Part shown: positions 1 through 29,362 of the stretch, one piece after another
Layout: each line of letters opens with the position of its first letter
How positions within the stretch are numbered: position 1 is the first letter of the stretch
Origin: a virus
Lineage: Duplodnaviria; Caudoviricetes
DNA: 29,362 nucleotides
Virus record (IMG/VR): IMGVR_UViG_3300027653_000042
Coordinates: 1-29,362 of that record
Strand: one strand, 5' to 3'
Translations under genes and position numbers: made by a program
Notes under the pieces: generated by a model
Database searches by the model: none
What the model saw: only the letters and a program-made list of their open reading frames with translations
What the model was told of the DNA's origin: nothing

Positions 1-126
1 GATGACGGGTTGGCTTTTCAACTTCAAGCCGCTTCGGCGATTTCGTGAAGCCGTACTCCGCGAGATGACGCAGCTCGAACGACGCGCCTTCATTTTACGC
101 TCGCAACCGCTCAGATTTTATGTGGG

Positions 127-365
127 TGTAACACGACAGACGGTGTGTCATAAGACAAAAAACGCGGGATGAGGCGGGATGAGACGGGATACGCCGGGAT
201 GAACTGCCGCTGATTATCGGCTTTATGGCGTGTTTAGGGCGGTTTTTAGCTACCGGCTACGAATACCACAACCGTCTTTTGAGGGGCTTTTACTGGACCA
301 CCTCGAGACACATGATCTGTCATAAAACAAAGGGCAGTCACGACACATGGATTGTCATAACACAA
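127..365 (+). repeat. Putative prophage left end (attL) with three 24-bp transposase-binding sites
   Basis: TGTAACAC at 127-134, then GACAGACGGTGTGTCATAAGACAA (135-158), GACACATGATCTGTCATAAAACAA (307-330) and GACACATGGATTGTCATAACACAA (342-365). Consensus GACA-N7-TGTCATAA-N-ACAA. One terminal site plus two distant adjacent sites, as in Mu L1/L2/L3. Confidence 0.8.
165..200 (+). repeat. Four CGGGAT hexamers with exact 10-bp period
   Basis: CGGGAT at 165, 175, 185 and 195, in the spacer between the first and second end sites. Confidence 0.85.
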
Positions 366-423
366 CAAGGCCGCGCCGACGATTGCCGGCACGGCCTCTT
401 GCTTGACCGAGCGGTTCTTTCGC

Positions 424-804
424 TCAATTGACTGATGAGCAGCCGTGTGAGCGCCATCGCTTTTCGCCGAGGTACTCCATCTCGCACCGATAATGCGTAC
501 GGATCATAGCGCCGAATGAGTTTTGTGCATCTACATACGCGCGCACAACCCAGCGGTCGCCGATCTCCTCGATATGGACTCCATCACTCCACGAGCGCGC
601 GAACTTGGCAGTAGAGGGCGCTTTTAGTTGCTTGGTGATAAATGTCTGGCTCGCTACAAACGCGTCGATCTCATCGACGACGGCCTCTTTCGGCCCGCTT
701 GAGCCGGCAGTGCTGTTGCATACGTAGTTGCAGCCGGCGTAGAACACGAGCAAGATTATGGCGGTTACCCACCAGGGCGGAGAGTCTAACTGACTCGCAT
801 CCAT
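424..804 (-). CDS. Membrane-anchored hypothetical protein (immunity-region accessory gene)
   Basis: 126 aa, N-terminal hydrophobic helix WWVTAIILLVFYAGC, C-terminal YVDAQNSFGAMIR motif, AGGAGG RBS upstream on the minus strand. Confidence 0.8.
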   Translation of the reverse strand: MDASQLDSPPWWVTAIILLVFYAGCNYVCNSTAGSSGPKEAVVDEIDAFVASQTFITKQLKAPSTAKFARSWSDGVHIEEIGDRWVVRAYVDAQNSFGAMIRTHYRCEMEYLGEKRWRSHGCSSVN

Positions 805-906
805 CTCGTCCTCCTGATTATATGTGTGAATGTGGAGGCGCCACTGCTGTCGTACCTGTGCACGCGCTCAATCTCCTCTGATGATGCGCCATATATATAT
901 AGTATA

Positions 907-931
907 ACGTGCCGGTTGCGCGCCGGCACGT
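907..931 (-). terminator. Hairpin downstream of repressor gene (probable terminator)
   Basis: Perfect 9-bp stem ACGTGCCGG/CCGGCACGT with 7-nt loop, 3 nt after the repressor stop, followed on the minus strand by an AT-rich tract. Confidence 0.55.
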
Positions 932-934
932 GGG

Positions 935-1435
935 TTATTCCTCTCTGACGGTGCGGGTGCGAAAGCGCATTGTGGGCCCCGCATACATAGTTATCTCGAT
1001 TTTAAAGACCACCTCCCCACTGCGCTCGTCGACCATCTCCAGCCACTGATGAGAGCCGACGTTGGCGAGCTGCGCGCTGCCGTTCTCTTCGGGACCATAC
1101 ACCTTTCCTTCCTCCCGAACCACGGGATCAGCCCGCCTGGGCTTGATCGGATCGGCCAGCATATCCCCCTCCCCGCCCAGCAACCAGTTAACATTGACGC
1201 CCAATTGGGCTATCCGCTGCAGAATATTCCCTCCAGGCATCCTTTGTCCGGCGATATACTTTGAAAACGAGGGCGGAGACATCCCCAACTGACGGGCTAA
1301 TTCCGCTCGATTACCCTCGAAAAGAGTATCCGCAACCAATCCCAGCCTTTCGCCAACTTCCTTTGCCAAAGCAGACCCACATGGGTTGTTATAGTGGAAC
1401 GAATGGGTTATACTATCGGCCAGCAAACGAGACAC
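935..1435 (-). CDS. XRE/CI-like HTH prophage repressor (true start possibly TTG at 1369)
   Basis: NRAELARQLGMSPPSFSKYIAGQRMPG...LGVNVNWLLGGEG is a classic XRE HTH. Divergent from the early operon. Confidence 0.85.
   Translation of the reverse strand: MSRLLADSITHSFHYNNPCGSALAKEVGERLGLVADTLFEGNRAELARQLGMSPPSFSKYIAGQRMPGGNILQRIAQLGVNVNWLLGGEGDMLADPIKPRRADPVVREEGKVYGPEENGSAQLANVGSHQWLEMVDERSGEVVFKIEITMYAGPTMRFRTRTVREE
1381..1420. promoter_or_regulatory. Divergent promoter/operator region
   Basis: ATGGGTT direct repeats at 1381 and 1403; TATACT -10-like box at 1409-1414 on plus; lies between the repressor and the first early gene. Confidence 0.45.
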
Positions 1436-1471
1436 GGGCCAAGGCGGAATATACCGCCACCAACAACAGAC

Positions 1472-1687
1472 ATGACAGATACCCTACTGACAGTAGCGGA
1501 GGTTGCGCGACGACTGGGCATTAGTGAGCGATCGACGCGGCGTATGTGCGCCGAGGGCGAGTTGCCTGCCATCCGAGTCGGCAAACGGCTCTGGCGGATC
1601 TATCCAGACTTTGAGCAACACCTTGCTCAGCAGCACCTGGCTCAGCAGCATTCGGCAGAGCAAGACCCTTCGGCCGAATCGTTTTAG
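1472..1687 (+). CDS. Small HTH_17/excisionase-type DNA-binding protein (Ner/Cro position)
   Basis: MTDTLLTVAEVARRLGISERSTRRMCAEGELPAIRVGKRLWRI; ATG at 1472 gives 71 aa. Confidence 0.85.
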   Translation: MTDTLLTVAEVARRLGISERSTRRMCAEGELPAIRVGKRLWRIYPDFEQHLAQQHLAQQHSAEQDPSAESF

Positions 1688-1703
1688 TAACACTCTCCCA
1701 GAT

Positions 1704-1799
1704 GGTTCAACGTGGAGCCCTCGTTGAACCCCTCGTTGAACCCCAACGATCGCCCCGTAATGATGATAGAGGCGGATTCCTTAAAAAACGTTGAACCCC
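1704..1799. repeat. CGTTGAACCCC repeat cluster upstream of transposase
   Basis: Direct copies at 1722, 1734 and 1789, inverted GGTTCAACG at 1704, degenerate CGTGGAGCCC at 1711. Confidence 0.8.
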
Positions 1800-3980
1800 A
1801 TGCGTGACTGGTTTGCAGCATCGGAACTGTCGGAAATGGGGTTGCCGGACATGCCTAAGCGTCCGCATCACATCATCCGCAAAGCCACCCGTGAGGGGTG
1901 GAAATCGCGTGAGGTGCCGACGCCCGGCGGGGGCCCGATGCGGAGGGAGTTACACATATCCTCGTTGCCCATCCCCGCGCAGGCGGAGTTGATGGATAAA
2001 CTGCTGCGCGGAACGCCTGGGCATATCGAGTCTCAGCGGATCAAACTGCGGCAGCGGCTCGAGGAACGGGCGCGCCAGGTACGGCGCGAGGCGGGTATGG
2101 CTGAGGCGGCGCGGCTGGACGCTCGGAGCCGCGCGCAGATGGATGCACGGCTCGACATCTTATATAACGTTGAGCAGCTGCAGCGCGAGACGGGGCTGCC
2201 GATGTACAAGCTCGTCGAGCATGTGGCGACCTTATATAATAGCCGCGCAATCGACGGCATCGAGGCGACGACCTATGAGCTGATCGGGGAAGTGTCGGGG
2301 CGGACGATCCAGCGGTGGCGCAAGGCGCTCGATGAGCATGGCCCGAGTGCGCTGGCGCCGAGGCACGGCAAGCGATCGGCGCGCGATTACCGGTCGCTGA
2401 TCGATGAGGATGACGAGCTGCGGGCGGTGGTACTCGGCATGATCCACGATAACCCGCACGTATCGGCCACGCACATTATGCGCGGGCTGCGTGCGAGGTT
2501 CGAGCGAGAGCGGATCCCGAGTAAGCGGACGATCCAGCGCTATATACAGGTGTGGAGCAAGCAGAAGGCGCAGCTCAAGACCTATATATCCAACCCCGAC
2601 CAATGGCGTGGCCGCTACCGCGCGGCGTACGGGTCGGCCTCCGACGGCATCGTGCGACTGAACCAGCGCTGGGAGCTCGACTCGACGCCGGCGGATGTGA
2701 TGCTGACCGACGGACGGCACGCGATTATCGGCATGATCGACGTGTATAGCCGGCGGACGAAGCTCCACGTGGTGCGCACGTCGACATCGGCGGGCATTAT
2801 CAGCCTGCTGAGGCGCGCCATCTCATCGTACGGCATGCCCGAGACGGTGGCTACCGACCAGGGCAAGGATTACGTATCGAAGGCGATGAAGCGGGTGTTG
2901 CCGTCACTGGGCATTGAGCACCTTGAAATGCCGCCGTTCAGCCCGGATAAAAAACCGTTTATCGAGCGCTTTTTCCGGACGTTTAGCCATGACCTCGTTG
3001 AGATTCTGCCCGGGTTTATCGGGCACAACGTAGCCGAGCGACAAGACATCGAGGCGCGCCGGTCGTTTGCCGAGCGCATGATGAAGAAGGGCGAGACGGT
3101 CGAGATTGAACTTGACGTGGAGGCCTTCCAGGAGCTTTGCGACCGGTGGTGCGACGATATATATGCGCACGAATCGCACGCCGGCTTGGACGGGCGCACC
3201 CCGTTCCAGGCCGCCGCGGGCCAGCCGACGCGGCGCGTCGAAGACGACCGCGCGCTTGACCTACTACTATCGTCGGCGCCGGGTGGCGACGGGCTCAAGA
3301 CCGTCACCAAGAAAGGCATCCGCATTCAGGGGCTGTACTACATGGCGCCGGAACTCTCGGCCCACGCGGGCGAGCAGGTGCTCTGCCTGTATGACGAGGC
3401 CGACGCCGGGCGTCTCTATGTCTTCGGCGGTATTGATGCGGCCTTTATATGCATCGCCGAGTGCCCCGACATAACCGGCATCAGCCGGCAGCAACTGGCC
3501 ATCGAAGCGCGGCGCTACCACGAGCGCCACATGCGCGAGCAGCGCGCCGAGCTAAAGGCCGTGTCCAAGCGCACATCCACCGCCGACATCTGGCGCGAGA
3601 TCGTGGACACAAACGCCGCCACGGCTGCGAAGATGCGGAGCATGGACGGCGCCCAGGAGACCCACGAAACCGACGCGCTATCGGCCGCCTCGGCCGCCGC
3701 CGATGCCCGCGAGGCGATGGATGCGCCGCGCGAGCTGCGCCGGGAGAATCCGCCCGAGGTACAGGCGCGGATACGAGCGCTGTACGCCGAGCAAAACAAG
3801 CCTTTTGAGCGCCCTCAATACTGGGACAATGCGGCGCACCGGTTCCGCTGGGTGAAGGAGGCGGCGCTGGGTGGCCACGGGGCGCTGATTACAGAGGCAG
3901 ACTGGGACTTTTATCACGACTACGCAGACGACCTCGGTCTTGGCCCTGAGGATCGCGTGATGCAGCGACAGGCCAAGTAG
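1800..3980 (+). CDS. Mu-like DDE transposase (MuA)
   Basis: N-terminal Mu-type HTH (WFAASEL..GLP..P....IRKA.REGW), DDE triad WELDST / TDQGKDY / KPFIERFF, and a Mu-transposase C-terminal barrel (VTKKGIRIQGLYY). ATG at 1800. Confidence 0.95.
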   Translation: MRDWFAASELSEMGLPDMPKRPHHIIRKATREGWKSREVPTPGGGPMRRELHISSLPIPAQAELMDKLLRGTPGHIESQRIKLRQRLEERARQVRREAGMAEAARLDARSRAQMDARLDILYNVEQLQRETGLPMYKLVEHVATLYNSRAIDGIEATTYELIGEVSGRTIQRWRKALDEHGPSALAPRHGKRSARDYRSLIDEDDELRAVVLGMIHDNPHVSATHIMRGLRARFERERIPSKRTIQRYIQVWSKQKAQLKTYISNPDQWRGRYRAAYGSASDGIVRLNQRWELDSTPADVMLTDGRHAIIGMIDVYSRRTKLHVVRTSTSAGIISLLRRAISSYGMPETVATDQGKDYVSKAMKRVLPSLGIEHLEMPPFSPDKKPFIERFFRTFSHDLVEILPGFIGHNVAERQDIEARRSFAERMMKKGETVEIELDVEAFQELCDRWCDDIYAHESHAGLDGRTPFQAAAGQPTRRVEDDRALDLLLSSAPGGDGLKTVTKKGIRIQGLYYMAPELSAHAGEQVLCLYDEADAGRLYVFGGIDAAFICIAECPDITGISRQQLAIEARRYHERHMREQRAELKAVSKRTSTADIWREIVDTNAATAAKMRSMDGAQETHETDALSAASAAADAREAMDAPRELRRENPPEVQARIRALYAEQNKPFERPQYWDNAAHRFRWVKEAALGGHGALITEADWDFYHDYADDLGLGPEDRVMQRQAK

Positions 3981-4011
3981 AGACCTTATCACACAGTATC
4001 TGGAGGATGCT

Positions 4012-4740
4012 ATGAGGAATGCGACGGTTCTGACGTCTAACGTCGAGGCCTTCCTGGGCGCGGTCGAAGCGCTCAAAAAGCGGAGTGCAGGGGAGGAAGG
4101 GATGGGGCTACTGTGGGGATTGCCCGGCGAGGGCAAGTCGACCACGATCAGCTACGTGACCAACACGCGCGGCGGCGTATTTCTACGTGCCCGGGTAACG
4201 TGGACGGTGACCTCGATGCTGCGCGCCCTGATGGCCGAGCTCAACCTCGACGGCGGGCGCTTCCGCGACCCGATGATCGACCAGGCAATCGAAGAGCTAT
4301 CGCGCTGGCCGCGGCCGGTGTTTATCGACGAGGCCGACTACCTCTTCCGCCAGACCGACATGCTCGATGCACTGCGTGATATTTACGACGCGAGCAAGGT
4401 TCCGGTCATCTTGATTGGGATGGAAGACATCGCACGGAAGATCCGCTCAAACGACCGTTTTAACCGATTCCGGCGGCGGATTACCCAATGGATCGAGTTC
4501 AAGGGTCTGACGCTTGCCGACACCCAGCTGGTGGCGCGTGAGCTGTGCGAGGTGGGTGTGGAGGATGATCTGGTGGAGCGCATCCACCGCGAGACCGGAG
4601 GCAACATCGGGCACATCGTGATTGCGCTCTCGCTGGTCGAGCACTTCGGCAAAATGAACGGCATCGCCCGCGTGGGCAATGAGCATTACGGTACGCGGCC
4701 AATATCAAACGCCAATGGCTCCAACCTTATCCGGGCATGA
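4012..4740 (+). CDS. MuB-like AAA+ transposition ATPase
   Basis: Walker A GLPGEGKS, Walker B VFIDEAD, GGAGG RBS; directly after the transposase. Confidence 0.92.
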   Translation: MRNATVLTSNVEAFLGAVEALKKRSAGEEGMGLLWGLPGEGKSTTISYVTNTRGGVFLRARVTWTVTSMLRALMAELNLDGGRFRDPMIDQAIEELSRWPRPVFIDEADYLFRQTDMLDALRDIYDASKVPVILIGMEDIARKIRSNDRFNRFRRRITQWIEFKGLTLADTQLVARELCEVGVEDDLVERIHRETGGNIGHIVIALSLVEHFGKMNGIARVGNEHYGTRPISNANGSNLIRA

Positions 4741-5279
4741 CGATGGAAGTGAGAGAGCTGAGAGGGAACGACGCAAAGCGCCAGCGCATCGAGGCGTGGA
4801 AGCTAATGCGCACGCTGACCCCGTTTTCGGTCGAAGATATTGCTACCGGCACTGAGATGGCCGAAGCAGCGGCGCGGCGGCTGATCCGTGCCATGCTCGA
4901 CAGCGGGCACGTGCGTGTAGTGGCGCAGCGCCGGATCGGCGAGGCTGGATCATACAACCTGTTTGAGCTGGTGACGGGCCAGCGGATGCCGTCGGTGATC
5001 GACGCCCGTTACTACTGGCAGATGCAGGCGTGGACGGCTATGCGCATCCACCGTCGATTCACAGCATCGTCCATCCTGCGATCGATGGAGGCGGGGCTTA
5101 CAACCGAGCGCACGATGCGGCGCTGGTTGAAGGCACTGGAGCGCTACGATTACGTGCGTCAGGACGGCCCCACCGTGCCGGGGCGTGAGAATGAGTACCA
5201 GATCGTCATCGATCAGGCCGAGGCGCCCATCGTACGTGCGGCCCCGGTACGCCGGCGCAGGGAGGTGAGCGATGACTGA
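4737..5279 (+). CDS. Hypothetical protein with two winged-helix-like repeats
   Basis: Two similar units (AWKLMR...FSVEDI and AWTAMR...FTASSI); ATGA coupling to MuB. Confidence 0.75.
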   Translation: MTMEVRELRGNDAKRQRIEAWKLMRTLTPFSVEDIATGTEMAEAAARRLIRAMLDSGHVRVVAQRRIGEAGSYNLFELVTGQRMPSVIDARYYWQMQAWTAMRIHRRFTASSILRSMEAGLTTERTMRRWLKALERYDYVRQDGPTVPGRENEYQIVIDQAEAPIVRAAPVRRRREVSDD

Positions 5280-5613
5280 CGAACACGTCTCGGATGGCTT
5301 CCGCGAGCGCCTGCAACAACAGGTCGACGCGCTCGGGCAAAGCGAAGTGGCACGGCGGATGAGCTGCAGCGCCGCCACCATCCACCAGCTCCGCACCGGC
5401 CGCTACCCGTCTGACACGGCGCGCTGGGAGCGCATCTTCGACGCCACATTTACCGAGGGGCCGGTGGACTGCCCCGTGCTGGGCGAGATCAGCCGGGAGG
5501 CATGCGCCCTCCACCGTTCGCGGCCCTTTGCGGCCACGAATCCTGTACGCGTGCGGCTTTACCATGCCTGCAAGGTGTGCCCAAATAACCCCGAGGTGCA
5601 GACAAATGAGTGA
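5272..5613 (+). CDS. HTH DNA-binding protein with Cys/His-rich C-terminus
   Basis: GQSEVARRMSCSAATIHQL HTH followed by CPVLGEI...C...HACKVCP; GGAGG RBS. Confidence 0.8.
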   Translation: MTDEHVSDGFRERLQQQVDALGQSEVARRMSCSAATIHQLRTGRYPSDTARWERIFDATFTEGPVDCPVLGEISREACALHRSRPFAATNPVRVRLYHACKVCPNNPEVQTNE

Positions 5614-6991
5614 GGTAACCCACACCGAACGCACGGCCGGCCAGGACACCCGCCCGCGCCTGGTGCGCTACGCCGAGCAGCAGCTACGGCAGGGCTGGGA
5701 CCTGACGGTGGACCATGACCAGCGACATGCTTTCTGGACCCGTGGTACGTCTCGCCTGACGGGTCATTACGACTATGCCGAGCTAATCATTGAGCTCTTT
5801 GGGGCAGACTACGGACAACGGATCAACGAGCGCGGGCGGCAGACCCCGCGCCCACAACCAACGGAGGATGCAATGACAGCATTAGCAACAGAGGACAAGG
5901 GCAAGACCACCACAAAAACGGGCGATGCACCCGCGCTCGACATCGACGGCGTGTCGATCGTCGACGGCGTGCTGCACCTGCACCGGCGCACCTATACGCC
6001 GACTGAGGTGGGTAAGATGGTGGGCCTAACGCGCGACGGCGTGCGGTACGACAAGACGCTTACGCAGACCAAAACGGCATGGCTTAACGCTACCCAGCGC
6101 ATGTGGGAGGTGCACACCGACCAGGCGCTTCTGGCTTACCTCGACAGGCGCCAGGTGGCGGCTGTGATCGACATCCGCGACGAGGAAGCGGACGACGCCG
6201 ATGCCGAGATGGACGAAGAGGTTGCCCGCGCGCGTAAGGCGGTTGAGCGCGTTAAGGCGGCGGCGGCTCGGCCCAAGGAGACGCGCCTTGAAGACACGCG
6301 CCGAACGAACGGCCAGGCGCCCGACCGTCCGGCGGAAGGCCGCCAGGAGACATTGGAGGCGAACTACCCTAAGCGGGGCCTGGCACACATCATAGTACAG
6401 CCGCTCGGGCTGTTTGAAATCCGTGGCCGCTGGTACCACTCGCACGACCTCGAGGAGCACGACGGCGAGACGGTTCGCGTGCTGTGGACGTGGGATGAAT
6501 CGACGGAGGGCCTGCCTGACTCGGTACTGGTAGCGGACGATGCCACGGGAAGACTGATTGCCACGGCGCGCCTTGTTGCCGAGGATGACGGTGAGACTGA
6601 GGCCGTGATGTCGATCCCCTTCACCCAGCGTGAGATCGACCGGGCGCGCAAGGTGGTCGACAGCATGCTTTCTGAGACCGAAGAACCTGCCGCCACGGGT
6701 GACGGCGAGTCGATCGACGTTGCCGACCCCGCCGAGGTGGCGCCGCCCTACCGGGTGAACGAAGTCTACCGCGACACCAGCTCGACAGTCGAGTGGCTGC
6801 GCCGTGAGATTGCCGCGGCGCGTGCCGAGGTAGAGCGGGCCCGTATCCTCGACGATGTCGATCTGCGGCGCACCGCGTGGGCACGCCTCGAAGCCGCCGA
6901 GGTCGATGCCCAGCGCTACATATCGGCCCGCCAGGGGGAGATCCGCACGCTGCGCCGTGCGCTGAAAAGGCCCTTTTTGTTCTACCTCTAA
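5606..6991 (+). CDS. Multidomain early protein with a Mu-transposase C-terminal-like domain
   Basis: ATG at 5606 overlaps the upstream gene; second in-frame ATG at 5873 has a GGAGG RBS; internal segment resembles the MuA barrel. Confidence 0.7.
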   Translation: MSEVTHTERTAGQDTRPRLVRYAEQQLRQGWDLTVDHDQRHAFWTRGTSRLTGHYDYAELIIELFGADYGQRINERGRQTPRPQPTEDAMTALATEDKGKTTTKTGDAPALDIDGVSIVDGVLHLHRRTYTPTEVGKMVGLTRDGVRYDKTLTQTKTAWLNATQRMWEVHTDQALLAYLDRRQVAAVIDIRDEEADDADAEMDEEVARARKAVERVKAAAARPKETRLEDTRRTNGQAPDRPAEGRQETLEANYPKRGLAHIIVQPLGLFEIRGRWYHSHDLEEHDGETVRVLWTWDESTEGLPDSVLVADDATGRLIATARLVAEDDGETEAVMSIPFTQREIDRARKVVDSMLSETEEPAATGDGESIDVADPAEVAPPYRVNEVYRDTSSTVEWLRREIAAARAEVERARILDDVDLRRTAWARLEAAEVDAQRYISARQGEIRTLRRALKRPFLFYL

Positions 6992-7002
6992 CCCGCGAAA
7001 CG

Positions 7003-7500
7003 ATGGCCTATCAGCCTGATCTCTGGAATGAGCCCACGCCGCCGAAGCGGGCACGATGGACGCGCGACATGGCCTACAAAACCGTGCGCGAGGCCGAAGA
7101 CGCCACGGCAAACAAGCTCGGCATGGGCGAGGCGCAGCGCGCGGTCTATGACGTGATCCGCCGCAACCGCGACGTGACGAACCGCGAGATCGCCGGCATC
7201 CTGGGCTGGGAGATCAACCGGGTGACGGGCCGCACGCATGAGCTACGCAAGATGGGCCTGGTAGCCGAGGGCCGGAAGCGGCCGTGCACGCGCGCCGAGG
7301 GCGACCAGCTGGTACAGGCATGGACGGCCATCGACCCCAACCCGTGCCGGGCATTTTTTGGCCCCGGCCCGGCTACGGCCCAGTGCGGCACGTGCCGGTA
7401 CTTCGCGCTGCACAAGCTGGAGTGCGGGTTCCGCAAAGGTGAGGTGCACCGGCACTACTGGGCGAGCTGCTCAAAGTACACGAAAGCCTTCGGGCAATAA
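7003..7500 (+). CDS. Winged-HTH protein with C-terminal Cys-rich domain
   Basis: QRAVYDVIRRNRDVTNREIAGILGWEINRVTGRTHELRKMGLV wHTH; CGTC...C...C tail; ATG at 7003. Confidence 0.75.
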   Translation: MAYQPDLWNEPTPPKRARWTRDMAYKTVREAEDATANKLGMGEAQRAVYDVIRRNRDVTNREIAGILGWEINRVTGRTHELRKMGLVAEGRKRPCTRAEGDQLVQAWTAIDPNPCRAFFGPGPATAQCGTCRYFALHKLECGFRKGEVHRHYWASCSKYTKAFGQ

Positions 7501-7514
7501 CCACTGCTACTGCT

Positions 7515-8132
7515 ATGACGACGAGAGAAATTGTACCGAGAGGGTACCTGAAGAACGCGAACGGGCACCTGGTGCCGGAGGATACGATCGATGCGTACGA
7601 CATCGCGCGCGATGAGCTGGTGCGTGAGCTCTCAGAGAAGGCCCGCACCATGCGCGAGGCCCTGAGCGAGTTCAAGTACGCGGCGATGGACGACATCGAC
7701 GCCTTTGTTGACCTGAGCGCCGAGCGCTACGATGTGGCACTGGGCGGCCAGAAAGGTAACCTCTCGCTGATGAGCTTCGACGGCAGCCTGATGATCAAAG
7801 TGCAGGTGCAGGATCGGCTTGTGTTCGATGAGCGGATCCACGCGGCCAAAGAGATCATCGATGAGTGCATCCGCCGCTGGGCGGCCGATGCCGGCGCCGA
7901 AATCAAGGCGCTCGTACAGCACGCGTTTCAGACCGACCGCGAGGGCAAGCTAAACATCAGCCGCATCCTCGCCCTCACGCGCATCGACATTAAAGACGAG
8001 CGCTGGGAGCAAGGGATGAAGGCTATTAAAGACTCGTTATCGACCGCTTCAACCGCGCGTTACATCCGCTTTTACGAGCGCGATGCACGCGGTGAGTACA
8101 CGCGGTTGGACCTTGATATTGCGACGGTATGA
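7515..8132 (+). CDS. DUF3164 family Mu-like early protein
   Basis: GYLKNANGHLVP...RDELV...KGNLSLMSFDG...YIRFYER pattern and synteny. Confidence 0.85.
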   Translation: MTTREIVPRGYLKNANGHLVPEDTIDAYDIARDELVRELSEKARTMREALSEFKYAAMDDIDAFVDLSAERYDVALGGQKGNLSLMSFDGSLMIKVQVQDRLVFDERIHAAKEIIDECIRRWAADAGAEIKALVQHAFQTDREGKLNISRILALTRIDIKDERWEQGMKAIKDSLSTASTARYIRFYERDARGEYTRLDLDIATV

Positions 8133-8629
8133 GCGACGATAAACGCAGCATACGCAACCGCGAGCTGGCGGCCATCCACACAGCGCGCCGCAACCTCGGC
8201 ATCGAGGAGGGTGATTACCGCGACCTGCTCGAGGTGTGGACGGGCAAGCGCTCGGCCGCGAAGCTGACATCAGCGGAGCGGACGGCGGTGATCAAGCACT
8301 TCCGCAAGATCGGCTTCGAGCGGCAGGAAGAGCGGCGTAAGGTGTCGATCCGCGACGACGAGGCGCATACGCAGGTCGGCAAGATCAAGGCGCTCTGGCT
8401 GGATATGTACGAGCGGCGGATCGTGCGCGACCCGGGCGGTCAGGCGCTCCGCGCCTATGTGAAGCGGCAAACCACCGGGCCGGCGCATCCGCAGGGCATC
8501 AGCCACTGGAACTACCTGACGCCGGCGCTGGCCAACGAGGTGATTGAGGGGTTGAAGCAGTGGCGCCATCGCGTGTTGCGCAACCGGGCCATTGCCGAAG
8601 GGCGCAAGCGTAAACGTGCAAGCAAGTAG
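8129..8629 (+). CDS. gemA: GemA / Mu gp16 family regulatory protein (DUF1018)
   Basis: LAAIHTARRNLG...YRDLL...TGKRSA and KIKALW...VIEGLKQW motifs. Confidence 0.9.
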   Translation: MSDDKRSIRNRELAAIHTARRNLGIEEGDYRDLLEVWTGKRSAAKLTSAERTAVIKHFRKIGFERQEERRKVSIRDDEAHTQVGKIKALWLDMYERRIVRDPGGQALRAYVKRQTTGPAHPQGISHWNYLTPALANEVIEGLKQWRHRVLRNRAIAEGRKRKRASK

Positions 8630-8634
8630 GATCG

Positions 8635-9099
8635 ATGCTCGATGAGTTCTGGGATACCGCCACGCCCGACGATCTGCCTGGAGACCTGGCCGAGATTGGC
8701 CATCTCCTGGGGATGGACGCGGCGCGGTATTTCGCCCTGCACTGGAGCGGATCGTGGCCCTACATCGCCGCGCACCGCGAGCGCTCGGCCGATCTCGACG
8801 AGATCGCCTACGCGCTGGGTGAAGAGGCGGTCCAGACGCTCATCGATGCATTCGGCGGCAACCAGCTCTACATCGCCAGCTTCAACTCTTTGCGCAAGCG
8901 CTACGCCTGGCACGTCATTAAACAAGAGTTCGACGGCCGCAACGCGGGCGCCCTTGCGGCCCGCCTGCAAGTGCCGAGGCGCTACGTGATGGAGGTGGTG
9001 ACGAGCGACGCCCCGCCCGAGCACGACCGCCCGCGCAAGATGGGCCCGGAACCGGGCCCTGCCGCCGGCGACGGCGCCCAGCTTCAAATTGACTTTTAG
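8635..9099 (+). CDS. Mor/C family transcription activator
   Basis: LGEEAVQTLIDAFGGNQLYIA...IKQEFDGRNAGALAARLQV; follows gemA. Confidence 0.85.
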   Translation: MLDEFWDTATPDDLPGDLAEIGHLLGMDAARYFALHWSGSWPYIAAHRERSADLDEIAYALGEEAVQTLIDAFGGNQLYIASFNSLRKRYAWHVIKQEFDGRNAGALAARLQVPRRYVMEVVTSDAPPEHDRPRKMGPEPGPAAGDGAQLQIDF

Positions 9100-9137
9100 A
9101 TCGGCGGCGCGTCCGCTTAAGCGACAGTTTATACACC
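9100..9137 (-). repeat. Truncated attC remnant with mutated core site
   Basis: GCGTCCGCTTAAGCGACAGTTTATAC aligns with GCGTCCCCTTGAACGAATAGTTAT of the intact sites; core GTT reads TTT; other arm missing. Confidence 0.7.
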
Positions 9138-9153
9138 AACAGGAGACAGACCG

Positions 9154-9399
9154 ATGGAAATGACGACAGATCGCACCGACGCGACTACATGGAGTATCGA
9201 GGACTTCGACGCGTTCTTCGCTGACCGCGGATTCGTCCTGGATGCAGAGATGGCCATCAATGACGATGACGTGGGAGCGGGCGTCGTAGCCGAAGGCCAC
9301 GCAAGGCTGCGCAATGTGATTACAATATTTATGCTGCTTGGCCGGGTAAGCAAGGCCGACGTGGATGACGCCATGCGAATCGTGGATGCGCTGCGATAG
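9154..9399 (+). CDS. Cassette A gene, acidic hypothetical protein (81 aa)
   Basis: AGGAG RBS; fills the space between the attC remnant and attC1. Confidence 0.75.
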   Translation: MEMTTDRTDATTWSIEDFDAFFADRGFVLDAEMAINDDDVGAGVVAEGHARLRNVITIFMLLGRVSKADVDDAMRIVDALR

Positions 9400-9401
9400 G
9401 T

Positions 9402-9493
9402 GTATAACGCCTGAGCTAAGCGGCGCACCGGACGCTACGCCCCGAGACAGCAACAACAGAAAACGGTGCATCCCCTTGAACGAATAGTTATAC
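9402..9493 (-). repeat. attC site 1 (92 bp)
   Basis: Minus strand reads GTATAAC-TATTC-GTTCAAGG-GGA...GCTTAGC-TCAGGC-GTTATAC, the canonical R''-L''-L'-R' layout with two extrahelical bases. Confidence 0.9.
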
Positions 9494-9497
9494 CGAT

Positions 9498-10106
9498 ATG
9501 GAAGTCGTAGTCACAAGTAGCAAGGATCTAAGGGCGATCGTCCGAGAGGAACTGGAGCGTATACATTTGAAGCGACCTGACCGGCGCACGTCTGGCGCGA
9601 GGGCGGCCGAGGCCAAGCTGGACATAGGGTGGCTAAGTAATGAGGAAGCACAGAAGGCCATGGGTCTATCACGTGCGACTCTCGCCCGCTACCGTGCCGA
9701 CGGTACGTTGCCGTACTCGAAACTCGGCCAAAACATCTTTTATAAGACGGACGACATCAAAGCGGCACTTCAAGGAGGCGTGCAGGGTGTCCATATAGAC
9801 GATATGTGCCAGCGGTTCAAATACCCGGAGGTGCCCACGCCCCCAATGCCCGAGCCGCTTCCAGATGCGCCGGGTATCTATTTCGTGTGGAGGGATGATC
9901 GCGTCGTGTATGTGGGACAGTCACAGAGACTTTCGTCTCGATGCCAGATCGGTAATCACGGTGTAATCAAGACGGGAGACGGCCTGTCGTGGCTCCTGTT
10001 TGACGTCAAACAACTTGTATTCGCCGAGTGCTTCTATATCGGCATCCTGCGACCGGCCTACAACGACGCTACACCAGATAGGCGAGGTGTTCTGAAAGCG
10101 GTATAA
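9498..10106 (+). CDS. Cassette B gene, HTH_17 fused to GIY-YIG-like nuclease domain
   Basis: WLSNEEAQKAMGLSRATLARYRADGTLPYSKLG HTH plus PGIYFVW...VVYVGQS...L..R GIY-YIG motif; stop TAA lies in the core site. Confidence 0.8.
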   Translation: MEVVVTSSKDLRAIVREELERIHLKRPDRRTSGARAAEAKLDIGWLSNEEAQKAMGLSRATLARYRADGTLPYSKLGQNIFYKTDDIKAALQGGVQGVHIDDMCQRFKYPEVPTPPMPEPLPDAPGIYFVWRDDRVVYVGQSQRLSSRCQIGNHGVIKTGDGLSWLLFDVKQLVFAECFYIGILRPAYNDATPDRRGVLKAV

Positions 10107-10226
10107 CGGATGGCCGCTCTGCCGCGCAGGGCATCACCAAGACACCAACGAAGACATGAACGACAACATGAGCACGACGGATCAGACGAGCGAGAGCCCT
10201 GCGTCGGCAGCAGCGGCGGGTTATGT
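10101..10226 (-). repeat. attC site 2 (126 bp, different attC family)
   Basis: Plus-strand arms CCGCTCTGCCGCGCAGGGC and GCCCTGCG(T)CGGCAG(C)AGCGG are perfect complements except two extrahelical bases; flanked by GTATAAC and GTTATGT. Confidence 0.88.
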
Positions 10227-10395
10227 GGGCGACCTGCGCCAAACCGTGTACCCTCACGGGGGCTCTCGCATCTGGGTCGAGGAACCCGACGGATCGCGCA
10301 ACCTGATCGCGGACACCTACACGACAGCCGAGTACGCCGAGGCCGTCCGCGACTTCACGGAGAAGTGGCTTCGAGACAACTCCGAGGCCACATAA
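10156..10395 (+). CDS. Cassette C gene, hypothetical protein (79 aa; start inside attC2)
   Basis: ATG at 10156/10168 lies in the attC2 loop; stop TAA lies in the next core site. Confidence 0.7.
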   Translation: MNDNMSTTDQTSESPASAAAAGYVGDLRQTVYPHGGSRIWVEEPDGSRNLIADTYTTAEYAEAVRDFTEKWLRDNSEAT

Positions 10396-10480
10396 CGCCT
10401 GAGTTAAGGGGCGCACCGGACGCTGCGCCCCGACATAGCACGACCCGTTACGGTGCGTCCCCTTGAACGAATAGTTATGT
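10390..10480 (-). repeat. attC site 3 (91 bp, near-copy of attC1)
   Basis: Plus-strand arms GTTAAGGGGCGCACCG and CGGTGCG(T)CCCCTT(G)AAC with extrahelical T and G; 6-bp and 5-bp spacers to the AAC and GTT cores. Confidence 0.92.
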
Positions 10481-10484
10481 TGCT

Positions 10485-10808
10485 ATGACCCACGAAGATT
10501 ACCTCGAATACGAGCGGCAAAAAGCGCACGCGGAAGACCACGAAGCCTTTCTCGCTGAAGAACAAAACTTTCGATGGGCCTACGCCCTCCTCGTTGAGCT
10601 TGCCAAGGAGGAACTACGCAAGGCGAACGATTTGCGGGAGAGCCCAAATGATTGGCCTGCCGGGCAAGAATGGAGCGACCTCGCTGCTACAAGCCAAAGC
10701 ATCTTTCTCTGTAAAGCACGCGAGCGTTGCGGGATCGACCACGACCAATTTCTCGAGCCGATTCGGTCGGGACGGTACGACGTGGACGACTTAGTGCAGG
10801 CAACATAA
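10485..10808 (+). CDS. Cassette D gene, hypothetical protein (107 aa)
   Basis: Starts just after attC3; stop TAA lies within CAACATAAC. Confidence 0.75.
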   Translation: MTHEDYLEYERQKAHAEDHEAFLAEEQNFRWAYALLVELAKEELRKANDLRESPNDWPAGQEWSDLAATSQSIFLCKARERCGIDHDQFLEPIRSGRYDVDDLVQAT

Positions 10809-10822
10809 CTCATGTTATTGCG
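10801..10822 (-). other. Candidate attI-like simple site at the array head
   Basis: Minus strand CGCAATAAC-ATGA-GTTATGTTG: inverted core pair with no attC stem adjoining. Confidence 0.5.
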
Positions 10823-10932
10823 CCTCACGCGCGATAAAAAGGAACCTCCGCGTTCGGCCTCGAAAGAGAGATGAGCGAAGCATAGCTTCCACATCCCCGT
10901 TTTAAAGCACCGATTAAAGGTGCCAGAGATTG

Positions 10933-10971
10933 CCCCTGTCGCGCGTTGAGCGCGGCGGGGGTTTTTTGTTT
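10933..10971 (+). terminator. Rho-independent terminator closing the early operon and cassette array
   Basis: CCCCTGTCGCGC-GTTGA-GCGCGGCGGGGG stem followed by TTTTTTGTTT. Confidence 0.8.
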
Positions 10972-11011
10972 GCCCCGGCCTGATCCGTCCATCCTCCATC
11001 CCCTCATCGCC

Positions 11012-11530
11012 ATGGCCGAGGACAGGTTCCTGGTAGCCTTGCACGAGCTGCTTTCGCTCGAGGGTGGCTACAACGACATCGAGCAGGACCGCGGCGGGGC
11101 CACCAACCTCGGCATCAGCCTGCGCTTTCTGCAGTCGATCCGGCCGGGGGCGACGGCGGCAGACGTCCGGCGACTCACGCTGGAGGATGCCCAGGCGATC
11201 TACCGCATGCACTTCTGGGACCGCTACCGCTGCGGCGACCTGCCGAGGCCGCTCGACGTAGCGTTCTTCTCCATCGTCGTCAACCTCGCGCCAACGACGG
11301 CCGTGCGCGTGCTGCAAAACGCCGTGTGCCGGGCCGGGGTGCGGGTGGATGTAGACGGCATCATCGGCCCGCAGACGCTGATGGGCGCGGCTTCGGCAGA
11401 CCGCACCGAGCTCAAGCGCCGCCTGACGGCCGAGCTCTCGGTCCACTACCACAACATCGTCGCGCAGAACCCCAGCCAGCGCACCTTCCTGCACGGCTGG
11501 ATGTACCGCGCGGCCGCGCTTTTCATCTAA
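11012..11530 (+). CDS. Endolysin, glycoside hydrolase family 108 with peptidoglycan-binding domain
   Basis: EGGYND...DRGGATNLGIS catalytic motif; VDGIIGPQT; FLHGW..R; ATG at 11012. Confidence 0.93.
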   Translation: MAEDRFLVALHELLSLEGGYNDIEQDRGGATNLGISLRFLQSIRPGATAADVRRLTLEDAQAIYRMHFWDRYRCGDLPRPLDVAFFSIVVNLAPTTAVRVLQNAVCRAGVRVDVDGIIGPQTLMGAASADRTELKRRLTAELSVHYHNIVAQNPSQRTFLHGWMYRAAALFI

Positions 11531-11547
11531 GACACGACCGAGGCACT

Positions 11548-11907
11548 ATGGACGCCCTTATTTGGATTTCGGAGAACATGGAGCTCGTGCTGGCCCTCGC
11601 CGCCGTGGCCTACGCCATCCTTCAGCTCACATCATGGGGCCGCGCAAACGCGAAGGCATTGCAAGAGGTGGTCGACGCGATTGAGCATGTCGGCAGCTTG
11701 CAGCTCAGCACTGCAGAGGCGAGTGCCGTAAAGCGCGTGGTGGGCCTTGCGCCGGTGTCGCTCGGGGTGCGGGAAGCGATTGAGGAGGCTGTGGCCAAGG
11801 TCGACGTAAAAAAGCGGCGGCCGACGATCCTGAGGCAGGTGGGCCGGGCGGTGGTACCGCTGGCCATCCGCAGTATCCCGCGGCTGGTGCGTCGCATCTT
11901 TAAATAA
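11548..11907 (+). CDS. Putative holin-like membrane protein
   Basis: N-terminal TM (ELVLALAAVAYAILQL), basic C-terminus, adjacent to the endolysin; ATG at 11548. Confidence 0.55.
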   Translation: MDALIWISENMELVLALAAVAYAILQLTSWGRANAKALQEVVDAIEHVGSLQLSTAEASAVKRVVGLAPVSLGVREAIEEAVAKVDVKKRRPTILRQVGRAVVPLAIRSIPRLVRRIFK

Positions 11908-11915
11908 GATCGACT

Positions 11916-12242
11916 GTGGAGCCACTCGAGGTAGTCCGGGCGCTCTGGCCCATCCTGGCATCCGTCGCAGCCGCTTTCTGGGGGCTGGGGCGGATGATGC
12001 TTAAAAGCTATGAGAAGCACGTCGACAGCCGCTTCGGCACAATCGAACGCATGCTCAAGGCCGAGAGCGGCGAGGCGCAGCGGGTGCGGATGGAGCTGCA
12101 GGATTACAAGCTACACGTGGCTGAACACTACGTGGACCGCGACCAGTGGGTGAGGATAGAGGCCGGGAGAGACATCACGCTCCGGCAGATGAACAAGGAA
12201 TTGCGAGAAATAGCCGCCGAACTGGCGCGCCTGAGTAAATGA
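11916..12242 (+). CDS. Single-TM coiled-coil protein (Mu gp25-like position)
   Basis: N-terminal TM followed by a helical region; precedes the gp26/gp27-like genes. Confidence 0.65.
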   Translation: MEPLEVVRALWPILASVAAAFWGLGRMMLKSYEKHVDSRFGTIERMLKAESGEAQRVRMELQDYKLHVAEHYVDRDQWVRIEAGRDITLRQMNKELREIAAELARLSK

Positions 12243-12541
12243 GCATCCAATCGTACGAAATGCACCGCCGCCAAAACCTGCGTACCAGCATCCTGCAGGT
12301 GCTCAACGTGGCGCGGCCTTACGCGACATCCGAAAAGCTCATCCTGCAGACACTGGGTGATGTACAGGAGGATGCCGGGCCGGCGGAGTTGCGCCGCGAG
12401 CTCGACTACCTCGAGGACAAGGCGATTCTGCGCGTGCGCGACCGCAGGGCGCCGGTCTGGATGATCGAGCTGACCGCGTACGGTGTCGACATCGTTGAGG
12501 GCGCGGTTGACCTCCCCCCTGGACTTGACCCGTTCCACTGA
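12239..12541 (+). CDS. Mu gp26-like winged-helix protein
   Basis: RTSILQVL...LRRELDYLEDK...LTAYGVDIVEG...PG motif. Confidence 0.8.
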   Translation: MSIQSYEMHRRQNLRTSILQVLNVARPYATSEKLILQTLGDVQEDAGPAELRRELDYLEDKAILRVRDRRAPVWMIELTAYGVDIVEGAVDLPPGLDPFH

Positions 12542-12542
12542 C

Positions 12543-13067
12543 ATGGCCGTCCGTTCGAAAGTGCAGATGCTGCCTGAGGAGGTGCGCGACGAGCTGAACC
12601 GCCGCCTCATCGAGGGCGGCTTTTCGGATTACCAGGGGCTGGCCGACTGGCTCACCGAACAGGGGTTTGAGATCAGCCCGAGTTCGGTGCACCGCTACGG
12701 CTCGGATTTCCAGCGCCGTCTGAACGCCCTCGAGCTCGCCACAGAGCAGACCAAGGTGATCGTGGACCGCCTGGGCGACGATGCAGGCGCCATGGGTGAG
12801 GCCGTGACGGCCCTCGTGCAGCAGAGTGCTTACGAGGTACTCCTCAAAATGCTGGAGGAGGCGGATTTCGGGAAGGTCTCGCTGACCTCGCTCGGCACCA
12901 TGGTGGCCAAACTGGGCTCGGCCAGCGTGCAGCAGAAGAAATGGGCGGCGGAAGTGCGCGAACGCGCGCGGGTTGCAGCGGATGAGGTTGATGACATTAC
13001 GCGTGCGGCCGGACTGAGCGACGAGGTAGCCGCGCAGATTCGTGCGAAGATTCTCGGCGTGGTATGA
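12543..13067 (+). CDS. Mu gp27-like (DUF3486) putative small terminase
   Basis: MAVRSKVQMLPEEVR...GFEISPSSVHRYG...GLSDEVAAQIRAKILG; ATG at 12543. Confidence 0.88.
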   Translation: MAVRSKVQMLPEEVRDELNRRLIEGGFSDYQGLADWLTEQGFEISPSSVHRYGSDFQRRLNALELATEQTKVIVDRLGDDAGAMGEAVTALVQQSAYEVLLKMLEEADFGKVSLTSLGTMVAKLGSASVQQKKWAAEVRERARVAADEVDDITRAAGLSDEVAAQIRAKILGVV

Positions 13068-13225
13068 CAGACGTAACCGTGGTGCTGGTAGCGAGTGACG
13101 GCGAAGATCAGACCCCGCAGGCATACACCATCGCCGTAACGAGCGCCGGCTCCGAGGTGCTCGCGCGCGTGCTTCTGCGCAAGGGGCGCACGACGCGGGT
13201 ACGCATTACTGCTGAACAGCCATGA
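13064..13225 (+). CDS. Small beta-rich hypothetical protein (53 aa; not in ORF track)
   Basis: ATGA overlaps at both ends; MTDVTVVLVASDGEDQTPQAYTIAVTS... Confidence 0.6.
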   Translation: MTDVTVVLVASDGEDQTPQAYTIAVTSAGSEVLARVLLRKGRTTRVRITAEQP

Positions 13226-13527
13226 AGCAAGACGACAAGTTTTATGATCGTGAGCCGTGGACGCTGACGATTCGATTCGAGGCCGTGACTGACGACAGCG
13301 CGCTGGCGCCTGACGAGTTCGCGGTTGTCTTTCGCGACCGCGCGGGCAAGACGCCGGTGGTGTACGAATACCCGGCTGCGCCTGAGATCGAGGCTGTCGA
13401 CGGCGCCTTTGTCTTTACGAATCACTTTACCCGAGCGGGGCGCTTCGATGTTTTTGTGATCGGCGGCGAGGGCACGCGGGCCGTGGGCTCGGTACCGATG
13501 ACGATTGAGGCAACGCCAGACGTATGA
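13222..13527 (+). CDS. Beta-sandwich-like hypothetical protein
   Basis: 101 aa with alternating hydrophobic strands; ATGA-coupled to the terminase gene. Confidence 0.7.
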   Translation: MKQDDKFYDREPWTLTIRFEAVTDDSALAPDEFAVVFRDRAGKTPVVYEYPAAPEIEAVDGAFVFTNHFTRAGRFDVFVIGGEGTRAVGSVPMTIEATPDV

Positions 13528-15119
13528 GCGACCAGCTACTGACATCCGGCGAGACCACGGCCGGCATCCTGGAAAAGGTGCCGGACAGCGTGCTGCTGCC
13601 CTATCAGCAGCGCTGGATTGCCGACACCAGCGAGGTCAAGATCATCGAGAAGAGCCGCCGTATCGGCCTGAGCTGGGCCGAGGCGGCGGATGCTGCGCTC
13701 TACGCCTCGCAGACGAGCGGTGCGAGCGTCTACTACCTGGCGTACAACCAGGACATGACGCAGAGCTTTATCCGCGACGTGGCCTTCTGGGCGCGCTTCT
13801 ACAATCTGGCGGCGGGCGAGGTTGAAGAGGTCGTGCTGAGGGATGACGACCGGGATGTCAAGATCTTCCAGGTCCGGTTTGCGAGTGGGCACCTGGTACA
13901 AGCGCTCAGCTCACATCCGCGCAACCTGCGATCGAAGGGTGCGCCCGGCGAACGCGTGGTGCTTGACGAGTTCGCTTTCCATGACAGCCAGGACGAGCTA
14001 CTGAAGGCCGCGATGGCGTTCCTGATGTGGGGCGGCCAGGTGCGGATTCTCTCGACGCATAACGGCGTCGACAACGGCTTCAACCAGGTCATCCAAGAGG
14101 TGCGCGAGGGCAAAAAGCCCTACAGCTTGCACCGCGTGACCCTGGACGATGCGCTTGAGGAAGGCCTGTTCGAGCGCATCAGCCTGGTGCGCGGTATCGA
14201 ATGGACGCTGGAGGCTGAATCTAAATGGCGTGATGACCTGATTGCTTTTTATGGTCATGGCTCAGATGAAGAGCTCTTCTGTATCCCGAGCCAGTCCGGC
14301 GGCCGGTATATCTCCCGGTTGCTCGTCGAGGAGAGCATGAACCCGCGTAGTCCGGTGCTGAAGCTCGAGCTCAGCGACGACTTCGCCATGAAGCCCGAGG
14401 CCGTGCGCGAGGCCATCATCGACGAGTGGCTGGAGGACAACATAAAGCCTCATTTAGCGCTACTTGACAAGCATTTACAGAGCGTTTACGGATTCGACTT
14501 CGGCCGCACCGGCGACCTCAGCGTGATGCTGCCGGCGCAGATCGGGCGGGACCTCGTGCGGCGATGCCCTTTCGCCATCGAGATGCGCAACGTGCCGCAC
14601 ACCAGCCAGATGCAGGTGGTGCTGTACGTGGGCACCCGGCTGCCGCGCTTCGTGGCGGCGGCGCATGACGCCCGCGGCAACGGCTCGTACGTGGCCGAGC
14701 GCGCGGCGCAGCTCTTCGGCTTCGAGCGCGTGCACCAGATCATGGCCACGGACGCCTGGTACATGGAGGCCTTCCCGCGCTACAAAGCCGCGTTCGAGGA
14801 CCACGACGTCGAGCTGCCCAAGTCGGCCGACCTTTTGAACGACCACTCGGCCGTGGTGTTGGTGCGCGGCGTGCCGAAGCTGGACAAAGACGCCACGCGC
14901 GGCACGGACGGCCGCCCGCGCCACGGCGACGGCGCCATCGCGGGCGTGATGATGTGGTGGGCCAGCCTCCACCCCGGCGCGCCCATCGAGTTTGAAACGC
15001 TGGGCCGCCGCGCCTCGCTCGAGGCGATGACGCAGATGCTCGGCAGCGGCGGGCCCGAGATCGACACCGACCACGGATTCGGCCGCGTGCGCGGATCCAC
15101 TCATTTAATGGGCTACTGA
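13524..15119 (+). CDS. terL: Terminase large subunit (Mu gp28-like)
   Basis: LLPYQQRW, KSRRIGLS, VVLDEFAF, STHNG, GFDFGRTGD and RHGD motifs. Confidence 0.95.
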   Translation: MSDQLLTSGETTAGILEKVPDSVLLPYQQRWIADTSEVKIIEKSRRIGLSWAEAADAALYASQTSGASVYYLAYNQDMTQSFIRDVAFWARFYNLAAGEVEEVVLRDDDRDVKIFQVRFASGHLVQALSSHPRNLRSKGAPGERVVLDEFAFHDSQDELLKAAMAFLMWGGQVRILSTHNGVDNGFNQVIQEVREGKKPYSLHRVTLDDALEEGLFERISLVRGIEWTLEAESKWRDDLIAFYGHGSDEELFCIPSQSGGRYISRLLVEESMNPRSPVLKLELSDDFAMKPEAVREAIIDEWLEDNIKPHLALLDKHLQSVYGFDFGRTGDLSVMLPAQIGRDLVRRCPFAIEMRNVPHTSQMQVVLYVGTRLPRFVAAAHDARGNGSYVAERAAQLFGFERVHQIMATDAWYMEAFPRYKAAFEDHDVELPKSADLLNDHSAVVLVRGVPKLDKDATRGTDGRPRHGDGAIAGVMMWWASLHPGAPIEFETLGRRASLEAMTQMLGSGGPEIDTDHGFGRVRGSTHLMGY

Positions 15120-15120
15120 T

Positions 15121-16623
15121 ATGCTGCTGGACAAAAATGGACGGCCCATCCGGCGCGGCAAGCCGGTGTATTCTGAGATCGCCAGTGCGGCGCGCGAGGA
15201 CACGTTCGCCGGCTACCTGGGGGACGTGCGCCCCACGCAGGACCACATCCTGCGCGAGCAGGGCGGCTTCGACAAGTACCGCCGGCTGCTGACGGATGAC
15301 CAGGTGATGAGCACCTACCAGCAGCGCCGCCGCGCCATCACGAGCCGCGAGTGGATTGTGCAGCCGGGTGGCACATCGGCCATTGACATCAAGGCGGCCG
15401 AGTGGTTGGAAGAGCTCATTCGCAGCCTGACGTGGGATGACATCCTCGAAAAGATGCATTTCGGGGTCTTCTATGGCTTCGGCGTTGGCGAGCTGATGTA
15501 CGCCCGCGACGGCCAGTACGTGACCGTCGAGCACATCCGCGTGCGCGACCGGAGCCGCTTTACGTGGGGCCGCGAGTTCGACCTTCGCCTCATCGAGCCC
15601 GGCAAGCCGCAAGGCGAGCCGATGCCGCCGCGCAAGTTCTGGACGTTCACCGCAGGCGCCGACCACCACGACGATCCCTGGGGAATGGGATTGGGCCACT
15701 ACCTGTTCTGGCCGGTCTTCCTCAAGCGCAACGGCGTCAAGAGCGCGAGCCTCTACCTTGAGCGCTTCGCGCATCCCACGCCGGTGGGCAAGTACCAGCC
15801 CGGTACCGACCCGGACGAGCAGCGCAAGCTCCTCGAGGCGCTGGCCGCCCTCACCACCGACCTCGGCATCGTCATCCCGGAAGGAATGCAGGTGGAGCCG
15901 TTCGAGGCCAAGCGATCGGGCAGCGCCGATTACCAGGCGTTCCTCGAACGCTGGGATAAGGCGATCGCCAAGATCAACCTCAGCCAGACGATGACGACCG
16001 ACGACGGGTCGAGTCTCGCGCAGGGCGAGGTGCACATGGACGTACGCGACGACGTCGTGAAAGGGGATGCCGACCTCCTCTGCGGCAGTTTCAACAGTGG
16101 CACGCCCTTCGCCGAGGGGCCGCTGCAGTGGCTGATGGAGTGGAATTTTCCGGGCGCGGCGATGCCGTCGTTCTGGTACCGGTTCGAGGAGGAAGAGGAC
16201 CGTAATGCCATTGCCGAGCGTGACCTGAAGCTCTTTCAAACTGGTTGGACGCGCACGCAAGAGAGCATGCAAGCCACATACGGAGAGGGCTATGAGCGCC
16301 GCTCGGCGGCGCCTCCGATGCCGTTCCCAGGCGGACCGCCATCAAACCCACCGGGACAGGATCCGGAGTTCGCCGAGTCCGACGCCGGGCCGACCGCCGG
16401 CCTCTACGCCGAGGCTGCAGGCGACCGCGCCTCGAAGCACGTAGAGAGCTGGGTGGACCAGATCCGGCGCCAGCTCGACGAGGCGGGCAGCCTGAACGAG
16501 TTTGCCGAGCGTCTGGTGGGCCTCGACCGGCAGATGCCGATCGATGACGTTGCGCGCGAGATTGGCGACGGCCTCGAGGCTGCGCACCTGGCCGGGCGCC
16601 ATGAAGCGAGGGAAGGGCGATGA
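15121..16623 (+). CDS. Portal protein (Mu gp29, DUF935)
   Basis: GLG..L.WP...K, ERFAHPTPVGKY and SSLAQGEVH motifs; follows terL. Confidence 0.93.
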   Translation: MLLDKNGRPIRRGKPVYSEIASAAREDTFAGYLGDVRPTQDHILREQGGFDKYRRLLTDDQVMSTYQQRRRAITSREWIVQPGGTSAIDIKAAEWLEELIRSLTWDDILEKMHFGVFYGFGVGELMYARDGQYVTVEHIRVRDRSRFTWGREFDLRLIEPGKPQGEPMPPRKFWTFTAGADHHDDPWGMGLGHYLFWPVFLKRNGVKSASLYLERFAHPTPVGKYQPGTDPDEQRKLLEALAALTTDLGIVIPEGMQVEPFEAKRSGSADYQAFLERWDKAIAKINLSQTMTTDDGSSLAQGEVHMDVRDDVVKGDADLLCGSFNSGTPFAEGPLQWLMEWNFPGAAMPSFWYRFEEEEDRNAIAERDLKLFQTGWTRTQESMQATYGEGYERRSAAPPMPFPGGPPSNPPGQDPEFAESDAGPTAGLYAEAAGDRASKHVESWVDQIRRQLDEAGSLNEFAERLVGLDRQMPIDDVAREIGDGLEAAHLAGRHEAREGR

Positions 16624-17042
16624 GGGAGGGTATGGGAAGTGTGGAGAGCGGGATGATCGACCGCGCAAAAGCGGTCCGCGACTGGCTGCCGGATTTATAT
16701 CGGAGCATCATCGACGACTGCGTGCGCCGCGAGGATGCAGAGTCGATCCGCCTCAACATCGATCGCTGGGAGGCGATGGCTCGCAAGACCCAAGAGCAGG
16801 CGCGCATAGCCGAGGAGCGGCTCGAGGCGCGGGCGCGGGAGATCGCATCGATGTACAAGCCGCGCGAGCTTGAAGACGAGATCTCCTCGATCACACGCGA
16901 GCTCGACGACGGACGGCGCCGTCTGTCTCGCCGCCGTCCGGACGAGCGGTCCGCCCGCCACGCGGTGGCGGACATGCGGCAGCGCCAGCTCGCACGTCGC
17001 CTCGAAGTCTTTCGAATGGCCCTCCGCCTCAAGAAATGCTAA
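16620..17042 (+). CDS. Charged helical hypothetical protein
   Basis: 140 aa; overlaps the portal stop and the MuF start. Confidence 0.6.
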   Translation: MREGMGSVESGMIDRAKAVRDWLPDLYRSIIDDCVRREDAESIRLNIDRWEAMARKTQEQARIAEERLEARAREIASMYKPRELEDEISSITRELDDGRRRLSRRRPDERSARHAVADMRQRQLARRLEVFRMALRLKKC

Positions 17043-18238
17043 CCCCCACCACCGAATACCGCTCTTTGAGCCCCGATCGGGCGATCGCGTACTTCCGCCG
17101 GAAGCTCGCGCTGCCGATCGAGCGCTGGAGCCAGGTCTACGCCGAGCAGCACGAGCGCGCCTTCGTGGTGGCGGGTGCGATGCGGCGCGACATGGTGGAG
17201 GACTTCCAGTCGGCCATCGCCCGCGCCATCGAGGAGGGCACGACCATTACGGATTTCAGGAAGGAGTTCGACAGCATCGTCCAGCGCTACGGCTGGGACT
17301 ATAACGGCAGCCGCGGCTGGCGCACGCGCGTCATCTACGAAACCAATCTGACCGGCGCCTACGCCGCCGGCGAGCTGGAGGCGCAGCGCGAACTGCAGCG
17401 CGAGCTGCCCTACTGGCGCTACCGCCACGGCGGCAGCCTCAACCCGCGTGAGCAGCATCTGGCGTGGGACGGCATGGTGCTGCGCTCGGACGATCCGTTC
17501 TGGCAGACGCACTACCCGCCCAACGGCTGGGGCTGCTCGTGCTACGTCGAGGCCCTCGATGCGGACGGCCTGCAGCGCCTGGGGAAATCCGGCCCGGACC
17601 CGTCGCCGGAAATCGAAACCTACGAATGGACGAACCCCGCCACCGGCGAGGTGAAGCGCGTGCCGCAGGGCATCAGCCCCGGCTTCGAGTACGCGCCGGG
17701 CGATCAGTTCGCGCGTTCCCACGCGCCTGGTTACGATGTGGAGGCGGCTGCGCTGGCCACCATCCCCGAGGGCAAGGTCTGGGGAGGCGGCTCGAGGCGG
17801 CTGCCCCGGCCGCGGGAAACCGCGCTACTGGGCGACCTGCCGGATGACGAGCTGCAGCGCCTCTTCCTCGAACGCTTTGACGCAGGCCCCGACCGGCCGG
17901 CGGTGTTCGAGGCCGCAGGCGGCGCGCGGCACCTGATCAGCGACTGGATGTTTCGCCAGGGCGGCGGCATGGCAGCCGTCCGCGCGGCCGGGCTCGAGCG
18001 CTACGTGGGCGCGCTGGCCGAGGCATTGGCCGATCCAGATGAAGTCTGGACGCGCATCGAGCGCAACGCGCGCGGGCGCCACGTAACGCGCACGACCTAC
18101 CTCATCCGCGTGAGGACGGATGCGGGCACCGAGCTGGTGGGCATCGACCTCGGCTCGGTGGGATGGAGAGGAGCGGCAGGATCGGAGAGCGACATGGAGG
18201 CCTGGAGGCGCGGCGTGCGCATCTACAGACGTCAATAA
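17036..18238 (+). CDS. MuF (gp30) head morphogenesis protein with PBECR2-like C-terminal extension
   Basis: IYETN...PYWRY...PREQH..WDG...FWQTHYPPNGWGCSC; C-terminal RYVGALAEALADPDEVW. Confidence 0.9.
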   Translation: MLTPTTEYRSLSPDRAIAYFRRKLALPIERWSQVYAEQHERAFVVAGAMRRDMVEDFQSAIARAIEEGTTITDFRKEFDSIVQRYGWDYNGSRGWRTRVIYETNLTGAYAAGELEAQRELQRELPYWRYRHGGSLNPREQHLAWDGMVLRSDDPFWQTHYPPNGWGCSCYVEALDADGLQRLGKSGPDPSPEIETYEWTNPATGEVKRVPQGISPGFEYAPGDQFARSHAPGYDVEAAALATIPEGKVWGGGSRRLPRPRETALLGDLPDDELQRLFLERFDAGPDRPAVFEAAGGARHLISDWMFRQGGGMAAVRAAGLERYVGALAEALADPDEVWTRIERNARGRHVTRTTYLIRVRTDAGTELVGIDLGSVGWRGAAGSESDMEAWRRGVRIYRRQ

Positions 18239-18250
18239 TCGAGGAAAGAC

Positions 18251-18790
18251 ATGCAACGGTTCAACGGATGTCTCAAGCAGCTCGCGGCTTGCATCGTCGT
18301 GCTCACGCTGATGCTCGTCGGCGCGCAGGCGCTCTTCGGGCAGACGGTTACGCGGACGGTGGCCACGGGGTCACACGAGGCGACGCTGACCATCACGCCG
18401 AGCGAGGTGTCGTACCAGCTCTACGGCGACGTGGTGACGCTGCCGCGCGACCTTGCGCAGGCGGCTACAGTCAGGCGCGCGCAGACGAGCCTTTGGGATC
18501 TGGACATGCTCATCACGCTATCCGAGCACCGCGACGGCCCGATCGAATACCCGGCACTCGGCGGCGACCTTGGCGCTGCGCTCGACTCGCTCGAGGCGCT
18601 GCTTACGCAGGCGGCATCCGACATCGAGGCGCTACGCGCCGAGCGTGATGACGCCCTCGCCGCGCGCGACGCCGCTGCGTCTCAGCTTGCTGCAGCTACA
18701 GCCGAGGCCGATGCACTGCGCGCCGAGCAAGCGGCTGCGCTCGTGCGTGTACGCGGCTGGATCGACGCCTGGCAGATGATCCGTCCCTGA
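18251..18790 (+). CDS. Putative inner-membrane spanin (Rz-like) or exported coiled-coil protein
   Basis: N-terminal TM/signal segment and Ala-rich coiled coil; immediately followed by a small lipoprotein gene. Confidence 0.55.
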   Translation: MQRFNGCLKQLAACIVVLTLMLVGAQALFGQTVTRTVATGSHEATLTITPSEVSYQLYGDVVTLPRDLAQAATVRRAQTSLWDLDMLITLSEHRDGPIEYPALGGDLGAALDSLEALLTQAASDIEALRAERDDALAARDAAASQLAAATAEADALRAEQAAALVRVRGWIDAWQMIRP

Positions 18791-18791
18791 C

Positions 18792-18944
18792 GTGCGTGCG
18801 GCGCTACTTATATCGCTACTGCTCTGGCTGGGCTGCGCGTCTGTGCGGCCTGTGCAGCCGGTGGCACCGCCTGTGCCGGTGCCTGGTGAGCTGACGGAGA
18901 CACTCGACGAGCTGGAAGCCCTGCTCATCGAGTGCAGGCCATGA
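18792..18944 (+). CDS. Pro-rich lipoprotein, putative outer-membrane spanin (Rz1-like; not in ORF track)
   Basis: GTG start; MRAALLISLLLWLG-CASVRPVQPVAPPVPVPG..., 50 aa with a lipobox; ATGA-coupled to the next gene. Confidence 0.65.
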   Translation: MRAALLISLLLWLGCASVRPVQPVAPPVPVPGELTETLDELEALLIECRP

Positions 18945-19291
18945 GCGCGCCGGGCCTGGACGACCAGGCGCGTATTGTCTTGACGTGGCTGTATGGCTCG
19001 CTGGCCGGCGCTGCACGCGCGCTGGGACTCGACGAGCAGGCGCTTACGCCCAGCGCCGAGAGTACGCAGCAGCCGGTCCTGGTGGCGCGGCAGCACCTGG
19101 CGGCCCTGCAACAAGAGCGCGACACCGGGCTGGCAGCCTGTATCGCTGCCGTACAGGCGCTCAGCGCGGTCGAAGAAGTGATGCCGGCCGCGCCTGAGGC
19201 TGCGACCGCACGCGAGCAGCTGGCACTGTCTAAATCTCGGCTCCTGGCACGTTACATTGAACCGCTGCAGCGCCTTGAACGCTCAGATTGA
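18941..19291 (+). CDS. Helical hypothetical protein
   Basis: ATG at 18941 overlaps the lipoprotein stop; Ala/Leu/Gln-rich. Confidence 0.6.
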   Translation: MSAPGLDDQARIVLTWLYGSLAGAARALGLDEQALTPSAESTQQPVLVARQHLAALQQERDTGLAACIAAVQALSAVEEVMPAAPEAATAREQLALSKSRLLARYIEPLQRLERSD

Positions 19292-19469
19292 CATCAACCA
19301 GCTACCGACGCGCTTCCACTCGCTCGAGGCGCTCAAGGTGTGGCATGTGCGACGGGTGATACTCGACAGCATCACCTACCCCGAGGCCGCGAGGCGCCTT
19401 GGTGTCTCGACCAAGACGCTCTGGGAGATCCGCCGGCGGTACAAGATCACGGAAATGCCTGGGCCATGA
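19257..19469 (+). CDS. Small Fis-like HTH protein
   Basis: YPEAARRLGVSTKTLWEIRRRY; ATGA-coupled to the gpG-like gene; start uncertain. Confidence 0.65.
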   Translation: MNRCSALNAQIDINQLPTRFHSLEALKVWHVRRVILDSITYPEAARRLGVSTKTLWEIRRRYKITEMPGP

Positions 19470-19921
19470 TACGCTACCGGATCGACGACACAGACCTGCG
19501 GCAGTACGGGCACGACCTGCAGCGGATGCAAGACTGGCGCCGGCCGCTCCTCGAGATCGGCCAGGTGGTGGGTGTCCAGGGCACGCGCAAGCGGTTCGAC
19601 CAGGAGCGCGGCCCCGATGGCACGCCATGGCAGCCGCTCAAGGCGTCGACGCTCAAAAAGCCCAGGCGAAGCCGCTACATCCTACGCGACAGCGGTATGC
19701 GGGGCGGACTGATGCGGTCGATCACCGCGCGCGTACAGGGCAAGCGCGTCTACTGGGGATCGAACAAGGTCTACGCGCGCATCCACCAGCTGGGCGGCAA
19801 GGCCGGCCGCGGTCACGCGGTGACGATCCCGGCGCGACCCTACCTCGGCATATCAAAAGATGACGAGGCTGAGATCGGGCGCATCGTGCTCAAGCATCTC
19901 AAGATTCAGGGCGATCGATAG
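19466..19921 (+). CDS. Virion morphogenesis protein (Mu gpG/gp31-like)
   Basis: RF....PDGTPWQPL...GSNKVYARIHQLGG...IPARPYLG; ATG at 19466. Confidence 0.92.
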   Translation: MIRYRIDDTDLRQYGHDLQRMQDWRRPLLEIGQVVGVQGTRKRFDQERGPDGTPWQPLKASTLKKPRRSRYILRDSGMRGGLMRSITARVQGKRVYWGSNKVYARIHQLGGKAGRGHAVTIPARPYLGISKDDEAEIGRIVLKHLKIQGDR

Positions 19922-20130
19922 CCGACCTTCCGCAGTCCTGTTTTAAGGAGTGATTAATACGCATGAGATCTTACCGCTAATGCACGCTGCGTTGTCCTCC
20001 ACCGCTCGGGCTCGGGCGGCCGCCTCAGATCGCTTCTGACGGCCGCTCGCCCCTTGGCGGTCTAAGTAGTCGCATAAAGGACGATCGCGCGACAGAGCGA
20101 TTTTTAAAAGCGGTTTAAAAGGTCTTACGC

Positions 20131-21276
20131 GTGAAGCTCCTCCATATCCTGCGCGCCGGGACGCATACTGACTCGAAAGGGCAGAAAGTCACGCTCAGTG
20201 AGGCGGACTTCGAGGCGATGGCCGAGGCATATGCCGGCCGCTCGACGCTGGCCCCTCTTGTGGTCGGCCACCCGAAGCACGACGACCCGGCGTTTGGCTG
20301 GGTGACACGTCTGGTGGTTGATGGTCAGAACCTCTTTGCCGAGGTCGACCAGGTGCCCGAGGAAATGGCCGAGCACGTCCGCGCCGGGCGCTACCGCCAT
20401 GTATCGGCGGCGCTCTATGGCCCGGCGCACGCGTCGAACCCTACACCGGGCGCGTGGGCGTTGCGGCATGTTGGCCTTCTGGGCGCCATGCCGCCTGCCG
20501 TGAAAGAGCTGGAGCCGGTCGAGCTGAGCGAAGACGAGGAGTACATCGAGCTCGCGGACGGCCACCTGGCATCCACCATGTCTCGCATGCTGCGCAAGCT
20601 GCGCGACTGGCTGATCGAAGAATCCGGCCTCGACCGCGCCGACGGCATCGTGCCTGAATGGCTAATCGAGGATATGCAGCACGCAGCGGCGCGCTCGGAC
20701 GAGCAGGCCGCTACCGCCTTTTCCGAGGCGCCATCCCACGAAATCCAACATCCCGAGATCATGACGGATACGCCCACTGCCAAGCAGGTCGATCCTGCAG
20801 ACGACCGCGCGGCCGAGTTTGCCGAACGCGAAACCGCGCTTAGTGCGCGTGAACAGGAGCTCCAGGAGCGCGAGGCGCGCATCGCTGAGCAGGAGGCTGC
20901 TGCCGAGCGTGCCAGGCACCTTGAGTTTGCCGAGCGCCTGGTGGCCACCGGCCGCATCCTGCCACGTCATCAGGCCGTGGTTGTCGAGAGCCTCATCCAG
21001 CTTGCTACCGCGACCGACGGCCTGGTTGAGTTTGGCGAGGGTGATTCGTCTGAGCAGGTGCCGGCCGTCGATGCTTTTCAGCGCTTCCTCGAGGAGTTGC
21101 CGCAGCAGGTCGAATTCGGCGAGGTGTCGAAGGCCGAGGGCGACGACCCGGCGAAAGTCGACGTGAACGACCCGCATGCCCTGGCACGCGCTGCCGTTGA
21201 GTTTCAGGAGGCCGAGGCCGCGAAAGGTCATACGGTTTCCATCAGCCAGGCTATCGAAGCCGTCAAGGCGCGGTAA
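20131..21276 (+). CDS. Capsid maturation protease/scaffold (Mu gpI/Z-like)
   Basis: APLVVGHP...PAFGWV, GRYRHVS and LRHVGLLGAMPPAVK motifs; C-terminal coiled coil; possible internal scaffold start at 20761. Confidence 0.9.
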   Translation: MKLLHILRAGTHTDSKGQKVTLSEADFEAMAEAYAGRSTLAPLVVGHPKHDDPAFGWVTRLVVDGQNLFAEVDQVPEEMAEHVRAGRYRHVSAALYGPAHASNPTPGAWALRHVGLLGAMPPAVKELEPVELSEDEEYIELADGHLASTMSRMLRKLRDWLIEESGLDRADGIVPEWLIEDMQHAAARSDEQAATAFSEAPSHEIQHPEIMTDTPTAKQVDPADDRAAEFAERETALSAREQELQEREARIAEQEAAAERARHLEFAERLVATGRILPRHQAVVVESLIQLATATDGLVEFGEGDSSEQVPAVDAFQRFLEELPQQVEFGEVSKAEGDDPAKVDVNDPHALARAAVEFQEAEAAKGHTVSISQAIEAVKAR

Positions 21277-21310
21277 TCCCCACCGATCCATCCACCCCAG
21301 CGAGAGCATC

Positions 21311-21673
21311 ATGCATACTCCAGGACTCACTAAAAACTTTGTCGCCGACGGCGATCTCGAGAAGTACAGCTTCGCGGCAGCCGGCGAAGACGACGGCACG
21401 GCCGCGCAGGCCGCGGGTGCCACCGCGCCCATCCTCGGCGTCACCACCATCGTCGGCGCGGCCGACGGCGAGCGCGTGGACGTCATCCTTGACGGCATCG
21501 CCTACGTCACCGCCGGGGGTACGATCGCTTACGGCGCTCAGGTCACGGCCAACTCGGCAGGTAAGGCTGTCACGGCGTCAACCGGGCACTCGGCCGGCAT
21601 TGCGCTTGAGGCTGCTACGGCAGACGATGTTATCCCCGTGCTCATCACGCGCGGATTTGTTGCGGCCGAGTAA
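21311..21673 (+). CDS. Capsid decoration/cement protein (DUF2190-like)
   Basis: Ala/Gly-rich 120 aa with AGGTIAYG...GKAV...GIALEAA; lies between protease and capsid genes. Confidence 0.8.
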   Translation: MHTPGLTKNFVADGDLEKYSFAAAGEDDGTAAQAAGATAPILGVTTIVGAADGERVDVILDGIAYVTAGGTIAYGAQVTANSAGKAVTASTGHSAGIALEAATADDVIPVLITRGFVAAE

Positions 21674-21745
21674 TCAGCGGCCGGTGCTTCCCGCCGCAGC
21701 ATACTGCGGCGCTACAAGGTCCATCCTCAACACGACTCTTACGTC

Positions 21746-22792
21746 ATGAAACTCTTGAATATCGCTTTTCGCCTCGTCGGGGTCGTGTGCCTCGTATTTG
21801 GCCTGATGGCCATGGCCGGCGCACTCTCGTTTATCTCGCCGGAGGCGGCACTCGTGATCGCGCTGGCGCCCTTCCCCGTTAACCCGGAGATCCTCGCGGC
21901 GGCCATTGCCTACCGCAACCGACGCATGATTGCGGATGATGTCTTGCCGCGCGTCGGCGTGGGTCAGCAGAGCTACAAGTATTGGACGTGGGATCTGGCC
22001 GAAGGCTTCACTGTGCCGAATACGCACGTAGGCCGCACAAGCCGCCCGAACCAGGTGGAGTTTAGCGCCACTGAGCAGAGCTCGACCACGAAGGATTACG
22101 CGCTCGATGACGCGATTCCATACGCCGATCTTCAGAACGCGCCGGCGGGCATCAACCCGCGCACGCGTGCCGCTGAGGGGTTGATGGATCTGATCCTGCT
22201 GGACCGCGAGGTCCGCACCGCAAACCTCGTGTTCGACGGCGATCTCTACGCGGCGAACCGCAAGAAGCCGCTCACGGGCTCGGACCAGTGGGATAACCCG
22301 GACTCGGACCCGATCGACGAGATCGCCGAGGCGCTCGAGGCGCCGCTATACCGGCCGAACCGAATGACCATCGGCCGGGCGGCCTTTGCGAAGCTGGCAC
22401 GCCATCCGAAGATCGTCAAGGCGATGCACGGCAACGCCGGCGACAGTGGTATTGCCACACGCGAGTTTCTGGCCGACCTCTTTGAGCTCGACCAGATCAA
22501 TGTGGGTGAGGCGTTTGTCAACCAGGCCAAAAAAGGCAAGGCGGCGAGCCTCGCCCAGGCGTGGGGCAAGCATTGCCTGCTACACTACACCGATACACTG
22601 TCGAACCCGGCCGCCGGCCAGAGCCGGCCTACGTTTGGTTTTACGGCCCAGTGGGGCGACCGCATCGGCGGCGAACAGGAAGACAAGAATATCGGCATGC
22701 GCGGCGGCGTCATCGTCCGCGTGGGCGAATCGGTCGACGAGCACATCGTGGCCGCCGACCTTGCCTTCCTGCTGCAGAATGTAGTCAGCTAA
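21746..22792 (+). CDS. Major capsid protein (alternative GTG start at 21854)
   Basis: PFPVNP.....AIAYRN...IADDVLPRV, LDREVR.A.LV and TFGFTAQWG motifs; position in head module. Confidence 0.9.
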   Translation: MKLLNIAFRLVGVVCLVFGLMAMAGALSFISPEAALVIALAPFPVNPEILAAAIAYRNRRMIADDVLPRVGVGQQSYKYWTWDLAEGFTVPNTHVGRTSRPNQVEFSATEQSSTTKDYALDDAIPYADLQNAPAGINPRTRAAEGLMDLILLDREVRTANLVFDGDLYAANRKKPLTGSDQWDNPDSDPIDEIAEALEAPLYRPNRMTIGRAAFAKLARHPKIVKAMHGNAGDSGIATREFLADLFELDQINVGEAFVNQAKKGKAASLAQAWGKHCLLHYTDTLSNPAAGQSRPTFGFTAQWGDRIGGEQEDKNIGMRGGVIVRVGESVDEHIVAADLAFLLQNVVS

Positions 22793-22867
22793 GGAATGCA
22801 TCGATGATGAGGCCCGAACGCCGGGGCCGAGCAACAGGCGTGACAGCCGGGAGAGACCGGCCGCCCT

Positions 22868-22941
22868 TGCGGGGTGGAGCAGTCTGGTAGCTCGCGAGAC
22901 TCATAACCTCGAGGCCGATGGTTCGAATCCATCCCCCGCAA
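22868..22941 (+). tRNA. tRNA-Met (CAT), initiator-like with atypical anticodon stem
   Basis: TGCGGGG/CCCCGCA acceptor stem, GAGC-AGTCTGGTA-GCTC D arm, CTCATAA loop, GATGG-TTCGAAT-CCATC T arm; no encoded CCA. Confidence 0.85.
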
Positions 22942-22990
22942 CACTGGCCCGATACGGCTTAGCGAGGCTTTAACCTGCCTTTAATCCCCC

Positions 22991-23491
22991 ATGTACTGCA
23001 CCCCATCAGACCTCGTTACACGCTTCGGAGCGGACGAGCTGGTACAGCTCACCAACCGGAGTGGCCTGCGCGTGCCTGATGAGGCATTTGCGCAGCTGGT
23101 GGCGGGTGGGGATATGGATGCATGGGATGAGGATGTGCAGGCCGCGGCCGAGCAGATGCTGGTGGCCGTGGAAGAGGCTATCGAAGACGCGCGGGCCGAG
23201 ATCGATCCGCACTTGGAAGCCAGGTACAAACTGCCGCTGTCGAGCATTCCGCGCGTCATCAAGCGGATTGCGATGGAGATGGCGCGCTACATCCTCCACG
23301 GCGACGCCGCCACCGAGGCCGTTCAGCGCCGTCAGCGCGACATGCTGGGGCTGCTGCGCTCGATTGGGCGCGGCGAGACCAAGCTGGGCCTGGACCCGGC
23401 CGACGAGGCCACGCGCCACCAGGGCGGCGTGGCTACCACCGGAGGACCACCGGTTTTTACGCGTGACACCCTGCAGGGCTACACCGGATGA
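22991..23491 (+). CDS. Head-tail adaptor (Mu gp36-like, DUF1320)
   Basis: MYCTPSDLVTRFG..EL.QLT...A.AEID..L..RY.LPL motif. Confidence 0.92.
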   Translation: MYCTPSDLVTRFGADELVQLTNRSGLRVPDEAFAQLVAGGDMDAWDEDVQAAAEQMLVAVEEAIEDARAEIDPHLEARYKLPLSSIPRVIKRIAMEMARYILHGDAATEAVQRRQRDMLGLLRSIGRGETKLGLDPADEATRHQGGVATTGGPPVFTRDTLQGYTG

Positions 23492-23910
23492 TCGTCGAGC
23501 ACGCCAAATATCTGACCGAGCTGCTGCAAGATGCGTATCCGGCGCTGGCTGTCGAGCGCACGCCCTCGCGGCCGGAGCAGTACACGCTACGCAGTCAGCA
23601 GGGCGCGATGCTCCTGTTCTTCCGCGAGGCGCGCTACAGCGACCCCGCCCGGCCGAGTCCGCACGGCATCGATGAGCTGCAGTTCGAGCTCACCATCCTC
23701 AAAAAAAACCTGCAGCGCACCGGTGCGGCAGACGGCATCGAGGAGATGATCGACGACCTGGGTAAAGCGCTGTCGGGCATCCGTTTTAGTGGGTTTGTCT
23801 ACTACCCGGCGGGTGCCGGATTCTCGGATTACGATGCATCCGCCGGCGTGTGGAGCTACGATATGAGCCTGGTCGGCTACCGCGTGACCGAGCTGGAGGT
23901 GGCGGCATGA
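23488..23910 (+). CDS. Tail completion/terminator protein (Mu gp37-like)
   Basis: Synteny after gp36; 140 aa with GVWSY near the C-terminus. Confidence 0.7.
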   Translation: MIVEHAKYLTELLQDAYPALAVERTPSRPEQYTLRSQQGAMLLFFREARYSDPARPSPHGIDELQFELTILKKNLQRTGAADGIEEMIDDLGKALSGIRFSGFVYYPAGAGFSDYDASAGVWSYDMSLVGYRVTELEVAA

Positions 23911-24329
23911 CAAGCGTTGAGCAGGTCGTGACAGGCACGGTTGAGCGTGCATCGGGCACGGGCTGGCGGGTCTTGCGGTCGCGCTTTGACAATGCTCAGC
24001 TCGTCGAAGATGTCGTGATCCTGATCGACTCTGATGGCCCCGACCGCGGGCGTGAGCATTACGACCAGCGTGTCGAGCTGCCGGCGACTGTGTTTGTGCG
24101 GGTCGATGAGGCGGCCGACGATGTCCACACCGCCCGGGCGTACGCCAGGGGCGCGGCCGAGGCACACCTGCATTCGTTGATCTACCTGCTGGTAGGTGCG
24201 CCAGAGGAGGCCGTCTGGACGTACGCCTGGCAGGCTACGGCCACGCATATCGGCCTCGCCCGGCCCGACCGCGGGCACCTTTACGCCTATGCGCGGACGC
24301 GCATAGGATTCTCCGTTCCGACAACCTGA
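23907..24329 (+). CDS. Hypothetical neck/tail protein
   Basis: ATGA-coupled start at 23907 with GGAGG RBS. Confidence 0.65.
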   Translation: MTSVEQVVTGTVERASGTGWRVLRSRFDNAQLVEDVVILIDSDGPDRGREHYDQRVELPATVFVRVDEAADDVHTARAYARGAAEAHLHSLIYLLVGAPEEAVWTYAWQATATHIGLARPDRGHLYAYARTRIGFSVPTT

Positions 24330-24336
24330 GACCACC

Positions 24337-24486
24337 ATGGCAAGCATCAAACTCGTTCCGCAGGCCGCGAAGGCCGGAGACCAGAAGCGCGTCGACGCTG
24401 AGGTCGAAAAGCTCACGAAAGAGGGCTACGAGGTCTACGAGACCAATCGGCGCCACGTGAAGCTGCGCAAGACGAAGAAGAAGTAA
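24337..24486 (+). CDS. Small basic protein (49 aa; not in ORF track)
   Basis: MASIKLVPQAAKAGDQKRVDAEVEKLTKEGYEVYETNRRHVKLRKTKKK fills the gap before the tail gene. Confidence 0.65.
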   Translation: MASIKLVPQAAKAGDQKRVDAEVEKLTKEGYEVYETNRRHVKLRKTKKK

Positions 24487-24520
24487 GGCACGATCCTTAA
24501 TCACATTACACTGAAGAACC

Positions 24521-25129
24521 ATGGCTTTTGAATACGTTGGATCCTGCCGGATCTTCGTTGGCGACCCGACCCAGGCGAACGGCGCCGGGATGAAAGATCT
24601 CGGCTTCCTTGAGGATGTCACGGTTGACCTGGGTATCCAGGGCGCCTACACGTCGAACGCCTCACTGGCCGGCAGCCCGAACGCGGCGGGCATTTATACG
24701 CTGCCATCCGCACCCACGGTGCAGGCACAGGCGCGAGACGGCGCGATTGCGAACCTCAAGGCGCTTATCCAGGGCGCGGTCGAGGTCACGGAAGACGATG
24801 CCACTGCGCTTGGCTTCGGTGACAGCTTCGGCCGAATCGACCCGGACGATGTCGTCACTGTCTGCATCTTGAGCGACCAGGAGCGGGCCGCAGGATCGAG
24901 CGCCCAGCAGGCGATCTGGCTCCCTGGTGTGATGCTCTCCGGCGTGAGCGGCATCACCTTTAACCGTCCGCAGCAGGGCGAAATCGGCAACCCGTACAAC
25001 GTCGAGATTAGTTCGGCATACCGCGAGGAGGACCAGGACGAGGAGGCCATCCCCGCCGGCTTGCGCCTCGGCTTCATCGGCGACCCGGCCGCGGCCGGAC
25101 TCTCCTGGAGCCTGCCGCCTGTCGCCTGA
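24521..25129 (+). CDS. Putative major tail (tube) protein
   Basis: 202 aa, acidic and beta-rich, G..RIFVG...DLGFLEDV; precedes chaperone and tape measure. Confidence 0.7.
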   Translation: MAFEYVGSCRIFVGDPTQANGAGMKDLGFLEDVTVDLGIQGAYTSNASLAGSPNAAGIYTLPSAPTVQAQARDGAIANLKALIQGAVEVTEDDATALGFGDSFGRIDPDDVVTVCILSDQERAAGSSAQQAIWLPGVMLSGVSGITFNRPQQGEIGNPYNVEISSAYREEDQDEEAIPAGLRLGFIGDPAAAGLSWSLPPVA

Positions 25130-25774
25130 GTGATCGCTGCGGCGCACATAGCACGCGATGTCGAGGTGGTCGTCAAAAGTGGCGACCACCTCTTCACGCT
25201 TCGGGCACGTGTGCGTTGTGCCACGGCGCGCGAAGGCATCATGGTACACGAGGCCGCCACGCGCCTGGACGACGACGACGCGTGGGAGGTGTTGCGACAG
25301 GTGATCCTGTCCTGGCTGCCGCTCAGGCTGGCGTCTGTGCTGACGAGCAATACATTCAGCCGCGCCAACGCCGCGCGCGTCGTGCAGCGGCTGCTGACGG
25401 TAGGCGTGCCGGCGCCCGAAAAGGCGCAGCATGACGAGGATGTCGAAGCGGCGAAGATGCGTGCGCGCCGGATCGGCTGGGCGAGCACGGTCCGCGATTA
25501 CCGCCACCTCTGCGGCGGTTCGCTCGATGAGCCCTGGCCTTTTTTTATCAGCCAGGTGGCAGGCCTCGACGAGCTCCGCGCACGCGAGCAGGCGAGCTGG
25601 ATGATGGCCTATGCGGCCGTGCGGAGCGATAAACCCCAGGGGCGTAATCGCATCCTTAGCCGCGCAGGCTACACCGAGACGCTGACCGACTTGTCTGAAG
25701 AGGAAAAGCAGCAGCGCGCGGCCGAGGGCTGGGCGAACCTGATGCGGATGGCTGGTGGCGGAGGTAAGGCATGA
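25130..25774 (+). CDS. Putative tail assembly chaperone
   Basis: Position between tail tube and tape measure genes. Confidence 0.6.
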   Translation: MIAAAHIARDVEVVVKSGDHLFTLRARVRCATAREGIMVHEAATRLDDDDAWEVLRQVILSWLPLRLASVLTSNTFSRANAARVVQRLLTVGVPAPEKAQHDEDVEAAKMRARRIGWASTVRDYRHLCGGSLDEPWPFFISQVAGLDELRAREQASWMMAYAAVRSDKPQGRNRILSRAGYTETLTDLSEEEKQQRAAEGWANLMRMAGGGGKA

Positions 25775-28700
25775 GTCTTGATCGCCATATACAGATTGTC
25801 GTCCGCGATGAAGACCTGCAGCAGCATCAGCAGCGCGTGCGCAGCATGGGCCCTGAGGCCGAACAGTCATTCGGGCGCATGGGTAAGGCCGGGGCCGACG
25901 CTGCAAACCGGCTTAAAATAGCTTTTACAGCCGCCTTTGCCGCCATCGCACTATCGATGCAGCGCCTGACGAAATCGTCGATCGATTTCGCTGCGCGCTT
26001 TCAGACGACCATGACGCGCTCGCTCGCCATTATGGGCGACGTGTCGGCCGAACAGGTGCGCAGGATGGAGCGCGAAGCGATGCGCGTATCGACATCGCTG
26101 AACCTTGCCGCCGAGGAAGTAGCGCGCGCCTACTACTACCTCGCCGCGGCCGGCTACGATGCCGAGCAGTCTATCTCTCTCCTCCCCCGCGTGGCTGAAT
26201 TTGCCAAGGCGGGTGCGTTCGACCTGGCACGCGCAACCGACCTCCTGACGGATGCACAGAGCGCCCTCGGGATGACGATGCGCGACGATGTGGCGGCCAA
26301 CATGGAGAACACCATCCGACTATCGGACGTGCTCCTGAAGGCTAATACCGTCGCCAACTCTTCAGTCGAGCAGTTTTCTGAGGCGCTCACCAATAAGGCC
26401 GGTAACGCGCTCCGGCTCGTCAATAAAGAAGTCGAGGAAGGGGTTGCGGTACTGGCTGCCTTTGCTGATCAGGGCGTGAAGGGTGCCGGTGCCGGCGAGT
26501 GGCTGAACATCGTACTGCGCGACCTGCAGCGCGCGGCGATCAACAACCGCGAGGCCATGGATGAGCTCGGCATCAGCGTGTTTGATGCCGAGGGCAACCT
26601 GCGCAATATCGCCGACATCATAGAGTCGCTCGAGGGTGCTCTCGCGGGTATGAGCGACGAAGAGACGCGGATGGCGCTGATGTTCGCGGGCTTCCAGGAT
26701 CGCAGTGTCTCGGCGATCATGTCGCTGATCGGCATGAGCGATGCTATCCGCGATTACGAAGCTGCGCTGCGGGATGCCGGCGGGACGACTGACGACATTG
26801 TAAAGAAGCAGATGGAGGCTGCGAAAGAACAGATTGGGCAGCTCCAGAAACAGATTCAGGCTTTCGCACGAGAGCGCTGGGGTGCGCCGGCGCTCGAGCG
26901 CCTGTTGCAGGTGGTCGGCCACCTCAATGATAACTTTGGCACCACGGCCGTACACGTGGCGCGTCTAATCGAGACGCTTGCAAAGCTTGCCCTTTCTTGG
27001 ACCGTCGTAAAGACGCTTACACTGGCGTATGCCGCGGTCTTGAAAACACATGCGTCCCTTACGGCCATGTACCAGGCGGCGATGGCCGCGCTCGCCATGG
27101 CAAAGGCGCGGTACACCGGCAATACGATCATGGCCACGCGTGCCACGCAAGCGTTCAACACCGCCGTGGCGCGGTCGCCGATTGGCCTGCTCGCTGTGGC
27201 GCTGACATACGCCGCCGGCCAGTTTCTGGTTTTCCGGCGAAGCGCCGACGATGCCACTGATGCGCTCGATCGACAACTGGGAAAAGTGCAAGAGCTGCGG
27301 CACGAGATTGATGAGATGCACGGCGCCGTGTTGCGCCTCACACAGATCGAAAATGAGCGTGCGCGGGTGGCAGATCGGCAGCGCCTACGCGTGCTGCAGA
27401 ACCGATTAGATGAGCTCGAGGCTAATGTGCCGCGGCCGATCGCTGGTCAACACGGCTTCGACGGGCAGGTCCAGCGTTGGGGCCAGGAGCATGCCGCAGT
27501 ACTGCGTGAGATTGAGGAGATCCGCCAGCGGTCTGTCGATCAGCAGGTTACGGAGATCGCGATCCAGGCTCGTTTACGGACGTCACTGGAGGCGCAGCTG
27601 GAGTACCTCATTGCCCAGCGCGATGCCCTGGATGACTCCATTGGCCATACGGAGCAGCTGGCCAGGCTCAATCAGCAGATCGAAGAGACGCGACGGCGTA
27701 TTCGGGAGCGCGATGCACATGGTACTGATGCCGACGGCACCGGCGGCGGCCGCCGCGGCGATAGCAAGCTCGCCGAAGATACCCTCAAAGCCCTCGATAC
27801 ATTTGAAAAGATTCGCCGTGCGGTGGCGCTGACCGAGACGGCGACCGAAGAATGGCGACGCGCCTTGCAGGATGTGTGGTCGGCGCAAGACGCGATCGCC
27901 GAGTTGAGCGCGACGATCCCCCACCTGTCGGGCGAGCAGCTGGCCGAGGCCGAGCGGATGCTCGAGGTGCTGGGCAGGCAGCTATCGGAGGCGCAAGAGG
28001 TTGTCGGAGCAGAAGAGCGGCGCGCGGCGGCGATCCGCGAGGCGGCAGAGGCCACGAACCGGCTGCAGAAGCTGGCCGCGATGCCGCTGGCGATGCTCGA
28101 TGGTGACGCGCTCAGGGCGGACGAAGCGCGCGCCAAAGTGGATGAGGTCTCGGCGGCGATCCGCGCGTACGAGGCTACGGTCACGCGCCTGAGAAACGAG
28201 CTTGCGGCGGGTGTCAAAGATCAAGATCAGTTCGCGGCGGCGATGGATGCGGCAAACCGGGAGGCCGTGGCCGCGCTGAAGGAGGTCTACACGCAGCTTA
28301 GCGCAATGGGTGCGCTGACGCCGCAGATGGAGACGCTTTTCAGGCAGCTGTTTAGCACGATAGAAGACGGCGCGGACGCGAGCGCGGATGCTATTGGCGA
28401 CTTGTCGACGCAGTTGCAGAACGTCGGCGCGTCGATCCGTTCGATGACGCGGCTGATCGACGTGTTCGGTGATCTACGCCGCGAGACGCGGATGCTGCTC
28501 GACGGGCTGGCGGATCTTGCCGACAACGCGGGCAGGTTTGTCGAGACGTGGAGCCGGCTCGGTGATGCGCGCGGCTCACTCGGCGGCGTCCTCTCGCTGG
28601 CCGTGCCGGGCATTGGCATGGTTGCCGGCCTCGCCTCGTCCATAGCCGGACTCATTGGCTCCAACAAAGATCAGCAGCGCGAGATGCAGCGCCTTCGCGA

Positions 28701-29362
28701 CTCGCTGCGTGAGATGGGGCGGTCGGTGCGCGAGTCGGCCGCGCAGATGATGCAGGCGGCGACGATTGGCTCAGACGTGTCGGCGGACGCGGTGCGCAGC
28801 GCCATGACGTCGGTGGTTGCGCTTATGAGGGGTGACATATCGTCGCTTGGCGGAATTACTGGGACACTCAGCAGCCTCGAGGCATCAGGGATCGACATCC
28901 TTGGCAACGTCCGCGAGCAGTTCGAATCGATCTTTGCAACCTTGATGAACCGCTACCTCAAAGAGGTTGCCCGCGGAAGCATGAGTCGTGAGGACGTGGC
29001 CCGACTGGCGTTGGGTGAGCTGTTCGGCGGCGAAGAGCACGGCCACATCCTACGTAACCTGAACCAGCTGGCGGAATCGTTCGGGATGGCGGGCCAGTCG
29101 GTCGCAGGCGTAATCACCATCTTCGATCTGTTACAAAAAGCCGGGATGAGCACGGTCGATAGCTGGCGGGATGCCGCCCGTCACGCGCTCGACAATCTAC
29201 CGCAGATCACAGGGCCGATCCGAGCATGGGTTGACGACCTGCTGGACATCGACATATCGACCGAGGCGGGAGCGGCCGCGTTCGAGAAGGCGGTACAAGA
29301 CATGATCCGGCAGCGCATCGAGACGCCGGGCATACTCGGGGCGATGACGCCAGACGACTTTG
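25771..29362 (+). CDS. Tail tape measure protein, TP901-type (partial, >1190 aa; not in ORF track)
   Basis: ATG at 25771; frame appears open to the window end where inspected; YYYLAAAGY...LLP.V..FA.AG..DL..A.D and LAAFADQGVKG..AG core motifs. Confidence 0.92.
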   Translation, partial: MSLDRHIQIVVRDEDLQQHQQRVRSMGPEAEQSFGRMGKAGADAANRLKIAFTAAFAAIALSMQRLTKSSIDFAARFQTTMTRSLAIMGDVSAEQVRRMEREAMRVSTSLNLAAEEVARAYYYLAAAGYDAEQSISLLPRVAEFAKAGAFDLARATDLLTDAQSALGMTMRDDVAANMENTIRLSDVLLKANTVANSSVEQFSEALTNKAGNALRLVNKEVEEGVAVLAAFADQGVKGAGAGEWLNIVLRDLQRAAINNREAMDELGISVFDAEGNLRNIADIIESLEGALAGMSDEETRMALMFAGFQDRSVSAIMSLIGMSDAIRDYEAALRDAGGTTDDIVKKQMEAAKEQIGQLQKQIQAFARERWGAPALERLLQVVGHLNDNFGTTAVHVARLIETLAKLALSWTVVKTLTLAYAAVLKTHASLTAMYQAAMAALAMAKARYTGNTIMATRATQAFNTAVARSPIGLLAVALTYAAGQFLVFRRSADDATDALDRQLGKVQELRHEIDEMHGAVLRLTQIENERARVADRQRLRVLQNRLDELEANVPRPIAGQHGFDGQVQRWGQEHAAVLREIEEIRQRSVDQQVTEIAIQARLRTSLEAQLEYLIAQRDALDDSIGHTEQLARLNQQIEETRRRIRERDAHGTDADGTGGGRRGDSKLAEDTLKALDTFEKIRRAVALTETATEEWRRALQDVWSAQDAIAELSATIPHLSGEQLAEAERMLEVLGRQLSEAQEVVGAEERRAAAIREAAEATNRLQKLAAMPLAMLDGDALRADEARAKVDEVSAAIRAYEATVTRLRNELAAGVKDQDQFAAAMDAANREAVAALKEVYTQLSAMGALTPQMETLFRQLFSTIEDGADASADAIGDLSTQLQNVGASIRSMTRLIDVFGDLRRETRMLLDGLADLADNAGRFVETWSRLGDARGSLGGVLSLAVPGIGMVAGLASSIAGLIGSNKDQQREMQRLRDSLREMGRSVRESAAQMMQAATIGSDVSADAVRSAMTSVVALMRGDISSLGGITGTLSSLEASGIDILGNVREQFESIFATLMNRYLKEVARGSMSREDVARLALGELFGGEEHGHILRNLNQLAESFGMAGQSVAGVITIFDLLQKAGMSTVDSWRDAARHALDNLPQITGPIRAWVDDLLDIDISTEAGAAAFEKAVQDMIRQRIETPGILGAMTPDDF

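Follow-up and report, generated by a model that had tools for sequence, protein, structure and literature searches.

A mobile attC array of reversed polarity and without an integrase behind the mor gene of a Mu/B3-like transposable phage

The locus behind the mor gene of a phage genome is a real, mobile CALIN (an attC array without intI) of reversed polarity, and is neither a complete integron nor a set of canonical cassettes. The DNA analyzed (the window) was one whole virus record. Its 29,362 bases amount to about 76% of a complete genome, with the missing part on the tail side. The attC sites of the array read on the minus strand and its genes on the plus strand; natural variants of the region begin and end at the boundaries of the units, and most of the sampled viral contigs with such sites had the same polarity. 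The locus is probably best explained as an integrase-less array of reversed cassettes that is moved by a host IntI and read as the tail of the gemA-mor transcript in lytic growth.

Pfam analysis of the window revealed a repressor, a DDE transposase, an ATPase, GemA, Mor, an endolysin, a terminase, a Mu-type portal, and head genes. With the marker set taken from PMC8705779 (DDE transposase, TnpB ATPase, GemA, Mor/C, and Mu-type portal), the phage was assigned to the Mu/B3-like transposable phages, and its portal shared 42% identity with that of Pseudomonas phage B3. The Mu-like early-region gene gemA (8129..8629, plus strand; Pfam GemA, E 3e-29) was followed by mor (8635..9099, plus strand), the final backbone gene ahead of the array, which encodes a Mor/C-family transcription activator (Pfam Mor, E 6.7e-8; PHROG late transcriptional activator, E 8e-17); no relative of mor was confirmed among the viral contigs. 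The lysis/late block opened with the endolysin gene (11012..11530, plus strand; Pfam Glyco_hydro_108 and PG_binding_3, PHROG endolysin). Between mor and the endolysin gene lay four short plus-strand ORFs with a GC content slightly below that of the flanks. The array was closed by a hairpin resembling an intrinsic terminator (10932..10962, plus strand; 13 pairs, 10 of them G-C, and a T tail), one of four terminator-like sites found against 3.0 expected, a count that is not significant alone. No sigma-70 promoter was matched in 8000-11600, no clear ribosome site was seen upstream of ORF2 and ORF4, and an Rfam search of 8000-12000 gave no match up to E 1.

As a preliminary description of this DNA had stated, all four genes lay on plus, co-directional with mor and upstream of the terminator-like hairpin; gemA has this direction too. 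In lytic growth, the array is likely read at the end of the gemA-mor transcript; its early expression is suggested by the gene order, the position of the terminator, and the plus-strand gene run, which was unbroken from the transposase gene to 10808. GemA is described as an early protein and Mor/C as a late regulator (PMC8705779), so that a middle transcript would also be possible.

Three intact attC sites were located. S1 (9402..9493) and S3 (10390..10480) were matched on minus by a covariance model, R2, with 54.8 bits (E 3e-11) and 59.9 bits (E 2e-12), and their arms were about 87-90% alike. S2 (10101..10227), of another subfamily, was found on minus by a polarity-aware hairpin scan; it had an 8-nt right spacer and a long loop containing the start of ORF3. 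On the minus strand, S3 read AAC-TATTC-GTTCAAG...CTTAAC-TCAGGC-GTT, S1 had the same layout with CTTAGC, and S2 read AAC-CCGCC-GCTGCTG ... CAGAGC-GGCCATCC-GTT. The unpaired bases were on plus, G and T in S1 and S3, C and T in S2. The printed top strand of attC-aadA7 had the layout of the window's minus strand and its printed bottom strand that of the plus strand (primer sequences in Table S3 of Qi 2023, PMC9892861). All three sites had the R''-L''-loop-L'-R' boxes, the AAC/GTT cores, and the unpaired bases, S2 by the scan only. The cut of S1 on plus was predicted between 9407 and 9408 (AA|C).

For R2, 50 sites were taken from 152 candidates in bacterial genomes. The pattern that selected them also fits S1 and S3, and the model therefore tests the strand and is no tool of discovery here. 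Applied to the whole window up to E 5, it matched S3 and S1 with the scores given above and gave one partial match of 11 bits at another place; all three matches were on minus, and S2 was not detected. The hairpin scan of the 29.4 kb detected two sites, S2 and S3, both on minus; plus was empty, and S1, whose stem has a mismatch, was missed. The earlier assignment of the attC top strand to minus and of the unpaired bases to plus thus held for the three intact sites by sequence and by model or scan, and the model did not score best on plus. Folding energy did not favor plus and did not tell the strands apart (S1, -7.4 vs -9.6 kcal/mol; S2, -27.6 vs -27.3 kcal/mol; S3, -20.0 vs -21.3 kcal/mol). 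On plus, the minimum-energy fold of S1 differed from the recombinogenic hairpin, and this site may fold poorly.

S0 (9102..9133, minus strand) was an attC remnant fused to the mor stop codon. Of the site, no more than the R''/L'' side and a portion of the stem was left, with TTT, or a 4-nt spacer, in place of the expected 5 nt and GTT. Its L' and R' boxes were absent, it thus lacked the four-box structure, and neither the covariance model nor the hairpin scan found it. Relatives agreed with the window from 9102 onward and differed upstream of 9102, and ORF1 is likely locked in place behind the decayed S0. At the right boundary, S4 (10805..10841, minus strand) consisted of a minimal AAC-TCAT-GTT (10805-10818) and about 23 shared bases; 19 identical bases occur inside a bacterial-type array (L258).

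With three minus-strand attC sites within 1.1 kb and no match to PF00589 in the 29.4-kb record, which is incomplete on the tail side, the locus belongs to the CALINs (at least two attC sites on one strand within 4 kb; Cury 2016 and Qi 2023). For a complete integron, intI, attI, and Pc were sought: there was no recombinase in the record and no sigma-70 promoter in the interval given above, and S4 resembled an acceptor site only, with no real attI as a matched counterpart. A blastn search with S3 against annotated phages gave no match. A Shine-Dalgarno-like word in the attC loop was considered as a phage trait and rejected, as it occurred in 24/87 viral vs 50/194 bacterial sites.

ORF1 (9154..9399, plus strand, 81 aa), a former cassette gene, had 81-aa homologs at 89% and 73% in a search with three matches, one of which was the window's own. 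ORF2 (9498..10106, plus strand, 202 aa) joined an excisionase-like HTH_17 domain (Pfam, E 1.5e-8) to a GIY-YIG-like nuclease domain, its second half matching Atlas GIY-YIG clusters at 0.95. Among the matches listed, 26 short relatives of ORF2 were stand-alone HTH proteins, one relative was identical over the HTH part and had a different tail, and in a contig of run X3 an attC-like sequence started just after the HTH part, at position 9780. By these sequence comparisons, ORF2 is probably a fusion of two former units. The viral relatives of the GIY-YIG part (n=10, 33-37% identity) had no attC nearby; therefore this family is not cassette-bound in general. Names on the HTH relatives (43-63% identity) included Rubrivirga and Bacteroidota, which is only a hint of the host. 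ORF3 (10156..10395, plus strand, 79 aa) started within the S2 loop and ended at the TAA of the S3 R' box, and its sole relative found was weak (E 3e-4 over 34 aa). ORF4 (10485..10808, plus strand, 107 aa) ended at the TAA of S4 and had homologs at 90% and 54%.

ORF2, ORF3, and ORF4 each ended on the TAA contained in the R' box that follows, so that their stops coincided with the AA|C cut; the stop of ORF1 lay 8 bases ahead of the cut. Protein evidence fell on the plus-strand ORFs, as expected from the earlier claim, with homologs or domains for ORF1, ORF2, and ORF4; three long minus-strand ORFs had no PHROG match, and the closed minus-strand ORFs between the sites reached at most 20, 83, 20, and 61 aa. 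The genes were thus on the bottom strand and downstream of the attC that accompanies them, which is not the arrangement of canonical gene cassettes. The statement that all four cassettes are of this kind stood for the three intact sites and had to be narrowed for ORF1, which has only the remnant S0, and for ORF2 as a probable fusion.

Contigs from seven runs (X1-X7) were compared over the region; these are assembled contigs that give presence or absence only, X1 is probably the record's own sample, and X2-X4 are compost samples. Contigs of the RNA-labelled runs X5 and X7 covered part of the array, and they indicate neither strand nor level of expression. In X6, an ORF2 variant (9710-10102, 34 differences) ran straight into 10805-11054 (4 differences). 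This joint skipped 702 bases, with 5 ambiguous letters and 250 letters on the short side, and the skipped block corresponded exactly to 10107-10808, two adjacent units both cut at AA|C: S2 with ORF3 (10107-10395) and S3 with ORF4 (10396-10808). The precise absence rests on a single contig with a low depth of 3.9 and identities of 91% and 98%. In X4, a 1052-base contig carried 10395-10809 with 0 differences in another context and extended past 10809. Other attC-like arms began after 10809 in X1, X2, and X5. In X3, an ORF1 homolog was followed by an S2-type arm and not by S1, another contig diverged directly after 9407, and 10200-10399 was covered with 5 differences. Other sequences ended at S3 (X2, X3, and X6) and at S4 (X6), and the stretch 10805-10841 was followed by different sequences in X1, X2, X6, and X7. 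Two joints with unknown filling in X3 (9101 to 10393 and 10227 to 10804) are leads only.

The natural variants thus identify the upstream attC together with its gene as what travels. The earlier claim that the attC upstream of a gene belongs to the unit of that gene was borne out by the relative that lacks exactly 10107-10808 and by the identical copy of 10395-10809 elsewhere. In presence or absence, the variants are gene cassettes in the sense of units bounded by G|TT cut points.

It is very unlikely that the hairpins are attC descendants that now act as homology patches or RNA elements, with genes exchanged by ordinary recombination or slippage. The likeness of the S1 and S3 arms would suit such exchange, as would the decay of S0, the site that ORF2 seemingly lost, and the finding that plus is not the better folder; the 5 letters shared at the X6 joint could also guide a deletion by something other than IntI, which counts against the preferred explanation. 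However, the X6 joint links the dissimilar S2 and S4 at the predicted cut, the X3 contig diverges directly after the AA at 9407, unrelated attC sequences start after 10809 in three runs, and three sites from two subfamilies have retained their R and L boxes and unpaired bases.

The polarity of attC-owned genes was surveyed with one polarity-bearing pattern, which samples one attC type only, at 110 loci in viral contigs (flanks for 80) and 145 loci in bacterial genomes (from 11/64 parts). Gene strands were called by a simple, composition-based caller, which recovered the window's own genes and is crude (locus L125 looks miscalled); loci L256 and L257 belong to the phage of the window itself and add no independent support. 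The 103 viral sites comprised 57 whose own gene was reversed, 8 with a canonical gene, 4 without a call, and 34 with flanks that were short; for the 208 bacterial sites, the numbers were 17, 76, 17, and 98. Among callable sites, 57/65 were thus reversed in viral contigs vs 17/93 in bacterial genomes. A strict hairpin filter left 42/45 vs 11/60 reversed (Fisher p 2e-15). Both counts are given because this filter was too strict, removing 33/103 viral and 77/208 bacterial sites, many of them plainly real. After clustering of alike sites, 26/29 viral vs 4/19 bacterial were reversed. As an independent check, PHROGs were searched with the longest ORF of each strand at 69 viral sites, and matches were obtained for 18/66 candidate ORFs on the bottom strand vs 2/62 on the top strand; both top-strand matches were terminase genes at weakly folding motifs.

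These results support reversed polarity as a phage-wide class and not an accident of this locus. A phage class of reversed cassettes had been proposed earlier, and the proposal stands on the site counts and the PHROG matches; it does not extend to every phage array, as the record of phage TJE1 scored canonical. It is highly improbable that a piece of an ordinary bacterial array was captured once and that the locus happens to hold minority cassettes with inverted genes. Such cassettes exist, as 17/93 callable bacterial sites were called reversed, TJE1 shows that phages can hold canonical arrays, and the HTH part of ORF2 has the Rubrivirga and Bacteroidota relatives. Yet three or four of the four units are reversed here and most callable sites are reversed across viral contigs, the cut point is where the genes stop, other units of the same polarity are present in relatives, and the closed minus-strand ORFs between the sites are short.

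No tyrosine recombinase (PF00589) was found in the window, nor in any of five other array-bearing viral records, two of which were at least 90% complete, and a recombinase motif screen over the loci matched bacterial loci only. Among 87 viral sites, 27 had a bacterial site at a similarity of at least 0.85. Since there was no recombinase in the window and the five records and these 27/87 viral sites have a bacterial counterpart, host IntI would be the simplest enzyme. The phage may have an integrase of its own in the missing part of its contig. A tyrosine recombinase of the phage, or of some other source than the host, would then exchange the units, in a phage-only system with its own acceptor site, and an IntI-like gene in the missing quarter of the genome or in co-infecting phages has been considered as the source. 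This reading is unlikely. The incompleteness of the contig leaves room for it, and an AAC-4 nt-GTT core like that of S4 occurred within 1.5 kb of attC in 4/80 viral loci, one known beforehand. It is opposed by the recombinase searches and the motif screen, by the overlap of phage and bacterial attC sequences, and by the recombination of PH101 sites by IntI1 (Qi 2023, PMC9892861).

The AAC-4 nt-GTT cores were on the same side of attC in three of the four viral loci, and there was no one-side enrichment at viral sites (3 vs 3). In other phages, genes continue past these sites, which may there be remains of collapsed attC. No attI core was returned when the DNA upstream of seven bacterial intI genes was searched, so S4 has no match to a real attI.

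Qi 2023 (PMC9892861) described 17 phage CALINs; IntI1 recombined five phage attC sites, the bottom strand above the top strand, and recombined PH101 sites with attI1. Scored here, the records of PH101 and ctTUS972 had reversed polarity, and P12002L gave no model match and hence no polarity score. The printed sequence of PH101_attC2 was identical, letter for letter, to the PH101 gene strand, its bottom strand lies on the strand of the annotated genes, and its first 21 bases resembled S1 on plus. As PH101_attC2 is reversed and was recombined by IntI1, a phage site of reversed type has already been shown to be a normal IntI1 substrate.

For the preferred explanation, movement by host IntI, the following steps are proposed. 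A host IntI is the likely enzyme for the blocks of attC and gene; it would bind the folded plus strand and cut at AA|C. In 3/4 cases this cut is the stop codon of the upstream gene, so that a swap would spare that gene. S4 is likely an acceptor resembling attI or attG, since the array has its top-strand 5' end there and the site is used repeatedly. New units would enter there, at the far end of the transcript and ahead of the terminator, and old units would be lost or fixed through attC decay, as in the S0 remnant and the ORF2 fusion. Observations that fit this explanation less well include the 4-nt spacer of S4 and the genes that continue past such sites in other phages, the lack of a model score for S2, the folding energies, the lack of a promoter match and of clear ribosome sites, and the canonical polarity of TJE1.

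Capture of ordinary cassettes with selection for expression would lead to canonical polarity, so the reversed class needs an origin or a selection of its own. One likely reason is replication. Mu-like replication runs mainly from the left end, and the same direction is assumed for this phage. The genes would then be co-directional with the fork, the coding strand would be the lagging-strand template, and the bottom strand would fold best. Reversed cassettes would thus have a fast turnover, in contrast to large chromosomal integrons. Location on the lagging-strand template favors bottom-strand folding and excision (Loot 2017, PMC5371416), and a lagging-template effect on excision of 3e-2 vs below 7e-5 has been reported (Richard 2024, PMC13108822). 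A second reason may lie in the stop codons: TAA|C stops are G|TT targets on the template strand, and an insertion there would spare the upstream gene and have reversed polarity. Such targets fit the attG consensus GWT (bioRxiv 2022.09.11.507474). The two reasons appear mutually compatible.

It is also conceivable, though doubtful, that phages make their own cassettes, attC inserted at successive TAA|C stops turning phage genes into reversed cassettes unbroken. If so, the result would be a phage-only gene pool of fast turnover that borrows the IntI of the host and falls silent upon landing in a host integron, and this would be a direct and testable route of cassette genesis. From its geometry, a unit of the array that enters a host attI would lie antisense to Pc and would be silent.

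Phage attC arrays are already published (Qi 2023, PMC9892861). Phage cassettes with genes reversed against attC were not found described in the literature searched (subscription papers lay outside it), and none are described in the available parts of PMC4889954, PMC8876359, PMC5737381, PMC13676570, and bioRxiv 2022.02.06.479319. In integron theory, the choice of the attC strand puts the gene in line with Pc (PMC13108822; bioRxiv 2022.09.11.507474). A large class of opposite polarity that is enriched in phages means that a second gene pool depends on attC. Phage transcription and replication shape this pool, which is separate from the host pool with its anti-phage defence genes. Phages likely exchange swappable genes from a pool of their own, likely by means of a host integron enzyme. 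The class also bears on the question of cassette origin. Tools that pair a gene with the downstream attC will assign phage genes to the wrong site. The locus also adds a transposable phage whose natural variants mark the unit boundaries to the base.

The array shares with the phage CALINs of Qi 2023 (PMC9892861) an attC array without intI in a phage and small accessory genes, and with PH101 and ctTUS972 the reversed polarity. The available text of that study leaves genes reversed against attC unmentioned, calls TJE1 and PH101 structurally typical, and reports neither a transposable phage nor natural swaps of units, both of which are present here. With bacterial integron arrays (class 1 attC-aadA7 and sedentary chromosomal arrays), it has in common the R'', L'', L', and R' boxes, the 5-nt left spacer, the unpaired bases, the cut at G|TT, and the attC sequence types. 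Unlike them, it has the gene on the bottom strand, attC upstream of the gene, and the stop codon in the R' box; no intI or Pc was seen, and its genes would be expressed from a phage operon whose end lies just past the likely acceptor.

Like the attG sites of Loot et al. (bioRxiv 2022.09.11.507474), S4 offers a GWT core for cassette insertion by IntI. Cassettes inserted into genomes can be domesticated by loss of attC according to the same source, and the attC loss at S0 parallels this. Unlike attG, S4 is reused by several units and has an inverted core box 4 nt away, and insertion of canonical cassettes at attG would give canonical polarity in an operon, unlike the reversed polarity seen here. 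The semi-essential region of Mu/B3-like phages is similar in its short unknown genes, its place in the early region, and the phage type with TnpA, TnpB, GemA, and Mor/C; the genes of the array, in contrast, follow mor, are bounded by attC, and vary as units.

Minimal sites consisting of two perfect inverted core boxes separated by a 4-nt gap were present at loci L044, L052/L316 (1501-1518), L277 (1501-1518), L279 (1501-1518), and L302 (1501-1518), placed at gene ends, within or adjoining arrays of reversed attC cassettes; L302 had an additional minimal site with core boxes 5 nt apart. These minimal sites may represent either acceptor sites or scars of collapsed attC. A 19-base segment at L258:1923-1941 matched S4, the minimal site at the right boundary of the window's array, exactly; it lay inside a canonical, bacterial-type cassette array, where a second, almost matching copy of the core stood just before it.

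An identical 69-base attC sequence was shared by L008, L025, L027, L079, L093, L101, and L157, of which six are viral loci and one is a short contig from a Thiobacillus MAG. A nearly identical gene was found in two phages (L279:1820-1900 and L302:100-185), and the attC sites in front of it were related but different.

The PHROG names of reversed-cassette genes at L019, L044, L074, L071, and L018 included three DNA methyltransferases, a PAPS-reductase-like protein, and an RNA ligase; these functions would be compatible with counter-defence. In the window, ORF2 (9498-10106) joined an HTH_17 domain to a GIY-YIG-like nuclease domain, and three distinct sequences continued past the ORF2-type HTH part in the window, a contig of sequencing run X3, and the compared sequence P0006.

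Outside the array, positions 127-350 of the window held repeated TGTCATAA-like words, and the preceding ~126 bases were flank of unrelated appearance. This repeat zone probably represents the transposable phage's left end, including its transposase sites. The 126-aa gene at 424-804 (minus strand), located downstream of the repressor, had a predicted membrane stretch and no match in the family search; its position suggests a lysogeny-expressed accessory gene. At 17036-18238, Pfam analysis identified a Mu gpF-like head protein whose C terminus carries a PBECR2 nuclease-like domain.

In the lambda-like phage L001, a single reversed attC (2498-2586) lay in the leftward early operon; its loop contained both a ribosome site and an ATG. 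In the published phage TJE1 (L354:244-1519; Qi 2023), the polarity of the attC array was canonical, yet the annotated genes ran through their own attC and stopped near the R' box.

Follow-up and report, generated by a model that had tools for sequence, protein, structure and literature searches.

Results

An attC cassette array lies between Mor and the endolysin of a Mu-like phage

The window, by which we mean the whole 29,362-nt stretch of DNA analysed here, is the entire 29.4-kb record of a Mu-like phage and is 76% complete. Its genes run in the order repressor, Mu transposase, MuB-like ATPase, DUF3164, GemA and Mor, followed by endolysin, terminase and structural genes. Four small plus-strand ORFs with attC sites between them occupy the interval from the end of the Mor-family activator (8635..9099, plus strand), which adjoins the array on the left, to the start of the GH108 endolysin (11012..11530, plus strand), which adjoins it on the right. 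An intrinsic-terminator-like hairpin (10932..10970, on the strand of the genes) lies downstream of the array and of the site described below. A search of 8000-11300 returned no sigma-70-like promoter, and hence no Pc reading from the site into the cassettes; Rfam gave no match in 8000-12000.

Read on the minus strand, cassette D (10396..10808) comprises a plus-strand ORF of 107 aa (10485-10808), for which no PHROG or Pfam family was found, and an attC site at 10390-10480. Cassette C (10107..10395) carries a plus-strand ORF (10156-10395) that starts inside the loop of its attC (10101-10226), cassette B (9408..10106) a plus-strand ORF with an HTH_17 N-terminal part (9498-10106) and an attC at about 9402-9493, and cassette A (9102..9407) a plus-strand ORF (9154-9399) and half an attC (9102-9137) consisting of the R''/L'' arm only. 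The sites at 10390-10480 and 10101-10226 were called on the minus strand by a heuristic finder and both fold with z of about -3. This finder misses real sites, among them the one at 9402-9493, which is below its cut-off, folds weakly and was assigned by arms 87-90% identical to those of the site at 10390-10480.

When the attC sites are read on the minus strand, their extrahelical (unpaired) bases lie on the R''-L'' arm, the side on which they are expected (Nivina et al. 2016, PMC5027507), and every cassette begins with the complement of its own R''. The array therefore reads on the minus strand, with its genes antisense to attC and the site at its head, as the preliminary description had placed it. 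The same extrahelical bases rule out a plus-strand reading in which the site would be a truncated last attC. The ORF strands show that the cassette genes point toward the landing site; being antisense to attC, they would be read with a phage transcript coming from the tail end of the array.

Several further features of these arrays were recorded. The half attC at 9102-9137 is fused to the Mor stop codon, an arrangement that would lock cassette A in place, and a contig of run X3 joins 9101 to an attC R' arm (joint 9101>10393). Cassette genes that start within an attC loop and read through its arm occur in the window (10156-10226) and also in metagenome stretches L085, L088 and L089. One cassette of L085 (529-1317, minus strand) encodes a Mom-like DNA modification protein (phrog_1384). 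On the other side of the array, 10854-10885 (plus strand) looks like the remaining C-terminal end of a small HTH gene; the sequence before 10854 differs in relatives from X2, X3 and X9, that of X3 resembling the last part of the L088 HTH gene, and the stub is probably what is left of a regulator deleted between the site and the lysis genes.

The head of the array has an attI-like layout

The minus-strand string GAGGCGCAATAAC-ATGA-GTTATGTTG, described earlier as a simple inverted pair in the place where attI is expected, is present at 10826..10801, and the attC finder gave no site ending at 10809, so the claim that no attC stem precedes the first core stands. Folding of 10795-10870 yielded only small hairpins (z about -1). 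The site has no R''-L''-L'-R' hairpin with extrahelical bases, i.e., it is not attC-like. Its spacing is TAA-N6-TT, one base shorter than the TAA-N7-TT of attI1 in a plasmid record, again as first described. The limits given to the site require revision, since its right arm consists of the first bases of cassette D and the conserved element extends past the earlier end, to 10837-10841.

The conserved unit is a fixed left arm (10810..10839, minus strand), 86-95% identical to copies in L084, L085 (twice), L088, L089 and L090. It contains an L-like box, CAATAAC (10814..10820, minus strand), which alignment shows as CGATAAC in L084, L085 and L089, and a 4-nt spacer, ATGA (10810..10813, minus strand), which is GTTA in L089. 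The spacer has the same length in all seven full-length copies listed, a length that the search pattern itself fixed at N4; a relaxed N4-5 scan of viral contigs gave no further array head. The R box, G^TTATGT (10803..10809, minus strand), follows, with the crossover core placed by inference between G (10809) and TT, that is at C10809/A10808. On the plus strand the TAA of this core is the stop codon of the cassette D gene. The right arm is cassette DNA, since its sequence, TTATGTTGC, complements the cassette D R'' at 10474-10483.

Upstream of the core we found a feature missed in the preliminary description, a 9-bp dyad, TTAT(T/C)GCGC-N5-GCGCGATAA (10815..10837), which on the plus strand of the window reads TTATTGCGC-CTCAC-GCGCGATAA. 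L084, L085 and L089 carry a perfect version of it; in L088 and L090 its centre is inverted. The far half of the dyad, which is conserved, resembles an R box and lies 29 bp upstream of the crossover. The window contains a single TAAC-N4-GTTA motif, where 0.05 would be expected, and 5 of 100 shuffles reached this number, a modest signal when taken alone; the full boxed pattern had no match in 200 simulated windows.

A conserved left arm stands before different cassettes

We compared five runs (X2, X3, X4, X6 and X9) of the 20 listed with the window. One contig of X6 (643 nt, depth 3.9) carries a relative of cassette B (9710-10102, 34 differences) linked directly to 10805-11054, and the joint (10102>10805) falls in five shared letters, ATAAC. 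Cassette D is identical in X2 and X4 up to 10809, where the match ends; X2 then enters an attC-like arm. Cassette D also ends at 10809 in L085, L088 and L090, in all three of which it is internal. Since it is followed by attC and not by the arm in X2, L085, L088 and L090, the arm is not part of cassette D. Moreover, a piece spanning 10803/07-10837/41 stands alone in four runs of four studies (compared on 10730-10930) with 1-6 differences, and in X9 the stand-alone arm appears as nodes of 31-37 nt with a depth of up to 117 among the matches listed.

Five different first cassettes were seen on contigs, namely cassette D of the window, those at the head and at the internal copy of L085, that shared by L088 and L090, and that of L089. 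On the cassette side the runs add at least seven other loose ends, all different (one in X2, three in X6 and three in X9), so that at least 12 different neighbours are joined at one GTT core, although some of these are only short ends of assemblies (18 letters or more) and some may be chimeric. The contig of the window itself and L085, L087, L089 and L090 belong to one assembly, so that independent support is given by the runs and by L088.

Searched against viral contigs, the boxed pattern had two real matches, one in the phage of the window and one in G001, a siphovirus record of 42.5 kb. Seven of the eight metagenome stretches that it matched were real, one of them being the window itself and one G001, and the match in L086 was attributed to chance; a bacterial species set (GTDB) held no exact match. 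G001 has an HK97-like layout, is 62% complete and, by BLAST over the DNA compared, matches the window only in attC arms and in the landing site. In L085, L089 and the array common to L088 and L090, the arm stands at the head of reversed arrays that differ in their first cassette, and the gene of each such cassette ends on the core TAA. Six of the seven full-length copies lie at an array head or at a contig end, with no attC upstream. L090 overlaps the left end of G001, where the array runs on to a last G^TT at 2053, with no matching R'' in the next 10 kb; this last G^TT is probably the original right half of the site. The preliminary description had made its reading depend in part on conservation in relatives, and the arm is indeed kept in relatives and in another phage type, with the cassette changing at the GTT core.

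Some contigs depart from this layout. One in X3 joins an attC half to 10836 and represents a relative without the arm, which indicates that the arm is dispensable. In L085 (minus strand, about 904-985) an internal hybrid, which could be a misassembly, consists of the landing arm and 35 further bp, joined through GGAGCG to the R'' arm of an attC. A comparable fusion, with its joint elsewhere, is found in X2 record 4, and X2 record 3 shows a third upstream context behind 10841, unlike either phage type, which could belong to another phage or to a host integron.

No empty site was seen in the relatives examined. Other scans of viral contigs were set aside: an exact 17-mer had three matches, one in the same phage and two inside unrelated coding sequence; a relaxed dyad had 28, two of them the known phages and the other 26 without an attC within 2.5 kb by the heuristic finder; and a dyad-only pattern had three, one by chance. 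The same finder called no attC in the Mu-like and endolysin relatives L002-L017, and cultured phages and plasmids gave no real match to the region or to the site.

The attC sites are of a type found in chromosomal integrons

Neither the window nor G001, both incomplete (76% and 62%, respectively), contains a match to the recombinase family PF00589 or an intI gene adjacent to the site. The attC R''/L'' arm pattern matches eight genome stretches that hold chromosomal integrons, and all four integrases tested from these integrons pass the TIGR02249 cut-off. The landing arm is absent from the heads of the same integrons, which therefore show the attC type and not the host. The arm was likewise absent from 401 genomes of the order of G005 at one mismatch and from five genomes at two mismatches, and neither protein searches nor the atlas gave a clear host candidate. 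By eye, small HTH proteins of the Mu-like phage (window 19257-19469) and the siphovirus (L084 4123-4365) are alike, a possible hint of a common host.

Phage attC sites are substrates of IntI1 (Qi et al. 2023, PMC9892861), and the SOS response controls the integron integrase (Escudero et al. 2016, PMC4792948). Five chromosomal array heads adjacent to IntI have a TAA-like triplet (GAA, TAC, TAC, GAC and GAA) at N6; placement of the L box there is subjective, and four of the five heads, L093 being the exception, are backed by an R'' match. These heads weakly suggest that N6 spacing may be open to IntI. Both N6 and N7 occur at the presumed heads of other viral arrays, which were excluded from the counts.

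Discussion

The landing site is a real attI-like site. Of the two readings offered at the outset, attI-like or dif-like, the former is supported by a left arm that stays fixed as different cassettes follow it from the GTT core onward. Class 1 attI1 (NZ_AP027964.1; PMC12901181, PMC4792948) likewise has a fixed left arm, L and R boxes around G^TT and a variable right arm, and attI sites in general are described as simple double-stranded sites in which one box is degenerate; they are recognised through their sequence, and some have accessory sites as well (PMC4792948). The R-like box lies 32 bp upstream in attI1 and 29 bp upstream in the phage site, which also differs in its 4-nt instead of 5-nt spacer, in a near-perfect L box within the 9-bp dyad, and in having no intI alongside, no Pc found and cassette genes that face the site. 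Cassettes would enter the phage array at the promoter-distal end, in contrast to the Pc-proximal entry of bacterial integrons.

Arrays of attC sites without an integrase (CALINs) are already known from phages, as in the Shewanella prophage M16-3 and the Tetrasphaera phage TJE1, and in M16-3 a host-type attI stands at the head of the array (Qi et al. 2023, PMC9892861). The same paper shows neither a site common to unrelated phages nor a change of first cassette at a phage site. It also describes inverted GTTRRRY motifs at the boundary of the TJE1 array as a predicted terminator. In the TJE1 sequence (L136, 49197-49219 and 1-10) we find that the GTT of the first cassette follows an inverted GTT/AAC pair at a distance of 3 nt, and this "terminator" may, judging from its sequence, be an attI-like head of the same layout. 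The TJE1 cassette genes are sense to attC, whereas those of the window phage are antisense. In another unrelated phage (L022, 1270-4330), about ten reversed cassettes have a head whose spacing is N7, like that of attI1, and which lies behind a hairpin. Our literature search, mainly of open-access main texts, found no description of a phage-specific attI common to unrelated phages.

The fixed left arm, the change of cassette at the GTT core, the presence in two phage types and the IntI-type attC sites lead us to regard the site as a conserved junction heading phage cassette arrays, which likely works as a phage-borne attI fed by an integron integrase, probably that of the host. The double-stranded simple site (L box, 4-nt spacer and G^TT) would take up circular cassettes by attC x attI recombination. 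Host IntI would bind the L box and the R box, inserting folded attC circles; it may bind the upstream dyad as well, as an accessory box like DR1 of attI1. Resolution of an attI x attC junction by replication is established, and replication would resolve the insertion junction here. The cassette genes would be read by the early/middle phage transcript, from Mor toward the hairpin at 10932-10970, and new cassettes would enter just before the terminator and hence be last in the transcript.

A different enzyme is improbable. The same landing-site role could fall to a non-canonical tyrosine recombinase, encoded by the phage in its missing DNA or by the host as an Xer-like protein without the I2 helix; the 6-bp TAA-to-TT spacing is compatible with this and the phage records are incomplete, but the extrahelical bases of the attC sites are canonical and the arms of these sites are common to chromosomal IntI integrons. 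We consider it very unlikely that the site is dif-like and used by XerCD, as for IMEX elements. It has a dif-like 6-bp central region, its TAA-N6-TTA geometry is common to dif, and TAA-N6-TT is present in E. coli dif (NC_000913.3). Measured against E. coli K-12 dif, which is perhaps not that of the host, the site in the window matches at 8/11 positions in the right arm, 5/11 in the left arm and 1/6 in the spacer. This XerD-like right arm is cassette DNA, matching E. coli dif at 8, 5, 5, 5 and 6 of 11 positions in the five occupied copies scored, and at 6/11 in the inferred original right half in G001, while the XerC arm matches at 4-5/11 across copies (the host's dif may differ here too). A match of 8/11 is reached by 3 of 115 ordinary cassette starts. 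The site keeps neither a conserved XerD nor a conserved XerC arm, and its partners are attC hairpins. Least credible, to our minds, is a secondary site of the attG type (GWT consensus) hit once by chance. Insertion there needs little beyond GWT, and attG is, like the phage site, a double-stranded target off the integron (bioRxiv 10.1101/2022.09.11.507474); its targets are scattered over genomes and have no dedicated arm. The phage site has the GTT core, yet its arm is conserved across two phage types and four studies and reused with many different neighbours, which contradicts a single chance use.

The arm might instead be a collapsed, gene-less cassette, in which TTATCGCGC...GCGATAAC are the start and the complementary R'' and ATGA is an attC remnant, a relic at the array head passed on by phage recombination. 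Its dyad does show the complementarity of start and R'' typical of cassettes, an internal copy exists in L085, and in one contig of X9 the R' arm of an attC is linked to the upstream box (at 10837), which fits such an origin. However, the arm cannot fold as an attC, having no L''/L' stem beyond the paired R box, a relic would not acquire 12 different neighbours at one core, and six of the seven full-length copies stand at an array head or contig end without an upstream attC. As an account of the site we hold this to be unlikely; as the origin of the arm it may apply. The L085 copy and the X9 joint are equally compatible with an arm that moves as a unit of delta-attI type. In delta-attI-type cassettes, known from class 1 and class 2 mobile integrons (PMC12901181), an attI fragment replaces attC in the array, as in the internal copy of L085, where a 65-bp fragment is fused to the attC R'' arm at a 6-nt microhomology, and probably in X2 record 4.

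Beyond the landing-site reading itself, we put forward tentatively, and with rather less conviction, that the arm is a portable, phage-evolved attI of 30 bp, absent from the bacterial genomes searched, that passes between phages of unrelated kinds, perhaps in the form of a delta-attI unit, taps the host integrase and trades a shared pool of phage-type genes built antisense for the phage transcript. Phage attC clusters are usually seen as leftovers of off-target capture (PMC9892861). A conserved head site in a Mu-like phage and a siphovirus, with many first cassettes, suggests that such arrays are actively fed. The site also offers a short, testable substrate for how far integrases accept a non-cognate attI, and for how phages may run integrons without an integrase of their own.
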